Source of the DNA: Ferruginibacter sp.
GTDB lineage: Bacteria; Bacteroidota; Bacteroidia; Chitinophagales; Chitinophagaceae
Direction of reading: 5' to 3'
Assembly (NCBI GenBank): GCA_044220615.1
Contig: JBGAQR010000005.1
Coordinates: 309,974-373,973 of the forward strand
Length of the DNA: 64,000 nucleotides
Below are positions 1-64,000 of this stretch, piece by piece. The translations under genes were made by a program, and so were the position numbers. Under the pieces are notes generated by a model. It saw only the letters and a program-made list of their open reading frames with translations. It searched no databases and was not told the origin of the DNA. Position 1 is the first letter of the stretch; every line of letters starts with the position of its first letter.

Positions 1-19
1 ATATCGCTGATGAGCGATA

Positions 20-115
20 AAACCTATAAGGTTTAATCACAGTCTTTATAATATAGTTTACTCTGAGAAGTTAACACTCTTTTTAACGCAGGTACTTTAC
101 AAACCTTATAGGTTT
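20..115. repeat. Inverted pair of the 15-mer hairpin word AAACCTATAAGGTTT (20-34) and AAACCTTATAGGTTT (101-115) upstream of dinB
   Basis: The two 15-mers are exact reverse complements. Each is itself a 5-bp stem (AAACC/GGTTT). The second ends 5 nt before the dinB ATG. Confidence 0.8.
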
Positions 116-120
116 AACTT

Positions 121-1272
121 ATGAAAGAACCCCGCCGCATCATAGCGCATTTTGACCTCGACTCGTTTTTTGTTTCGGTGGAGATATTGAACAATCCCTC
201 ACTAAAAGGCAAGCCTGTAATTGTGGGAGGCAGGGAGAGAGGCGTAGTGGCTGCATGCAGTTATGAAGCCCGTGCCTTTGGTATTCATTCCGGTATGCCT
301 TCCAAAAAAGCATTGCAGCTTTGCCCCCAGTTAATTGTTTCCAACAGTTCCCGTGCCGATTACAGCCGCTATAGTCGATGGGTAACACAGATCATTGCTG
401 CCAAAGCGCCGCTGTTTGAAAAAGCATCGGTAGACGAATTTTATATCGACCTCACCGGCATGGAAAAATTCTTTAAGCCGCTGCAATGGACCATCAACCT
501 GCGGCAGGAGATCATTGATGAAACTCATTTGCCCATATCTTTCGGGCTGGCCAGTAATAAGATGATGGCCAAGATCGCCACCAATGAGGCCAAGCCCAAT
601 GGATATTTACAGATCCCTTACGGAAAAGAAAAAGAATTCCTGGCGCCTTTGCCGGTAAATAAAATTCCGGGGGTGGGCGATCACACCTACGAGATACTGA
701 GATCAATGGGCATCATTACCATCAGGAATGTGAGCGAAAGAACACCCGAAGAACTGGAAGAACGGCTTGGTAAATGGGGAGCCGATCTCTGGCAAAAAAG
801 CCAGGGAATACATAACCGGGAAGTAACCCAGTATCACGAAGCAAAATCCGTTTCATCCGAAAATACCTTCAATGAGAATAAGACCGATATGCGGTTTTTG
901 AAAAGCGAACTGGTTCGGCTTACCGAAAAGATCGCTTTCGAACTGAGGCAGGATGGAAAAGTGGCCGGTTGCGTAGCGGTTAAAATAAGATACCCGGATT
1001 TTGAGACCACCTCCCGCCAAACCACCATCCCCTACACCTGCGCCGATGATGAGATCATACCGGTGGTGAAGGAACTGTTTGATAAATTATACCATAAAGG
1101 CGAACCGGTAAGATTGCTTGGCGTACGGTTGAGTGAATTAACAAACGACGCCATTCAGACCAACCTGTTTGATGACGTGGAAAAGAAGAACGACCTGTAC
1201 AAAGCCATCGATAATGTTAAAAACCGTTTTGGGAAAAATTTGCTTACCCGGGCCTCTTCTAATAAAAAATAA
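121..1272 (+). CDS. dinB: DNA polymerase IV (Y-family translesion polymerase)
   Basis: 383-aa ORF with Y-family motifs IAHFDLDSFFVSVE and SVDEFYIDLT. Length is typical of DinB. Confidence 0.9.
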   Translation: MKEPRRIIAHFDLDSFFVSVEILNNPSLKGKPVIVGGRERGVVAACSYEARAFGIHSGMPSKKALQLCPQLIVSNSSRADYSRYSRWVTQIIAAKAPLFEKASVDEFYIDLTGMEKFFKPLQWTINLRQEIIDETHLPISFGLASNKMMAKIATNEAKPNGYLQIPYGKEKEFLAPLPVNKIPGVGDHTYEILRSMGIITIRNVSERTPEELEERLGKWGADLWQKSQGIHNREVTQYHEAKSVSSENTFNENKTDMRFLKSELVRLTEKIAFELRQDGKVAGCVAVKIRYPDFETTSRQTTIPYTCADDEIIPVVKELFDKLYHKGEPVRLLGVRLSELTNDAIQTNLFDDVEKKNDLYKAIDNVKNRFGKNLLTRASSNKK

Positions 1273-1315
1273 GATTGTACTTTCATAAGCTCTTACACAC
1301 TTAAAATTTATCACT

Positions 1316-1951
1316 ATGAGTTTACGATTAGGGGATATTGCTCCCAACTTCAAAGCAAAAACTTCGGTGGGCGAAATTGACTTTTATGAATACTTAGGTG
1401 ATTCATGGGGCATCTTGTTTTCTCACCCGGCAGATTACACACCTGTTTGTACTACCGAACTCGGGCGTACTGCTTTACTGAAAGACGAATTTGCCAAACG
1501 CAATGTAAAAGTGCTGGCATTAAGTGTTGATCCCGTGGATAAACATTTAAGCTGGATCAGCGATATCAATGAAACACAGAATTGCAGCGTGGAATTCCCG
1601 ATCATTGCTGATGACGACAGGAAGGTTGCTGAGCTATACGATTTCATTCATCCCAATGCATCGGCAACAGCAACCGTTCGTTCGCTGGTGGTCCTTGGTC
1701 CGGATAAAGCCGTAAAACTGATCATCACTTACCCGGCATCTACCGGAAGAAATTTTGTAGAGGTATTGCGGGTGGTAGACTCTCTGCAACTCACCGCCAA
1801 CTACAGTGTGGCTACGCCGGCTAACTGGGCCGAAGGCGAAAGGGTGATTGTGGTACCTGCGGTAAGTACCGAAGATGCCATTAAAAAATTCCCGAAAGGA
1901 GTGGAGATCGTAAAACCTTATCTGCGTTATACACCGCAACCAAATATTTAG
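1316..1951 (+). CDS. 1-Cys peroxiredoxin (Prx6-like)
   Basis: 211 aa. Peroxidatic site HPADYTPVCTTE. Length and C-terminal extension fit the 1-Cys Prx class. Confidence 0.88.
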   Translation: MSLRLGDIAPNFKAKTSVGEIDFYEYLGDSWGILFSHPADYTPVCTTELGRTALLKDEFAKRNVKVLALSVDPVDKHLSWISDINETQNCSVEFPIIADDDRKVAELYDFIHPNASATATVRSLVVLGPDKAVKLIITYPASTGRNFVEVLRVVDSLQLTANYSVATPANWAEGERVIVVPAVSTEDAIKKFPKGVEIVKPYLRYTPQPNI

Positions 1952-2000
1952 TACCGGTCGGGGACGCTTGAGCTGCCTGGCCTTTTATCTTCTTACATAT

Positions 2001-2032
2001 AAACCTATAGGGCTTTAAAACCTTATAGGTTT
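2001..2032. repeat. Two more copies of the AAACCTATAGG / AAACCTTATAGGTTT word between convergent genes
   Basis: 2018-2032 is identical to 101-115. 2001-2011 is a partial copy. The TAA stop of the minus-strand gene (2023-2025) lies inside the word. Confidence 0.8.
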
Positions 2033-2742
2033 TTTCTTAGCTGCTGGAGCAAGGCCCTTATATCTTTTGGAAGTTCTGCCTGCAGGTCGATGACCGTTCC
2101 ATCCGCATCGGTAAACTTCAGCCGTCCCGAATGCAGGGCCAGCCTGTTCAGCATTGGGCGCTCTTCCTCATCGTGTTTACTTAGCTTGAATTTCTTTTTT
2201 AAGGAAGAAAGAAGGATGGGTTTGCCATCGCCATATAATTCATCACAGGCAAGCGGATGACCCATGTTCTTGCAGTGAACCCGTATCTGGTGTGTGCGCC
2301 CGGTATGCAGTTGAAATTGCAGCAGCGAAAAATATTTAAGGTCCTCCATCACTTCATAATCGGTTACCGAAGGTTTTCCCTTGCGGTGAACAACCATCAG
2401 TCCTTTTTGAGTTGGATGTTCGCTGATGGGTGCATCAAGGGTCCCTTTTTTTTCAGCCAGGGATCCATGCACCAGTCCTATATAATATTTTTCAATTTTT
2501 CTTTCTTCAAATAGTTGAGAAAAATATTTATGAGCTGCTTCTGTTTTGGCAAACAGGATGATGCCACTGGTATCCTTATCCAACCGGTGAACGGTGTAAA
2601 TACTTCCGTATTTTGCCAGCAGTATATCCTTTAATGAGGTTTGGGTTTGTTCCCTGTCGGGGATCGACAAAAGGCCTGCCGGTTTATTTATTGCAATGAA
2701 AGAATCATTTTCAAAAATGATCTCAGGGTTCAGTTTTTTCAC
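2023..2742 (-). CDS. RluA-family pseudouridine synthase (no S4 domain)
   Basis: 239 aa. Catalytic-Asp motif HRLDKDTSGIILFAK and the HQIRVH motif. Confidence 0.85.
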   Translation of the reverse strand: MKKLNPEIIFENDSFIAINKPAGLLSIPDREQTQTSLKDILLAKYGSIYTVHRLDKDTSGIILFAKTEAAHKYFSQLFEERKIEKYYIGLVHGSLAEKKGTLDAPISEHPTQKGLMVVHRKGKPSVTDYEVMEDLKYFSLLQFQLHTGRTHQIRVHCKNMGHPLACDELYGDGKPILLSSLKKKFKLSKHDEEERPMLNRLALHSGRLKFTDADGTVIDLQAELPKDIRALLQQLRKNL

Positions 2743-3766
2743 TCACTTTCCTTTTTGAAGCGTTCATGTATTTAAGTAGCCTGATCTCTTTTTCGCTCAG
2801 GTGACGCCACTTGCTTCGCTCCACATTTTTTTTGGTGAGGTTGGCATACATCACCCGGTCGAGCCCCTTCACATCATAACCCAGGTGTTCAAATATGCGG
2901 CGCACAATACGGTTACGGCCGCTGTGCAGTTCAATGCCGATGATGGATTTGTCTTTGCTGTCGGCATAAGCCAGGCTGTCAACATGTATCATCCCGTCTT
3001 CCAGTTTCAATCCTTTTAAGATCTTATCAAAATCCGCTTTTGCCAGGGGCTTATCCAGTTTTGCTTCATAGATCTTTTTTATCTCGTAGCTGGGGTGCGA
3101 TAGCTTTTGTGTAAGGTCGCCGTCATTGGTGAGCAGCAAAACACCCGATGTGTTCCGGTCGAGCCGGCCAATGGGGTATACCCTTTCGGTAGTGGCATTT
3201 TTTATAAGTTGCAATACCGTCTTTCTTCCCTGCGGATCATCGGTGGTGGTAAGGTAATCTTTTGGTTTGTTCAGTAATATGTACACCAGGTTCTTGGTCA
3301 CAAATAATTTCTTGCCGTTGAAGACGACTTCATCGGTTGACTGAACTTTATATCCTGGTTCAATATTTATTTTCCCATTCACTTTTACTTTACTGCCTGT
3401 TATCAATGCTACGGCATCCCTCCTGGAACATATTCCACAATGCGCCAGGAATTTGTTGAGGGGCATGGAAGCGAAGGCTTCTTGTTTGGAGTTAGTCCCG
3501 CCTGAGGCGGGATGAGGTTTATGGTTTGTGCTTCGGCTATGCTCAGCATGAGTTTGAGGTTTGGAGCCGCCTTTAGCCGGTTTGATATTACTGGCTGCGG
3601 GCTTACCCGTTTTCTTCGCCTGCCTCGCCAGGTACTCTTCTTCTTTTTTCTTTTCAAAGAAGGCATTCCGTTCTTTACGGTATTTTTTCTTTTGCTGGCG
3701 TAACTCTTCTTTTACAACGCTGTTCTTCTTCTTAGCAACAAATTTCTGGAAAGGGGCCTGGCTCAT
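2723..3766 (-). CDS. rluB: RsuA/RluB-family pseudouridine synthase with S4 domain and a ~100-aa Lys/Arg-rich N-terminal extension
   Basis: 347 aa. S4-like LNKFLAHCGICSRRDA, catalytic PIGRLDRNTSGVLLLTNDG, and GRNRIVRRIFE. Overlaps the downstream synthase gene by 20 nt. Confidence 0.8.
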   Translation of the reverse strand: MSQAPFQKFVAKKKNSVVKEELRQQKKKYRKERNAFFEKKKEEEYLARQAKKTGKPAASNIKPAKGGSKPQTHAEHSRSTNHKPHPASGGTNSKQEAFASMPLNKFLAHCGICSRRDAVALITGSKVKVNGKINIEPGYKVQSTDEVVFNGKKLFVTKNLVYILLNKPKDYLTTTDDPQGRKTVLQLIKNATTERVYPIGRLDRNTSGVLLLTNDGDLTQKLSHPSYEIKKIYEAKLDKPLAKADFDKILKGLKLEDGMIHVDSLAYADSKDKSIIGIELHSGRNRIVRRIFEHLGYDVKGLDRVMYANLTKKNVERSKWRHLSEKEIRLLKYMNASKRKVSEKTEP

Positions 3767-3858
3767 GAGCGAAAGTGTTTTACTGTTATTTCAACAGGAG
3801 TGAGGGGCAAAGATACTGTTTTACTGCCGGTAAGAAGTCTGCTGGCAAAAGAAAACTG

Positions 3859-4089
3859 TTACAGGGTGTCCTTTTTGGGTTGCTCCATACTATTCAATTC
3901 CTGTTTTACACGGTTATGTCTTCTTATCTGCATATTGCGCCGGTGCATTCTTATACCATCTCTTTTTGGCTGTTGCCTCTTTAAAGAGATTGTGGTTGCA
4001 TGAATTGGTCTTCGAGTTCCGGGTCTCTGTGCACTGGTATAAAGAGGGAAAATGATCAGTGTTATCAAGGTGAATAATACGTATTTCAT
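3859..4089 (-). CDS. Hypothetical small secreted, very basic protein (76 aa)
   Basis: ATG start. Signal-peptide-like MKYVLFTLITLIIFPLYTSAQ followed by an Arg/Lys/Gln-rich tail. Same strand as both neighbours in an otherwise empty ~400-bp gap. No family recognised. Confidence 0.3.
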   Translation of the reverse strand: MKYVLFTLITLIIFPLYTSAQRPGTRRPIHATTISLKRQQPKRDGIRMHRRNMQIRRHNRVKQELNSMEQPKKDTL

Positions 4090-4163
4090 AGCAGTGATCT
4101 TTGGTGAACTTCACTGACTGCTGAATAGCGCTGTGGTTTAACGTATTTATAGCTGTCCGGAAT

Positions 4164-5204
4164 TTATTTTTTATTTGCCAGTTGCCCGCAGGCCGCATCA
4201 ATGTCCTTACCACGGCTTCTGCGCAGGCGTACATTCACCCGGTGTTTGGCTAAATAATCGGTGAACTGCTGGGTTTTATCCTCATCGGGTTTCATAAAGG
4301 AGGCATTATCGATGGGATTGTATTCAATAACGTTGATAAGATGAGTAGGTATCTGCCGGTATATTTTGATCAGGTCGTTGGCATCTTCAATGGAATCATT
4401 CACGTCTTTGAATAAAATGTATTCCAGGGTGATGTCGTTCTTGGTTTGCTCATAAAAATAATTCAGCGCTTCTATCAGCACTTCAATACTATTGCTTTCG
4501 TTGATGGGCATGATGGCATCCCGTTTTGCATCACTGGCAGCATGCAATGAAAGCGCCAGGTTAAAGCGTACCTTATCATCGCCCAATTGCCTGATCTGTT
4601 TGGCCACACCGGCGGTGGAAACGGTTATCCGCTTCGGGCTCATACCCATGCCGTCGTTTGAAGTGATTCGTTCAATTGCTTGCAATACATTCTTATAATT
4701 GAGCAATGGCTCGCCCATACCCATGAAAACAATATTGGTGAGTTTGGTGCCGTATACTTTTTCGCTCTGCTGGTTCAGTAAAGCCACCTGGTCGTATATC
4801 TCATCAAAATTGAGGTTACGTTTGCGGTCCATATAACCCGTTGCACAGAATTTACAGCTCAGGCTGCAACCGATCTGCGATGATACGCAGGCGGTCTGTC
4901 TTTTTTCTGTTGGTATCAAAACCCCTTCCACAAAATGACCATCAAAGGTTTTGAACCTTGATTTTACAGTACCATCGCCGCTCAGCTGGTTGGTATCAAC
5001 CGTAATGGCAGGCAGTGAAAAGTTCTCCGCCAGTTTTTGCCGCAGTTCCTTGGAAAGATTGCTCATATCATCAAAGCTCTGGGCATTCTTCTTCCATATC
5101 CATTCGTAGGTTTGAATGGCACGGAATTTTTTATCGCCGATGGATTCAAAATATTCCTTCAGTTCGGGCAGGCTCAGGGTGCGTATATTTTTAACTGCGG
5201 TCAT
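4164..5204 (-). CDS. rlmN: 23S rRNA/tRNA A2503/A37 C2-methyltransferase, radical SAM
   Basis: Radical-SAM CSLSCKFCATG plus MGMGEPL and the C-terminal DIDAACGQL motif. I trimmed the start to MTAVKNIRTL (ATG at 5204), because the longer ORF runs into the divergent neighbour. Confidence 0.9.
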   Translation of the reverse strand: MTAVKNIRTLSLPELKEYFESIGDKKFRAIQTYEWIWKKNAQSFDDMSNLSKELRQKLAENFSLPAITVDTNQLSGDGTVKSRFKTFDGHFVEGVLIPTEKRQTACVSSQIGCSLSCKFCATGYMDRKRNLNFDEIYDQVALLNQQSEKVYGTKLTNIVFMGMGEPLLNYKNVLQAIERITSNDGMGMSPKRITVSTAGVAKQIRQLGDDKVRFNLALSLHAASDAKRDAIMPINESNSIEVLIEALNYFYEQTKNDITLEYILFKDVNDSIEDANDLIKIYRQIPTHLINVIEYNPIDNASFMKPDEDKTQQFTDYLAKHRVNVRLRRSRGKDIDAACGQLANKK

Positions 5205-5300
5205 GTTGCAAAGGTACTTCGTATTACCCTTATATCCATTCGTCAAAAGGTTTGGCAGGAATGAGTAAAAAAAATGTAGCTTCCATAAACATATTATCCC

Positions 5301-6407
5301 ATGCGTAAGTACCTTCTTTTGCTCGTAATCTTCTCCTACTCCTGCAGCAGTTGCAATTCTGCTCCCGGAAAAAAAGTTTCTGCTGATACGCCTGCCGATT
5401 CGGTCCGAACACTTAAAAGCGGCCTCAATTATCCCTGGGAAATCCTCTGGGGTAAAGACGATCATATCTGGATGACAGAGCGGGGAGGTAAGATCAGTAA
5501 GGTTGATCCCAAAACAGGCGCAACTGTTTTTTCTGCATCCATTGCCGAAGTGGTCAGCAAAAGCGAGGGCGGGTTACTTGGTATGGTGCAGCATCCCGAT
5601 TTTTTAAGCAACGGCTTGTTTTACGTAGTATATAATTACCGGGCTGGCGGCGAATACCTGGAGAAACTGGTACAGATGAAATTTGAGAACGGAACCATGC
5701 GGCCGGTAAAAACAATTTTAGAGAATATTCCGGCCGCCAATTTTCATAACGGGTCAAGACTTTTAATTTCCGTGGGAAATAATCCCAAACTGTTTATGAC
5801 AACCGGTGATGCAACGGTTAAGCCCAATGCCCAGCTTGTATCATCTGTTTCAGGAAAAGTATTGCGCTTTAACCTGGATGGAAGCATCCCTGCCGATAAC
5901 CCTTTTTCTAATTCACCGGTATGGAGTTACGGGCACCGGAATCAACAAGGCCTGGTAATGGTGAATGGGATCATGTATGCCAGTGAACACGGGCCCGATG
6001 TTGAAGACGAAGTGAACATCATTGAAAAGAGCCGCAACTATGGATGGCCATCGGTGAATGGCCCCTGCAACCAGGTGGATGAGATCAGTTTTTGCAGCGT
6101 TGCCAATGTAAAGGAACCCATCTGGAGCAGCGGCAGCAGCACACTTGCTGTTTGCGGGCTCGACTACTACAATAGCACCCGCATACCACAATGGAAGAAT
6201 TGTTTGCTGATGCTTACGCTGAAGGATGCCAGCCTGCGGGCGCTTAAGCTGAATGCGGATGGCAAAACGGTTGTTGGGCAGCAGACTTATTTTAAAAACC
6301 GTTTTGGCCGGCTCAGGGATATCTGCATCTCACCGGCAGGTACTGTATACATTTGCACCAGCAACGGAAGTAACGGAGATCTGTTGCTGGAAATATCTAA
6401 ACTTTAG
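5301..6407 (+). CDS. PQQ-dependent sugar (glucose/sorbosone) dehydrogenase-like beta-propeller lipoprotein
   Basis: 368 aa. Lipobox-like MRKYLLLLVIFSYSCSSC. Motifs GLLGMVQHPDF, YGHRNQQGL and NYGWP are typical of the soluble YliI/sorbosone dehydrogenase family. Confidence 0.75.
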   Translation: MRKYLLLLVIFSYSCSSCNSAPGKKVSADTPADSVRTLKSGLNYPWEILWGKDDHIWMTERGGKISKVDPKTGATVFSASIAEVVSKSEGGLLGMVQHPDFLSNGLFYVVYNYRAGGEYLEKLVQMKFENGTMRPVKTILENIPAANFHNGSRLLISVGNNPKLFMTTGDATVKPNAQLVSSVSGKVLRFNLDGSIPADNPFSNSPVWSYGHRNQQGLVMVNGIMYASEHGPDVEDEVNIIEKSRNYGWPSVNGPCNQVDEISFCSVANVKEPIWSSGSSTLAVCGLDYYNSTRIPQWKNCLLMLTLKDASLRALKLNADGKTVVGQQTYFKNRFGRLRDICISPAGTVYICTSNGSNGDLLLEISKL

Positions 6408-6487
6408 CCTCTATATTTGTGTTGTTAAGAAGGTACGGTATTGTTCTGCTGTACAAGAGTCCAGGGCCCGACTAATAAAAACAGACT

Positions 6488-7681
6488 ATGCAAACAGTTT
6501 ATGTAATTGATGCGGTACGTACCCCTATCGGAAAATATGGAGGTTCTTTGAGCGGGGTGAGACCGGATGACCTGCTGGCGCATGTAATTAAAGTGCTGCT
6601 GAGCCGTAACCCCAGCATTGATGTAAATGCCATTGAAGATGTGATTGCCGGCGCTGCCAACCAAAGCGGGGAAGATAACCGCAATGTGGCCCGTATGGCG
6701 GCATTGCTGGCGGGCTTACCAAATACGGTGGCGGGTAATACGGTGAACCGGCTTTGTGCCAGCGGATTGCAGGCCATTATGGATGCGGCCCGTGCCGTTG
6801 CCTGCGGTGATGGTGACCTGTTCATCGCCTGCGGCGTGGAGAGTATGAGCCGGGCACCCTTTGTGGTTCCTAAAAGTAACAGCGCTTTTGCAAGAGATCC
6901 GCAGATCGCTGATACAACCCTGGGCTGGCGTTTTGTAAATAAGCGGCTTGCCGAAATGTATTATCCCTACACCATGGGCGAAACAGCAGAGAATGTTGCC
7001 AAACGCTGGAACATCAGTCGACATGCGCAGGATGAGTTTGCATTGGAAAGCCAGCGTAAATACGAACGTGCCCTGGCAGAAAATAAATGGAAGGATGAAA
7101 TAACCCCGGTGCAGGTTCAGATAGAAAAAGAAGTGTTTGATTTTGATAAGGATGAACATCCCCGTTTAACAAGTTTAGAGAAACTGAAATTATTAAAACC
7201 TGCCTTTGCCAAAGACGGAACCGTTACTGCCGGCAACAGCAGTGGCATCAATGACGGGGCAGCCGCTATGTTGCTTGCCAGCGAAGCGGCAGTGATAAAA
7301 TACGGACTGCAGCCCATGGCAAAAATTGTAAGCATGGCGGTAGTGGGTGTTGATCCCGCCATCATGGGTATTGGCCCGGTGCCGGCTACCAACAAAGCAT
7401 TGGAAAGAGCAAAACTGAATGTGACCGACCTCGACCTGATAGAACTGAATGAAGCGTTTGCCTCACAATCCATTGCCTGCATACATGATCTTGGGTTAGA
7501 CCTGGAGAAAGTAAATGTGAATGGAGGAGCGATTGCACTTGGGCATCCGTTGGGGTGCAGCGGTGTTCGGATATCCACCACCTTACTTCATGAATTGAAA
7601 AGACGAAAAGGAAAATACGGGTTGGCTACGATGTGTGTGGGAGTGGGGCAAGGGGCTGCGGTTATTTATGAAGGGTTATAA
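6488..7681 (+). CDS. Acetyl-CoA C-acyl/acetyltransferase (thiolase)
   Basis: 397 aa. Active-site Cys NRLCASGLQA. C-terminal GGAIALGHPLGCSG and CVGVGQG. Confidence 0.9.
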   Translation: MQTVYVIDAVRTPIGKYGGSLSGVRPDDLLAHVIKVLLSRNPSIDVNAIEDVIAGAANQSGEDNRNVARMAALLAGLPNTVAGNTVNRLCASGLQAIMDAARAVACGDGDLFIACGVESMSRAPFVVPKSNSAFARDPQIADTTLGWRFVNKRLAEMYYPYTMGETAENVAKRWNISRHAQDEFALESQRKYERALAENKWKDEITPVQVQIEKEVFDFDKDEHPRLTSLEKLKLLKPAFAKDGTVTAGNSSGINDGAAAMLLASEAAVIKYGLQPMAKIVSMAVVGVDPAIMGIGPVPATNKALERAKLNVTDLDLIELNEAFASQSIACIHDLGLDLEKVNVNGGAIALGHPLGCSGVRISTTLLHELKRRKGKYGLATMCVGVGQGAAVIYEGL

Positions 7682-7709
7682 GGGTTCAATTAATCTCTAA
7701 CTAAAACTG

Positions 7710-7785
7710 TTGTCAGGTTGAGCTTGTCGAAACCGGTATGAGTATAAAGCGTTTTTAACCCGCCTTCGACAAGCTCAGGCTGACA
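7710..7785. terminator. REP-like inverted repeat TGTCAGGYTGAGCTTGTCGAA between convergent thiolase and hisS genes; probable bidirectional terminator
   Basis: Left arm at 7711-7733 and right arm at 7763-7785. The arms are complementary at about 19 of 23 positions, with a ~29-nt loop. Confidence 0.6.
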
Positions 7786-7804
7786 TTTCATTTGAAAAGG
7801 GGAG

Positions 7805-9172
7805 CTACAAATTCTTCAGGTAGTCAACCAGTTTTTCAAGCGCAACAACTTCCTGTACGCCTGTAGCCAGGTTTTTTACTGAACAATTCTTCTCTTCCAT
7901 TTCCTTACTGCCGATGATTATTACAAAAGGAATGTTTTTCTTTTCAGCATAAATGAATTGCTTATTGATCTTCACATTTTCGTGGTATAATTCACAGGCA
8001 ATGCCGCTGCTTCGGAGTTGTTGCATGATGCCGAAAGCAAAGCGGCTTTCTGCTTCACCCATATTAAAGAACAGTGCTTTTGTGCTTACCTGTAAATTCT
8101 CCGGGAACAGGTTCATTTCTTCCAGCACATCATATATCCTGTCTACGCCGAATGAGATACCAACTCCCGGGATATTGGGTACGCCGAATAAACCGGTAAG
8201 GTCATCGTAACGGCCGCCGCCGCCAATGCTGCCCATCTTTACTTCCTCAGGCGCTTTTGCTTCAAAGATGATACCCGTGTAATAATTCAATCCCCTTGCC
8301 AATGTAAAGTCGATGATGAGATTTGTATTTTTTGTTTGATCAAATACAAATTCCACTTCTTCAATTCCCTGCCTGCCGCTTTCTATTGAGCCGATCAAAG
8401 ACCGGATCGCCGATAGTTTTTGTTCGTTGCTTCCGGAAATGCTGAGATAGCGTTCAATTGTTTTTACCTGTTCATTATTCAAGCCACGTTGCTGCAGTTC
8501 TTCTTTTACTTTATCAAGCCCGATCTTATCCAGCTTATCAATGGCAATGGTGATTTCTGTCATCTTATCTGCACCGCCGCATAATTCAGCAAGCGCTGTT
8601 AAGATCTTACGGCTGTTAATTCTTAATTCATATTTCTTAATCCCCAACTGCACAAACACTTCGTGATAAATATTAGCCAGCTCCACTTCATTCACTAAGG
8701 AAAGACTTCCCACCACATCGGCATCGCATTGTGTAAACTCACGGTAGCGGCCCTTTTGCGGACGATCGGCACGCCATACCGGCTGGATCTGGTAGCGCCG
8801 GAACGGGAATGTGAGTTTGGTATGATTCATTGCCACATAGCGGGCAAAGGGAATGGTGAGATCGTACTTTAATGCTCTTTCAGTAATACCCTTTGTATTC
8901 TTCCCCTGCAATACTTTCTCAAAATCTTCTCTTAGTTGTTTCTCTTTTTCTGGATTATCCAGTCCGTTGTTCAGAATCTTGAAAATAAGTTTGTCGCCTT
9001 CTTCTCCATATTTCCCCATCAGTGTTTCCATATTTTCCATGGCCGGTGTTTCCAGCGGTTGAAAACCGTAGAGTTCAAATACATTTCTTATCGTAGAAAA
9101 AATATAATTCCTCTTTCGTACAACTTCTGCAGAAAAATCTCTTGTGCCCTGTGGAATGGATGGTTTGGTCAT
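7805..9172 (-). CDS. hisS: Histidine--tRNA ligase
   Basis: Motifs PQGTRDF, RYREFTQCDADV and GGGGRYD. Start set to MTKPSIPQGT (ATG at 9172). The 14 upstream codons of the ORF read through a repeat arm. Confidence 0.9.
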   Translation of the reverse strand: MTKPSIPQGTRDFSAEVVRKRNYIFSTIRNVFELYGFQPLETPAMENMETLMGKYGEEGDKLIFKILNNGLDNPEKEKQLREDFEKVLQGKNTKGITERALKYDLTIPFARYVAMNHTKLTFPFRRYQIQPVWRADRPQKGRYREFTQCDADVVGSLSLVNEVELANIYHEVFVQLGIKKYELRINSRKILTALAELCGGADKMTEITIAIDKLDKIGLDKVKEELQQRGLNNEQVKTIERYLSISGSNEQKLSAIRSLIGSIESGRQGIEEVEFVFDQTKNTNLIIDFTLARGLNYYTGIIFEAKAPEEVKMGSIGGGGRYDDLTGLFGVPNIPGVGISFGVDRIYDVLEEMNLFPENLQVSTKALFFNMGEAESRFAFGIMQQLRSSGIACELYHENVKINKQFIYAEKKNIPFVIIIGSKEMEEKNCSVKNLATGVQEVVALEKLVDYLKNL

Positions 9173-9174
9173 AT

Positions 9175-9640
9175 ACGTGAGTCGTGAATGGTGAGACGTG
9201 AGTTTAGTAAACAATCATTTTGCTAAGCATTTGAAAAGTTTTCAACATCAACGTTCCGGTTTCGGTTAATTCTTCTTTTTTAAGATATTCTAAATCAACT
9301 GCAATGTCAAAAATAGTGTCTATTTCAATTAATGAACCCCTGGATATTTCGTAAAATCTCCTTCTTTCAGCTACTGATTTTCTTGAACTTCCTTCAGCTA
9401 TATTTAACTGAACCGAAAGAGCCGCTCTTCTTAATTGTTGAACCATATTAAACCGCTCTTCATGTGGTAGTGATCTGGATATTTTGTAGCAGGCCAACAC
9501 AAAACTTTTGCCTGTTTTAAAAACATCCAGTTTGGTATGTGCCAGATCTAAAAACATAAAATTGAATTTCAATAATGAAGCAGAGAAATTTTATTTCTTA
9601 CGCTTGATCACTCACGATTGACGTTTCACGCCTCACGATT
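9175..9640. other. 466-bp inverted-repeat-bounded cassette carrying a four-helix-bundle ORF
   Basis: Arms are 9175-9203 (ACGTGAGTCGTGAATGGTGAGACGTGAGT) and 9610-9640 (ACTCACGATTGACGTTTCACGCCTCACGATT). Both are built from CGTGAG/CTCACG words, with roughly 22 of 29 positions complementary. The ORF fills the loop. Confidence 0.6.
9204..9557 (-). CDS. Four-helix-bundle protein (23S rRNA intervening-sequence protein family)
   Basis: Family motif QLRRAALSVQLNIAEGSSRKS...F..ISRGSL.E. ATG at 9557, with an alternative TTG at 9572. Confidence 0.8.
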   Translation of the reverse strand: MFLDLAHTKLDVFKTGKSFVLACYKISRSLPHEERFNMVQQLRRAALSVQLNIAEGSSRKSVAERRRFYEISRGSLIEIDTIFDIAVDLEYLKKEELTETGTLMLKTFQMLSKMIVY

Positions 9641-10074
9641 AGTTCGCAGGCTTCTTCAATGATGGTAAACACTTCATGGTATCCTTGCTCTGTTCCATAC
9701 CAGGGATCGGGCACATCACGGTCTTGCCCCGGGTAAACCTCGTTTAAAAACAAATCTACTTTAGTTGCGTCGAATTTATTGCGACTGATGCGTTTCATCT
9801 CTTCCAGCACATCGGTTGCCATGGCATAAATAAGATCGTATTGTTCAAAGTCGCCGGCAACAAAGCGCCTGCTTCGTTGCTGGCTGATATCAATGCCATT
9901 CTGCCTGGCCACTTTAATGCTTAAATGATGCGGCGGTTCGCCGGTATGGTACCCGTTGGTGCCGGCGCTTTCCACGGTCCAGTTCAACCCGGCCTTCCGG
10001 GCCTTATCCTGCAAAATACCTTCTGCCAACGGGCTGCGGCAGATATTGCCCAGGCAAACCATTAAAATTTTCAT
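9598..10074 (-). CDS. Low-molecular-weight protein tyrosine phosphatase
   Basis: P-loop CLGNICRSP and a DP motif (DVPDPWYG). Start set to MKILMVCLGN (10074). The last ~14 codons and the stop lie in the cassette arm. Confidence 0.88.
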   Translation of the reverse strand: MKILMVCLGNICRSPLAEGILQDKARKAGLNWTVESAGTNGYHTGEPPHHLSIKVARQNGIDISQQRSRRFVAGDFEQYDLIYAMATDVLEEMKRISRNKFDATKVDLFLNEVYPGQDRDVPDPWYGTEQGYHEVFTIIEEACELIVRRETSIVSDQA

Positions 10075-10087
10075 GGCGCAAAGATAA

Positions 10088-10190
10088 GCTGCAAGCCACA
10101 AGCTTCAAGGGGCAGTTTAATGAATAAGGTCTTCTTTATATTATGCTTGTCCCTTGTGGCTACTTTCCTTGAGTCTTCTTCCTTGTAGCT
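10088..10190. repeat. Word-level inverted repeat (GCAAGCCACAAGCTTCAAGG versus CCTTGTGGCT / CCTTGAG / CCTTGTAGCT) in a divergent promoter region
   Basis: The words CAAGCCACAAG/CTTGTGGCT and TTCAAGG/CCTTGA sit in opposite orientation around a ~33-nt AT-rich loop. Confidence 0.55.
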
Positions 10191-10252
10191 ATTCCCCGCT
10201 CTTTCTTTATGGAATCTCCATACTATCACATCTTACTACCGAACACGGCGCC

Positions 10253-10283
10253 GGTTTTGAATTTATTTTCTGACTTCAAAACC
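10253..10283 (+). promoter_or_regulatory. Perfect 9-bp inverted repeat GGTTTTGAA-N13-TTCAAAACC, ending 7 nt upstream of the tonB ATG
   Basis: Read directly: 10253-10261 and 10275-10283 are exact reverse complements. Confidence 0.5.
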
Positions 10284-10290
10284 CAACTAT

Positions 10291-11124
10291 ATGAACAGCA
10301 ACCTGATCTTGAAAAGCGATGTCCTTGACATTGTTTTCGAAAAAAGAAACAAAGCCTATGGAGCTTATGTGCTTCGTAAGTTTTACGGGAACCGGGTAAA
10401 AAAAGCCCTGGCCATTATGATATTAGCTGCCGGTGGATTTATGGCATTCACATTTATCCCTCAAAGCAAGAATAATGTTACAGGCCGTTTGTATGAAATT
10501 GCGGGGCCAGAGTTAGGCAAAACAGATCCTGTTAAACCGAAGGAGGAGCCTAAAAAACCGGAAACTCCAAAACCGCCGGTTAAACAACCATGGACTGCAG
10601 CCCCGGTTAACGCCGCTAATTTTACTACCAACATTAAAATTGTTGACCGTACCGTTAAAACAGATTCTATTCGGATGATAGATGACAGAACAATTATCAG
10701 CAATACCAATGTGGTGGTAAACGGAAGTCCTAATACACCTATACCCCCAACAACGCCCGATCCCGGAACAGGTAAACCAGAGCCGGTAAAGATTGACCCA
10801 TTGGTACCGCTAGGCCTGGGCGAAGTGGATGAACCCCCTTCTTTTCCCGGGGGAACAGAGGCGCTGCTGAGTTTTTTGCGCAAGCACCTGAATAATCCCG
10901 ATCAGATGGCGGAAGGAGAATCGGTAAGCGTGAAAGTTACTTTTGTGGTGGGGTACGAGGGTAAGCTGAAAGGCTTCAAGATCACCCAGGATGGAGGAGA
11001 TATATTTAATAAAGAGGTAATAAGGGTGTTGAAGAAAATGCCCGACTGGGTACCGGGTAAGGCAAAGGGCGAGAATGTATCGGTATATTATAGTATCCCG
11101 GTAAAGTTTACCGGCGCCGACTGA
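10291..11124 (+). CDS. tonB: Energy transducer TonB (paralog 1)
   Basis: Bacteroidota-type N-terminus DVLDIVFEKRNKAYGAYVLRK, one TM segment, a Pro/Lys-rich linker, and a C-terminal TonB domain (PPSFPGG...YYSIPVKF). Confidence 0.85.
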   Translation: MNSNLILKSDVLDIVFEKRNKAYGAYVLRKFYGNRVKKALAIMILAAGGFMAFTFIPQSKNNVTGRLYEIAGPELGKTDPVKPKEEPKKPETPKPPVKQPWTAAPVNAANFTTNIKIVDRTVKTDSIRMIDDRTIISNTNVVVNGSPNTPIPPTTPDPGTGKPEPVKIDPLVPLGLGEVDEPPSFPGGTEALLSFLRKHLNNPDQMAEGESVSVKVTFVVGYEGKLKGFKITQDGGDIFNKEVIRVLKKMPDWVPGKAKGENVSVYYSIPVKFTGAD

Positions 11125-11151
11125 TTAAAAAATTAATTTACTAATTTCACA

Positions 11152-11170
11152 GCCCCGCCAATGGCGGGGC
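11152..11170 (+). repeat. GC hairpin GCCCCGCC-AAT-GGCGGGGC (CCGCC/GGCGG family)
   Basis: 8-bp perfect stem, 13 nt upstream of the next ATG (11184). No T-tract follows. Confidence 0.7.
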
Positions 11171-11183
11171 ATAATCATAAAGT

Positions 11184-11441
11184 ATGGCGCTGGAAGAATT
11201 TGAAAAAGAACAACTGAGCGAAAGGGATAAACGATATATCCGCATGAAGAGCATCATGGATATTGGCATGGGCATTTTATGGGCCGGTATGGGCGTTTTT
11301 CTCCTGTTCATTAAAAAATTCAACCCCGACCTGGCGCTTCAATACGATGAAAACATCCTCATGATCTTTGGTGCTGTTTGTGTTTTATACGGCCTGTTCA
11401 GAATTTACCGGGGCATCCGAAAAAACTATTTAAGGCATTGA
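11184..11441 (+). CDS. Small 2-TM membrane protein (85 aa), hypothetical
   Basis: Two hydrophobic helices (GMGILWAGMGVFLLFI and ILMIFGAVCVLYGLF). Its TGA stop overlaps the next gene's ATG by 1 nt. Confidence 0.5.
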   Translation: MALEEFEKEQLSERDKRYIRMKSIMDIGMGILWAGMGVFLLFIKKFNPDLALQYDENILMIFGAVCVLYGLFRIYRGIRKNYLRH

Positions 11442-12382
11442 TGAATAAAGATATTTTGCGGCATTGGAAGAGAGTTGGTTTTGGCTTCTTGATAACCTGG
11501 TTTTGTTTATCGGCATGTAACCAGACAGAAAAAGATCCGCTGTACTCACTGAAAAACGGTACCATCCACATCAGCGTGGATGAATCTTTCAAACCGGTTA
11601 TCGAAGAGCAGATAAAGGTTTTTGAAAGATCATTTCCCGGAGCAAAGATCATTGCCGAGTATAAAACAGAAGCAAACTGCTTTAAGGATTTCTTTTCAGA
11701 TACGGCCAATCGCATGATCATTGTTACCCGGGGGCTTACTGTTGAAGAAGATAAGTTTTACAAAGACAGCCTCAACTACTCTCCACGCTGGAGCACAGTT
11801 GCCTACGATGCCATCACCATTATTGTAAACAGTAAAAGCAGCGATACCCTGTTTACGCCTGAACGGTTAAAGCAACAGCTTTCGGGCAAGGGGAACAGGA
11901 ACCAGAAAATGATCTTCGACGGATTAAATGCAACCAGCACCGTTCGGTTTGTTATGGATAGTATCCTTAAAGGAGCAACATTTGATACCAGCGTGGTGAA
12001 GGCGGTAAAAAACAGTCAGGATGTAATTAACTACGTTGCAGCCAATGAAGATGCTATTGGTTTTGTAGGCGTAAGCTGGATCGGCAACCCGGAAGATACA
12101 GCCCAGGTGAATATGTTAAACAAAGTAAAAATAGCCTACGTTTCCTGCGACCTTTGTGTTGACTCGCCTTATGTAAAACCGCTGCAGGCAAGCATCTTAA
12201 CAAGGAGGTACCCTTTGGTACGTGGTTTGTATTACATCGTGAAAGAAGGTTATGGCGGGCTTGGTACGGGCTTTTCAAATTTTATGAGAAACGAAAGGGG
12301 CCAGTTGATTTTTAAAAGAGCGTACCTGGGTACGATAATGGACTTTGAAGTGAGGAATGTGAAGATGACAAAAAAATTATAG
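11441..12382 (+). CDS. PstS-like (PBP superfamily) periplasmic substrate-binding lipoprotein
   Basis: Start set to MNKDILRHWKRVGFGFLITWFCLSACNQ (lipobox). The overall pattern resembles the PstS-family binding proteins found next to Bacteroidota tonB clusters. Confidence 0.65.
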   Translation: MNKDILRHWKRVGFGFLITWFCLSACNQTEKDPLYSLKNGTIHISVDESFKPVIEEQIKVFERSFPGAKIIAEYKTEANCFKDFFSDTANRMIIVTRGLTVEEDKFYKDSLNYSPRWSTVAYDAITIIVNSKSSDTLFTPERLKQQLSGKGNRNQKMIFDGLNATSTVRFVMDSILKGATFDTSVVKAVKNSQDVINYVAANEDAIGFVGVSWIGNPEDTAQVNMLNKVKIAYVSCDLCVDSPYVKPLQASILTRRYPLVRGLYYIVKEGYGGLGTGFSNFMRNERGQLIFKRAYLGTIMDFEVRNVKMTKKL

Positions 12383-12456
12383 AAAGTTTATTAGTAAATA
12401 ACGGCGGGATGTTTTGGAAAATTAATATTATTGTAAAGACTTAAACAGCAAATGAA

Positions 12457-14355
12457 ATGAAGAAGTTAAAATTTACACTGATCCTGTTAAGCAGCCTGAT
12501 AGCTGTGAACATGGTTAATGCACAAAGCATTGACGATGGAAAGAAATTTTTGTACTACGATAAATACATCAGTGCAAAGAATGTGTTCCAGGGATTAGTG
12601 AATGCCAACCCGGCCAATGAAGAAGCGGCTTACTGGCTTGGACAAACATTAATAGCTCCCGATGAAGATAAAGATATTGCCGGCGCCCGCTCGGTATATG
12701 CAAAGGGCCTGGCAGCAAATCCAAACAGTGCATTGCTGAATGCAGGGATGGGGCATATAGAACTGCTGGAAGGAAAGACACAGGAGGCACGCAACCATTT
12801 TGAAACGGCCATCAGCCTGAGCAAAGGCAAAAGCATTGATGTGCTGGATGCGGTTGGTTTTGCAAACGGTGATTTTGATTCCAAACTCGGGGATGCAGCT
12901 TATGCGGTGGAAAAACTGCAGCAGGCTACTAATATTAAAGGCTTTAAAGATCCAAGGGTGCTCACCGACCTGGGCGATGCATACCGCAAAGCAGGCGATG
13001 GCGGTACTGCCCAGCGTACGTATGAAGCTGCATTGGCAATAGACCCCAGGTATGCAAGGGCAAAATACCGCATTGGCAGGATCTACCAGTCGCAGGGTGA
13101 AACACAACGGGATATCTTTTTAAGGTATTACGAAGAAGCGATAGCGCTTGACCCGAATTATACAACCGTATATTGGAAACTGCACCAGTATTTTTATGAA
13201 ACAGATGTTGTTAAATCTGCCATGTACCTGAACAAATACCTGACGGCAAAAGGTTCAGATGAAACCAATGCCTGTTTCCTTCAGGCACAGATGAAATATG
13301 CACAGGGTTTGTTTGCAGAAACTATTTCGGCAGCAAACGCTTGTGTAGCCGCTACTCCTAATCCATATCCAAACCTGTATGGATTGATAGCTTATTCAGC
13401 ATACAAACTGAACGATTCTGTTGGCGCAAAGAATGCATTTGAACAGTATTTCAAAAATCAAAAACCTGAAAAGATTGGTGTTCGTGACCGGTTTACTTAT
13501 GGCGAAATATTGCTTAAATTCCCTGGCAGCGAGGCATTGGCCGGAAGTTTTATTCAACAGGCAGTTGACCAGGACAGTACCGAAGCAGGTAAAGTGGCGT
13601 TATTAAAGTCAGTGGCTTCCACCTATGAAAAAAGAGGGCAGTATGCCGAAGCCGGGGAGTGGTATAAAAAAGTGCTGGGCATTAAAAAAACGCCCACCAA
13701 AACAGAGATATATAATGCCGGGTATAGCTTCTTCCGTATTGGTAAGTTTGCACAAGCCAGCGAGGTATTCGATATCTACACCCAAAAATATCCCGATGAT
13801 ATCTTCGGATATTATATGATGGGTAAGTCTTACTGGGGTATTGATACCGTAATGGCTTATGGTCTTGCCAATAATGCATTTGCAAAAGCCATCGCAGTAG
13901 GTGAGGCAGCTCCCGATAAATCAAAGATCGCCGCACAGTTGCTGGGTAGTTATAAATACATGATCGCTTACTCGGCGAATATTGAAAAGAATAAAGACCT
14001 GGCTTTAAGCTTTGCCGATAAGGCACTATTGGTGGACGCTGCTGACGCAGAAGTGTTGGCCAATAAGGATGTGATCTCTAAAATAACGTTCAAGCCCAAT
14101 ACAAAACCGGCAACAAAGTCCGATAAAGTGTCTATTGCACCAGATGGTACTATTACTTCGGTAGGCAACGACGGATCAACTACGGTTATACAGGGTGGTA
14201 AAGTAACCACCGTAAAAGACGGTATTACCACCATTGTTGAGAATGGTAAAGTAACCATGATCGGTAAGGACGGTAAAGTGATCAATCAAACACCCACGCC
14301 TCCGGGTAAACCAGCACCGCCAAAGACCGGCGGCACCGCTCCAAAAAAAAAGTAA
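12457..14355 (+). CDS. Secreted tetratricopeptide-repeat protein with a Gly/Thr/Val-repeat and Pro/Lys-rich tail
   Basis: 632 aa. Signal peptide MKKLKFTLILLSSLIAVNMVNAQ. Multiple TPR-like A..Y...G / A...Y..AL..DP units. C-terminus contains GKVTTVKDG...GKVTMIGKDGKV. Confidence 0.75.
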   Translation: MKKLKFTLILLSSLIAVNMVNAQSIDDGKKFLYYDKYISAKNVFQGLVNANPANEEAAYWLGQTLIAPDEDKDIAGARSVYAKGLAANPNSALLNAGMGHIELLEGKTQEARNHFETAISLSKGKSIDVLDAVGFANGDFDSKLGDAAYAVEKLQQATNIKGFKDPRVLTDLGDAYRKAGDGGTAQRTYEAALAIDPRYARAKYRIGRIYQSQGETQRDIFLRYYEEAIALDPNYTTVYWKLHQYFYETDVVKSAMYLNKYLTAKGSDETNACFLQAQMKYAQGLFAETISAANACVAATPNPYPNLYGLIAYSAYKLNDSVGAKNAFEQYFKNQKPEKIGVRDRFTYGEILLKFPGSEALAGSFIQQAVDQDSTEAGKVALLKSVASTYEKRGQYAEAGEWYKKVLGIKKTPTKTEIYNAGYSFFRIGKFAQASEVFDIYTQKYPDDIFGYYMMGKSYWGIDTVMAYGLANNAFAKAIAVGEAAPDKSKIAAQLLGSYKYMIAYSANIEKNKDLALSFADKALLVDAADAEVLANKDVISKITFKPNTKPATKSDKVSIAPDGTITSVGNDGSTTVIQGGKVTTVKDGITTIVENGKVTMIGKDGKVINQTPTPPGKPAPPKTGGTAPKKK

Positions 14356-14375
14356 AAAAGAAAGGTAAATAAGTG

Positions 14376-14412
14376 ATCCCCGTTATTGATTCAGTAACGG
14401 GGATTTATTTTT
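14376..14412 (+). terminator. Rho-independent terminator after the TPR gene
   Basis: 10-bp stem ATCCCCGTTA / TAACGGGGAT with a 9-nt loop, followed by TTATTTTT. Confidence 0.75.
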
Positions 14413-14441
14413 CAATCTATTGAATATTGCTTCTGCTGCCT

Positions 14442-14449
14442 TATTTTTG
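14442..14449 (+). promoter_or_regulatory. Candidate Bacteroidota -7 box (TATTTTTG, consensus TAnnTTTG) for the nuo operon
   Basis: Exact match to TAnnTTTG, 25 nt upstream of the nuoA ATG. An ATTG lies about 20 nt further upstream. Confidence 0.4.
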
Positions 14450-14473
14450 CCGGTAATCAGAATAATTAATCCA

Positions 14474-14869
14474 ATGCGTTTTTTTCTGTTACAGGCTACC
14501 GATGTTAACAATGCGGCAAATTACCTGCCCATTGCTCTCCAACTGATTTTTGCCATTGGATTAATAGCTACCATCATTATCGGATCAGATTATTTAGGCC
14601 CCAAAAGAAAAACATCCGATAAACTCCAGAATTTTGAAAGCGGTATAGAGATAAAAGGCAATGCCCGCCAGCCAATGGCCATTAAGTATTTCCTGGTTGC
14701 CATATTGTTTGTGTTGTTTGATGTGGAAGTGATCTTCTTTTATCCCTATGCGGTTAATTTCCGGGAACTGGGATGGAGCGGATTTGCTGCCGTAGTGGTA
14801 TTTGTGGCATTGTTTATAACAGGCTTAGTGTATATTTTTAAGAAAGGCGCCCTTAAGTGGGAAGAATAG
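14474..14869 (+). CDS. nuoA: NADH-quinone oxidoreductase subunit A
   Basis: 3-TM protein of ~130 aa (FDVEVIFFYPY motif), first gene of the nuo cluster. Start trimmed to the ATG at 14474. Confidence 0.85.
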   Translation: MRFFLLQATDVNNAANYLPIALQLIFAIGLIATIIIGSDYLGPKRKTSDKLQNFESGIEIKGNARQPMAIKYFLVAILFVLFDVEVIFFYPYAVNFRELGWSGFAAVVVFVALFITGLVYIFKKGALKWEE

Positions 14870-14885
14870 AATCTGGTAATTAACC

Positions 14886-14965
14886 GATTTGAAAATTTGA
14901 AGATGATAAGAGACCTTGAATTCAGCAGGTATTAGATCATCACCAAATTACCAAATCATCAAATC
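14886..14965. repeat. Hairpin element in the nuoA-nuoB spacer (GATTTGAA / TTCAAATC word family)
   Basis: Left arm GATTTGAAAATTTGAAGATGAT (14886-14907) against ATCATCACCAAATTACCAAATC (14936-14957), 18 of 22 positions complementary. Flanked by GTAATTAA direct repeats. Confidence 0.75.
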
Positions 14966-14976
14966 AAGTAATTAAG

Positions 14977-15540
14977 ATGTCTCGTCCGGTACAATATAAC
15001 AACCACATCAAATTCGAAGGGATCCCCGAAGGATATATGGGCGAAGGGTTCATGGCAACCAATCTCGAAAAAGTGGTGAGCCTTGCCCGTAAAAATTCCA
15101 TCTGGCCCTTACCCTTTGCTACCAGTTGCTGTGGTATTGAGTTTATGGCTACAGCCGCCAGTCATTACGACCTGGCCAGGTTTGGCGCCGAGCGTATGAG
15201 CTTCTCTCCACGCCAGTGCGACCTTATATTGGTGATGGGAACCATTGCAAAAAAAATGGGCCCTGTGTTGCGGCAGGTTTACCTGCAAATGGCCGAACCC
15301 CGTTGGGTGATGGCTGTAGGCGCTTGTGCCTCATCTGGCGGCATATTTGATACCTACTCTGTTTTGCAGGGAATTGACCAGGTGATACCGGTAGATGTGT
15401 ATGTGCCCGGTTGCCCACCCAGACCCGAAGCAATACTGGATGGGTTCATCAAAATACAGGAACTGGTAAATACAGAAGGATTGAGAAGAAGACATAGTGA
15501 CCAGTATAAAGAGTTACTGGCAGGATATGGGATTCAATAA
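14977..15540 (+). CDS. nuoB: NADH-quinone oxidoreductase subunit B
   Basis: N2-cluster cysteines [14 protein letters not shown] and CPPRPE. Confidence 0.92.
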
Positions 15541-15550
15541 ACTCCCTCCG

Positions 15551-15618
15551 CCCCCTAAAGGGGGAACTGGGGGTAAAATACTTTAATGAAATTAAAAGAT
15601 GCAAAGCCCCTTTAGGGG
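15551..15618. repeat. Two CCCCT(AA/TT)AGGGG palindromes in the nuoB-nuoC spacer
   Basis: CCCCCTAAAGGGGG at 15551-15564 and CCCCTTTAGGGG at 15607-15618. Each is followed by a TGGGG word. Confidence 0.7.
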
Positions 15619-15627
15619 TTTGGGGTT

Positions 15628-16125
15628 ATGACCAACGAAACGATACAACTAAAACTAACAGAAAAATTCGGCGACCAGCTAACCAATTGGCAGGAACCTT
15701 ATGGTATGCTCACTTTTACGGCGCCAAAAGATCTTAATTTAAAAGTACTCCAGTTTTTATTTGATGATGCGGAATTAAAGTTTCAGTTTCTTACTGACCT
15801 GCAGGCCGTTCATTATCCCGACCGTAAAGGAGAAGAACTGGCTGTTGTGTATCACCTGCATAATTTAAAAGACAATGTACGGATACGTTTTAAAGTATTC
15901 ACCGCAATAGAAAAGCCGGATGTGTTCAGTGCAACAGCCCTGTACCAGTCGGCCAATGTAATGGAAAGAGAAACCTATGATTTTTATGGGGTGAATTTTA
16001 TTGGCCATCCCAACCTGAAACGTATATTGAATGTAGACGAGATGGATTATTTCCCCATGCGGAAACAATACCCGGTAGAAGACCAGTTGCGGATAGATAA
16101 GGATGATGAGATGTTTGGAAGATGA
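15628..16125 (+). CDS. nuoC: NADH-quinone oxidoreductase subunit C
   Basis: 165 aa of the 30-kDa subunit family (ERETYDFYGV...GHP). Position between nuoB and nuoD. Confidence 0.88.
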   Translation: MTNETIQLKLTEKFGDQLTNWQEPYGMLTFTAPKDLNLKVLQFLFDDAELKFQFLTDLQAVHYPDRKGEELAVVYHLHNLKDNVRIRFKVFTAIEKPDVFSATALYQSANVMERETYDFYGVNFIGHPNLKRILNVDEMDYFPMRKQYPVEDQLRIDKDDEMFGR

Positions 16126-16128
16126 GTT

Positions 16129-16204
16129 GATTTGAAGATTTGGAAATTTGAAGATGTGCTGAAGCCATTACCAAATCACCAAATCATCAAATTTTCAAAT
16201 TGAT
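16129..16204. repeat. Hairpin element in the nuoC-nuoD spacer, same word family as the nuoA-nuoB element
   Basis: Shares the exact 13-mer AAATTTGAAGATG (16144-16156 and 14893-14905) and the exact 15-mer ACCAAATCATCAAAT (16178-16192 and 14950-14964) with the nuoA-nuoB spacer. Confidence 0.8.
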
Positions 16205-16209
16205 TATTT

Positions 16210-17430
16210 ATGAGTGAACATATTATTTTACCCGAAGGAAGTATCGAAAAGCAGACCACCACGCTGAACCTGGGGCCTACGCACCCGGCCACGCATGGCG
16301 TGTTTCAGAATATACTGGAGCTGGATGGCGAACGCATCCTCAAATCCACTTCAACCGTAGGGTATATTCACCGGGCTTTTGAAAAGATAGCAGAACGCCG
16401 CCCGCTGTACCAGATCACCCCGCTTACCGACAGGCTGAATTATTGCTCATCTCCCATCAACAACATGGGATGGCATTTAACCTGTGAAAAATTATTGGGT
16501 ATTAAAACTCCCAAAAGGGTAGATTACCTGCGTGTGATCATCATGGAACTGGCACGAATTGCCGATCACCTGATCTGTAACTCCATTGTTGGGGTGGATA
16601 CCGGCGCTTTCACCGGGTTCCTGTATGTAATGCAATACCGTGAACTAATTTATGAGATATATGAAGAAATATGTGGCTCCCGTCTTACTACTACTATTGG
16701 GCGTATTGGCGGTTTTGAAAGGAATTTCACTCCTGCGGCATTCGAAAAACTCGAAAAATTCCTGAAAGAATATCCCCGTACTCTAAAGGAGTTTGAAAAC
16801 CTCTTTACCCGTAACCGCATCTTCATGGATCGTACCATCGGTTGCGGTCCCATTGCGGCTGAAAGGGCATTGAACTACGGCTTCACCGGGCCAAACCTGC
16901 GTGCCGCCGGGGTTGATTACGATGTTCGGGTGCATACACCCTACAGCAGTTACGAAGATTTTGATTTTATAATCCCGGTAGGTACAACCGGCGATTGTTA
17001 CGATCGTTTCCTGGTTCGTAACGAAGAAATGTGGCAGAGCCTCAGCATCATTGAACAGGCCTACCAGAAAGTGCAGGAATTCAAAGGAGCAGAGGCCGAA
17101 GTGTTTCATGCCGATACCCCTGCCTACTATTTACCCGAAAAGAAAGATGTGTATACCAAGATGGAAGCACTCATCTATCACTTCAAGATCGTGATGGGTG
17201 AAACAGCCATCCCCGAAGGTGAAGTATATAGTGCCGTAGAAGGAGCCAATGGCGAACTGGGATTCTATTTAATAAGTGATGGCGGCAGAACACCATACCG
17301 GTTACATTTCCGCAGGCCTTGCTTTATTTATTACCAGGCCTTTGAAGAACTGGTGAAAGGTGGAATGTTAAGTGATGCAGTGATCACCATGAGTAGTTTA
17401 AACCTGATAGCAGGAGAAATGGATGCTTAG
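16210..17430 (+). CDS. nuoD: NADH-quinone oxidoreductase subunit D
   Basis: 406 aa of the 49-kDa subunit family (LNLGPTHPATHGV; RIGGFERN). Confidence 0.92.
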   Translation: MSEHIILPEGSIEKQTTTLNLGPTHPATHGVFQNILELDGERILKSTSTVGYIHRAFEKIAERRPLYQITPLTDRLNYCSSPINNMGWHLTCEKLLGIKTPKRVDYLRVIIMELARIADHLICNSIVGVDTGAFTGFLYVMQYRELIYEIYEEICGSRLTTTIGRIGGFERNFTPAAFEKLEKFLKEYPRTLKEFENLFTRNRIFMDRTIGCGPIAAERALNYGFTGPNLRAAGVDYDVRVHTPYSSYEDFDFIIPVGTTGDCYDRFLVRNEEMWQSLSIIEQAYQKVQEFKGAEAEVFHADTPAYYLPEKKDVYTKMEALIYHFKIVMGETAIPEGEVYSAVEGANGELGFYLISDGGRTPYRLHFRRPCFIYYQAFEELVKGGMLSDAVITMSSLNLIAGEMDA

Positions 17431-17445
17431 TTAATTAAGAACCTG

Positions 17446-17461
17446 CCTGTCGGTAGACAGG
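17446..17461. repeat. Short hairpin CCTGTC-GGTA-GACAGG in the nuoD-nuoE spacer
   Basis: 6-bp stem. The 25-nt insert is flanked by AATTAAGAA direct repeats at 17433-17441 and 17467-17475. Confidence 0.7.
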
Positions 17462-17477
17462 TTATGAATTAAGAATT

Positions 17478-17972
17478 ATGAGTGTTGAATTTTCAAAAGA
17501 AAAGTTAGCTGAAGTTGCGGAGATAGTAAAACGCTACCCCGAGGGCAAACACAAAAGCGCCCTGCTTCCTGTATTGCATTTGGCTCAGGAAGAATTCGGC
17601 GGATGGCTGGATGTGCCGGTGATGGACTATGTGGCTTCGCTTTTGAAAATTGAACCCATTGAAGTATATGAAGTGGCCAGCTTTTACAGCATGTATAATT
17701 TAAAGCCGGTAGGCAAATACATGTTCGAGGTTTGCCAAACGGGGCCCTGTATGATTAACGGCAGCGATGAGATCATTGGGTATATCAAAGAGAAACTGAA
17801 CATCAAAGTGGGTGAAACAACGGCAGACGGACTGTTCACCTTAAAAACAGTGGAATGCCTGGGCGCCTGCGGTTATGCTCCCATGATGCAGCTGGGAAGG
17901 AACTACCGGGAACACCTGACAAAAGAAAAGATAGACGCCATCATTGAAGAGCACCGTGCAAAAGCAAATTAA
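17478..17972 (+). CDS. nuoE: NADH-quinone oxidoreductase subunit E (2Fe-2S)
   Basis: Cysteine pattern CQTGPC...ECLGACGYAP. Confidence 0.9.
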   Translation: MSVEFSKEKLAEVAEIVKRYPEGKHKSALLPVLHLAQEEFGGWLDVPVMDYVASLLKIEPIEVYEVASFYSMYNLKPVGKYMFEVCQTGPCMINGSDEIIGYIKEKLNIKVGETTADGLFTLKTVECLGACGYAPMMQLGRNYREHLTKEKIDAIIEEHRAKAN

Positions 17973-17975
17973 TCA

Positions 17976-18401
17976 TTGAAGAAGTTCTTAACCATATTAT
18001 TCTTTTTTATTGCAGTCAACGGCTTTGCACAAACCGCAGATGAAGCAAAGCTGGTGCAAACAATGAAGGAATTTCACCAGGCCCTGGTTAATAAGAATAC
18101 GGTTTCTATCAACCAGCAAACAGATAAAGTGCTGAGCTATGGACACAGCAATGGCTGGGTGGAAACAAAAGCCGATGTGATCAAAGACCTGGAAACCGGG
18201 TATATCAGTTACCAGGGTTTTAAAGAAGACAGTATAACGGTTTCTATGAATGGTAATATGGCCAATGTCCGGTTTGTGGCAGATATAACAGCAACCATGA
18301 AGGGCGGAACCAATACCTATCATTTAAAAGTGCTGGAAGTGTGGGTGAAAAAAAGTAAACGGTGGGTGTTGTTTGCAAGGCAGGCGGTGAAGGCCCCCTA
18401 A
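17976..18401 (+). CDS. Secreted NTF2-fold (DUF4440/SnoaL-like) protein embedded in the nuo operon
   Basis: TTG start 3 nt after the nuoE stop. Signal peptide MKKFLTILFFFIAVNGFAQ. ~120-aa mature domain ending in the W.K...RW.L pattern typical of DUF4440-like proteins. Confidence 0.65.
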   Translation: MKKFLTILFFFIAVNGFAQTADEAKLVQTMKEFHQALVNKNTVSINQQTDKVLSYGHSNGWVETKADVIKDLETGYISYQGFKEDSITVSMNGNMANVRFVADITATMKGGTNTYHLKVLEVWVKKSKRWVLFARQAVKAP

Positions 18402-18423
18402 ATCCCCCCGAAGGGGACTTTAG
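18398..18423. repeat. Hairpin CTAAATCCCC-CCGAA-GGGGACTTTAG overlapping the DUF4440 stop codon
   Basis: ~10-bp stem with one bulge, read directly. Confidence 0.65.
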
Positions 18424-18488
18424 AGCCAGTCAACTAAAAACGATTTTTAATGTTGGTAACGAAAAATAAATTATAAAACGTAATTGTC

Positions 18489-18506
18489 CCCCGCCAGCTG
18501 GCGGGG
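18489..18506 (+). repeat. GC hairpin CCCCGCC-AGCT-GGCGGGG, followed by ATAGGGGCT and the nuoF ATG
   Basis: 18-nt perfect palindrome. The ATG follows at 18516. Confidence 0.8.
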
Positions 18507-18515
18507 ATAGGGGCT

Positions 18516-19871
18516 ATGAGTAGAAAATTATTATTAGAAAAAGCACATGTGGAAGGCATCCGCTATTACGACGTTTATCGCCGTGAGGGCGGATACCGCA
18601 GCGTGGAGAAGGCATTAAAGATGGCGCCGGCAGATATCGTGGAAGAAGTGAAGAAGAGCGGCTTGCGTGGACGAGGCGGCGCCGGTTTTCCTACAGGCTT
18701 AAAATGGAGTTTTATTGCAAAGCCCGAAGGCGTTCCCCGCCACCTGGTGGTAAATGCCGATGAAAGTGAGCCGGGAACGTTTAAAGACCGTTACCTGATG
18801 GAATTCATTCCGCATATCTTAATTGAAGGAATGATCGTTTCGTCATTTGCACTTGGCTCCAATGTTTCTTATATATACATACGCGGCGAATACCACTGGA
18901 TCGTTGATATTTTAGAACAGGCCATTGCCGAAGCAAAACAAAATGGTTTTTTGGGAAAGAATATTTTAGGCACCGGTTTCGATTGTGAAATTTATGTTCA
19001 CCGCGGCGCCGGCGCTTATATCTGCGGCGAAGAAACTGCCCTGATAGAATCACTGGAAGGCAAGCGGGGTAATCCAAGAATTAAACCACCGTTCCCGGCT
19101 GTAAAAGGCGCCTGGGAAAGACCTACGGTGGTTAATAATGTGGAAACGATCGCAGCCGTTGTTCCCATCATCAACAATGGCGGCGAAGAATATGCAAAGA
19201 TCGGCGTGGGAAAAAGCACCGGCACCAAACTGATGAGCGCCTGCGGTAATATCAACAAGCCGGGTGTTTATGAAATTGATATGACCATCTCGGTAGAAGA
19301 ATTTATTTACAGTGATGAATATTGTGGTGGTATTCCCAAAGGAAGAAAATTAAAAGCCTGTATCCCCGGCGGTTCATCGGTTCCAATTCTGCCGGCTAAT
19401 TTATTACTTACTACAGCTAAGGGAGAGAAGCGGCTGATGAACTATGAAAGTTTAAGCGATGGCGGTTTTGCAACAGGAAGTATGATGGGCAGCGGTGGAT
19501 TTATTGTACTGGATGATGCACAGTGTGTGGTAAAACATACATACACGCTGGCAAGGTTCTATCGCCATGAAAGTTGCGGACAATGTTCACCCTGCCGCGA
19601 AGGAACTGGATGGATGGAGAAAATATTACTGAATATAGATAATGGCAAAGGAAAGATGAGTGATATCGACCTGCTTTGGGATATTCAGCGCAAGATCGAA
19701 GGAAATACCATTTGTCCGCTGGGCGATGCAGCAGCCTGGCCGGTTGCGGCAGCCATTCGCCATTTCCGTGATGAGTTTGAGTGGCACGTGAACAATCCGG
19801 ATGAATGTTTAAGGAAGAATTACGGACTGGCGCATTATGCGGATCCGATTCATGTGCCAGTACCGGCATAG
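18516..19871 (+). CDS. nuoF: NADH-quinone oxidoreductase subunit F (FMN, 4Fe-4S)
   Basis: GLRGRGGAGFPTG (FMN/NADH site) and ESCGQCSPCREG (N3 cluster). Confidence 0.92.
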   Translation: MSRKLLLEKAHVEGIRYYDVYRREGGYRSVEKALKMAPADIVEEVKKSGLRGRGGAGFPTGLKWSFIAKPEGVPRHLVVNADESEPGTFKDRYLMEFIPHILIEGMIVSSFALGSNVSYIYIRGEYHWIVDILEQAIAEAKQNGFLGKNILGTGFDCEIYVHRGAGAYICGEETALIESLEGKRGNPRIKPPFPAVKGAWERPTVVNNVETIAAVVPIINNGGEEYAKIGVGKSTGTKLMSACGNINKPGVYEIDMTISVEEFIYSDEYCGGIPKGRKLKACIPGGSSVPILPANLLLTTAKGEKRLMNYESLSDGGFATGSMMGSGGFIVLDDAQCVVKHTYTLARFYRHESCGQCSPCREGTGWMEKILLNIDNGKGKMSDIDLLWDIQRKIEGNTICPLGDAAAWPVAAAIRHFRDEFEWHVNNPDECLRKNYGLAHYADPIHVPVPA

Positions 19872-19872
19872 A

Positions 19873-20331
19873 TTTCACGCAAAGAGCGCAAAGGAGCAAG
19901 GATGCAAAGAAGAGTATGACAGAAAACGAGATATCAAAAATAGTTTTTGATTTATGTGTATTGGTTCATAAAAAGTATGGGCCGGGATTATTTGAAAATG
20001 TTTATGAAGAAATAATTTGTCATGAATTAAATAAATTAGAAATCCCTTTCACCCGGCAGCAAGGGATTCCTTTGATACATGATGAAATTAGAATGGAAAT
20101 CGGATTCAGGGCAGATATAATAGTTGAGAATAAAGTCATTTTGGAATTGAAATCGATCGAGGCATTAGCTGAAATTCATTATAAGCAATTGCTGACTTAT
20201 TTGAAACTAACAGATATTAAATTAGGAATGTTGATCAACTTTAATGTTCCGCTTATTAAAGATGGAATACACCGTATTGTAAATAAACTATAAAACTTGC
20301 GCCTTTGCTCCTTTGCGAACATTGCGTGAAA
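19873..20331. other. 459-bp inverted-repeat-bounded cassette carrying a GxxExxY ORF; fills the nuoF-nuoG junction
   Basis: Arms are 19873-19899 TTTCACGCAAagagCGCAAAGGAGCAA and 20305-20331 TTGCTCCTTTGCGaacaTTGCGTGAAA, with 23 of 27 positions complementary. It starts 1 nt after the nuoF stop and ends 5 nt before the nuoG ATG. Confidence 0.65.
19916..20293 (+). CDS. GxxExxY protein (PD-(D/E)XK nuclease-like small protein family)
   Basis: 125 aa. GLFENVY signature and ADIIVENKVILELKS (D...ExK). Start trimmed to the ATG at 19916, because the longer ORF overlaps nuoF and reads through the repeat arm. Confidence 0.8.
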   Translation: MTENEISKIVFDLCVLVHKKYGPGLFENVYEEIICHELNKLEIPFTRQQGIPLIHDEIRMEIGFRADIIVENKVILELKSIEALAEIHYKQLLTYLKLTDIKLGMLINFNVPLIKDGIHRIVNKL

Positions 20332-20336
20332 CAAAT

Positions 20337-21467
20337 ATGGCAGACGAAATAAAAAAAGAAGCACCTGCAAATTTTAAAGTAACCATCGACAACATCACGA
20401 TCGAAGTTGCGCCGGGTACTACTATATTAAATGCAGCCCGGCAGATCGGTGGAGACGTTACACCGCCTGCCATGTGCTATTACAGCAAGTTACAGGGCAG
20501 TGGCGGTAAATGCCGCACCTGCCTGGTGGAAGTGGCTGCCGGTTCAACCGCCGACCCAAGGCCTATGCCTAAATTAGTTGCCTCATGCCGTACCAATGTA
20601 ATGGATGGCATGGTGGTAAAAAATATTACCAGCGATAAAGTAACGGATGCAAGAAATGGCGTGGTTGAATTCTTGCTCATTAATCACCCGTTGGATTGCC
20701 CCATCTGCGACCAGGCCGGCGAATGTCATTTGCAGGACCTCGGTTATGACCATGGTAAAGAAGGCACACGCTACGAATTTAAAAGAAGAACATTCGAGAA
20801 GGAAGATATCGGCCCATACATCCAGTTGCACATGACAAGGTGTATCCTCTGTTATCGCTGCACTTATGTTGCTGATCAATTGACCGATAAAAGAGTACAT
20901 GGTATTTTAGACCGCGGCGATCATGCAGAAATATCAACCTATATTTCCAAAGCCATTGATAATGATTTCAGCGGGAATATGATCGATGTTTGCCCGGTAG
21001 GTGCATTAACCGATAAAACATTCCGCTTTAAGAACAGGGTTTGGTTCACCAAACCGGTGGATGCTCACCGCAATTGCGAAAACCCTAAATGCTGCGGCAA
21101 AGCAACCTTATGGTTACGTGGCGATGAAGTGTACCGTGTTACCGCACGTAAAGACGAATGGGGCGAAGTGCAGAGTTATGATGGTAAACCCGGATGGATC
21201 TGCAATACCTGCCGCTTTGATAAAAAGAAAACGGCTGACTGGACCGTAGAAGGATTAACAACCATCAGCCGGCATTCGGTTATTGGCGCCAATAAATACA
21301 GCGGGCTGGAAATGCCGAAAGATACTGTTAAGGAAGTGATGGGTGGAAGAGATCCAAAGCTGCTGATGGATATTCACAAGGTGAGTGGAGTGAATGATCC
21401 CGGCATCAATTTAAGTGCGATCAACCGGCCGGCGCACAGCGATGACTTTTCAAAGAACGGAAAATAA
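20337..21467 (+). CDS. nuoG: NADH-quinone oxidoreductase subunit G, short form (Fe-S domains only)
   Basis: 2Fe-2S CYYSKLQGSGGKCRTC, His(Cys)3 cluster HPLDCPICDQAGEC, and 4Fe-4S CILCYRC...CP. Only 376 aa, so it lacks the molybdopterin-like domain. Confidence 0.85.
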   Translation: MADEIKKEAPANFKVTIDNITIEVAPGTTILNAARQIGGDVTPPAMCYYSKLQGSGGKCRTCLVEVAAGSTADPRPMPKLVASCRTNVMDGMVVKNITSDKVTDARNGVVEFLLINHPLDCPICDQAGECHLQDLGYDHGKEGTRYEFKRRTFEKEDIGPYIQLHMTRCILCYRCTYVADQLTDKRVHGILDRGDHAEISTYISKAIDNDFSGNMIDVCPVGALTDKTFRFKNRVWFTKPVDAHRNCENPKCCGKATLWLRGDEVYRVTARKDEWGEVQSYDGKPGWICNTCRFDKKKTADWTVEGLTTISRHSVIGANKYSGLEMPKDTVKEVMGGRDPKLLMDIHKVSGVNDPGINLSAINRPAHSDDFSKNGK

Positions 21468-21493
21468 AAGAAGAACATTTTTAATAAAGGAAT

Positions 21494-22546
21494 ATGCTTT
21501 TAGCGATCGATTGGCTTTTAATAGTGGAGAAACTGGTTCTCATCGTTATCGTGGTGATGGCATCATTGCTCATTGCCATGTATACCACGTTTGCTGAAAG
21601 AAAGGTAGCAGCAGTTCTGCAAGACAGGCGTGGACCCAACCGGGCCGGACCTTTTGGTATTCTGCAACCGGTAGCCGATGGATTGAAATTATTCTTCAAA
21701 GAAGAGATCATCCCGAATTTTTCTTCTAAATTCTTATTCATACTTGGCCCTTCGCTGGCCATGCTTACGGCCATCATGACCGGCGCCGTTGTTCCCTGGG
21801 GAAATACCGTACACCTCTTCGACCGGGATATCAGTTTGCAGATAGCCGATGTGAACGTAGGTATATTATATGTGTTTGCGGTGGTGAGCATGGGCGTATA
21901 CGGCATTATGATCGGCGGCTGGGCAAGCAACAACAAATATTCTTTAATGGGCGGATTGAGGGCAGCCTCACAGATCATCAGTTACGAACTGCCCATGGGT
22001 ATTTCACTGATCGCCCTGCTGATGGTTACCGGAACGCTCAGCCTGAAAGAAATGGTATTGCAGCAGCAATGCGGTTTATGGAACATCGTTTACCAGCCGC
22101 TGGGATTCCTGATATTCCTTATCTGCGCATTTGCAGAATGTAACCGTACGCCATTCGACCTGCCCGAAGCAGAGAACGAACTGATCGGTGGTTATCATAC
22201 GGAGTATTCATCCATGAAACTGGGCTTCTACCTTTTTTCTGAGTACATCAATATGTTTGTAAGCAGTGTGATCATGAGTACCTTGTTCTTTGGCGGATAC
22301 GATATACCGTTCTTAAATGAGGCAGATTATAACCAGAACTGGATGGCTTTTTTCGGAATAATGGCGCTGATGGCAAAAGCATGCTGCTTCATCTTCCTGT
22401 TCATGTGGGTACGGTGGACCATTCCAAGATTCCGGTACGATCAGCTGATGAACCTGGGATGGCGGATATTAATTCCACTGGCATTGGCAAATATGCTGGT
22501 AACAGGCGCATTGGTTTTATTCAAACAAAACAATTGGCATTTTTAA
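21494..22546 (+). CDS. nuoH: NADH-quinone oxidoreductase subunit H
   Basis: 350-aa polytopic protein. Contains AERKVAAVLQDRRGPN and CNRTPFDLPEAE(N)ELIGGYHTEYS. Confidence 0.92.
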   Translation: MLLAIDWLLIVEKLVLIVIVVMASLLIAMYTTFAERKVAAVLQDRRGPNRAGPFGILQPVADGLKLFFKEEIIPNFSSKFLFILGPSLAMLTAIMTGAVVPWGNTVHLFDRDISLQIADVNVGILYVFAVVSMGVYGIMIGGWASNNKYSLMGGLRAASQIISYELPMGISLIALLMVTGTLSLKEMVLQQQCGLWNIVYQPLGFLIFLICAFAECNRTPFDLPEAENELIGGYHTEYSSMKLGFYLFSEYINMFVSSVIMSTLFFGGYDIPFLNEADYNQNWMAFFGIMALMAKACCFIFLFMWVRWTIPRFRYDQLMNLGWRILIPLALANMLVTGALVLFKQNNWHF

Positions 22547-22560
22547 TTTTATCAAACGAA

Positions 22561-22590
22561 TTGTCAGGCTGAGTTTATCGAAGCCGGCTT
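22561..22590. repeat. Solo arm of the TGTCAGGYTGAG..TCGAA family plus the palindrome AAGCCGGCTT, in the nuoH-nuoI spacer
   Basis: TGTCAGGCTGAGTTTATCGAAGCCGG matches 7711-7736 at about 22 of 26 positions. AAGCCGGCTT (22581-22590) is a perfect 10-nt palindrome. Confidence 0.65.
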
Positions 22591-22600
22591 AATAAACAAT

Positions 22601-23155
22601 ATGCAAGCATTAACTACAAGGGTAAAACAGGTCGACCGCAGGGAAATGAGTTTCCTGGAGCGGCTTTACCTGGTTTCTATTTTCAAGGGCATGATGATCA
22701 CTTTCATGCACATGTTCAAGAAGAAGCCCACCATTAATTACCCGGAGAAGACACGTCCGTTCAGCCCGGTGTTTCGGGGGTTGCACATTCTAAACAGGGA
22801 TGAAGAAGGAAGAGAGAACTGCACGGCCTGCGGGTTGTGTGCCGTTGCTTGTCCCGCCGAAGCCATTACCATGGAAGCGGCAGAAAGACAAACCGGGGAG
22901 GAGAAATTATACCGGGAAGAAAAATATGCAGCCAAATACGAGATCAATATGCTGCGTTGTATTTTCTGCGGCTTGTGTGAAGAAGCATGTCCGAAAGACG
23001 CCATTTATTTAAGTGAAACATTTGCGCCGGCGGATTACCAGCGCAAACAATTTATCTATAACAAAAACGAATTACTGATCCCTCATCCCATCAACGAACC
23101 CGAAGCGTATAAGAAGGCATTGGGTAACCGGGTGAAAAGAGAAAAGATTAATTAA
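22601..23155 (+). CDS. nuoI: NADH-quinone oxidoreductase subunit I (2x 4Fe-4S)
   Basis: CTACGLCAVACP and CIFCGLCEEACP. Confidence 0.92.
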   Translation: MQALTTRVKQVDRREMSFLERLYLVSIFKGMMITFMHMFKKKPTINYPEKTRPFSPVFRGLHILNRDEEGRENCTACGLCAVACPAEAITMEAAERQTGEEKLYREEKYAAKYEINMLRCIFCGLCEEACPKDAIYLSETFAPADYQRKQFIYNKNELLIPHPINEPEAYKKALGNRVKREKIN

Positions 23156-23160
23156 GGTTT

Positions 23161-23667
23161 ATGAGCATTACTGAAATATTATTCTGGGGATTATCTCTGC
23201 TGGCGCTTGGCGCTGCCATTATGGTGGTTACCAGCAAAAGCCCGGTGCACAGTATCCTGTCGCTGATCGTGGTTTTTATCGCCATTTCGGGTCATTACAT
23301 CCTGTTGAATGCACAGTTTTTGGCCATCGTAAATATTATTGTATATGCCGGCGCCATCATGGTGTTGTTCTTGTTTGTGGTGATGCTGATGAACCTCAAT
23401 GCCGAGTCGGAACCAAAAAAGAACCGCCTTTTGCAGTTTGCAGGATTGATCTCCGGTGGTTGTTTATTCCTGGTATTGATTTCCGCCATAACAAAATCAA
23501 GTTCTGCAAATAATGTAATGCAGATGGGCAGTGGCAACAGCGGCCTTATTAAAGAGCTTGGCAAGGTATTGTTCAACGATTATGTGATCCCCTTCGAGAT
23601 AAGCAGCGTATTGTTTTTAAGTGCAATGATCGGGGCTGTTGTAGTTGGTAAAAAAGAAAAAGTATAA
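23161..23667 (+). CDS. nuoJ: NADH-quinone oxidoreductase subunit J
   Basis: 168-aa hydrophobic protein in the nuoJ position (VYAGAIMVLFLFVVM). Confidence 0.85.
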   Translation: MSITEILFWGLSLLALGAAIMVVTSKSPVHSILSLIVVFIAISGHYILLNAQFLAIVNIIVYAGAIMVLFLFVVMLMNLNAESEPKKNRLLQFAGLISGGCLFLVLISAITKSSSANNVMQMGSGNSGLIKELGKVLFNDYVIPFEISSVLFLSAMIGAVVVGKKEKV

Positions 23668-23742
23668 CACGAATTGAAACGAATTACACGAAGTGATTTA
23701 AAATGGATAGTAGATAATTCGTGTAATTGGTGTAATTCGATT
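23668..23742. repeat. Hairpin element in the nuoJ-nuoK spacer (CGAATTACACGAA / TTCGTGTAATTCG words)
   Basis: Left arm 23668-23692 and right arm 23718-23742. An 11-nt block and a 6-nt block are exactly complementary. The element starts at the base after the nuoJ stop. Confidence 0.75.
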
Positions 23743-23757
23743 AATTAGTGAACTAGT

Positions 23758-24090
23758 ATGGAAATTAAATGGTACATAGGTTTGGCAGTGGCTTTATTCT
23801 GCACCGGCATTGTGGGGGTACTTACCCGCCGCAATTCCATCATCATCTTTATGTGCATAGAGCTGATGCTGAATTCGGTGAACTTGTTGCTGGTGGCATT
23901 CTCAAAAATGCATGCCGCTTCGCCGGTGGCGCAGAGCCTTCCCAATGTGGTAAGTGATGCACAGATATTCGTGTTCTTCATCATGGTGGTGGCAGCGGCC
24001 GAGGTAAGTGTGGGATTAGCGATCATTGTCATGATGTATCGTAATATTCACTCGGTGGATATAAACTTTTTAAACAGGTTGAAAAATTAG
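23758..24090 (+). CDS. nuoK: NADH-quinone oxidoreductase subunit K
   Basis: 110 aa, 3 TM segments, with IELMLNSVNLL and AAAEVSVGLAI motifs. Confidence 0.9.
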   Translation: MEIKWYIGLAVALFCTGIVGVLTRRNSIIIFMCIELMLNSVNLLLVAFSKMHAASPVAQSLPNVVSDAQIFVFFIMVVAAAEVSVGLAIIVMMYRNIHSVDINFLNRLKN

Positions 24091-24096
24091 GCCCCA

Positions 24097-24116
24097 TCTC
24101 CGCCAACTGGCGGAGA
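24097..24116 (+). repeat. GC hairpin TCTCCGCC-AACT-GGCGGAGA
   Basis: 8-bp perfect stem, 6 nt after the nuoK stop. Confidence 0.8.
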
Positions 24117-24162
24117 GAAAGGCAGGAGTATTAATAATATTTTGAAATAAAAACAAAAATTC

Positions 24163-24178
24163 TCCGCCAACCGGCGGA
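24163..24178 (+). repeat. GC hairpin TCCGCC-AACC-GGCGGA, followed by ATAGGGGT and the nuoL ATG
   Basis: 6-bp perfect stem. ATAGGGGT at 24179-24186 and the ATG at 24187. Confidence 0.8.
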
Positions 24179-24186
24179 ATAGGGGT

Positions 24187-26085
24187 ATGAGAAATGTATT
24201 ACACATGGTTTGGTTAATTCCCGTGCTGCCTTTGCTGGGATTCTTACTCAATGGCCTGGGCCGCAAGAAGGTTTCCAAAAGCCTGGCCGGCATCATTGGC
24301 AGCGGCACAGTTTTTCTTTCATTCCTCATCAGTGTGTACGTCTTCTTCAGCGTTAAAGGAGGCAATACATACGTTGCCCATTATTTCGATTTTATAAACA
24401 CCGATGCACTGAAGATCGGTTTCGATTTCCAGGTAGACCAGCTTTCTTCCCTCTTTTTATTGATAATAACCGGTGTTGGCTTTTTGATACATGTGTATTC
24501 AACGGCTTACATGCACGACGAAGAGCCGAAGGATTTTGCAAAATATTTCGCCTACCTCAACCTGTTTGTGTTTTCCATGCTTTTGCTGGTAATGGGAGCC
24601 AATTATGTGATCATGTTCATTGGTTGGGAAGGTGTGGGGCTTTGCTCTTATTTATTGATCGGCTATTGGTTTAAAAATACCAATTACAATGTGGCGGCTA
24701 AGAAGGCCTTCATCATGAACCGCATTGGCGACCTGGGATTTTTGCTGGCGGTGTTCTGGCTGGTTGCAAAAGTTGGTTCGGTTGACTTTCATAATGTGTT
24801 TGCGAACGTTTCTAAACTATCAGCAACTGATGTAACCGGTATTACTCTTTTATTATTTGTTGGCGCCATGGGCAAAAGCGCCCAGATACCTTTATACACC
24901 TGGTTGCCTGATGCGATGGCGGGTCCAACTCCGGTGAGCGCCCTGATACATGCTGCCACCATGGTTACAGCCGGTATCTACATGATCGCAAGAAGCAATA
25001 TATTATATACCATGGCGCCCGTTTCTCAAAACGTGGTTGCCATTGTTGGATTGTCTACGGCCATTCTTGCCGCTACCATTGCACTGAAACAAAATGATAT
25101 TAAGAAAGTGCTGGCTTACTCAACCGTTAGCCAGTTGGGATATATGTTCTTAGCGCTGGGTGTTGGCGCCTATACCGGCGCTGTATTTCATGTAATGACG
25201 CATGCATTCTTTAAAGCGCTGTTGTTCCTGGGGGCCGGAAGTGTTATTCATGCCATGAGCGGCGAACAGGATATACGCAACATGGGCGGATTGAAAAAAT
25301 ACATGAGCGCTACGCATATCACTTTCCTGTTGGGATGTTTGGCCATTGCCGGCATGCCTCCTTTCTCCGGTTTCTTTTCAAAAGATGAGATACTGGCTGC
25401 AGCCTATGCCAAAAGCCCCATCCTTTGGGTGGTGGGTGTTGGAGGCGCTATCATGACCGCATTCTATATGTTCCGTTTATATGCCATGACCTTCCTCGGA
25501 AAATTCAGGGGAACGCATGACCAGGAGCATCATTTACATGAAAGTCCGAAAGCAATTACAATACCCCTCATCATACTCGCCATTCTTTCTGTTATCGGTG
25601 GCTGGATCGGCATACCGGAGATATTTATGCATGGCGGACACAGGCTGGAAGAATTTCTGGCGCCGGTATTTGCACAGGGCAACGCCCTCACCGTAAAACA
25701 TCACATGTCTCATTCAACCGAATACCTGTTAATGGGTGTTTCGGTTGCACTGGCGCTGGGCGCTTTATTATATGCCTGGAATAAATTCAGCAAATACCAG
25801 AAAACAGGTAAAGAAGAAACAGGCCTTGGCAAAGTGCTGGAGAATAAATGGTATGTGGATGAACTGTATGATAACATCATTGTAAAACCGGTGCTGGCCA
25901 TTGGAAAATATTTTAACAACGTGGTAGAGAAGAAAGGCATTGATGGTTTTGTGAACGGCATCGGCAAAGCGGTTAACTACAGCAGCCGGCAGATACGTTT
26001 GCTGCAATCCGGCCAGGTAGGCGCTTATGTGCTGATGATGGTGCTGGGCATTTTAATTTTATTCATCGTTCAATTGTTTTTGTAA
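24187..26085 (+). CDS. nuoL: NADH-quinone oxidoreductase subunit L
   Basis: 632-aa antiporter-like subunit (WEGVGLCSYLLIGYW; SALIHAATMVTAG). Confidence 0.92.
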   Translation: MRNVLHMVWLIPVLPLLGFLLNGLGRKKVSKSLAGIIGSGTVFLSFLISVYVFFSVKGGNTYVAHYFDFINTDALKIGFDFQVDQLSSLFLLIITGVGFLIHVYSTAYMHDEEPKDFAKYFAYLNLFVFSMLLLVMGANYVIMFIGWEGVGLCSYLLIGYWFKNTNYNVAAKKAFIMNRIGDLGFLLAVFWLVAKVGSVDFHNVFANVSKLSATDVTGITLLLFVGAMGKSAQIPLYTWLPDAMAGPTPVSALIHAATMVTAGIYMIARSNILYTMAPVSQNVVAIVGLSTAILAATIALKQNDIKKVLAYSTVSQLGYMFLALGVGAYTGAVFHVMTHAFFKALLFLGAGSVIHAMSGEQDIRNMGGLKKYMSATHITFLLGCLAIAGMPPFSGFFSKDEILAAAYAKSPILWVVGVGGAIMTAFYMFRLYAMTFLGKFRGTHDQEHHLHESPKAITIPLIILAILSVIGGWIGIPEIFMHGGHRLEEFLAPVFAQGNALTVKHHMSHSTEYLLMGVSVALALGALLYAWNKFSKYQKTGKEETGLGKVLENKWYVDELYDNIIVKPVLAIGKYFNNVVEKKGIDGFVNGIGKAVNYSSRQIRLLQSGQVGAYVLMMVLGILILFIVQLFL

Positions 26086-26091
26086 GAAGAT

Positions 26092-27579
26092 ATGGACCCG
26101 AAAAATATTTGGATAACATTCCCGGAGCTGCTCGTTTGGTTTCCCTTGCTGGCAGGGGTGGTTGCTTTTATCATCCGAGATGAGAAGAAGGTAAAGACCT
26201 GGGCATTGATCGCTTCGCTGATCACCCTGGGCATTTCAATAACAAGTTTGGTTTATTCAGATAACACAAAACATTTTTACATCAATAATGTAAGTTACTT
26301 CTGGCTGAAATATGTAGGCAGTAACCTTAGCCTGGGGCTTGATGGAATGGGGCATATGCTTACGGCTTTAACAGCAGTTGCCTTCCCCCTCATCTTTATT
26401 GCAACTAGTAAACCGAATTTTAAAAATGCCAATGCATATTACGGGTTGATGCTGTTAACGCAGGCGGGATTGATGGGTGTGTTTACCGCCATGGATGTAC
26501 TGATCTTTTATTTCTTCTGGGAGCTTGCGGTTATACCTGCTTACTTCCTATGCAGCCGCTGGGGCGGCGAGCGAAGGATACAGGCCACTTTCAAATTCTT
26601 TGTGTATACGTTTGCCGGTTCCTTGTTGATGCTCATCGGCATCATGTATGTGTACACACATACGTATCCAACAGCTTATTCCGAGCATTCGTTTTCGATG
26701 AGCGCTTTTTATAACGCTACCCTTACTGCCAATGAACAAAACTGGGTGTTCTGGTTATTCTTTGTTGCGTTTGCTATTAAGATGCCGGTATTTCCTTTTC
26801 ATACCTGGCAGCCCGATACCTATGAGCAGGCGCCTACTTCCACTACCATGGTGCTGAGCGGTATCATGGTCAAGATGGGCATCTTTGCCGTGATCAGGTG
26901 GCTGGTGCCGGTTTTTCCTGCGGCAGCAGCCCGGTTTGATAATATAGTGATCGGACTTTCGGTGGTAGGGATGATCTATGCAAGCCTCATCGCCATTAAA
27001 CAAGACGACCTCAAACGTTTTGTAGCCTATTCATCCATTGCACATATCGGGTTGATGTGTGCGGCCATCTTTGCCAAAAGCAGTATTGGTTTACAGGGAG
27101 TGATGATACAGATGTTCAGCCATGGTATCAATATCATCGGCATGTGGATAGTGGTTGACCTGGTGGAAAAACAAACCGGTACCCGTAAAATATCCGAACT
27201 GGGTGGTATTGCTCATAAAGCGCCCGCACTTACCATTTTTTTGGTAGTGATTGCCCTGGCAAATATTGCACTGCCACTGACCAATGCTTTTGTGGGAGAG
27301 TTTATGATGTTCAGCGGGTTATTCAAATTCAATATGATCTATACGGCCGTGGCCCTGGTAAGCATCATACTGGCTGCCGTGTATACATTGAATATGGTGC
27401 AAAAGGTTTTTTACGGAGAAGCGAATGCAGTTACCAATGCGGTACAGGAAATTTCATTGAACCAGAAATTAGTATTGAGTGTGCTGGTGATCTTTATTTT
27501 CCTGTTTGGTGTTTTTCCGCAGCCACTACTTGATTTAACGAAGGATACCGTAATGGCTATATTAACAAGATTTAAATAA
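26092..27579 (+). CDS. nuoM: NADH-quinone oxidoreductase subunit M
   Basis: 495-aa antiporter-like subunit (PFHTWQPDTYEQAPT). Confidence 0.9.
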   Translation: MDPKNIWITFPELLVWFPLLAGVVAFIIRDEKKVKTWALIASLITLGISITSLVYSDNTKHFYINNVSYFWLKYVGSNLSLGLDGMGHMLTALTAVAFPLIFIATSKPNFKNANAYYGLMLLTQAGLMGVFTAMDVLIFYFFWELAVIPAYFLCSRWGGERRIQATFKFFVYTFAGSLLMLIGIMYVYTHTYPTAYSEHSFSMSAFYNATLTANEQNWVFWLFFVAFAIKMPVFPFHTWQPDTYEQAPTSTTMVLSGIMVKMGIFAVIRWLVPVFPAAAARFDNIVIGLSVVGMIYASLIAIKQDDLKRFVAYSSIAHIGLMCAAIFAKSSIGLQGVMIQMFSHGINIIGMWIVVDLVEKQTGTRKISELGGIAHKAPALTIFLVVIALANIALPLTNAFVGEFMMFSGLFKFNMIYTAVALVSIILAAVYTLNMVQKVFYGEANAVTNAVQEISLNQKLVLSVLVIFIFLFGVFPQPLLDLTKDTVMAILTRFK

Positions 27580-27595
27580 CAAAACCAAATGGTGG

Positions 27596-27611
27596 TCCGC
27601 CGGTTGGCGGA
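27596..27611 (+). repeat. GC hairpin TCCGCC-GGTT-GGCGGA, followed by ATAGAGGT and the nuoN ATG
   Basis: 6-bp perfect stem. ATAGAGGT at 27612-27619 and the ATG at 27620. Confidence 0.8.
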
Positions 27612-27619
27612 ATAGAGGT

Positions 27620-29014
27620 ATGAACGCAATTATTTTAACAGCAGCATGGGGAGTAGTGATGATGTTGGGCGGCGCTTTTATTAAAAGTAAGTCCACCCCA
27701 AAATACCTGGCCATAACCGGCCTGGTGCTGGCACTTGTGCTGAACTGCATGGAACTGAACAGCGGAATGCCGCTCTTTTCTATAGGTGTAAAGGACATGC
27801 TACGTTTCAACAGCTTTAATTTAACGTTCATCAATATAGCATTAGGCTGTACCCTGCTTTACTTCTTACTCAACGGAAGGGATATTGAAAAAGTAGGGGA
27901 GCATGTATCGGAATATTTTGCACTGCTGTTCTTTGTTTTGTGCGGGGTAACACTCATTTCAACATTTAATACGCTGCTGATGCTGTTCATTGGTATTGAG
28001 ATCGTTTCTATTCCCTTGTATATTTTAACCGGCAGCGACAAGCGTAACCTCAAGAGCAATGAAGCGGCCCTTAAGTATTTTTTAATGGGGGCTTTCTCCA
28101 CCGGCATCATGTTGCTGGGTATTGCTTTTCTTTATGGAGGAAGTGAGACTGGCTCTTTCTATATAAGTAATATCATTTCAGGAAGCGGCCCTATGCCGCC
28201 CATGATAGCCGTGGGGTTGGTGCTGTTGCTGATATCGATGTCGTTCAAAGTTTCTGCAGCTCCTTTTCATTTCTGGACTCCCGATGTGTACGATGGAGCG
28301 CCAACGGTTTTCACTTCGTTCATGGCTACGGTTGTAAAAGCGGCGGCCTTCTTCGCTTTTGTGCGCCTGTTTGAAAATGCATTTGGTACCATGCATGCCC
28401 AGTGGCAGAAACTGATTGTGATACTTATTGCGGCTACGCTGCTCATCGGTAATCTTACTGCCGTATTTCAGCAAAGCGTAAAACGGATGCTGGCTTATTC
28501 CAGTATTGCCCAGGCAGGCTTCATGCTGTTTTCTTTATTTGCATTGAACGGCATGGCAAAAGAGGGCCTTGTACTTTATGCAGCGGCTTACAGCCTGGCC
28601 AGTATCGGCATCTTCGCCATCCTGGTAAAAATGAACGATTATACCATCGATGGATTCAACGGTTTGGGAAAACAGCAACCGGTGCTGGCGCTTACGGCAA
28701 CCATATTCCTTTTATCGCTTACCGGTATTCCGCTTACGGCTGGTTTCCAGAGTAAATTCTATATGTTGCTGGCGGCCGTGCAAAACGGCCAGCACATCTG
28801 GCTGGTGATCCTGGCTGTTTTGTGTGCAGCCATCAGCGCCTATTACTATTTCCGGGTGATACAGGCCATGTATTTTAAAGACAGCACTGCTGCTGACAGC
28901 ATGGATAGCTCCGGCATAACCACTGCCTTTAAGGTACTGCTGGTGATCACAGCCGTACTCATCATTGTACTGGGCATGTTCCCTAATCTTATTACCGACT
29001 GGCTTTATTTTTAA
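27620..29014 (+). CDS. nuoN: NADH-quinone oxidoreductase subunit N
   Basis: 464-aa antiporter-like subunit (APFHFWTPDVYDGAPT). Last gene of the operon. Confidence 0.9.
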   Translation: MNAIILTAAWGVVMMLGGAFIKSKSTPKYLAITGLVLALVLNCMELNSGMPLFSIGVKDMLRFNSFNLTFINIALGCTLLYFLLNGRDIEKVGEHVSEYFALLFFVLCGVTLISTFNTLLMLFIGIEIVSIPLYILTGSDKRNLKSNEAALKYFLMGAFSTGIMLLGIAFLYGGSETGSFYISNIISGSGPMPPMIAVGLVLLLISMSFKVSAAPFHFWTPDVYDGAPTVFTSFMATVVKAAAFFAFVRLFENAFGTMHAQWQKLIVILIAATLLIGNLTAVFQQSVKRMLAYSSIAQAGFMLFSLFALNGMAKEGLVLYAAAYSLASIGIFAILVKMNDYTIDGFNGLGKQQPVLALTATIFLLSLTGIPLTAGFQSKFYMLLAAVQNGQHIWLVILAVLCAAISAYYYFRVIQAMYFKDSTAADSMDSSGITTAFKVLLVITAVLIIVLGMFPNLITDWLYF

Positions 29015-29034
29015 ATAAACGGTTAGCCGTTTAT
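29015..29034 (+). terminator. Possible terminator hairpin ATAAACGG-TTAG-CCGTTTAT after nuoN
   Basis: 8-bp perfect stem immediately after the stop. It is AT-rich and followed by AAAAGTTTT rather than a clean T-tract. Confidence 0.45.
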
Positions 29035-29090
29035 AAAAGTTTTGCAGCCCAATGCCTATCTCTTGTTAACTTTAGGGAGAATAACAGCTC

Positions 29091-30371
29091 ATGACTCTTA
29101 AAGATACCTTTGCACTTTCCTGGCGTAATATCTCCGGCAATAAATTGCGGACCGGCATCACCGTTGCCATTATCGCATTTGGTATCATGGCACTTATCGG
29201 TATCATCACTTCCATACAGGCAGCAAGTGCCAGTCTTACCACCAGCTTTTCAACCATGGGTGCCAATTCATTCAGCGTTCGTTATAAAGAAAGAAATGTA
29301 CGGATCGGGGGTGGCCGGCAACGGGAGAATACCAAACTCCGTAAATCGGCATTAAAGGAAAAAAAATCGAACATGGGAAAAGTGATCACCTATGATGAGG
29401 CAAAGGCTTTTAAGGACCGGTATAATTTTCCTGCCAGGGTTGGCTTGGCGCTGAACGGCCCAAGAGGGATCGTGGTAAATAACGACCGGAAGAAAACAAA
29501 TCCGGATGTGTTTATACTGGGCGGAGATGAAAATTACCTGGAGCTGAACGGGTATAAGATAGCGTATGGAAGAAACCTTACTCCCACAGAAGTGGAATCG
29601 GGCCAGAGTATTTGTTTATTAGGGAGCGGTGTGGCTCAAAAGCTGTATCCCGAAAATCCGGAAAAGGCGATCGACAAAGTAGTGAGTGTGGATCATATTC
29701 CTTACCGGGTGATCGGTGTACTGGAAGAAAAAAGTTCCAGCGCTTTTTTTAATACCAGCAGAATCGTCATTACTTCCTATAACAATATCAGGCGGCTCTA
29801 TGCCAATCAAACATCTTCTTTTAATGTAGGCGTGATGGTGAATGATATAAAGATGATGGATGCTGCCATCGGGGAAGCGAAGGGAACATTCAGGCCGGTG
29901 CGTAAACTGGATGTGAAGGAAGAAGATAATTTCTATATTGATAAAAGTGACAGCATTGCCGAAAGCCTGATCACTAACCTGGGCTTCCTCGAAAAAGGAA
30001 CGATCGGTATTGCATTCATCACCCTTATTGGCGCCGCCATTGGGTTAATGAATATCATGCTGGTGGCGGTAAATGAGCGTACAAAGGAAATAGGGTTGGT
30101 AAAGGCGCTTGGCGGAACCAAACGGGATATCCGTTTCCAGTTCCTGGGAGAATCAATTTTGATAAGCCTGATAGGCGCTGTAGTAGGTATCATCCTGGGA
30201 ATCCTTCTGGGTAACGGGGTAGCTGTTTTGGTAAAGTCGGGTGTGGTGATACCATGGGGTTGGGTAATAGCAGGGATATTTGTTTGTTCAATGGTAGGGC
30301 TGGCAGCAGGATTATACCCGGCCCACAAAGCTTCTAAACTTGATCCCATTGTGGCGCTTCGCTATGAATAG
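29091..30371 (+). CDS. ABC transporter permease, FtsX/MacB-type, with no adjacent ATPase
   Basis: 426 aa. N-terminal TM, large periplasmic domain, and three C-terminal TM segments with the [19 protein letters not shown] motif. Confidence 0.85.
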
Positions 30372-30652
30372 TGCATCCGTTTTCATATTATACTAGGCTT
30401 CCCGGTTCGTTTTTTTCCAATATTTTATCCACTTTCGGAATAAATTTATGTAAATGCCCCATTTTGTCATCGTAAAAAAATATTTATAAAATAAAAATTT
30501 CGTAAGTTGGGGCCTTCAATTATTTATTTACCTTGTGCGCCTGCATGGGCAGTACAATGGTAAAGGATGGTTGATGATGTTCAACATAGTTAAATCTTAA
30601 TTTATCATTAAACAGAGAACCAAACTTTAAACACACTAAAAATTTGAATTTT

Positions 30653-31507
30653 ATGGCAGAGACAAAAGCAACCGTAAAACCATCCACATCCGTTCAGGCA
30701 AAAAAATCCGGCAACGCTATTTCATTGTTAGCACCCGTTATTTGCCTGGTTGCCGGCTATTTGATCTGGAGATTTGGATTAGGTAATCCCAGTAATTTTG
30801 GACAACCAGCTACCGAAGGCTGGTTTTGGCCCAGTCATAAAGACCCAAAAACTGCTTTAAGTAAAATGTACCTGGGTGGTATAATTGTACCCATCCTGAT
30901 CGGAACATTCTTAACCATGCTCACTTTTGTTATTGAACGGTTCCTTACCATTGCCAAAGCAAACGGTACAGGGAATAATGCCGATTTCATCCGTAAGGTT
31001 CAATACCAGCTTGCGAATAAAAACATTGATGCTGCACTGGCAGAGTGCGATAAACAAAAGGGATCTGTAGGCAACGTAATGAAAGCAGGATTACACCGCT
31101 ACAAAGAAATGACTACCAACACAGAGCTTACTACCGACCAGAAAGTAATGGCTATTCAGAAGGAAGTGGAAGAAGCTACTTCTCTGGAGTTGCCTATGCT
31201 TGAAAAAAACCTGGTATTCTTATCTACCATCGCATCCATCGCCACCCTGTTGGGTCTGTTGGGAACGGTATTGGGTATGATACGTGCCTTTGGTAACCTG
31301 GGAGCCGATAGTGGCGGATCAGGAGCAGCCAACGAGTTATCAGTTGGTATCTCAGAAGCCTTGTATAATACGGCCCTGGGTATCGGCACCTCCGCATTTG
31401 CCATTGTGTTCTACAATATTTTCACTACCAAGATAGATGGTATCACCTATGGTATTGACGAATCAGGATTTACTTTAACTCAAACGTTTGCATCTCTGTA
31501 CAAGTAA
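30653..31507 (+). CDS. exbB: MotA/TolQ/ExbB proton-channel protein
   Basis: C-terminal IATLLGLLGTVLGMIRAF...ISEALYNTALGI motif. Start set to the ATG at 30653. Confidence 0.88.
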   Translation: MAETKATVKPSTSVQAKKSGNAISLLAPVICLVAGYLIWRFGLGNPSNFGQPATEGWFWPSHKDPKTALSKMYLGGIIVPILIGTFLTMLTFVIERFLTIAKANGTGNNADFIRKVQYQLANKNIDAALAECDKQKGSVGNVMKAGLHRYKEMTTNTELTTDQKVMAIQKEVEEATSLELPMLEKNLVFLSTIASIATLLGLLGTVLGMIRAFGNLGADSGGSGAANELSVGISEALYNTALGIGTSAFAIVFYNIFTTKIDGITYGIDESGFTLTQTFASLYK

Positions 31508-31563
31508 TTGTATGGATTGATCATGACTTTGCATCTTAAGTAAAAATTGAAAACAGATTAGAT

Positions 31564-32217
31564 ATGCCAAAAGTTAAAATACCAAGGAAAAGCACAAACA
31601 TCGACATGACGGCGATGTGTGACGTGGCCTTCCTGCTGTTGTCGTTCTTCATACTGGCAACCAAGCAAAAGCCACCGGAAGTGCTGGCTGTTAAAACGCC
31701 TACTTCTGTTTCCAGCAAAGCAGCCCCGGATAAATCCATCCTCATTACCCTTACCAAAGAGGGAAAAGTGTTCTTAATGCTGGGCGACGATACCAAGAAG
31801 GCTGCGATCATTGATGATATCAATAAAACCAGGAGCCTGCAGTTATCGGCTACCGAGCTTGCAAAGCTTAAGAAATCTGATTATATCGGGGTTCCATTGA
31901 ATCAATTGAAATCATACCTGAATGCCACCAGCGAAATTCCGGCCACTACCCTGGCAGGGATACCTTCGGATACAACCAATAACGAATTGAGTTACTGGAT
32001 ACGCAGCGTAACCAATGTATATGCAGGCGAAGACCAGCGTAAACTGCAGGAGATGCTGCTCGTTAAAGGAGATGCCGAAGCTTTATATCCTGTATTCAAG
32101 AATATAAAGAATGCGCTGAAGGCAAATGAGATATATAAATTCAGGATCGTGACCGAAGGGGAAACCGTTCCGGTAGGATCTGAACTTTATAAGACAGGTA
32201 AGAACAAGGAAAAATAA
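31564..32217 (+). CDS. exbD: ExbD/TolR family protein (long form)
   Basis: N-terminus IDMTAMCDVAFLLLSFFIL, followed by a 217-aa periplasmic extension. Confidence 0.85.
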   Translation: MPKVKIPRKSTNIDMTAMCDVAFLLLSFFILATKQKPPEVLAVKTPTSVSSKAAPDKSILITLTKEGKVFLMLGDDTKKAAIIDDINKTRSLQLSATELAKLKKSDYIGVPLNQLKSYLNATSEIPATTLAGIPSDTTNNELSYWIRSVTNVYAGEDQRKLQEMLLVKGDAEALYPVFKNIKNALKANEIYKFRIVTEGETVPVGSELYKTGKNKEK

Positions 32218-32244
32218 AGTTTTAACAACTAAAAAGAATTTGCT

Positions 32245-32793
32245 ATGGCAGAAATGGATACCTCGTCGGGTGGCGGACATAAGAAAGGCCCCGGCGTCAA
32301 AAAAGGAAAAAAGCTTTCTACCCGTGTAGATCTTACACCGATGGTAGACCTTGGATTCCTCCTGCTTACATTCTTCGTGTTCACCACTACCATGAGCCAG
32401 TCAACGGCCATGAATATGAATGAACCAAAAGATGAAAAAGATAAGGAATTGAAGGTGAAGAACTCAGGTGCTATGACCATCCTGCTTGGAAAAGGAAACC
32501 AGGTGTACTATTATTATGGCCAGTTGGATCCCAATACAGTGAGTGAGCAGTTCAAATCAACCACTTTTAAGGAGATGCGCAAACTGATCCTTGATAAAAA
32601 GAACGGTACGCCTATTGATGACCTGATGTATATTATCAAATCAGATAAGAATTCCACGTTTAAAAATGCCATCGACATACTGGATGAAATGACCATATCG
32701 GCTGTTCCCCCGGGACACTATGCCGAAGTGGATATGACGCCGGTAGAGGAGATGCTTATTAAACAAACAGAAGAAGCAAACGGCATCAAGTAG
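32245..32793 (+). CDS. exbD: ExbD/TolR family protein
   Basis: STRVDLTPMVDLGFLLLTFFVFTT motif. Confidence 0.85.
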   Translation: MAEMDTSSGGGHKKGPGVKKGKKLSTRVDLTPMVDLGFLLLTFFVFTTTMSQSTAMNMNEPKDEKDKELKVKNSGAMTILLGKGNQVYYYYGQLDPNTVSEQFKSTTFKEMRKLILDKKNGTPIDDLMYIIKSDKNSTFKNAIDILDEMTISAVPPGHYAEVDMTPVEEMLIKQTEEANGIK

Positions 32794-32839
32794 TATGGAA
32801 TAAGCCCTATTTCGAATCTAATTAACAAAAGAGATTATA

Positions 32840-33664
32840 ATGGAAGCTAATAAAATCTTAAGTGCCGATATACTGGACATCATCTTCGACGGTAAGAACA
32901 AAGAATACGGTGCTTACCAGCTGAGAAAGTCCTATAAGAAGACGCTTACAAAAGCCCTCATCATAACCGGGTCGGCATTATTACTGATACTGCTCGGAAC
33001 CGTGTTTGCAGGGATCATAGAAAAAAACAGCCCAAAGGAATTTAAGGTAGTGGATACCCAGATGGCTGAGGTTAAAAATGATGAACCACCACCTCCTCCA
33101 CCTCCTCCACCTCCTCCTACGCCACCACCACCACCGGAGATCAACCAGGTGAAATTCACTCCTCCAAAAATTGTGAAGGATGAAGAGGTGAAACCTGATG
33201 AAAAGATCGAGGAGATTAAGGAAGACCAGGTGATCAGTACAAAAACTGTGGAAAGCGAAAATAAAACACAGGTTGTACAGGCGCCGGTTGAAGAAACGGG
33301 AACCAAAGTGGTAGAAGTAAAAAAAGATGATGACGAGAACAAGATATTCACTAAAGTGGAAGTGGAAGCAGAATTTCCAGGTGGACAGGCAGCGTGGATC
33401 AATTACCTGAATAAGAATCTGAATAACCAGACGCCTGCCGATAACGGGGCTCCCGGCGGAAAATATACGGTGATCGTTAAGTTCATTGTAAGCAGGGATG
33501 GAAGTTTAAGTGATGTAACCTGCGAGAACGATCCCGGTTATGGTATGTGTCAGGAAGCAGTACGGGTAATTAAAAAGACCAAGAACTGGACCCCGGCCAT
33601 TCAAAACGGGCGTAATGTAAATGCATACAGAAGACAACCCATTACCTGGGTTGTGGAAGAATAA
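32840..33664 (+). CDS. tonB: Energy transducer TonB (paralog 2) with an 18-residue proline tract
   Basis: N-terminus DILDIIFDGKNKEYGAYQLRK, PPPPPPPPPPPPTPPPPP linker, and a C-terminal TonB domain (AEFPGGQAAW...RQPITW). Confidence 0.88.
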   Translation: MEANKILSADILDIIFDGKNKEYGAYQLRKSYKKTLTKALIITGSALLLILLGTVFAGIIEKNSPKEFKVVDTQMAEVKNDEPPPPPPPPPPPTPPPPPEINQVKFTPPKIVKDEEVKPDEKIEEIKEDQVISTKTVESENKTQVVQAPVEETGTKVVEVKKDDDENKIFTKVEVEAEFPGGQAAWINYLNKNLNNQTPADNGAPGGKYTVIVKFIVSRDGSLSDVTCENDPGYGMCQEAVRVIKKTKNWTPAIQNGRNVNAYRRQPITWVVEE

Positions 33665-33689
33665 GATCAACAGTTATAAAAGCGGATTA

Positions 33690-33729
33690 AAAAGAATTGC
33701 CCCGGACTTAAGTCCGGGGCAATTCTTTT
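33690..33729 (+). terminator. Perfect 40-nt palindromic terminator AAAAGAATTGCCCCGGACTT/AAGTCCGGGGCAATTCTTTT
   Basis: The two 20-nt halves are exact reverse complements. The core is GC-rich, with an A-run on the 5' side and a T-run on the 3' side. Confidence 0.85.
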
Positions 33730-33771
33730 GTGGAAACACCTGCTTCTACCGTCTTAATAAAAACTAATGTT

Positions 33772-34290
33772 ATGGCAGAAATTGAAATCAAAAGATCTTC
33801 TTCCGGAAATAAACGGATGAAAAAGAAAAGCACTCGTGTTGACCTTACACCCATGGTAGACCTGGGGTTTTTACTCCTTACTTTTTTTGTGTTTACCAGT
33901 ACCATGATGGAACCTAAAATTGTGGGGCTTCATGAACCCATTGATACGGATATAATCCGGGATGAGATATGCAACTCCTGTGTGCTCACCATTTTTCTTG
34001 ATAAGGATAACAAGATCCGTTATTATGAAGGGATGCCCGAGACCAACCCGCTGGTAAAGCAAACATCTTTTTCTGTAAAGGGCATCCGGGATGTATTGCT
34101 GACCAAGAAAGAGAAAGTAGGGCGGATAATGGGTAGTACCGACCGTTTTGTGCTGATCATAAAACCAGGTAAAGAATCAACCATGCAGGATTTTGTACGT
34201 ATTATGGATGAAGTTGCCATCAACGACATAAAACATTACTACATTTCAGAAACAGACGCAGCAGATAAAAAAATATTGCAGCTTCCATAA
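33772..34290 (+). CDS. exbD: ExbD/TolR family protein (third copy, close paralog of the second)
   Basis: STRVDLTPMVDLGFLLLTFFVFTS is nearly identical to the motif at 32245-32793. Start trimmed to the ATG at 33772, because the longer GTG ORF begins inside the terminator. Confidence 0.8.
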   Translation: MAEIEIKRSSSGNKRMKKKSTRVDLTPMVDLGFLLLTFFVFTSTMMEPKIVGLHEPIDTDIIRDEICNSCVLTIFLDKDNKIRYYEGMPETNPLVKQTSFSVKGIRDVLLTKKEKVGRIMGSTDRFVLIIKPGKESTMQDFVRIMDEVAINDIKHYYISETDAADKKILQLP

Positions 34291-34328
34291 AGCTTTGTGG
34301 AAGAAAGCGGAGTGGGTATCTTTGCCGG

Positions 34329-35711
34329 ATGCTGAACAATACTTCAGGTTGGGATGACACGATTGTGGCATTGGCCACGCCGCCGGGCATTGGCGCCATA
34401 GGGGTGATACGGCTGAGTGGTAAGGATGCCATCAGCATTATTAATAAACTTTTTCCATCCAAAGACCTTACCCAGCAACAATCGCATACCATCCACGTAG
34501 GCTTTCTCAAAGACAAAGGGAATGCTATCGATGAAGTGGTTATTTCTCTTTTTAAAAATCCCAAAAGCTATACCGGCGAAGATGTGGTGGAGATCAGTTG
34601 CCACGGGAGCCCGTTTGTACAACAACAGGTGGTGCAGGCATGTATACGAAACGGGGCCCGGCTGGCAAAGCCCGGCGAGTTTACACAACGTGCATTTCTA
34701 AATGGTAAATTGGATCTTACACAGGCCGAAGCGGTGGCCGACCTGATCGCATCCAATACATCCGCTTCTCAAAAAGCAGCCTTACATAATATCAGGGGAG
34801 GATTCAGCACCGTGTTGAAAGACCTGCGGGAGAATCTTATCCAGTTCTCGGCATTAATAGAACTGGAACTTGACTTCAGCCAGGAAGACGTGGAATTTGC
34901 AGACCGTACCAAATTCTATGCTTTGGTAGAAGGAGCGGACTCAGTAACCAAACAATTGCTTGAATCATTCAAGCTCGGCAATGTGATCAAGAACGGGGTG
35001 AGTGTAGCCATAGTAGGAAAACCGAATGCCGGTAAAAGTACTTTGCTGAATACACTCCTGAATGAGAATCGTGCTATTGTAAGCGATATTGCCGGCACCA
35101 CCCGGGACACCATTGAAGAACTGATCAATATCGACGGAATACTTTTTCGCCTGATTGATACAGCCGGCATAAGAGATAACAGCAACGATGTGATTGAACT
35201 GATCGGTATTGAAAAAAGCAGGGAGAAAATAAAAGAATCGGATGAAGTGATCTACATCTTTGATGTGAACACAGAAAGCCGAGCCGATGTAGAAGCAGCG
35301 ATGGCACTGCTGAGAGATGCCAATCCAGATTATTTGTTGGTAGGTAATAAGGCCGATGTGTTGGGCCCGGATACAGCCGCACAAAAATTTGCAGGAGAAG
35401 ATATCCTGTTCATTTCGGCAAAAGAGAAACTGCATATCGATATGCTTAAAGAACGACTGGCTGATAAAGTGATCCAGGGAAATATCAATGCGGAGAATAC
35501 CATCATCACCAATGCACGGCATTATGAAGCATTAAAAGAAGTAGACAGGTCATTGACCGATATAAAGGCCGGTCTTGATAAAAAAATACCAGGCGACCTG
35601 CTGGCTCTCGACATCCGCCGCTGCCTGCATTATATATCTGAAATAACCGGTGACATATCCAATGAAAATGTGCTGGATTATATTTTCTCTAAGTTCTGTA
35701 TCGGCAAGTAA
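34329..35711 (+). CDS. mnmE: tRNA uridine-5-carboxymethylaminomethyl modification GTPase
   Basis: N-terminus DTIVALATPPGIGAIGVIRLSG, G1 motif GKPNAGKSTLLN, and the C-terminal FCIGK motif. Confidence 0.92.
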   Translation: MLNNTSGWDDTIVALATPPGIGAIGVIRLSGKDAISIINKLFPSKDLTQQQSHTIHVGFLKDKGNAIDEVVISLFKNPKSYTGEDVVEISCHGSPFVQQQVVQACIRNGARLAKPGEFTQRAFLNGKLDLTQAEAVADLIASNTSASQKAALHNIRGGFSTVLKDLRENLIQFSALIELELDFSQEDVEFADRTKFYALVEGADSVTKQLLESFKLGNVIKNGVSVAIVGKPNAGKSTLLNTLLNENRAIVSDIAGTTRDTIEELINIDGILFRLIDTAGIRDNSNDVIELIGIEKSREKIKESDEVIYIFDVNTESRADVEAAMALLRDANPDYLLVGNKADVLGPDTAAQKFAGEDILFISAKEKLHIDMLKERLADKVIQGNINAENTIITNARHYEALKEVDRSLTDIKAGLDKKIPGDLLALDIRRCLHYISEITGDISNENVLDYIFSKFCIGK

Positions 35712-35791
35712 CTGTCTCCGGCAATATCCCCGATCTTACACATTAATTCCGGTGGGTTAAAAAAATCCTTACCTTCCCCAAAAACCTTTTT

Positions 35792-37177
35792 ATGAAAAAT
35801 AAATACCTGCTTTCAATATTATTTACATTGCTGGTTGTTTTGAATATTGGCTGCAACGAAGAAAAAAAGAAAGAACCGGAGGTTGCAGTAGTGCTGTCAC
35901 AAAATTCTTCTCATCCTTCCTGGAGCGCCCAGAGCAATATTTACGAAGTGAACCTCCGACAGTACTCCTCTTCCGGCTCTGTAAAGGAGTTTGAAAAACA
36001 TTTACCAAGGCTGAAGGAAATGGGAGTGGAGGTATTGTGGTTCATGCCCATTACACCTATCGGAATAGAAGGCAGAAAGATGACCGAAAAAGAACTGGGT
36101 AGTTACTATGCCGTAAAAGATTACAAAGGATTTAATGAAGAATTTGGAACAATGACCGATTGGATATTTTTTGTGAAAAACGCACAGGCAATGGGTTTTA
36201 AAGTGATCACCGACTGGGTGGCCAATCATTCTGCTGTAGATAATCATTGGATGCAGGCACATCCCGGATTTTACATCAGGGATTCAGCCGGTAAAACAGT
36301 AACTCCTTACGACTGGACGGATGTACGCAGGCTGAACTATCAAAACCGGGAACTGAGAGACAGCATGATAGATGCGATGAAATTCTGGGTGGTGGAAACA
36401 GGCATTGATGGTTTCCGCTGCGATGTGGCCGAAGACGTGCCGGTTGATTTCTGGAAAGAATGTATTGACAGCCTGCGTAAGTATAAAAATGTTTTCATGC
36501 TTGCCGAAGGTGAGAAAGCCAACCTGCATGAAGCAGGATTTGATGAGACCTATGCCTGGGACATGATGAGAGCCACCACCGAACTGTATTCCGGTAAAAA
36601 AACACTTGCTCAGTTTGATTCTGCCCTCAATGCAACTATTGCTAAATTTCCAACCAGCGCCTACCGCATGTACTTTACCACCAATCATGATGAGAACAGC
36701 TGGAACGGAACCGAGTTTGAAAAATATGGAAATGCATATAAAACCTTTGCCGTGTTTTCACAAACCATGTATCAAAGTGTTCCATTGATATACTCCGGGC
36801 AGGAAGCCATGAATAGAAAGCGCTTGAAATTTTTTGTGAAAGATACCATCTCCTGGGGCGCAAAATTTGAAATGGCAGGCTTTTATAAAATAATGCTTGG
36901 GTTACGGAAAGCCAACCCGGCACTTGCAGCAGGAGCTTCTTATAAAAAACTGGCAAGCTCTGATGAGACAGCCGTATTCGCATACCTGCGGGAAGCTGGA
37001 GGACATAAGGTAGTGGTTGTTTTAAATCTGTCTAAACAACCTCAGAAATTTACTATAAAAGATGCGGCAATAAATGGCGAACCAATGAACGTATTCCTGG
37101 GTATGAAAGAGAAAGTGGATACGGGTCATGAGTTTAGTATTGAGCCCTGGGGCCATATCGTATACAACTATCAATAA
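35792..37177 (+). CDS. GH13 alpha-amylase-family lipoprotein
   Basis: Lipobox LNIGC. GH13 regions DWVANH, GFRCDVA, FMLAEG and FTTNHDEN. Confidence 0.88.
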   Translation: MKNKYLLSILFTLLVVLNIGCNEEKKKEPEVAVVLSQNSSHPSWSAQSNIYEVNLRQYSSSGSVKEFEKHLPRLKEMGVEVLWFMPITPIGIEGRKMTEKELGSYYAVKDYKGFNEEFGTMTDWIFFVKNAQAMGFKVITDWVANHSAVDNHWMQAHPGFYIRDSAGKTVTPYDWTDVRRLNYQNRELRDSMIDAMKFWVVETGIDGFRCDVAEDVPVDFWKECIDSLRKYKNVFMLAEGEKANLHEAGFDETYAWDMMRATTELYSGKKTLAQFDSALNATIAKFPTSAYRMYFTTNHDENSWNGTEFEKYGNAYKTFAVFSQTMYQSVPLIYSGQEAMNRKRLKFFVKDTISWGAKFEMAGFYKIMLGLRKANPALAAGASYKKLASSDETAVFAYLREAGGHKVVVVLNLSKQPQKFTIKDAAINGEPMNVFLGMKEKVDTGHEFSIEPWGHIVYNYQ

Positions 37178-37194
37178 TGTGCTGACCGAACATG

Positions 37195-37231
37195 AATACC
37201 AGGCCGGAATATTTTTTTGCCGGTTGGTATT
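37195..37231 (+). terminator. Possible terminator hairpin after the first GH13 gene
   Basis: AATACCAGGCCGG / GCCGGTTGGTATT pair as 8+4 bp with one bulge. The loop and the downstream sequence are T-rich. Confidence 0.45.
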
Positions 37232-37293
37232 TTATTGTATTTTTAGAAAGTGTACTTTTTACACAATTGCCATAACCAAACAAAACGATTGCT

Positions 37294-38616
37294 ATGTCAG
37301 AGATCGCCCAATGGGAAAAGCCCAAATTAAGTCTGTCCCAGATAATCAATATGAGTGTTGGTTTTTTTGGGATCCAGTTTGGATGGGATCTGCAACGTGC
37401 CAACATGGGGCCCATCTATGAACACCTTCATGCAAATGCCGATGAGATACCCCTGCTTTTTTTGGCGGCTCCTTTAACCGGGTTGATCGTGCAGCCTATC
37501 ATTGGTTATATGAGCGACAGAACATGGCACCCAAAGTGGGGCAGAAGAAGACCCTATTTTTTTATAGGTGCTTTGTTTAGTACGATTGCATTGGTGTTCA
37601 TGCCACACAGCAGTGCTCTTTGGATGGCCGCGGGGTTACTTTGGGTGATGGATGTTTTTGGGAACGTTGCCATGGAACCTTTCAGGGCTTTTGTAGCTGA
37701 TAAGCTGAATGAGAAACAGCGTACCCAGGGATTTGTGATGCAAAGCCTGATGATCGGGTTAGGAGGCAGTATAGCTTCTGCATTACCCTGGATGATGACG
37801 AATTGGTTCCATTTCAGCGAGACTGCTGCCAGTGGTGTTATTCCTGATAATGTAAAATGGAGTTTTTATATTGGTGCCTTCTTTTTTCTAAGTGCAGTTT
37901 TGTATACTGTTTTTACATCAAAAGAATATCCGCCGCCCAATATCGGGTTTAAAGAAAAGGTAAAAGAATCAAACAGGGGTTTTGGAGCCGGCATAAATGA
38001 GATATTAAGTGCCATTGGCCATATGCCGAAACGAATGAAGGTATTGTCGCTGGTTCAATTCTTCACATGGCCGGGATTGTTTCTGATGTGGTTTTATTAT
38101 AATGCTGCTGTTGCCCGTAATGTTTTTCATGCAACTGATGTAACAGACCCTCTTTATGGAGAAGGAACTAATTTCGGCGGCCTTACGCTGGCTTTTTATA
38201 ATGTAGTTACATTTTTGTTTGCCTTTGTGTTACCCGGCATTGCAACAAGGCTCGGCCGGAAACTCACTCACAGTATATGCCTGCTATGCGGCGCAATAGG
38301 ACTAATAAGTGTGGCATTTGTTGAAAATAAATACATGTTATATGGTTGTATGACCGGGGTAGGGATTGCCTGGGCAAGTATTTTGTCGATGCCCTATGCC
38401 ATGCTTAGCGGGGTATTACCTGAAAATAAGATCGGTGTATACATGGGCATCTTTAACTTTTTTATAGTTCTTCCTGAGATCATTGCCTCTTTTTGTTTTG
38501 GCTGGATCATGAAGAACCTGCTTGATAATGACCGCTTGGTTGCAGTTCAAATTGGAGGAGGGTTGATGATCATTGCAGCGCTGATCTGTTATTTCTTTAT
38601 TAAAGAAAAAGATTAA
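37294..38616 (+). CDS. MFS sugar transporter (GPH/SLC45-like; probable maltose/maltodextrin importer)
   Basis: 440 aa, 12 predicted TM segments, with the signature DRTWHPKWGRRRPYFFIGA. Lies within the starch locus. Confidence 0.8.
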   Translation: MSEIAQWEKPKLSLSQIINMSVGFFGIQFGWDLQRANMGPIYEHLHANADEIPLLFLAAPLTGLIVQPIIGYMSDRTWHPKWGRRRPYFFIGALFSTIALVFMPHSSALWMAAGLLWVMDVFGNVAMEPFRAFVADKLNEKQRTQGFVMQSLMIGLGGSIASALPWMMTNWFHFSETAASGVIPDNVKWSFYIGAFFFLSAVLYTVFTSKEYPPPNIGFKEKVKESNRGFGAGINEILSAIGHMPKRMKVLSLVQFFTWPGLFLMWFYYNAAVARNVFHATDVTDPLYGEGTNFGGLTLAFYNVVTFLFAFVLPGIATRLGRKLTHSICLLCGAIGLISVAFVENKYMLYGCMTGVGIAWASILSMPYAMLSGVLPENKIGVYMGIFNFFIVLPEIIASFCFGWIMKNLLDNDRLVAVQIGGGLMIIAALICYFFIKEKD

Positions 38617-38618
38617 AG

Positions 38619-40478
38619 ATGAAAAAAATAACACTTTGCATTTTAAGCATCGTTTTTTGTTGTGCAGTTTTTTCGCAAGATGGATATAAATGTTACCCCA
38701 CCCATTGGTGGACAGGTATGAAGTGGAATAAAGTGCAGGTGATGGTACATGGAGATAAAATCGCCGATCATTTTCCCATGATAAAAATGGGGCCGGCAGG
38801 AATAAAGCTGGCAGCAGGCGTAAGCCTTGTTAAGATCAACCGGGTTGAAAATCCCAATTACGTTTTTCTTGACCTGGTAATTGATGCAACAGCTAAACCT
38901 GGCAAGATTAGTTTTCCCTTTGTAAAAAATATCGATCTTAAATATGAATTAAAACCCCGCCGGGCAGGCAATGGTACCACCTATGCAATGGGTGTTACCT
39001 CAAAAGATTTTATGTACCTCATCATGCCCGATCGTTTTAGTAATGGCGATGAAAGCAATGATCGCATCCCCGGGATGAAAGACCAGAGTTTGAAAAGAGA
39101 TACAGTTTATAACAGGCATGGCGGCGATCTGAAAGGAATACAAAATCATCTTGATTACCTTCAATCGCTAGGGGTTACCACGCTGTGGCTTAATCCTGTT
39201 CTGGAGAATGATATGCCCGACCGTACAGAACACGGCTATGCATTTACCGATCATTATAAAGTTGATCCCCGGTTGGGTGGCGATAAAGCGTATCATGATC
39301 TGATAGACGCCACCCATGCGAAAGGAATGAAAATGATCCAGGATGCCGTATATAATCATGTTGGCCTGTATCATTTTACCGTGCAAGACATGCCCATGCA
39401 AGACTGGCTGCACCAATGGCCCGAGTATACCAACACCAGCTATAAAGACCAGACCTTGTTTGATCCGCACGGGAGCAGCATGGAAAAGAAGATAATGGCC
39501 GATGGCTGGTTCACTAAAATGATGCCCGACCTCAATCAACACAACCCCTTTGTTGCAAATTTTTTAATTGAACATGCTTTGTGGACAGTGGAGGAGTTTG
39601 GTATCGACGGATGGCGTATTGATACCTATGCCTATAACGACCTGGAATTTATGAACCGTTGCAATAAAGCATTGGAGGATGAGTATCCAAAGATCACCCT
39701 GTTTGGAGAAACCTGGGTACATGGAGTGATCAACCAGAGTTATTTTGTTCAGAATAATTACAACACCCCATTTAAAAGTAACCTGCAGGCGCCAACCGAT
39801 TTTCAAACGCTGTGGAGTATCACCGATGCCATGACGAAAGATTTTGGGTGGACCGATGGGGTGAATAAACTGTATACCGTACTTGCACAGGATTTTGTGT
39901 ATAAAGACCCCATGCGTAATGTTATCTTTTTAGATAACCACGATATCTCTCGTTTCTATTCGGTAATAGGAGAGAATACAATGAAGTATAAAACATCCAT
40001 CAATTGGTTACTTACCTGCCGCGGCATTCCGCAGTTCTATTATGGAGGCGAAATAGGTATGACCGGGGTTACCAGTCCGAACGATGGGTTTGTTCGGCAG
40101 GACTTTCCCGGTGGCTGGCCATCCGACCCGGCAAATAAATTTACCAATGCCGGGAGAACGGATAAGGAAAGAGATATATGGAACCATATAGCCCGGCTGG
40201 CAAACTATCGTAAAAGTTCATCGGCACTTACAACAGGAAAAATGATGCAGTTCCTGCCACAGGACGGGGTGTATGTATATTTTCGCTACAACAACGAGCA
40301 GACCATCATGGTGATCATGAATACGGCAAAGGAAAAGAAGAATGTTACTATGAAACGGTTTGCCGAAAGAACAAATGGATTTACGAGGGTAAAAAACATA
40401 CTTACCGGAACAACAAACGAGCTGGGCGACCTTTCTCTTGAATCATATGACAGTGTTGTATTTGAACTGCTGAAATAA
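38619..40478 (+). CDS. GH13 neopullulanase/cyclomaltodextrinase-like enzyme (SusA-like)
   Basis: 619 aa. N-terminal YPTHWWTGMKWNKVQVMVHG domain. GH13 regions DAVYNHVG, GWRIDTYA, LFGETW and FLDNHDISR. Confidence 0.85.
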   Translation: MKKITLCILSIVFCCAVFSQDGYKCYPTHWWTGMKWNKVQVMVHGDKIADHFPMIKMGPAGIKLAAGVSLVKINRVENPNYVFLDLVIDATAKPGKISFPFVKNIDLKYELKPRRAGNGTTYAMGVTSKDFMYLIMPDRFSNGDESNDRIPGMKDQSLKRDTVYNRHGGDLKGIQNHLDYLQSLGVTTLWLNPVLENDMPDRTEHGYAFTDHYKVDPRLGGDKAYHDLIDATHAKGMKMIQDAVYNHVGLYHFTVQDMPMQDWLHQWPEYTNTSYKDQTLFDPHGSSMEKKIMADGWFTKMMPDLNQHNPFVANFLIEHALWTVEEFGIDGWRIDTYAYNDLEFMNRCNKALEDEYPKITLFGETWVHGVINQSYFVQNNYNTPFKSNLQAPTDFQTLWSITDAMTKDFGWTDGVNKLYTVLAQDFVYKDPMRNVIFLDNHDISRFYSVIGENTMKYKTSINWLLTCRGIPQFYYGGEIGMTGVTSPNDGFVRQDFPGGWPSDPANKFTNAGRTDKERDIWNHIARLANYRKSSSALTTGKMMQFLPQDGVYVYFRYNNEQTIMVIMNTAKEKKNVTMKRFAERTNGFTRVKNILTGTTNELGDLSLESYDSVVFELLK

Positions 40479-40559
40479 TATCCCGGGATCATGTATTGGA
40501 AGTAGCAAAACCAGGTTTCTCAATACCCGTCATTGAATTATTTTGCAATTCTTAAAATA

Positions 40560-43500
40560 ATGTGTTTATTTTACACATTAAAACGATTGCACTTGAAAAA
40601 GCTATTCCTTCTCCTTACTGTATTTTCTATTGCCCATACATTACCAGCGCAACGGTTATTAAGCTGGACGCCTGAATTCCCGGTAGATAATTCAACCCTG
40701 GCCATGACGGTTGATTGTAACAAAGGCAACCAGGGACTCTTGAATTTTGAAGGAGGGAATTCCGCCAATGTATATGTTCATGTAGGACTGATCACTGATT
40801 TAAGTACAAGTCCTACAGACTGGCGCTATGTTAAGTTTACCTGGGGTACTGCTGATCCTGCAGCCAAAGCAACTCCGCTTGGAGCTAATAAGTACCAATA
40901 CACGATCAATAACATCCGCACTTTTTTTGCAGTTCCTGCAGGGGAAACAATTAAAAAGGTCTGTGTCATTTTCAGGAATGCAACCGGAAGTTTAAAACAG
41001 GTTAATTCCGATGGAAGCGATATGTATAACCCGGTGTATGGCAGCAGCGAGTATGGCGTCCGGATAAATCTTCCTCCCTTTGAACCAAGATATATTCCCT
41101 GGATAGAACCCATTAGTGTAAATGTAGGAGGAAGTATAAGTATCACAGGTGTTGCATCTGTCAACTCGAACCTCACTTTAAAGCTGAATGGCAATACCAT
41201 TCAAACGGCAACAAATACAACTACCATTTCTGCCAATCCTGTTATTGCTACAGCCTGCGCCCAACAGGTTTTTTTAGAAGGTAATAACGGCTCGGTTACT
41301 GTAAAAGATTCATTCAGTTTTTATATTCCTCCAACTACCACGGTAGCGCCTTTGCCGGCAGGTGTTCAGGAAGGGATCAACTATCTTCCCGGCAATACCT
41401 CTGTTACATTGGTATTGTATGCGCCCACAAAAAACAATGTAGTGGTGATCGGGGATTTTTCAAACTGGGCTGTTCTATGTTCTAACCAGATGAATAAAAC
41501 TTCTGATGGTAATTATTTCTGGCTAACCATCAATGGCCTTACTCCGGGTACGGAATATGCTTACCAGTACCTCATTGATAACAATATCAAAACGGCCGAT
41601 CCGTATGCACAAAAAGTGCTTGACCCCGACAACGATGGGTTCATTGATGCGGTAACCTATCCCAATCTTAAGCCGTATCCAACTGGCTTAACTACGGGTA
41701 TTGTGAGTGTACTGCAAACAGCCGAGCCGCAATACAACTGGCAGGTGAATAATTTTATCAAACCGGATAAACGAAACCTAGTTGTTTATGAATTACTGAT
41801 ACGTGATTTTACGGCACAGCACAGTTATCAGTCGCTGATCGACTCATTGGCCTATTTAAAGAATATCGGTATCAATGCCATTGAACTGATGCCCATCAAT
41901 GAATTCGATGGCAATGAAAGCTGGGGTTATAACCCATCGTTTTATTTTGCGCCGGATAAATATTATGGAACAAAGAACAAACTGAAAGAGTTCATTGATA
42001 AATGCCACCAGAATGGCATTGCAGTTATACTGGATGTAGTGTATAATCATTGTACGGGCAACGCACCCCAGGCAAAAATGTACTGGGACCCCGTGAACAA
42101 CCGCCCTGCGGCAAACAATCCCTGGTTAAATACAACAGCGCCGCATGCGTATGCATTCTTTAACGACTTTAATCATACTTCTGCAGCCACGCAATACCTG
42201 GTGCAGCGTTCTTTGAGTCATTGGTTAGCCGAATATAAAGTGGATGGCTTCCGGTTCGACCTGGCGAAGGGATTTACACAAACAGCAAGCAATACCACCA
42301 CTATTGAAAATTATGACGCCAGCCGGGTAACAAACCTGAAACGGTATTATGATGGAACTGTTCCGGCAAACCCGGGCACTTATATGATACTGGAATTCCT
42401 TGGCACACTTCCCTGCCAGGAAGAACAGGAATATGCAGCACACGGATTTATGCTTTGGGGCAATAACAATTTTACTTACAACCAATGTACGATGGGGTAT
42501 CCTTCCAATTCGGATATTTCACCGGTAGTTTACAGCGATCCTAAAAGAGCATTTAATAACCCGGCCGAAGTAGGTTATATGGAAAGTCATGACGAAGAGC
42601 GTACGATGTATAAGAACTTAACCTTTGGTAATTCATCCGGAAGTTATAATGTAAAAACACTTTCAACTGCGTTGGCAAGAGAAGAAGCGGCAGCTACGGT
42701 ATTCTTCACGGTACCCGGTCCTAAAATGATATGGCAGTTTGAAGAAAGGGGATACGATATTCCAATAAACTTTGGAGGGTCAAATGTGGCCAATAAACCC
42801 CCGCATTGGGAGTACATGACCATGCAGGACAGGGTACACCTGTACAATACCTATAAAAGTATAATTGCCTTGCGGTTGAATAATCCTGCCATTTTCAATA
42901 ATACATCGTTCACGTATGATTTCAATAATGGAGGAGGCCTTTATAAATTATTCCAGATCGCTGATCCCAACAGCAGCGGATTAAAAATTACAGTAGTTGC
43001 CAATCTTGATGTGGTAGCTCAATCCAGGTCGGTTACTTTTCAATCAACAGGCAGCTGGACAAATTATATCAGCAATGGTACCGGTACCGGCATCAATGGC
43101 GCTACCGGAACAAATTTTTCAGTAACTGCTACAACACAAACCATCAGCCTTCAGCCGGGCGAATATCATATTTATGTCAGCGTACCCGCTTGTGTTACTG
43201 CAGCGCCCACTGCGGTTACCCCGGTTAGCTATTGCCTGGGAGCAACTGCTGTTCCTTTAACTGCTTCAGGAACAAACCTTCTTTGGTATACTACTGCAAC
43301 AGGTGGAACAGGAAGTGCAACGGCTCCAATTCCTTCAACAGCTGCAGTAGGAAGTACAACGTATTATGTAAGTCAAACGGTTGGATGCGAAAGCCCACGT
43401 TTTGCCATCGTAGTTAATGTAACAGCTACTACTGCTGCTCCAACGGTTACCAGTCCGGTTACATACTGCCGCAACTCAACTGCATTACCACTTACAGCAG

Positions 43501-44222
43501 GAGGTACAAATCTTCTTTGGTATACCACGGCAACTGGTGGAACAGGAACTGCCACCGCACCAACTCCATCTACCGCTACGGCGGGAAGTACAACCTATTA
43601 TGTCAGCCAAACCCAAAGTTGTGGTGAAAGCCAGCGGGCCGCTATTACCGTTGTGGTTACTGCTACACCAGCAGCCCCAACTGGTTTGAATGTTACGGGT
43701 ATAACAACAACTTCGGCTGTTTTAAACTGGGCAACAAGTGCCGGTAATTTTTATACCGTAGATTATAAGCCGGCGACTTCGTCTGTCTGGATCAATGCCG
43801 CAACTTCAGTAAGCACGGGTTCTGTCTTGATATCTAATCTCAGTGCTGGTGTAACCTACGACTGGCGGGTAACAGTGAACTGTTCAAATACCCCGATCAA
43901 TAATTATACTACGGGGCAATTCACTGTTAATACTTTCAATAGCCAGATAACGAATATCAGAAATGGATTTGGGCTTAAAATATCGCCGGATCCTGTTAAT
44001 GAGAATCCTTCATTGGATTATATCGTTCCCGGTTCAGGAGAAGTAACGATCATATTGTTCAATTCATTCGGGCAACGTATAAAAACAGTTTTCAGCGCCC
44101 CACAAACGGCCGGACAATACCGGATATCGCTGGCTGGCCAGTTTACTGTCATTGCCCGGGGATGTTATTTCCTGAGGCTGATACAAAACGGTAAGGGACA
44201 TTTTATAAAATTCATTAAGTAA
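40560..44222 (+). CDS. Large multidomain GH13 amylase/pullulanase-like enzyme with 2 Ig-like repeats, an FN3 domain and a T9SS C-terminal sorting domain
   Basis: GH13 regions DVVYNHC, GFRFDLAKG and YMESHDEER, two 78-aa repeats, an FN3 domain (LNVTGITTTSAVLNW...) and a C-terminal beta-rich tail. The start is ambiguous: TTG 40533, ATG 40560, or TTG 40593 (MKKLFLLLTVFSIAHTLPAQ). Confidence 0.8.
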   Translation: MCLFYTLKRLHLKKLFLLLTVFSIAHTLPAQRLLSWTPEFPVDNSTLAMTVDCNKGNQGLLNFEGGNSANVYVHVGLITDLSTSPTDWRYVKFTWGTADPAAKATPLGANKYQYTINNIRTFFAVPAGETIKKVCVIFRNATGSLKQVNSDGSDMYNPVYGSSEYGVRINLPPFEPRYIPWIEPISVNVGGSISITGVASVNSNLTLKLNGNTIQTATNTTTISANPVIATACAQQVFLEGNNGSVTVKDSFSFYIPPTTTVAPLPAGVQEGINYLPGNTSVTLVLYAPTKNNVVVIGDFSNWAVLCSNQMNKTSDGNYFWLTINGLTPGTEYAYQYLIDNNIKTADPYAQKVLDPDNDGFIDAVTYPNLKPYPTGLTTGIVSVLQTAEPQYNWQVNNFIKPDKRNLVVYELLIRDFTAQHSYQSLIDSLAYLKNIGINAIELMPINEFDGNESWGYNPSFYFAPDKYYGTKNKLKEFIDKCHQNGIAVILDVVYNHCTGNAPQAKMYWDPVNNRPAANNPWLNTTAPHAYAFFNDFNHTSAATQYLVQRSLSHWLAEYKVDGFRFDLAKGFTQTASNTTTIENYDASRVTNLKRYYDGTVPANPGTYMILEFLGTLPCQEEQEYAAHGFMLWGNNNFTYNQCTMGYPSNSDISPVVYSDPKRAFNNPAEVGYMESHDEERTMYKNLTFGNSSGSYNVKTLSTALAREEAAATVFFTVPGPKMIWQFEERGYDIPINFGGSNVANKPPHWEYMTMQDRVHLYNTYKSIIALRLNNPAIFNNTSFTYDFNNGGGLYKLFQIADPNSSGLKITVVANLDVVAQSRSVTFQSTGSWTNYISNGTGTGINGATGTNFSVTATTQTISLQPGEYHIYVSVPACVTAAPTAVTPVSYCLGATAVPLTASGTNLLWYTTATGGTGSATAPIPSTAAVGSTTYYVSQTVGCESPRFAIVVNVTATTAAPTVTSPVTYCRNSTALPLTAGGTNLLWYTTATGGTGTATAPTPSTATAGSTTYYVSQTQSCGESQRAAITVVVTATPAAPTGLNVTGITTTSAVLNWATSAGNFYTVDYKPATSSVWINAATSVSTGSVLISNLSAGVTYDWRVTVNCSNTPINNYTTGQFTVNTFNSQITNIRNGFGLKISPDPVNENPSLDYIVPGSGEVTIILFNSFGQRIKTVFSAPQTAGQYRISLAGQFTVIARGCYFLRLIQNGKGHFIKFIK
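43200..43670 (+). repeat. Tandem 234/237-nt coding repeat (two Ig-like modules)
   Basis: AAPTAVTPVSYCLGATAVPLTASGTNLLWYTTATGGTGSA...YYVSQT is repeated as AAPTVTSPVTYCRNSTALPLTAGGTNLLWYTTATGGTGTA...YYVSQT. Confidence 0.85.
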
Positions 44223-44248
44223 TATCAAGCGAAATAAAATATAAGACT

Positions 44249-44989
44249 ATGGCATCCGCAACAAATGGCAACCCGGCAATGAATATTAAAACTCTTCAGG
44301 CCATACAAACAGAAGTGCAAGGCAGTAACCGAATCGCTTTGTCAGTAGACTGTGTGATCTTCGGGTTCGATGAAAACAAACTGAAAGTACTGCTTATCAG
44401 GAGTGACCTGAAAAAATACCAGGGGCTATGGTCGTTGCTGGGAGACCTGGTTGCTGCAAAAGAAGATATTCATGATGCTGCTTATCGCATCCTGAAAGAA
44501 AGAACCGGCCTTGATGATGTTTACCTTGAACAGGTTCATACGTTTGGTTCTGTAAGCCGACACCCGGCTGGCCGGGTGGTTACCGTAGCATATTGCTCGC
44601 TTATAAACGTGCAACACCATAAGCTGAAAATACTGGATAATGAATTGCACTGGCACGATGTGCAGAGTGTTGCCGATCTGGCCTTCGATCACCAGGAGAT
44701 TTTTGAAGCCTGCTACCGGTGGTTGCAGAAAAGGATACAGGAACATCCGCTCGGATTTAACCTGCTGCCCAAAAAATTCTCATTGCGTGACCTTCAGAAT
44801 TTATACGAAGCCATCCTGGATACAAAGATGGACAGGCGGAATTTCAGGAAGAAATTCTTTGCGATGGATTTCCTGATCGATATCGATGAAATGGAACAGG
44901 ACGTGCCCCACCGGCCCGGCAAATTGTATAAGTTCAACTTTGACAAGTACGCCAAAAAGAAGAAAAAATGGGTGGGGATAGACTTCTAA
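44249..44989 (+). CDS. NrtR-like transcriptional regulator (Nudix domain with degenerate Nudix box, plus a C-terminal winged-helix domain)
   Basis: 246 aa. Nudix-like GDLVAAKEDIHDAAYRILKERTGL, where the EE pair is replaced by ER. C-terminal F.L..LQ.LYE.I......RRNFRKK is typical of NrtR-family DNA-binding domains. Confidence 0.75.
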   Translation: MASATNGNPAMNIKTLQAIQTEVQGSNRIALSVDCVIFGFDENKLKVLLIRSDLKKYQGLWSLLGDLVAAKEDIHDAAYRILKERTGLDDVYLEQVHTFGSVSRHPAGRVVTVAYCSLINVQHHKLKILDNELHWHDVQSVADLAFDHQEIFEACYRWLQKRIQEHPLGFNLLPKKFSLRDLQNLYEAILDTKMDRRNFRKKFFAMDFLIDIDEMEQDVPHRPGKLYKFNFDKYAKKKKKWVGIDF

Positions 44990-45120
44990 AAGCCCCTTCC
45001 GGCAGGTTCATCAGGTAAATCCCGGAAAACAGCTATTCCCCGGCCCGTAAGGGTTTAAGGAATCGGGTTTTTCAAAAAAAAATAATTAACAAAAAATTGG
45101 TATTAACGAAAAAAGCCCTA

Positions 45121-45167
45121 CTTTGCGTAAGTTTTACACATTTTGAGTGTGTAAAAAGTACGCAAAG
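45121..45167. promoter_or_regulatory. 47-bp near-perfect palindrome upstream of susC (candidate operator or 5'-UTR hairpin)
   Basis: CTTTGCGTAAGTTTTACACA - TTTTGAG - TGTGTAAAAAGTACGCAAAG. 18 of 20 arm positions are complementary. It ends 35 nt before the susC ATG. Confidence 0.7.
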
Positions 45168-45202
45168 TGATTGCAAATTTTTAAAACGAAACGCTTGTTA
45201 TT

Positions 45203-48184
45203 ATGAGAAACAGTATTAAACAACTCTCTTGCATTTTTTCTTTCTCTCTTTTCGTGTTGTTGTTTCCTGTTGCTGCATTGGCACAAGATGTGGTTACGGG
45301 TAAGGTGACAGACTCTAAAGACGGTTCGCCTGTTTCGGGTGTTACCGTTACAGTGAAAGGAACAAAAACAGTAACACAGACTGCTGCTGACGGCACTTAT
45401 AAAATATCAGCAATGGGAAGTGCAACCTTGGTTTTCACTTCTATTGGGTATGCAAACTATGAAATACTGGTGGGTGGAAAGACATCCATCGATGTAAGTA
45501 TTTCACAGGTTAATCAGCAACTGAATGAAGTAGTGGTGGTTGCCTACGGGTCTAAAAGAAAAGGAGACCTGACGGGTGCCGTTACATCTATTTCAAGTAA
45601 AGATTTTCAAAAAGGGTTCATCCCTTCAGCTGAGCAATTATTGCAGGGCAAGGTTGCCGGTCTGCAGGTGACCAGCGGTGGTGGCACTCCTGGTGGAGGA
45701 AGCCGTATCCGCATTAGGGGCACTTCTTCACTGAATGCAAGCAACGATCCATTGATCGTGATCGATGGCGTGCCGGTGGAAGGAAACAGCATCAATGGAG
45801 GAGGTAACCTGCTTAACAGTATCAACCCAAACGATATCGAGTCAATGACGGTATTGAAGGATGCTTCTGCAACTGCACTCTATGGTTCAAGAGCAACCAA
45901 TGGGGTATTGATCATCACCACAAAAAAAGGAACAAGCGGCAAAATAAAATTCAACTATAACACAACGCTCTCATTGAGCTCAATCGCCAAGAAAGTAGAC
46001 GTATTCAGCGGAGATGAGATACGCAGCATTGTAAATGCCGACGCAACCAAAACGGGCAGCGACGGGTACAAGAAACTGTTGGGTAAGGCAAATACAGACT
46101 GGCAGGACCTAATCTATCAAAAGGCTTTCGGCTGGGACAATAACCTCAGTGCTTCCGGTTCTATCAAGAATGTGCTTCCTTTCCGTCTCTCTGCCGGTTA
46201 CCTGACCCAGGAAGGTATCCTGCTTAACGATAAATTCAACAGGGCTACTGTAGGGCTCAACCTTTCTCCAAAATTATTGAAGGATCATCTTTCTGTGAAC
46301 ATCAATGCGAAGTATGCTAACACCAAGTACCACCATGCAAATGGTGATGCAGTTGGTGCAGCGGCTTCCTTCGACCCAACACAGGATGTTTATGCACCCA
46401 ATAAATACGGCGGATACTTTGAGTGGCTGGATGGTAACGGTCAGCCACAGGGCAACAACGGTAATGCATCCAATCCCAATCCACTGAGTTTACTGAAATT
46501 CCGCAGCAATATCGAAACGATCAACCGGATCATCGGTAATGTGCAGCTTGATTATAAACTGCATTGGCTGCCCGATCTGCATATTCTCGCCAACATCGGC
46601 ATCGATGCTACTACCCAGAATGGAAATGATAATACCGACTCGATCCTCGTGACCAATCAAAGCACCGGCGGAAGGTATGTACAATACAAGCAGAAAAAAC
46701 AAAACACACTCTATGAAGTGTCGTTGTCTTATTCTAAAGAATTAAAGAGCCTTAAAAGTAAATTTGATTTGCTTCTCGGACATGGATACCAGGCCTTCGA
46801 AACAGATGTATTTAACTACGCATCATACAGCCAGGCCGGCAAACTGATTGCAGGCAGCACTCCTGTATTTGCCACCGACAAACAGGAGAACAGGATCGAA
46901 TCCTATTTCGGAAGGCTCAACTATACATTCAATAACAAATACCTGATCACCGGTACCTTAAGAAGAGATGCCAGTTCACGGTTCTCGAAAGATAACCGGG
47001 TTGGTTATTTCCCTTCCGTGGCCGCTGCCTGGAAGATCAAGGATGAGTTCCTGAAAAATGTTCATTTCATAAATGAATTGAAACTGAGGCTTGGATGGGG
47101 TGTTACCGGCCAGCAGGATGGCATCGGTAACTATGGTTATTTGGCAAATTATAGCCAGAGTTCTAATACGGCCCAGTACCAGTTCGGAAATAACTTCTAT
47201 TATTTCTACCGCCCGAGCCCTTATTACCCGAACCTGAAATGGGAAACCACCACTACCCAGAACCTGGGCATCGATTTTGGCTTCCTCAATAACAGGATCT
47301 CCGGTTCGATTGAATTTTACAAAAAGAAAACCAAAGACCTCTTGGCCAGTGTAGGACAAGCACCTGGTCAGAACTTCGATATCCAGTTGCTGAGAAATAT
47401 CGGTAACATGGAGAACAACGGTATCGAATTCAACCTGAATACAACTCCCGTTCGTAAAAAGAACCTGACCTGGGATTTCGGGTTCAACATCACCATGCAG
47501 GATATCAAGATCACGAAACTGCAGGCAATTGTTGATCCAACCTTCATTGGTAACGAAGCAGGAAACATCAGCGGGGGTACCGGTAATACCCTGTTCTATC
47601 ATCAAGTGGGATATGCTCCTAGTACTGCCTATATCAGGCAACAGGTATATGATGCAGTTACCGGAATGCCTATTGAAGGACTTTATGAAGACCTGAACAG
47701 GAACGGCGTTACAGATGATCGTTATTATTACAGTAAAACAAATAACCCACCATTGTTCTTTGGAATTAATACTCAGGTTGTATATAAGAAATGGTTACTC
47801 GGACTTGCAGCGCATGGCACATACAATAACTACCTGTATAATAACTACGCATCACGTACAGGAGTACTTAATGCCATCCAGAATGGTTCCCTGCTTACCA
47901 ACGGATCGAAAGATTACCTGAATACCGGTTTCCGAAATCAGCAGTACTTATCTGATTACTATATGCAGAACGCCTCTTTCCTACGCCTGGATAACATCAA
48001 TATCGGATACAATTTTGGAAAGATCATCCGCAGCAAGGCAACCCTGAGGCTGGGTGCAAGTGTTCAGAATGTGTTTGTAATCACGAAATACAAAGGGCTT
48101 GATCCTGAGAACTCAGGTACAACAGATAATAATATTTATCCACGCCCGAGAGTATTCTCTTTATCAGCAAACCTTGACTTTTGA
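45203..48184 (+). CDS. susC: SusC-type TonB-dependent outer-membrane transporter
   Basis: 993 aa. Signal peptide, carboxypeptidase-regulatory-like domain (VTGKVTDSKDGSPVSGVTVTVKG), plug domain and barrel. C-terminal ...LSANLDF. Confidence 0.92.
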   Translation: MRNSIKQLSCIFSFSLFVLLFPVAALAQDVVTGKVTDSKDGSPVSGVTVTVKGTKTVTQTAADGTYKISAMGSATLVFTSIGYANYEILVGGKTSIDVSISQVNQQLNEVVVVAYGSKRKGDLTGAVTSISSKDFQKGFIPSAEQLLQGKVAGLQVTSGGGTPGGGSRIRIRGTSSLNASNDPLIVIDGVPVEGNSINGGGNLLNSINPNDIESMTVLKDASATALYGSRATNGVLIITTKKGTSGKIKFNYNTTLSLSSIAKKVDVFSGDEIRSIVNADATKTGSDGYKKLLGKANTDWQDLIYQKAFGWDNNLSASGSIKNVLPFRLSAGYLTQEGILLNDKFNRATVGLNLSPKLLKDHLSVNINAKYANTKYHHANGDAVGAAASFDPTQDVYAPNKYGGYFEWLDGNGQPQGNNGNASNPNPLSLLKFRSNIETINRIIGNVQLDYKLHWLPDLHILANIGIDATTQNGNDNTDSILVTNQSTGGRYVQYKQKKQNTLYEVSLSYSKELKSLKSKFDLLLGHGYQAFETDVFNYASYSQAGKLIAGSTPVFATDKQENRIESYFGRLNYTFNNKYLITGTLRRDASSRFSKDNRVGYFPSVAAAWKIKDEFLKNVHFINELKLRLGWGVTGQQDGIGNYGYLANYSQSSNTAQYQFGNNFYYFYRPSPYYPNLKWETTTTQNLGIDFGFLNNRISGSIEFYKKKTKDLLASVGQAPGQNFDIQLLRNIGNMENNGIEFNLNTTPVRKKNLTWDFGFNITMQDIKITKLQAIVDPTFIGNEAGNISGGTGNTLFYHQVGYAPSTAYIRQQVYDAVTGMPIEGLYEDLNRNGVTDDRYYYSKTNNPPLFFGINTQVVYKKWLLGLAAHGTYNNYLYNNYASRTGVLNAIQNGSLLTNGSKDYLNTGFRNQQYLSDYYMQNASFLRLDNINIGYNFGKIIRSKATLRLGASVQNVFVITKYKGLDPENSGTTDNNIYPRPRVFSLSANLDF

Positions 48185-48212
48185 TTCTAACCAAAAAATA
48201 AATTGATTCTAT

Positions 48213-49892
48213 ATGAAAAATAATTCAATAAAATATGCAGGAATAATGGTGACCGCCGCCATTGTACTCGCATCCTGCGCCAAAAAACTCGACCTGCTCC
48301 CGCAGAACGATTTTACCCCTGAGAAGGTATACGCAACACCGGCTGGGTATAAAGGAGTGTTGGCAAAAATTTACGGCGGAATGTCGATCGGTGGCAATAC
48401 CGGACCAAACGGGGCTCCTGACATATCGGGTGGGCTGGATGAAGGATCACAGATCGCATTCATCCGCATGTTCTTCAATTGCGAGGAATTGCCGACAGAA
48501 GAAGCGGTTTGTTTCTGGAACGACCAGACCATCAAAAACTATCATGGCTTCTCTTATACCGCAGATGATCCATTTCTGAAAGGAATGTATGCCCGCCCAA
48601 TCTGGAACATTACCCTGATCAATGAATACCTCAGAGAATCAACTGACGACAAGCTGGCAGAACGTACCATCACCGGAGCAGATGCAGATGCCATCCGTAA
48701 ATCACGTGCCGAGATACGTTTCCTGCGTGCATTTAACTACTGGGCAATGATGGACATTTTCGGTAAATCAACATTCATCACAGAATCATATGGTGTTGCA
48801 CAGAATGAAACACCGCAGGAAATCAGCCGTGCAAATCTTTTCGCTTATATCATGAGCGAACTGAGAGCAGTTGATGGATCGATGGTTGCAGCAAGGTCCG
48901 CCGAGTATGGCAGGGTAGATCAGGCAGCGAACTGGGCATTGCAGGCACGTATTTATCTCAATGCAAATATTTACCTGGGCTCCTCCACCACCTCTTATTA
49001 TGATTCAGCAGTGGCTTATGCACAAAAAGTGATCAATGCAGGATACACACTGAACAGTGCAACTGTAAATGGATACAATGGTTATGCCCAATTATTCATG
49101 GCCGACAATGATAAAAGGACCAATGAGATCGTTTGGGCCATTACCTGCGACGGTTTGAAAACACAAGGCTATGGTAATACCACGTTCCTCGTGAATTGCT
49201 CAAGCGGGGATGACAAAGGATCTGATTATTTCAAAGGCGCAGGTGGCGCAGGCTGGAGAGGATATGTAGCTACAAAAGGATTAGCCAACCTGTTCTCAGA
49301 TCTTACCGGCACAACCGATAAAAGAGCGATGTTCACAACATCAAAATTTGGTGTGAGCGCTACACAAATAGAATTACCTGTTCTGCCCAATGCGAGTGAA
49401 GTGAATTTTCCGGATGCAAGCAGCGGTTTACATATCAATAAATATAAGAACATCCGGTCGGATAATGGGGAGATCAGCGACATCAACAACCGTACGTTCG
49501 CCGATATAGATTTCCCTGTATTCCGTTTGTCTGAAATGTACCTGATCTATGCCGAAGCTGTTTTACGGGGAGGCAACGGAAGCAGCGCTACGGCTCTTCA
49601 GTACGTCAATAATGTACGCACCCGTGCTTACGGAAACACGAGTGGTAATATCACTGCCGGTCAGTTGAATCTGCAGTTCATATTGGATGAGCGTGGAAGG
49701 GAATTGTATTGGGAAGGTCACCGCAGAACAGACCTGATCCGGTATAACCTGCTTACCAGCGGCACTTATGTATGGCCATGGAAAGGTGGTGTAGCTAGCG
49801 GCACAGGTGTGGAAAGCAAGTACAACCTGTTCCCAATACCATCAAGTGCCCGTAACAGTAATCCTAATTTATCTCAAAACCCGGGATTCTAA
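48213..49892 (+). CDS. susD: SusD/RagB-family starch-binding lipoprotein
   Basis: 559 aa. Lipobox LASC. Directly downstream of susC. C-terminal ELYWEGHRRTDLIRY motif. Confidence 0.9.
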   Translation: MKNNSIKYAGIMVTAAIVLASCAKKLDLLPQNDFTPEKVYATPAGYKGVLAKIYGGMSIGGNTGPNGAPDISGGLDEGSQIAFIRMFFNCEELPTEEAVCFWNDQTIKNYHGFSYTADDPFLKGMYARPIWNITLINEYLRESTDDKLAERTITGADADAIRKSRAEIRFLRAFNYWAMMDIFGKSTFITESYGVAQNETPQEISRANLFAYIMSELRAVDGSMVAARSAEYGRVDQAANWALQARIYLNANIYLGSSTTSYYDSAVAYAQKVINAGYTLNSATVNGYNGYAQLFMADNDKRTNEIVWAITCDGLKTQGYGNTTFLVNCSSGDDKGSDYFKGAGGAGWRGYVATKGLANLFSDLTGTTDKRAMFTTSKFGVSATQIELPVLPNASEVNFPDASSGLHINKYKNIRSDNGEISDINNRTFADIDFPVFRLSEMYLIYAEAVLRGGNGSSATALQYVNNVRTRAYGNTSGNITAGQLNLQFILDERGRELYWEGHRRTDLIRYNLLTSGTYVWPWKGGVASGTGVESKYNLFPIPSSARNSNPNLSQNPGF

Positions 49893-49918
49893 ATCGCATA
49901 CTTTTAAAAGCATACTAT

Positions 49919-50737
49919 ATGAAAAATACTTTTAAGACATTACTGTTTTCAATTGTTGCAGCAATTTCATTTTTGTCATGTAAAAAAAACGAGAACAAAG
50001 TATACTATATTGGTGGCACTCCACCATCGCTGAATGCCAACCCAACCACGCCGATGGTATTGTTGATTGCGAACAAAGACAATGAAGCGATGAAGTTTGA
50101 TTGGACCAATCCTAATTACCAGTTCAATACGGGTATCAGTTCACAGGACATTACCTATACACTCCAGTTCGATACTACTGGTTCTAATTTCACCAACCCG
50201 AGCATTGGCCAGAAATCGATCTCTAAAGATCTTTCCGTAACACTTACTGTTAAGGACCTGAATACAATTCTTCTGGGTATGGGATTAGTGGAAAACATGG
50301 CTCATAACATAGAGATCAGGGTTCGGTCTACCATGGCCAACCTGAGTGCCCCGCTTTATTCCAATGTGATCAAAGTGGTGGTTACTCCTTACCTCGATGT
50401 AGTATATCCCGTTCCTGCAAAATTGTACATCACCGGAAGTGCCACACCAGGGAACTGGATGGCAGGTGGCGATCCGGAACTGGTAAGCCAGCGGTTTACT
50501 AAAGTGAGCGCTTCTAAATTTGAACTCACTATTACACTTTCTGCCAATAACTCATTTTTGTTTGTTCCGGTGTATGGAGATTGGGGCAATAAATATGGGT
50601 TTACAGGCCCCAATAACACCAACAATGTGAACGGTGATGATTTTATGCCCAATGGCGGCGATATGAAAGCGCCGAGTGCAACCGGGTCTTATAAAGTAAC
50701 TGTGGATTTCAAAACCGGTAAATATTCGGTTCAATAA
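49919..50737 (+). CDS. susE: SusE-like outer-membrane lipoprotein
   Basis: 272 aa. Lipobox FLSC. N-terminal SusE-type domain (FDWTNPNYQF...YTLQFD). Position after susD. Confidence 0.7.
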   Translation: MKNTFKTLLFSIVAAISFLSCKKNENKVYYIGGTPPSLNANPTTPMVLLIANKDNEAMKFDWTNPNYQFNTGISSQDITYTLQFDTTGSNFTNPSIGQKSISKDLSVTLTVKDLNTILLGMGLVENMAHNIEIRVRSTMANLSAPLYSNVIKVVVTPYLDVVYPVPAKLYITGSATPGNWMAGGDPELVSQRFTKVSASKFELTITLSANNSFLFVPVYGDWGNKYGFTGPNNTNNVNGDDFMPNGGDMKAPSATGSYKVTVDFKTGKYSVQ

Positions 50738-50762
50738 ACTAATAAACACTAAAAAAAACTGT

Positions 50763-52553
50763 ATGAAATATATTTCAAAAATTTTGGCAGCCTTCCTGAT
50801 GATCCTGTTGGCATTCTCAGCCTGCAAAAAAATTGACGTAAGTGAATCTGCAGCTGATTTGCCGGTGTATGAACAAGGTATTTTCCCGGTATTAAGCAGT
50901 TCAGTTGCCACAGTAGCGCCAACTCTTGCGGATTCGAATAATACGGTGATCACGTTTACGTGGACCGATCCGAAACATGCAACAGATTTCTCCAATACCA
51001 AGTTTGTGTTGATTATCGACTCTACCGGTAAAAACTTTGGAGCAGTTAATAATACAAAAACGGTGAATGGAGTTTTGACCACCGGCCTTACTGGCCGCGA
51101 ACTGAATGCCTATCTATTGAACATAGGGTTTAAAGTGGGTGTTTTACAATCGATTGATGTGATGCTGGTGTCATCCTACAAGAATAACAACGACCGACGT
51201 TATTCCAATACGCTCACCATTAAAGTGACCCCATATGTAGATCCTTCTATCCTGGTTTCTCAAAACAGTTCCGTGGTTTGTACATTGCCAAATGCGGCCT
51301 TGCCATCAAATATCTTCTGGTGGACACCAACCTTCACCGGTTATTCAGGAAGTATAACCTATACACTGCAATACGATTCTGCCGGCAAAAATTTTGTGGC
51401 ACCAATCGATATAGCAGTGGGAACATCAATATTGGCAAAGGGATTAACGCAGGGCGAAATGAATACCACGGCATTAAATTCCGGAATTCCGGGCGGTAAC
51501 ACAGGTAAGGTGGAATACCGTATCAAAGGTGTTCTGTCGAACGGAACAATTGTTTATTCCAATGTGGTTACGGTTACCATACAGAGCTATGTACCTATTT
51601 TACGGGTATACCTGCCAGGTGGCTACCAGGGATCAACCGGTAACGGAAATGACTGGGATCCCGGAACGGCTCCTGAATTAATAAGAGACCTTCGTTCTGC
51701 AGTATTCAATAAGATGTACTATACCTATATTTATTTACCTGCCGGTGCCGAGTTCAAGATCACTATCGGCAGAAGCTGGGCAGTAAACTATGGTGGAAGC
51801 GGAGGTAACTTATCTTCTGGCGGCGCTAACCTTAGTGTGCCAGCTGCAGGCTACTATCGTATCTCTGTTGATATAAGCGCTCTCAAATATAACATCATGG
51901 CAGGCAGGATGGGATTTGTGGGCGGAGCAACCGGTGCAGGATGGAATCCTCCGGGCGTATTTCCAACCTATGCATTGGGTAACTCAGGAACCAACCTCTT
52001 CGTTGGTCTTACCAATTTTACTAACGGTGGATGGAAGCTGATCGATAACAATGCCTGGAACAGCGGAAGTAATACCGTTGATGAAACAAGAAGTTATGGT
52101 ACACCGGGTGGTGATGGAAGTACACTGGAAACCAACGGAGCCAACTTCAATGATTATCCTGCTGCAGGCCGGTACCGTGTTATCTGGGATGGACGTGACA
52201 GGGATAATGTAAAATATTTTACAAGCTCCGGAACTGAAATGAGGGTGGTAGGAGATGGTATCAATCAGCCAGGTGTTAACGACTGGGATCCGCCAACATC
52301 GCCACAAATGACATACAGCGGAAATGGTATCTGGACAATAAGCATTACCCTTAAAGCAAATAAGGATATTAAATTCCTGGCTGGTAACGCATGGGGCGCT
52401 TTCGATTATGAAGATAACAGCGGCGGAAGCCAGGCAACCGGAACAGCAAGACCCATTAAGTGGGAAGGAGGATCTAATTTTAAGACCCCGGCTACTGCAG
52501 GAACATACACCATTACTTTAAATGAGAACCTGCAAACGGTAACCATAAACTAA
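50763..52553 (+). CDS. susF: SusF-like outer-membrane starch-binding lipoprotein
   Basis: 596 aa. Lipobox FSAC. Repeated SusE/F-type modules (FTWTDP..., YTLQYDSAGKNF) and C-terminal W/G-rich CBM-like repeats. Confidence 0.65.
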   Translation: MKYISKILAAFLMILLAFSACKKIDVSESAADLPVYEQGIFPVLSSSVATVAPTLADSNNTVITFTWTDPKHATDFSNTKFVLIIDSTGKNFGAVNNTKTVNGVLTTGLTGRELNAYLLNIGFKVGVLQSIDVMLVSSYKNNNDRRYSNTLTIKVTPYVDPSILVSQNSSVVCTLPNAALPSNIFWWTPTFTGYSGSITYTLQYDSAGKNFVAPIDIAVGTSILAKGLTQGEMNTTALNSGIPGGNTGKVEYRIKGVLSNGTIVYSNVVTVTIQSYVPILRVYLPGGYQGSTGNGNDWDPGTAPELIRDLRSAVFNKMYYTYIYLPAGAEFKITIGRSWAVNYGGSGGNLSSGGANLSVPAAGYYRISVDISALKYNIMAGRMGFVGGATGAGWNPPGVFPTYALGNSGTNLFVGLTNFTNGGWKLIDNNAWNSGSNTVDETRSYGTPGGDGSTLETNGANFNDYPAAGRYRVIWDGRDRDNVKYFTSSGTEMRVVGDGINQPGVNDWDPPTSPQMTYSGNGIWTISITLKANKDIKFLAGNAWGAFDYEDNSGGSQATGTARPIKWEGGSNFKTPATAGTYTITLNENLQTVTIN

Positions 52554-52577
52554 GTTTTGATCTTTCATGTGTTTTGT

Positions 52578-52614
52578 AAAAGAGCCATCCCGACAAAGTC
52601 GGGATGGCTCTTTT
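52578..52614. terminator. Bidirectional terminator with a 17-bp perfect stem
   Basis: AAAAGAGCCATCCCGAC-AAA-GTCGGGATGGCTCTTTT, between convergent genes. Confidence 0.88.
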
Positions 52615-52636
52615 CTTATATACCGGTTAATTAAGT

Positions 52637-53149
52637 TTATGCTCTCAGCGCAACCTTAAATGCAAGACTCAGGTAGGTATAGAAACTTCCTGGTAGTTCT
52701 TCCGATGCAGCAGCCCATTCCTGGCCACCATTGTATGGAAGATGATTAACACTTCCTGCGGCTTCTCCCACACCAATAAGTCCTGTTTCGCTTTTTAAGC
52801 GGAAACCATAGGTCATTCCTTTTTGAAGACGTAACCCGTTGAGCGGAAACGATACCCATTTACCTGTATCCATATTATTGAACTCAACCTTTGAAGCTCC
52901 CAATACAGGACCCCAGGCTTTTGTTTCGGCATTAAATGCATGAATGGTAAGGTTAACAGGTCCGCTATTGGTAACATGTGATGAGAATATCTCTATGCAA
53001 TCCAGTTCGCCTTCTGAAGGACAAAGGAATGTTTGGCCACTTACCCTGTTCTTGGCTTCTCCTTTCCACTGGCCTATCCAGGAAGTGGCGTTGTTGGTAA
53101 CTTGCTGAACTACAGCCCTTAAATGAGATTTTGATTGATTAGTTTCCAT
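52637..53149 (-). CDS. Hypothetical cytoplasmic beta-rich protein (170 aa), family not recognised
   Basis: Clean ATG ORF bounded by a terminator. No signal peptide. Alternating beta-strand-like pattern (GKWVSFPLNGLRLQKGMTYGFRLKS). Confidence 0.55.
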   Translation of the reverse strand: METNQSKSHLRAVVQQVTNNATSWIGQWKGEAKNRVSGQTFLCPSEGELDCIEIFSSHVTNSGPVNLTIHAFNAETKAWGPVLGASKVEFNNMDTGKWVSFPLNGLRLQKGMTYGFRLKSETGLIGVGEAAGSVNHLPYNGGQEWAAASEELPGSFYTYLSLAFKVALRA

Positions 53150-53342
53150 AAGGTTATTTTTTTTAATGAGTGAATGTGAGGGGTTACGGAATTTAAAATA
53201 CTTAAGATACTAACTTAAACAGGGAGGTAAATATTGTACAGACCAGGCTCTATTTTACGTGGTAAAACTGTTAAAATATGTTATATGAAAAACAAGCGAA
53301 GAGATATGCAGCAGACCAGGAGAAGAAAGAAATGATCAGTTA

Positions 53343-53597
53343 TCAAAACCGGAAATAAACAAACAGTCTCCCGAAATTCTTACTATCGTTCTCTATCCGG
53401 TGATACAATGGTTTGATATGCGGCTGCTGCAGGAAGCGTTCCACTTTTTTTCGCAACTGCCCGCTTCCTTTGCCGGGGATGATCTCTACTTCCCGTATCT
53501 TTTTATCTACCGCATCATCAAATGCCTGTTGCAAAGCTTTATCTATTGCTTTGCTGTTGTTGTAAATATCGTGGAGGTCAACTTTTATCCGGGCCAT
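53343..53597 (-). CDS. Stand-alone Smr (small MutS-related) domain protein, 84 aa
   Basis: Smr-domain pattern VDLHD...EVEIIPGKGSGQLRKKV. Confidence 0.75.
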   Translation of the reverse strand: MARIKVDLHDIYNNSKAIDKALQQAFDDAVDKKIREVEIIPGKGSGQLRKKVERFLQQPHIKPLYHRIENDSKNFGRLFVYFRF

Positions 53598-53633
53598 TTA
53601 ATAATGCATGATTAAAAATGAAGAATGAGATCC

Positions 53634-54476
53634 TTAAACGAGTTTAATCCCTGTTTTCTCAAAACTTATTTTTCGTTGTTTGTATAAGTTACCGGTAGTC
53701 ATCTTAAATGTTTTCTTACTCATACCAAAGAAGGAGTAGATCTCTTCCGGGTCACTTTTATCATAGTACGGGAGGTAACCATTGTTCTCGTTAAGCAACC
53801 GGAGTATTTTTTCTGCTTCATCTTCCACCCGTTGATAACCAGGTTTGCCTGCTGCCACATCTATCTTATTGTCTGCCGGGTATATCTTTTTAATAAAACC
53901 GGCAAAGCGGTCACCGGCAGTAATGTTCCTGTATATTTCATTGTGGTGTAAAACGCCGGTGTGCTTGTTGTTGATGATAACCACGTAACCAATATCGGTG
54001 CGGCGATACACAAGAAGATCAACAACCTCCAGTTCTTTTACTGTTAAAGGATCATTGCTTAAGTAGGGTTCTATCTTTTCCGTAGCGGCCAGCCTGCCGG
54101 TTTGTTCATCCAGGTAAATTTTTACCAGGTACTCGCCGTTAGGTATCATCTTGTGCTGCTGTTTGGATAACGGTACAAAAAGGTCCTTCATCAGCCCGTT
54201 ATCTAAAAAAGCGCCCTGTGGAGTAACCGAAACAACTTTCAGTTTTACAATATCACCCAATATGCCTTTTGGTTTTTGCGTGGTGGCGATAAGCCTGTCT
54301 TCACTATCGTGGTATAAAAATACGGTCACTTTATCTCCGGTCTTTGTGTTGGCAGGAACAAAGCGCTTTGGCAGTAAAATTCCTTCTGCCCCGTCTTCCA
54401 GGTAAACGCCAAAATCAACTTCCCTGATCACTTCCAGCGTGTTGTATTTTCCTACTTCTATCGTTTTAGAACTCAT
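53634..54476 (-). CDS. CvfB/YitL-like S1-domain RNA-binding protein
   Basis: 280 aa. Three S1-like repeats (GKYNTLEVIREVDFGVYLE; GDIVKLKVVSVTPQGAFLD; ...) and a C-terminal winged-helix-like tail. Confidence 0.75.
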   Translation of the reverse strand: MSSKTIEVGKYNTLEVIREVDFGVYLEDGAEGILLPKRFVPANTKTGDKVTVFLYHDSEDRLIATTQKPKGILGDIVKLKVVSVTPQGAFLDNGLMKDLFVPLSKQQHKMIPNGEYLVKIYLDEQTGRLAATEKIEPYLSNDPLTVKELEVVDLLVYRRTDIGYVVIINNKHTGVLHHNEIYRNITAGDRFAGFIKKIYPADNKIDVAAGKPGYQRVEDEAEKILRLLNENNGYLPYYDKSDPEEIYSFFGMSKKTFKMTTGNLYKQRKISFEKTGIKLV

Positions 54477-54539
54477 GCTGGCAAAGGTAGATGATCGGGC
54501 TGTTAAAATCCCATAAAAACCATGCTGGCCTGGCCCGGA

Positions 54540-57500
54540 TCATTTCAGGTGTTTTTTATTCAGCTCATCATATAAAAGCAGGTGATCATTGGCTTTCCCA
54601 TTCCTGTCGAAGAAACGTTCCCAGGTGTTCAGCGGCTCCCAGATACAACTGCCCTTGCCCCTGCCGCCTGCCACGGTAAATGATAATTCATTCACTTCTT
54701 TTTTTACATGAGAATATTCCACAACGATCACATCTTTATTATAGCGATGAGAGAGATCAGTAAGATTGTAATCAAGGTCGGCCAGGGTATTATGCCATTT
54801 AGGATAGTAAGACAAACCGATCACATCAAATTGTACCCCACGACTGATCATATTATCGATGAAAAATTTGCTCTCATCGTTCTGGCCGCCCAATGCAATA
54901 TGCAACATGATGCTGGTTGATGGCGAAGCAGCTTTAACGCCCTGCACGCCTGCAAAGAACAACTGCGCCAGGTTATCAAAATTGGTTACACTGCCTGCAG
55001 GCCATACCATTCCATGATTTATTTCATTGCCAACCTGTACCATATCAGGCGCCGTGCCCTGGTCTTTTAAAGCCTGCACCACCATTTTTGTATATTCATA
55101 CAGGGCTTGTTTTAATTCAGGTATAGATTTACCGATCCATGCTTTGGGCATCCATTGCTTTTGCGGATCGGCCCAGTAATCGCTGTAATGAAAGTCGAGC
55201 AGTATTTTCATACCGGCTGCTTTTATACGTTTTGCCATTTGCAGGGTATGGGGCAGATCGCAGAACCCGGATTTTGGGGAATAACCACTGTCTCTTGCCG
55301 GGTCATTGAAAATACGAAGCCGTATATAATTCAATCCATGCTCCTTCAGGATACTGATGGCATCTTTTTCTTTACCATCGGTATCATAAAATTTCATGCC
55401 CTTGTTTTCCAGTTCGGGCAAGAAGGAAATATCGGCACCCAGCATTTTATCTACCTGTGTTGGTTTAAATGGCAATACAGGAAATGTATTGCCCGAGGTT
55501 CTTACATCTGTTACCGGCGCCGGATGGATCGTCATGATATCTGTGGCACCCGTCCACATACTGTCTGTCTTTGCTTCAAAATGGATCATGGATGTGGTAA
55601 TGCCTGCCTGTACGATCACCTGGCATTTTCCGTTGAACAAATGACGTTGTGCTGTTGTATCAAAATACTTATCCTGTTCATGACTGCTGGGATCGCCATT
55701 ACCAACGCCAATTATCTTTGCATCGCCCTGCAATGAAAAACGAATGAGGTTATTGGCATCGGGCACTTCACGGCCTTCCCGGTCAATAACACTGATGTTG
55801 ATCACCGTTGCATCCTTTCCATCGGCAAACATTGTGGTCTTGTACGGGCTTATAACAACCTCAGCCGGCTTACCCGTTGTTTCAACCTTCGCCTGTAATC
55901 TTTTCCCTTTTTTGTATGCGATGGCTTCTAATTTTCCCGGCTCATAATTTACCATCCAGTTCAGGTGCCCGTTCCTGGGCATATCTTTTTTACCTAAGCT
56001 CTTTCCGTTTAAAAATAATTCCACATCATCGGCATTACTGTTTACCCAAACATCAATGGGTTCTCCCTCTTTTCCTTTCCAGTTCCAATGTGGCGAAATG
56101 TGTAATACATCTTTATCCGTCCACCAGGATTGGTAGTAGTAATAAATATTTTTTGGAAACCCGCATATGTCCATGATCCCAAAATGTGAACTCACATTGG
56201 GCCAGGTGAACGGAGTGGGTTCGCCGCGGTAATCGAGCCCGGTCCATACAAATCCACCAAGCCAGTAATCGTTTGCAGCAGCAATTTTCCACCAGGCTTC
56301 TGCCGTACTGGCCCACCAGGGAAAACTGATGTCCTGGTCGGGTACATAACCAATCACCGAATCTCTTGCATACTGCCCTCTTGTGGTAACCGTACTTCCC
56401 ATCTCTGTTCCCATGAGTGGTTGATCCGGATGTTCGTTATGGTATCTTTCCACTTCTTTGTGCCGGTAATTGAAACTTCGCACCGGGATCACTTCGTTCA
56501 CACCAAAAAATTGTCTGCCGTTATCGGCAGCATACGTACTAAGTCTTGTTGGATCTAATTCTTTTTGTTTGGCGAGCAATGATAAAGCAATAAGTTTCCC
56601 GGTTCCGTTGCTGTGTACCCATTGTTCTTCATTTCCTATCGACCACATGAATACCGAAGCCCTGCTCCTGTCACGTTTTATCAGCCATTCAAGGTCATTC
56701 ATATATTGCGGGCTGCTGTTGAGTAGCCGGTTCTCATCCAATACCAGCATGCCCAGGCTGTCGCACGCATCCAATAGTTCTTTGGTGGGCGGGTTGTGAC
56801 TTGTTCGGTAAGCATTGGAGCCCATTTGCTTCAGTAAGAAGATACGATAGTACTGCAGGTAATCCGGAAGAGCGCTTCCCACACCCGCATGATCCTGGTG
56901 ATTGTTGGTTCCTTTTAGCTTCAGGTATTTTCCATTAAGAAAAACGCCGTTGGTTCTGATATCGATGGTTCTTATTCCAAACCGCATCTTATCTGTATCA
57001 ATGATCTTGCCGGCTGATTTCACAACAGGAATGACCCGGTATAAATAAGGGTCTTCCAAAGACCATAGTTTCGGGTTACTGATCTTAAGTGATTGTTTTA
57101 TCGTTCTTTTTTCATTCACTGCAAGAGAAATGCTGCTTGCCATTGTTTCACCGATCTTATTTCCTTCCCGGTCGGTAATGATCGCCGATACAGAAACAGT
57201 TGCCGGGGCGTTGGATTCATTCTGAACAGACGTTTCCACGTAAACCGTAGCCATATTCTTTTGAACAGTGGTATGAACAAATACCGGGTTCTCATCCAGG
57301 TGAACCGGGTTGTATTGGTTCAGCCATACATGACGGTAAATGCCGGCGCCTTCGTAAAACCAGCCTTCGTATTGCGTTGCATCTGCACGAACAGTGAGTA
57401 TATTTTCTCCTCCATATCTTATGTAATCACTGATATCGTACGAGGTACCCACATAACCGCTTTTATTATTACCTAGGTAAAAACCATTTAACCAGAAGCT

Positions 57501-57947
57501 GGCATCCCGGTAAACTCCGTCGAACTGCAGTTGAAAACGCTGGCCCGAATCGGCCCGGTTAACCGTGAAATGTTTCCGGTACCAGCCGATGCTTGTTTCG
57601 GGATAGGCGCCGCCAACGGGCTTATACCCGTGTGATTGTTCATCAAAACTTTTTGAGTAAACGAAGGGGAGTTCCACCGCCCAGTCGTGTGGCAAGGAAA
57701 GCTTGCGCCATATACTGTCATTAAACTTTGGATCAATGGCGGTTCCCTGTGCAGAGCCGGTCTTTGCAAAAATGGTAGCAACACTGTAATTAAAATCCTT
57801 TAACGGGTCATTGGCATTGCCAAAGGCAAATTTCCAGTTGTCGTCTAAATTTATTCTTTTACGCTGTTGTGCATTCATATTGTTCATGCTGCAAACAAGC
57901 ATCGCTATAAAGAAATAAATGGTGTTTATCCGTTTCATGATTCGCAT
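54540..57947 (-). CDS. Fusion enzyme: GH2 beta-galactosidase (N-terminal) plus GH53 endo-beta-1,4-galactanase (C-terminal, about 54543-55445)
   Basis: GH2 part: NAYRTSHNPP, WSIGNEE and MGTEMG. GH53 part: DFHYSDYWADP, VQVGNEINHG and VVEYS. Secretion signal MKRINTIYFFIAMLVCSMNNMNAQQ. Start is ATG 57947 or 57938; the TTG at 57968 is unlikely. Confidence 0.85.
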   Translation of the reverse strand: MRIMKRINTIYFFIAMLVCSMNNMNAQQRKRINLDDNWKFAFGNANDPLKDFNYSVATIFAKTGSAQGTAIDPKFNDSIWRKLSLPHDWAVELPFVYSKSFDEQSHGYKPVGGAYPETSIGWYRKHFTVNRADSGQRFQLQFDGVYRDASFWLNGFYLGNNKSGYVGTSYDISDYIRYGGENILTVRADATQYEGWFYEGAGIYRHVWLNQYNPVHLDENPVFVHTTVQKNMATVYVETSVQNESNAPATVSVSAIITDREGNKIGETMASSISLAVNEKRTIKQSLKISNPKLWSLEDPYLYRVIPVVKSAGKIIDTDKMRFGIRTIDIRTNGVFLNGKYLKLKGTNNHQDHAGVGSALPDYLQYYRIFLLKQMGSNAYRTSHNPPTKELLDACDSLGMLVLDENRLLNSSPQYMNDLEWLIKRDRSRASVFMWSIGNEEQWVHSNGTGKLIALSLLAKQKELDPTRLSTYAADNGRQFFGVNEVIPVRSFNYRHKEVERYHNEHPDQPLMGTEMGSTVTTRGQYARDSVIGYVPDQDISFPWWASTAEAWWKIAAANDYWLGGFVWTGLDYRGEPTPFTWPNVSSHFGIMDICGFPKNIYYYYQSWWTDKDVLHISPHWNWKGKEGEPIDVWVNSNADDVELFLNGKSLGKKDMPRNGHLNWMVNYEPGKLEAIAYKKGKRLQAKVETTGKPAEVVISPYKTTMFADGKDATVINISVIDREGREVPDANNLIRFSLQGDAKIIGVGNGDPSSHEQDKYFDTTAQRHLFNGKCQVIVQAGITTSMIHFEAKTDSMWTGATDIMTIHPAPVTDVRTSGNTFPVLPFKPTQVDKMLGADISFLPELENKGMKFYDTDGKEKDAISILKEHGLNYIRLRIFNDPARDSGYSPKSGFCDLPHTLQMAKRIKAAGMKILLDFHYSDYWADPQKQWMPKAWIGKSIPELKQALYEYTKMVVQALKDQGTAPDMVQVGNEINHGMVWPAGSVTNFDNLAQLFFAGVQGVKAASPSTSIMLHIALGGQNDESKFFIDNMISRGVQFDVIGLSYYPKWHNTLADLDYNLTDLSHRYNKDVIVVEYSHVKKEVNELSFTVAGGRGKGSCIWEPLNTWERFFDRNGKANDHLLLYDELNKKHLK

Positions 57948-57964
57948 TTGTGCGGTAAAAAAAA

Positions 57965-58990
57965 TCAATTAAAAGCATTCAGTGCAGCAGTTGGTTTGCC
58001 TGAATTATCAAAAGCGCCCAATGTATAGCCCTGCCAGTTATTATATGCTTCGGGTTCCCAGTAAAAAACGCCGATACCTTTGCTGTTGCTTACCGATTTT
58101 ACTTTTGCGATGATATCTGTTATGAATGCATTGCATGCTGCCGGCTGATCCCAGCTCATACCTACTTCACAAACCATTACTTCCGATCCGTAACGGGCAA
58201 CCATATCGTTCATATTGGTTAAGCATTGACTGTTAAGTGTACTCCAGTTTGCCACGGACGGGTACAGCGACATACCGATCACATCCCAGCTGGCGCCATT
58301 GGTTTTCAATCCATCAAGGTTCCAGCGGAACAAGGCATTGTCGTACCCGTTGGAAACATGTACCATCACTTTAGAAGAAGGACTTACTGCCTTAACCGCA
58401 TTGTAACCGGCAATAAAGAATTTGGCGTAGTTGGCCATGTTCACCGAAGCTTTTCCTTCGGGCCAAAGCATGCCATCGTTGGTCTCGTTTCCTACCTGTA
58501 CCCAATCGGGTGTAATACCGTTCCCTTTCAACGTATTCATCACACTGTATGTATGATTGTAAACGGATGTTTGCAAGGTGGCAACATCCTGTGCTGCCCA
58601 TGCAGCAGGTTTGGTTTGGTTACCGGGATCAGCCCAGGTATCGCTGTAATGAAAGTCGATCATTATTTTCATTCCCAGGTTCTTTGCCCGGATGGCTTTG
58701 GCGGCTACATCAGCTGCACTGTTCCATCCACCCACCGGGTTTACCCAAACCCGTAGCCGGATGGAATTCATACCAAGATTCTTAAGCAGTAACATGCATT
58801 CTGTTTCAGTACCGCTGCTGTTGTAAAATTTCACTCCTCCGTTTTCCATCTGGGTCAGCCAGCTTACATCTGCACCTTTGGCAAAAAAGGAAGTACTGGG
58901 GGGAGAAGGTTGTGGATCGGTTCCTTTTTCTTTACAGGTAACCCCCGAAAAGACCAGAATCAATAACAGGTATAGACTGCTCAACTTCAT
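57965..58990 (-). CDS. GH53 arabinogalactan endo-beta-1,4-galactanase lipoprotein
   Basis: 341 aa. Lipobox SGVTC. Motifs DFHYSDTWADP, VQVGNETNDG and VCEVG. Confidence 0.88.
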   Translation of the reverse strand: MKLSSLYLLLILVFSGVTCKEKGTDPQPSPPSTSFFAKGADVSWLTQMENGGVKFYNSSGTETECMLLLKNLGMNSIRLRVWVNPVGGWNSAADVAAKAIRAKNLGMKIMIDFHYSDTWADPGNQTKPAAWAAQDVATLQTSVYNHTYSVMNTLKGNGITPDWVQVGNETNDGMLWPEGKASVNMANYAKFFIAGYNAVKAVSPSSKVMVHVSNGYDNALFRWNLDGLKTNGASWDVIGMSLYPSVANWSTLNSQCLTNMNDMVARYGSEVMVCEVGMSWDQPAACNAFITDIIAKVKSVSNSKGIGVFYWEPEAYNNWQGYTLGAFDNSGKPTAALNAFN

Positions 58991-59146
58991 AGTTGTTTAT
59001 TTAAACTTATACATTTATAAACCGATAACAAAATAAAATTTTGGATACCCGTTAGTGGCAGGGTTAGTGTGCAACTCCTCCTTTTTTGCGGATACAGCCC
59101 TGGCTTAGCAGCATTTATATTCCGGTATATCTTATGCTGGTGTAGC

Positions 59147-59154
59147 TATATTTG
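59147..59154 (+). promoter_or_regulatory. Candidate -7 box TATATTTG (TAnnTTTG) for the DEAD-box helicase gene
   Basis: Exact consensus match, 32 nt upstream of the proposed TTG start at 59186. Confidence 0.4.
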
Positions 59155-59185
59155 CTATCTTCACCCGATTTTTAAAAACGATATT

Positions 59186-60409
59186 TTGAAATTTACAGAT
59201 TTTGGATTTGACCAGCGATTGATGGAAGGAATAGATGCTTCGGGTTATGAAGACGCCACACCGGTACAGGAACAGGTAATACCCCTTGTTATGGCCGGAA
59301 AAGATGTGATCGCTTCTGCACAAACCGGTACCGGAAAAACGGCCGCTTTTTTACTTCCGCTTATTAATAAAATCATCACCGATTCGCACGAAGATCATAC
59401 CAACAATGCCCTGGTGATAGTACCCACCCGGGAACTGGCCATACAGATAGCCCAGCACATGGAAGGCCTTTCTTACTTTACTTCGGTAAGCTCTATTGCC
59501 GTTTATGGCGGAGGAGATGGCAATGCATTTGTGCAGGAAAAAAAAGCATTGAGTCATGGTGCTGATGTGGTGATATGTACTCCCGGTAAAATGATGGCGC
59601 ATATAAAAATGGGCTATGTAAAATTAAGCGGGCTGAAATATTTAATACTGGATGAGGCCGACCGTATGCTGGATATGGGTTTTTACGACGACATCATGTT
59701 CATCATAAATCACCTGCCTAAAAAAAGACAGAATCTTTTGTTCTCGGCTACCATGCCGCATAAGATACGGGAAATGGCACGCAAGATATTGCATCAGCCT
59801 GCCGAAATAAATATCTCCATCAGCAAACCAAATGAACGGATAAAGCAGGAAGCATTTGTGGTATACGATACCCAGAAAATTCCGTTGGTGAAATACCTGC
59901 TTCAGAAAAATGATTTTAAATCGGTGCTGATCTTCTGCAGCAGTAAGCTGAGCGTTAAGCAACTTACCCGAGACCTGAAACGGGCCAGGTTCCTGGCCGA
60001 CGAAATTCACAGCGACCTGGAGCAGGATAAACGGGAAGAGGTACTGATGAAGTTTAAAAGCCGCAGGCTACCCATACTTGTTGCCACCGATATTTTAAGC
60101 CGGGGTATTGATATTGATAATATCGACCTGGTGATAAATTATGATGTTCCGCATGACGGCGAGGATTATGTTCACCGCATTGGCCGAACGGCTAGGGCCG
60201 AAGCGGACGGAACCGCTTATACATTCATCAGCCAGAAAGAGCAACGTAAATTCCAGGGTATAGAAAAACTGATCGGCAACGTTGTACCCAAAGCCGTTGT
60301 CCCGCCCGAACTTGGTGAAACCCCGGCCTATAATACTTCTTCAGCCAGGCCACCCCAGGGAAACAGGCGATTCAAAAAACCGGGACATTACCGGAATAAA
60401 ACAAGATAG
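59186..60409 (+). CDS. DEAD-box ATP-dependent RNA helicase with a basic C-terminal tail
   Basis: Q-motif region KFTDFGF...GYEDATPVQ, then AQTGTGKT, DEAD, SAT and HRIGRTAR. Start set to the in-frame TTG at 59186. The 39 upstream codons are hydrophobic or Cys-rich and lie upstream of the -7 box. Confidence 0.85.
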   Translation: MKFTDFGFDQRLMEGIDASGYEDATPVQEQVIPLVMAGKDVIASAQTGTGKTAAFLLPLINKIITDSHEDHTNNALVIVPTRELAIQIAQHMEGLSYFTSVSSIAVYGGGDGNAFVQEKKALSHGADVVICTPGKMMAHIKMGYVKLSGLKYLILDEADRMLDMGFYDDIMFIINHLPKKRQNLLFSATMPHKIREMARKILHQPAEINISISKPNERIKQEAFVVYDTQKIPLVKYLLQKNDFKSVLIFCSSKLSVKQLTRDLKRARFLADEIHSDLEQDKREEVLMKFKSRRLPILVATDILSRGIDIDNIDLVINYDVPHDGEDYVHRIGRTARAEADGTAYTFISQKEQRKFQGIEKLIGNVVPKAVVPPELGETPAYNTSSARPPQGNRRFKKPGHYRNKTR

Positions 60410-62582
60410 CCCTGACTTTTCCAACAAGGATAGCAGTAATGCTGATTGTATATTTGTAAAAACAGGGTTTATCAGCCAGGCCTCCTCCATATTAAATAAT
60501 CCGATCGAGTACATACAGGGCGTAACCGCATTAAGGGCCGACCTGCTTAAAAAGGAGCTGGGCATCTTTACGTTTAAAGACCTGCTGGAGCATTATCCCT
60601 TCCGCCATTTAGATAAAACAAAACTGGATAAGATCGCCGGGCTTTCTGCAGCCAACGAATATGCACAGGTGACCGGTAAGATCACCGAAATAAATATACT
60701 GGGTGAAAAAAGAACCAAACGTTTGGTGGTTACGCTTGAAGATGAAACCGGTGAAATAGAACTGGTATGGTTCCAGGGGATAAACTGGATACAAAAAGCC
60801 CTTTATGAAGGACAACAGTACCTGGTTTTTGGCCGCCTGGGCTTCTTCATGGGTAAGCCGCAGATAGCCCATCCCGAAATAGAAACATTTACCCCGCAAA
60901 AGGCCGATGGAAAAAATTTCCTGGAGCCTGTTTATCCAACTACTGAAAAATTAAAAGTAAAGGGACTGAATGGGCGGGTGCTTGGCAAACTTACTGCGGC
61001 CATGCTTCAACTGGTAACAGAAAAAGACCTGCCCGAAAATTTACCCGAACCCATCATTAAGCAATACAAATTCATCAGCCATTTTAGCGCATGCAGGCAA
61101 ATACATTTTCCCACTTCGGATAAGCATTACCAACATGCCGTGCGGCGGTTGAAATTTGAAGAATTGTTTTTTGCCCAGTTGCGGATGGGGCTGATAAGGT
61201 CTGCCCGGCACAGGCACAGCAAGGGTTTGCTGTTTGGCCAGGTAGGAGATCTGTTCAATACTTTTTATAATAATTACCTGCCTTTTGAACTTACCACAGC
61301 GCAAAAAAGAGTGCTTAAGGAGATACGCAAAGACGCAGGCAGCGGCAAACAAATGAACCGCCTCTTACAGGGAGATGTGGGCAGCGGAAAAACTATTGTG
61401 GCATTAATGTTGATGCTTATTGCAGCGGATAATGGCTTCCAGGCGGTGTTGATGGCGCCCACCGAAATACTGGCGCAACAACACTTCAACAGCATCACTT
61501 CGGTTTTAAAAGATATGCCGGTTTGTGTAAAAATGCTCACCGGTTCATCCAAAGCAAAAGAGAGAAAAGAGGTGCTGAAACTTTGTGAAGATGGTTCTTT
61601 GCATATTTTAATAGGCACCCATGCCGTGATCGAAGATAATGTTGTGTTTAAGAACCTGGGCTTTGCCGTAATAGATGAACAGCACAAATTTGGCGTGGCA
61701 CAAAGAGCGCAGTTGTGGAAGAAGAATACCATACCACCGCATGTACTGGTAATGACGGCAACACCCATTCCACGTACGCTTGCCCTTACGGCTTACGGCG
61801 ATCTTGATTACAGCGTGATTGATGAACTGCCGCCCGGAAGGCAACCGGTGCTTACCCTGCAGCGTTCGGAAAACACCCGGCCCCAGGTAATGGACTTTGT
61901 AAAAGAAGAGATCGGTAAAGGAAGGCAGGCATACATTGTTTATCCGCTGATAGAAGAAAGCAGCAAAGTGGATTATGAGAACCTGCAGAAGGGGTATGAG
62001 GAAGTAAAATCTTTTTTCCCCGAACCTAAATACTGGATAAGTATGGTGCATGGAAAACAGGACGCAGCGCAAAAGGAAACCAACATGCAACGCTTTGTAA
62101 AAGGCGATACGCAGATCATGGTAAGTACCACGGTGATTGAAGTGGGCGTGAATGTACCCAATGCCAGTGTGATGGTGATAGAGAGCGCCGAAAAATTCGG
62201 CCTGTCGCAATTGCACCAGTTGCGGGGAAGGGTGGGAAGAGGAGCCGAAAAAAGTTTTTGCATATTATTAACGGGTCCAAAAATATCAAACGATGCCAGG
62301 GAACGATTAAAGATCATGACGGCCACCAACGACGGATTTAAAATAGCAGAAAAAGACCTGGAGATAAGAGGGCCCGGCGATATTGAAGGCACCCGGCAGA
62401 GCGGACTCTTAAACTTTAAACTGGCAAACATAGTCCATGATAAACTCATGCTGGAAGCTGCAAGAGCTGCTGCGGAGAATATACTGGATACCGATCCTGA
62501 TATGAATGAAGAAGTTAATGCACCTGTTAAAATCCATCTTCAGCAGCAAAAAGGTAAAACAGCGTGGAGCAAAATCTCGTAG
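60282..62582 (+). CDS. recG: ATP-dependent DNA helicase RecG (start uncertain)
   Basis: Wedge-domain region, GDVGSGKT, DEQH and QLRGRVGRG. The conserved N-terminus begins near NPIEYIQGV (~60492). The only canonical in-frame starts (TTG 60282/60297/60312, GVG-free GTG 60315) overlap the upstream gene by 95-128 nt. Confidence 0.8.
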   Translation: MYPKPLSRPNLVKPRPIILLQPGHPRETGDSKNRDITGIKQDSPDFSNKDSSNADCIFVKTGFISQASSILNNPIEYIQGVTALRADLLKKELGIFTFKDLLEHYPFRHLDKTKLDKIAGLSAANEYAQVTGKITEINILGEKRTKRLVVTLEDETGEIELVWFQGINWIQKALYEGQQYLVFGRLGFFMGKPQIAHPEIETFTPQKADGKNFLEPVYPTTEKLKVKGLNGRVLGKLTAAMLQLVTEKDLPENLPEPIIKQYKFISHFSACRQIHFPTSDKHYQHAVRRLKFEELFFAQLRMGLIRSARHRHSKGLLFGQVGDLFNTFYNNYLPFELTTAQKRVLKEIRKDAGSGKQMNRLLQGDVGSGKTIVALMLMLIAADNGFQAVLMAPTEILAQQHFNSITSVLKDMPVCVKMLTGSSKAKERKEVLKLCEDGSLHILIGTHAVIEDNVVFKNLGFAVIDEQHKFGVAQRAQLWKKNTIPPHVLVMTATPIPRTLALTAYGDLDYSVIDELPPGRQPVLTLQRSENTRPQVMDFVKEEIGKGRQAYIVYPLIEESSKVDYENLQKGYEEVKSFFPEPKYWISMVHGKQDAAQKETNMQRFVKGDTQIMVSTTVIEVGVNVPNASVMVIESAEKFGLSQLHQLRGRVGRGAEKSFCILLTGPKISNDARERLKIMTATNDGFKIAEKDLEIRGPGDIEGTRQSGLLNFKLANIVHDKLMLEAARAAAENILDTDPDMNEEVNAPVKIHLQQQKGKTAWSKIS

Positions 62583-62659
62583 ATTAGAATCATATTAACA
62601 GGGCGAACAAAACCCGTAAAATTTTGGTTTTATTTTAGTACATTGTAAAAAAGAAACAG

Positions 62660-64000
62660 TTGAAGATCCTGCGTAAAATATCATATCCTGCCTTTTTCAT
62701 TCTTTCGGGTTTATTAAGTACAAAAACGGCAACAGCCCAGATTGAGTTCATACAAAATAAAGGCCAGTGGGACAGCCGGGTGGTGTACCGGGGCGATTTT
62801 TCCACCGGATCATTTTTTTTGGAGAACCAGGGCTTTACTGTTCTGATACACAATACCGATGACCTTAAGAACCTGTCGGACCAGATGCATGGCCATAACC
62901 CTGCCAATCCTACCAGCGGGCAACCTATAACACTACGCTCTCATGCCTATAAGGTTAAGTTTTTAAGCACTTCCTCTTTCAGGCCTGAACAGATTGTGGC
63001 GGATAAAATACAGCCTTATGAAAATAACTATTACCTGGGCAATGATCAAAGCAAGTGGGCTTCTGGCTGCCAGTTATCGCAGGCCGTAACCTATAAGAAT
63101 GTATATCCCAATATTGATGTACGCTATTACAGCGATGCATCAAAACTGAAATACGATATCATTGTTCATCCCGGCGGCAATATCAATGCCATTGCCATGC
63201 AGTATACCGGGGCCGATAAGATAGAAGTGAAGAATAAAGAACTGATGATAAAAACCTCGGTGGGTGATGTAAAAGAATTATATCCCTACAGTTACCAGGT
63301 GCTGGAGGGTCAAAAGCAGGCCGTGGATTGTAAATATGTGGTAAAGGATAACATTGTATGTTTTAAAGTAAGTGGTTACGATCCAAAAACAACCATCATC
63401 ATCGATCCCACCTTGATATTCTCCACCTTTACCGGCAGCACGGCCGATAACTGGGGCTATACGGCAACACCCGGCCTTGATGGAACATTTTATGCAGGTG
63501 GTATCGCTTTTTCAGGCGGGTATCCCACCAATGCCGGTTCGATACAAACCGTATTTGGTGGCGGTGTTAATGAAGACGGCAATGGACCTTATGATATTGC
63601 CATTATAAAATATTCTTCTAACGGATCAAACAGGGTATACGCCACTTACCTGGGCGGTTCGGGAAATGAACAACCGCATAGCATGATCTGCGATCCGCAG
63701 GGCAACCTGATAATTGCAGGAAGAAGTAATTCATTAAATTATCCAACAACAAGGCTCCTCATAGGAAGCGGCGGCGGTTATGATATTGTGGTAACAAAAT
63801 TAAACCCCAACGGAACTGCTATGGTGGGCTCCGTCAAGATAGGCGGATCGGGAAACGATGGGTTGAATGTTCGGGGAAAATATGTAACACCGGATGGCCC
63901 AGAAGCTACCCGGCGTAATTACGGCGATGATGCCCGTAGCGAAGTGATAACAGATGCCGGGGGTAATATTTATGTGGCTTCCTGTACACAGTCTGCTAAC
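62660..64000 (+). CDS. 5' part of a large secreted beta-propeller/SBBP-repeat-like protein (continues past the window end)
   Basis: Open frame from TTG 62660 to the window edge (447 codons), not listed in the ORF track. Signal peptide LKILRKISYPAFFILSGLLSTKTATAQ, then IEFIQNKGQWD... and repeated GG.G.D....I..D..GN.Y.AG units. Confidence 0.7.
   Translation, partial: MKILRKISYPAFFILSGLLSTKTATAQIEFIQNKGQWDSRVVYRGDFSTGSFFLENQGFTVLIHNTDDLKNLSDQMHGHNPANPTSGQPITLRSHAYKVKFLSTSSFRPEQIVADKIQPYENNYYLGNDQSKWASGCQLSQAVTYKNVYPNIDVRYYSDASKLKYDIIVHPGGNINAIAMQYTGADKIEVKNKELMIKTSVGDVKELYPYSYQVLEGQKQAVDCKYVVKDNIVCFKVSGYDPKTTIIIDPTLIFSTFTGSTADNWGYTATPGLDGTFYAGGIAFSGGYPTNAGSIQTVFGGGVNEDGNGPYDIAIIKYSSNGSNRVYATYLGGSGNEQPHSMICDPQGNLIIAGRSNSLNYPTTRLLIGSGGGYDIVVTKLNPNGTAMVGSVKIGGSGNDGLNVRGKYVTPDGPEATRRNYGDDARSEVITDAGGNIYVASCTQSAN

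Follow-up and report, generated by a model that had tools for sequence, protein, structure and literature searches.

The window, a 64,000-nt stretch of Ferruginibacter sp. DNA, carries on its forward strand a susC-susD-susE-susF-like operon (45203 to 52553) that we predict to be regulated. The first gene (45203-48184) encodes a SusC-type TonB receptor with Pfam Plug and TonB barrel domains and is followed by those for SusD (SusD_RagB) and for two SusE-domain proteins, the SusE and SusF of an earlier sequence-only reading of this DNA, the second of which also has a pullulanase X25 domain. Directly upstream, on the same strand, lies a regulator gene (44249-44989) for a protein of 246 aa that combines a Nudix-like sensor with an NrtR/AraR winged-helix domain (NrtR_WHD, 1.5e-25; NUDIX, 3.4e-11; AraR_C, 7.1e-11), and tblastn identified it as the single NrtR-family gene in the genome. 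Pfam thus bore out the NrtR-like regulator and susC operon that the sequence-only reading had named as neighbours. Two GH13 genes precede the regulator, one cyclomaltodextrinase-like (38619-40478; Alpha-amylase/Cyc-maltodext) and the other with additional CBM48, Ig-like and FN3 domains (40533-44222), and upstream of both is an MFS transporter gene (37294-38616; MFS_1).

The gap between regulator and susC contains an inverted repeat with a left arm, CTTTGCGTAAGTTTTACACA (45121-45140), a spacer, TTTTGAG, and a right arm, TGTGTAAAAAGTACGCAAAG (45148-45167). Re-reading of the letters at 45121-45167 confirmed the near-perfect 47-bp palindrome reported earlier, with 18 of 20 arm positions complementary and the AG/AG centre as the sole mismatch. 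A repeat search added one base to each arm (45120-45140 and 45148-45168), giving arms of 21 nt that are 90% complementary (19/21) and 7 nt apart. The placement, previously put at about 130 nt past the regulator gene and 35 nt ahead of the susC start codon, was measured as 131 nt from the regulator stop (44989) to the start of the repeat and 35 nt from its end to the ATG (45203). Inverted repeats with at least 18 of 20 complementary positions and a spacer of 3-12 nt occur at 46 loci in the genome searched, a 4.16-Mb assembly of six contigs. Five locally shuffled copies of a 437-kb contig yielded none of this quality, so an inverted repeat of such quality is not due to chance. The remaining 45 genomic repeats are mostly terminator-like or members of repeat families, and the one in front of susC is the only one of the 46 with a GTGT...ACAC basis. 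A fuzzy search of the genome found no second copy of the whole 21-nt arm, the next best match (17/21, at C6:867685) having an unrelated context. The genome also holds a palindromic repeat family, AACCTATAAGGTCTGC...GCAGACCTTATAGGTT, REP-like in appearance, at C2:448213, C2:623768, C6:343379, C6:869925, C6:911113 and C6:914873.

A total of 101 loci were analysed, comprising 20 orthologous loci from the same genus, 80 from named genome records and that of the window, with regulator identity of at least 70% throughout; susC is the next gene after the regulator in 87 of these. The regulator-susC gap contains the 17-bp palindrome TGTGTA-N5-TACACA (core GTGT-N7-ACAC) one or more times at 86 of the 87 loci, all Ferruginibacter/Chitinophagaceae and hence, as related genomes, not independent samples. 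The gap holds one copy at 38 loci, two at 44 and three at 4, and tandem copies at the 48 multi-site loci are spaced, centre to centre, by 23 bp (11 cases), 24 bp (26) or 25 bp (11). A locus with three copies is L049 of F. paludis CECT 8366. Two copies with centres 24 bp apart are found in the window. Predicted operator site 1, TGCGTAAGTTTTACACA (45124-45140), has a 17-bp palindromic core of the form GYGT-N7-ACAC, here with GCGT; its position is kept in 86/87 regulator-susC loci, and the 23-mer scored by the weight matrix (45121-45143; 24.2 bits) is the top match in the entire 4.16-Mb genome. Predicted operator site 2, TGTGTAAAAAGTACGCA (45148-45164), scores 18.6 bits over the 23-mer 45145-45167. 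The exact GTGT-N7-ACAC core occurs at two further sites in the window (37249-37265 and 40561-40577) and is also claimed for site 2; the left half of site 1 reads GCGT and the right half of site 2 ACGC, and the same T/C variation is seen in orthologous sites. The consensus of 29 orthologous sites is AATTGTGTAAAATTTACACAATT. The string TTTTACACATT recurs in the window, where the sites were located by weight-matrix scan.

Each 17-bp copy is its own reverse complement, and two neighbouring copies therefore read automatically as a single long palindrome. Judged by its sequence, the 47-bp palindrome resolves into a neighbouring pair of 17-bp palindromic sites, of which the inverted repeat of 21 + 7 + 21 nt (45120-45168) is a by-product, and two adjacent sites imply two dimers. 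Because 38 of the 87 loci have one site only, the long palindrome is not itself the conserved feature, and the conservation ahead of orthologous susC genes that the sequence-only reading had called for applies to the 17-bp unit and not to the long palindrome. The methodological point is that a long 'perfect' palindrome can consist simply of two adjoining short palindromic operators.

Promoters of Bacteroidetes, as described in Bacteroides and Flavobacterium, follow the pattern TTG-N19-TAnnTTTG. On the sense strand, TAnnTTTG is enriched 5-10-fold within positions -40 to -1 of the genes of this genome, which indicates that it uses this -7 box. A promoter of the Bacteroidetes type is predicted for susC on the forward strand (45097-45126), in which a -33 TTG (45097-45099) is separated by 19 nt from a -7 box, TACTTTGC (45119-45126). 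This box matches only four of the six specified TAnnTTTG positions and runs into the 5' edge of site 1; transcription is accordingly predicted to start at about 45130-45135, inside site 1 and the left arm. When 79 distinct orthologous promoters are aligned with site 1 as the anchor, they show, in order, an A-tract, TTAACAA at -35 to -29, TT(G) at -24 to -22, a second A-tract and TA at -2 to -1, followed by nnTTTG running into the operator. The TTAACAA element, located in the window at 45086-45092 (forward strand) upstream of the -33 box, is conserved at -35 to -29 from site 1 across the genus; at two loci (L012 and L087) the susC promoter has it in the perfectly palindromic form TTAACAATTAATTGTTAA, which overlaps the -33 region. 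A second factor might bind here, or the element might extend the promoter, and a genome-wide search for TTAACAA-N4-TTGTTAA was uninformative (448 matches at three or fewer mismatches), the motif being AT-rich and of low complexity. A sigma-70 promoter scan, ill-suited to Bacteroidetes promoters, gave one sigma-70-like match, inside the regulator gene. In the alignment of 24 tandem pairs, T is favoured on the forward strand at the centre of site 1 (AnTTTT) and A at that of site 2 (AAAAAn), which creates a family-wide pseudo-dyad around the spacer of the tandem pair; this could reflect an embedded -7-like TAnnTTTT or DNA bending by two dimers.

The sequence-only reading had also allowed that a transcribed palindrome forms a susC leader hairpin of 20 bp that could attenuate or stabilise the mRNA; the rival considered here has the palindrome act chiefly at the RNA level, by attenuating transcription or by stabilising or masking the mRNA. 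A full transcript would indeed fold strongly (-28.4 kcal/mol; z -4.3 versus shuffles), and as no terminator turned up in a simple scan of the regulator-susC gap, read-through transcripts could carry the whole palindrome. The window pair, moreover, ranks first in self-complementarity among 45 distinct tandem pairs (19/23 against a mean of 15.3, a difference of about 1.9 SD), and together with its nearest relatives (L031-L033) spans an arm complementarity of 17-19/23 against that family mean; these relatives score 17-18 because their outer half-sites are mirrored (CTTTGYGTA ... TACGCAAAG). Across the family, however, there is no evidence that the long hairpin is itself selected: complementarity between sites 1 and 2 is the same within loci as between them (15.33/23 in both cases; 45 pairs, permutation p 0.50), the helix is 75.4% paired in the 24 pairs with 24-bp spacing against 75.5% with shuffled partners, the covariation score is 0.076 against 0.079 after shuffling (24 aligned tandem pairs), and a model with two small hairpins scores below shuffles. 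The 38 single-site loci have no long hairpin, and the predicted transcription start falls inside the left arm. The bases that would pair are the sequence-invariant GTGT/ACAC of a motif that elsewhere occurs as a single site at promoters, the invariant columns of the tandem-pair alignment being the G, T, A / T, A, C of the half-sites; core bases that are invariant rather than covarying fit protein recognition. No Rfam family exceeded the threshold, the region 44900-45300 giving only sub-threshold chance matches to AgrB, MIR7696 and Phe_leader (E 0.36-0.9). We therefore set the leader hairpin aside as very improbable and treat the high self-complementarity of the window pair as lineage-specific drift, with a small opening for an added RNA role in this lineage.

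To define the wider set of sites, a 23-column weight matrix was built from 29 sites of other genomes and used to scan all 4.16 Mb. Eight matches of at least 17 bits were obtained against 0.6 expected from locally shuffled genomes, and six of at least 19 bits against 0.2, counts which share one gene-family source with the matrix although the window's genome was excluded from it. Seven of the eight precede alpha-glucan genes. Besides sites 1 and 2, the window contains a predicted third operator, TGTGTTTATTTTACACA (40561-40577; 22.7 bits), with its centre some 24 nt before TTG 40593, the probable start of the GH13/CBM48 amylase gene, and a predicted fourth, AGTGTACTTTTTACACA (37249-37265; 24.1 bits), upstream of the MFS transporter and GH13 genes. 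The site in front of the GH13/CBM48 gene lies at the same place in all 38 of the 38 orthologous loci that include the gene start. As the regulator gene follows the GH13/CBM48 gene by 26 nt, the regulator is probably autoregulated through the operator at 40561-40577. In the open reading frame list the GH13/CBM48 gene (1229 aa) starts at TTG 40533, and the operator would then fall inside the gene; a start at TTG 40593 gives MKKLFLLLTVFSIAHT... and a signal peptide, and orthologues begin at a matching ATG, TTG or GTG.

Elsewhere in the genome, matches precede a second SusC-SusD-GH13 polysaccharide utilisation locus (PUL; C4:540410, 19.9 bits), a GH97 alpha-glucosidase gene (C5:419052, 19.5 bits) and a glycogen-phosphorylase-like gene (C6:389264, 17.4 bits); one match (19.1 bits) lies between two convergent genes and is probably spurious. 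Taken together, the sites outline a coherent alpha-glucan regulon, in the way that comparative genomics commonly reveals the regulon of a transcription factor. The second alpha-glucan PUL (C4:539270-546661) comprises a SusC of 1045 aa, SusD and a GH13 amylase, and combines the NrtR-type site at C4:540410 with a LacI-family gene in divergent orientation and a palindrome of the LacI type, CGAAAACGTTTTCG, an arrangement that suggests dual control. A further string, AAAACGATTG(C), is found 2-3 nt ahead of the start codon in the four best regulon operons, as well as before a GH92-like gene and a few others (37284-37291 and 40582-40589 in the window; C5:419098, C4:540464 and C6:375751). This string may serve in the 5'-UTR or in translation initiation, or may be targeted by a second regulator or an sRNA. 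As a candidate for a genome-wide enriched motif, the 8-mer AACGATTG was rejected (149 occurrences versus about 153 expected), being distinguished only by its position before a few starts.

The best solved relative of the regulator is BtAraR of Bacteroides thetaiotaomicron (5bs6/5ddg; E 3.7e-53, 41% identity). Alignment of the two places the Nudix box at D66-x5-E72-x7-R80-I-L-K-E84-R-T-G-L, compared with the signature GX5EX7REUXEEXGU, the first glycine and two of the three REUXEE glutamates being replaced, much as in BtAraR (RVLAEL). Such degeneration has been described for the AraR group (PMC4666351) and implies that the domain is a sensor rather than a hydrolase. The intercalating Arg180 and the residues Asn181, Lys184 and Arg205 are identical in the two proteins, as is Arg183, while Lys179 is changed to Arg and Lys204 to His, so that four of six base-contacting residues are kept, all six (K179, R180, N181, K184, K204 and R205) being absolutely conserved among AraR orthologues (PMC4666351). 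The BtAraR (BT0354) motif spans 21 bp, and in the co-crystal DNA (PDB 5DDG), GCAAAAGTGTTACTTTTACACCCATGC, the protein recognises a GTGT and an ACAC that are 7 bp apart (PMC4666351). The araM (BT0356) promoter has two tandem 21-bp semipalindromic sites with 3 bp between them, equivalent to 24 bp centre to centre, to which one and two dimers bind in EMSA, and L-arabinose frees the protein (PMC4666351; Chang et al. 2015).

The match to BtAraR in core, 24-bp spacing and homology, together with the presence of only this one NrtR-family gene in the genome, ties the sites to the adjacent regulator, and we consider the palindrome, with a probability of about 0.85 on this sequence evidence, to be a tandem pair of DNA operators for the neighbouring NrtR-family, AraR-like repressor. 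The earlier proposal of an operator for the dimeric regulator next door is thereby strongly supported by comparative evidence and the likeness to the BtAraR operator, and corrected as to its unit, which is two 17-bp sites in place of one of 47 bp.

Since the tie between the sites and the neighbouring gene is comparative, drawn from sequence, they might instead be operators of another DNA-binding protein such as a global regulator of the Crp/Fnr type, whose sites are likewise GTG...CAC-armed palindromes near carbon-source promoters, and the palindromes here do resemble the TGTGnA...TnCACA form of CRP-type sites. The CRP consensus is GTG-N8-CAC (TGTGA-N6-TCACA), whereas the present sites have the GTG-N9-CAC geometry of the BtAraR crystal DNA, a difference of 1 bp in arm spacing. 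The motif is also local to one regulon, with only about eight sites, nearly all at alpha-glucan genes, which does not suit a global regulator; it accompanies the regulator gene in 86/87 loci, and most of the residues through which BtAraR contacts the bases of its operator are kept in this protein, which belongs to a different family from CRP/FNR. We judge a different factor to be less probable still than the hairpin. Least probable of all is an intrinsic terminator or insulator closing the GH13/CBM48-regulator transcript: the stem is strong, lies downstream of the regulator gene and has no other terminator called in the gap, but the scan makes no call on the palindrome either, no T-run stands directly behind the stem (GTGATTGCAAATTTTT begins 1 nt past it, the T-run 12 nt further), conserved promoter elements lie upstream, the long stem is not conserved, and a better, if weak, candidate is the structured stretch at about 45035-45073 with GGGTTTTTC at its end (z -0.9).

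Returning to the tandem operators, the switch we propose is of a type already known, wired here, by the evidence of the sites, to starch rather than arabinose genes; the element, which its DNA features assign to the BtAraR operator type, is an ordinary one on an uncharacterised, starch-linked regulator clade. Each palindrome of 17-21 bp would be expected to take one regulator dimer through the winged-helix domains, with site 1 lying over the predicted start and the edge of the predicted -7 box, and site 2 over the first 15-35 transcribed bases. In the uninduced state the promoter would be occluded by two dimers and RNA polymerase stopped. Maltose, a maltooligosaccharide or glucose, as a product of alpha-glucan breakdown, would then bind the catalytically dead Nudix domain and rotate the DNA-binding domains so that the protein is released, as L-arabinose does with BtAraR. 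The same regulator would see single sites at the MFS-GH13 operon, the GH13/CBM48-regulator operon, the GH97 alpha-glucosidase gene and the second alpha-glucan PUL. Binding, repression, the transcription start and the effector are points that we infer from sequence and by analogy.

Several features bear on the effector. The arabinose-binding Arg34 of BtAraR aligns with Ser52 in the present regulator and the GGF pocket motif with GDL, while Arg86 and His131 are kept. A paralogue of the same genus linked to araA/GH51 retains both Arg34 and GGF, and the absence of these features from the starch-linked protein therefore points to a different sugar, likely, and most simply, a starch breakdown product. 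The predicted regulon content also favours an alpha-glucan product. Both the regulon and the changes at Arg34 and GGF argue against classing the protein as AraR proper, that is, as an L-arabinose-responsive orthologue of BT0354. Identity to BtAraR is 47% for the araA-linked paralogue, 42% for one linked to an NAMPT-like gene and 41% for the window regulator. The genus, with L025 and L027-L029 of other genomes taken into account, has three NrtR-family clades, one starch-linked, one AraR-like and linked to araA/GH51, and one beside an NAMPT-like gene, the last with a recognition helix, DKRNFRKR, the same as that of BtAraR; the window's genome has only the starch-linked clade. No operator site was found at the distant paralogues (L022-L030), which are linked instead to araA/GH51 or to the NAMPT-like gene. 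At eight loci checked (L055, L070, L075-L077, L095, L098 and L108) the regulator, 75-82% identical, lies apart from any starch gene. At five loci that have no susC (L095, L096, L098, L099 and L108), one operator-like site precedes the regulator by about 230 nt, a position that suggests stand-alone, autoregulated copies.

Regulation of PULs outside gut Bacteroides is poorly charted, and the sites described here provide a concrete cis-element and predicted regulon for starch use in Ferruginibacter, a genus abundant in freshwater, soil and activated sludge. They can be used to annotate starch regulons across hundreds of Chitinophagaceae MAGs, and would carry Nudix-fold sugar sensing of the AraR/XylR type beyond pentoses to alpha-glucans. 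We lean, by a modest balance of probability, towards a broader proposal in which this clade forms a third specificity class of the sugar-sensing NrtR/AraR branch, a cytoplasmic alpha-glucan sensor that replaces SusR-type control in Ferruginibacter and governs the whole starch regulon (two PULs, the MFS importer, GH13 and GH97) from GTGT-N7-ACAC sites, to which a susC 5' hairpin might have been added in this lineage. AraR and XylR are the published sugar-specific members of the NrtR family (PMC4666351, PMC3878776), and among the papers searched none described an NrtR-family starch regulator.

Of the known systems, BtAraR is the closest. The two regulators have the same plan, a degenerate Nudix sensor joined to an NrtR-type winged helix, with the recognition-helix Asn and Lys and the intercalating Arg kept in Ferruginibacter, and their operators share the GTGT-N7-ACAC core, the tandem sites 24 bp apart ahead of a sugar-utilisation operon and the single sites at further operons, SusC/SusD PULs included. 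They differ in that identity is only 41%, in host family (here Chitinophagaceae) and in regulon, which is predicted to be alpha-glucan/starch here and is arabinose in BtAraR. Classical NrtR of Shewanella oneidensis belongs to the same protein family with the same domain plan, and its dimer binds a palindrome of about 21 bp and is released by a ligand in the Nudix domain (Rodionov et al. 2008, PMC2330246). It responds, however, to ADP-ribose and controls NAD genes (PMC2330246), in contrast to the starch genes predicted here, and recognition-helix spacing and DNA pitch differ between classical NrtR and AraR (PMC4666351). The physiological target, susC/D/E/F-type genes together with GH13 and GH97 genes, is that of SusR in B. 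thetaiotaomicron. The starch system of that species is induced by starch products, SusR being a membrane-spanning activator that senses periplasmic maltose. SusR-like regulators are named in PMC3878776; the candidate described here is by contrast predicted to be a small cytoplasmic repressor, of another protein family and acting at palindromic operators.
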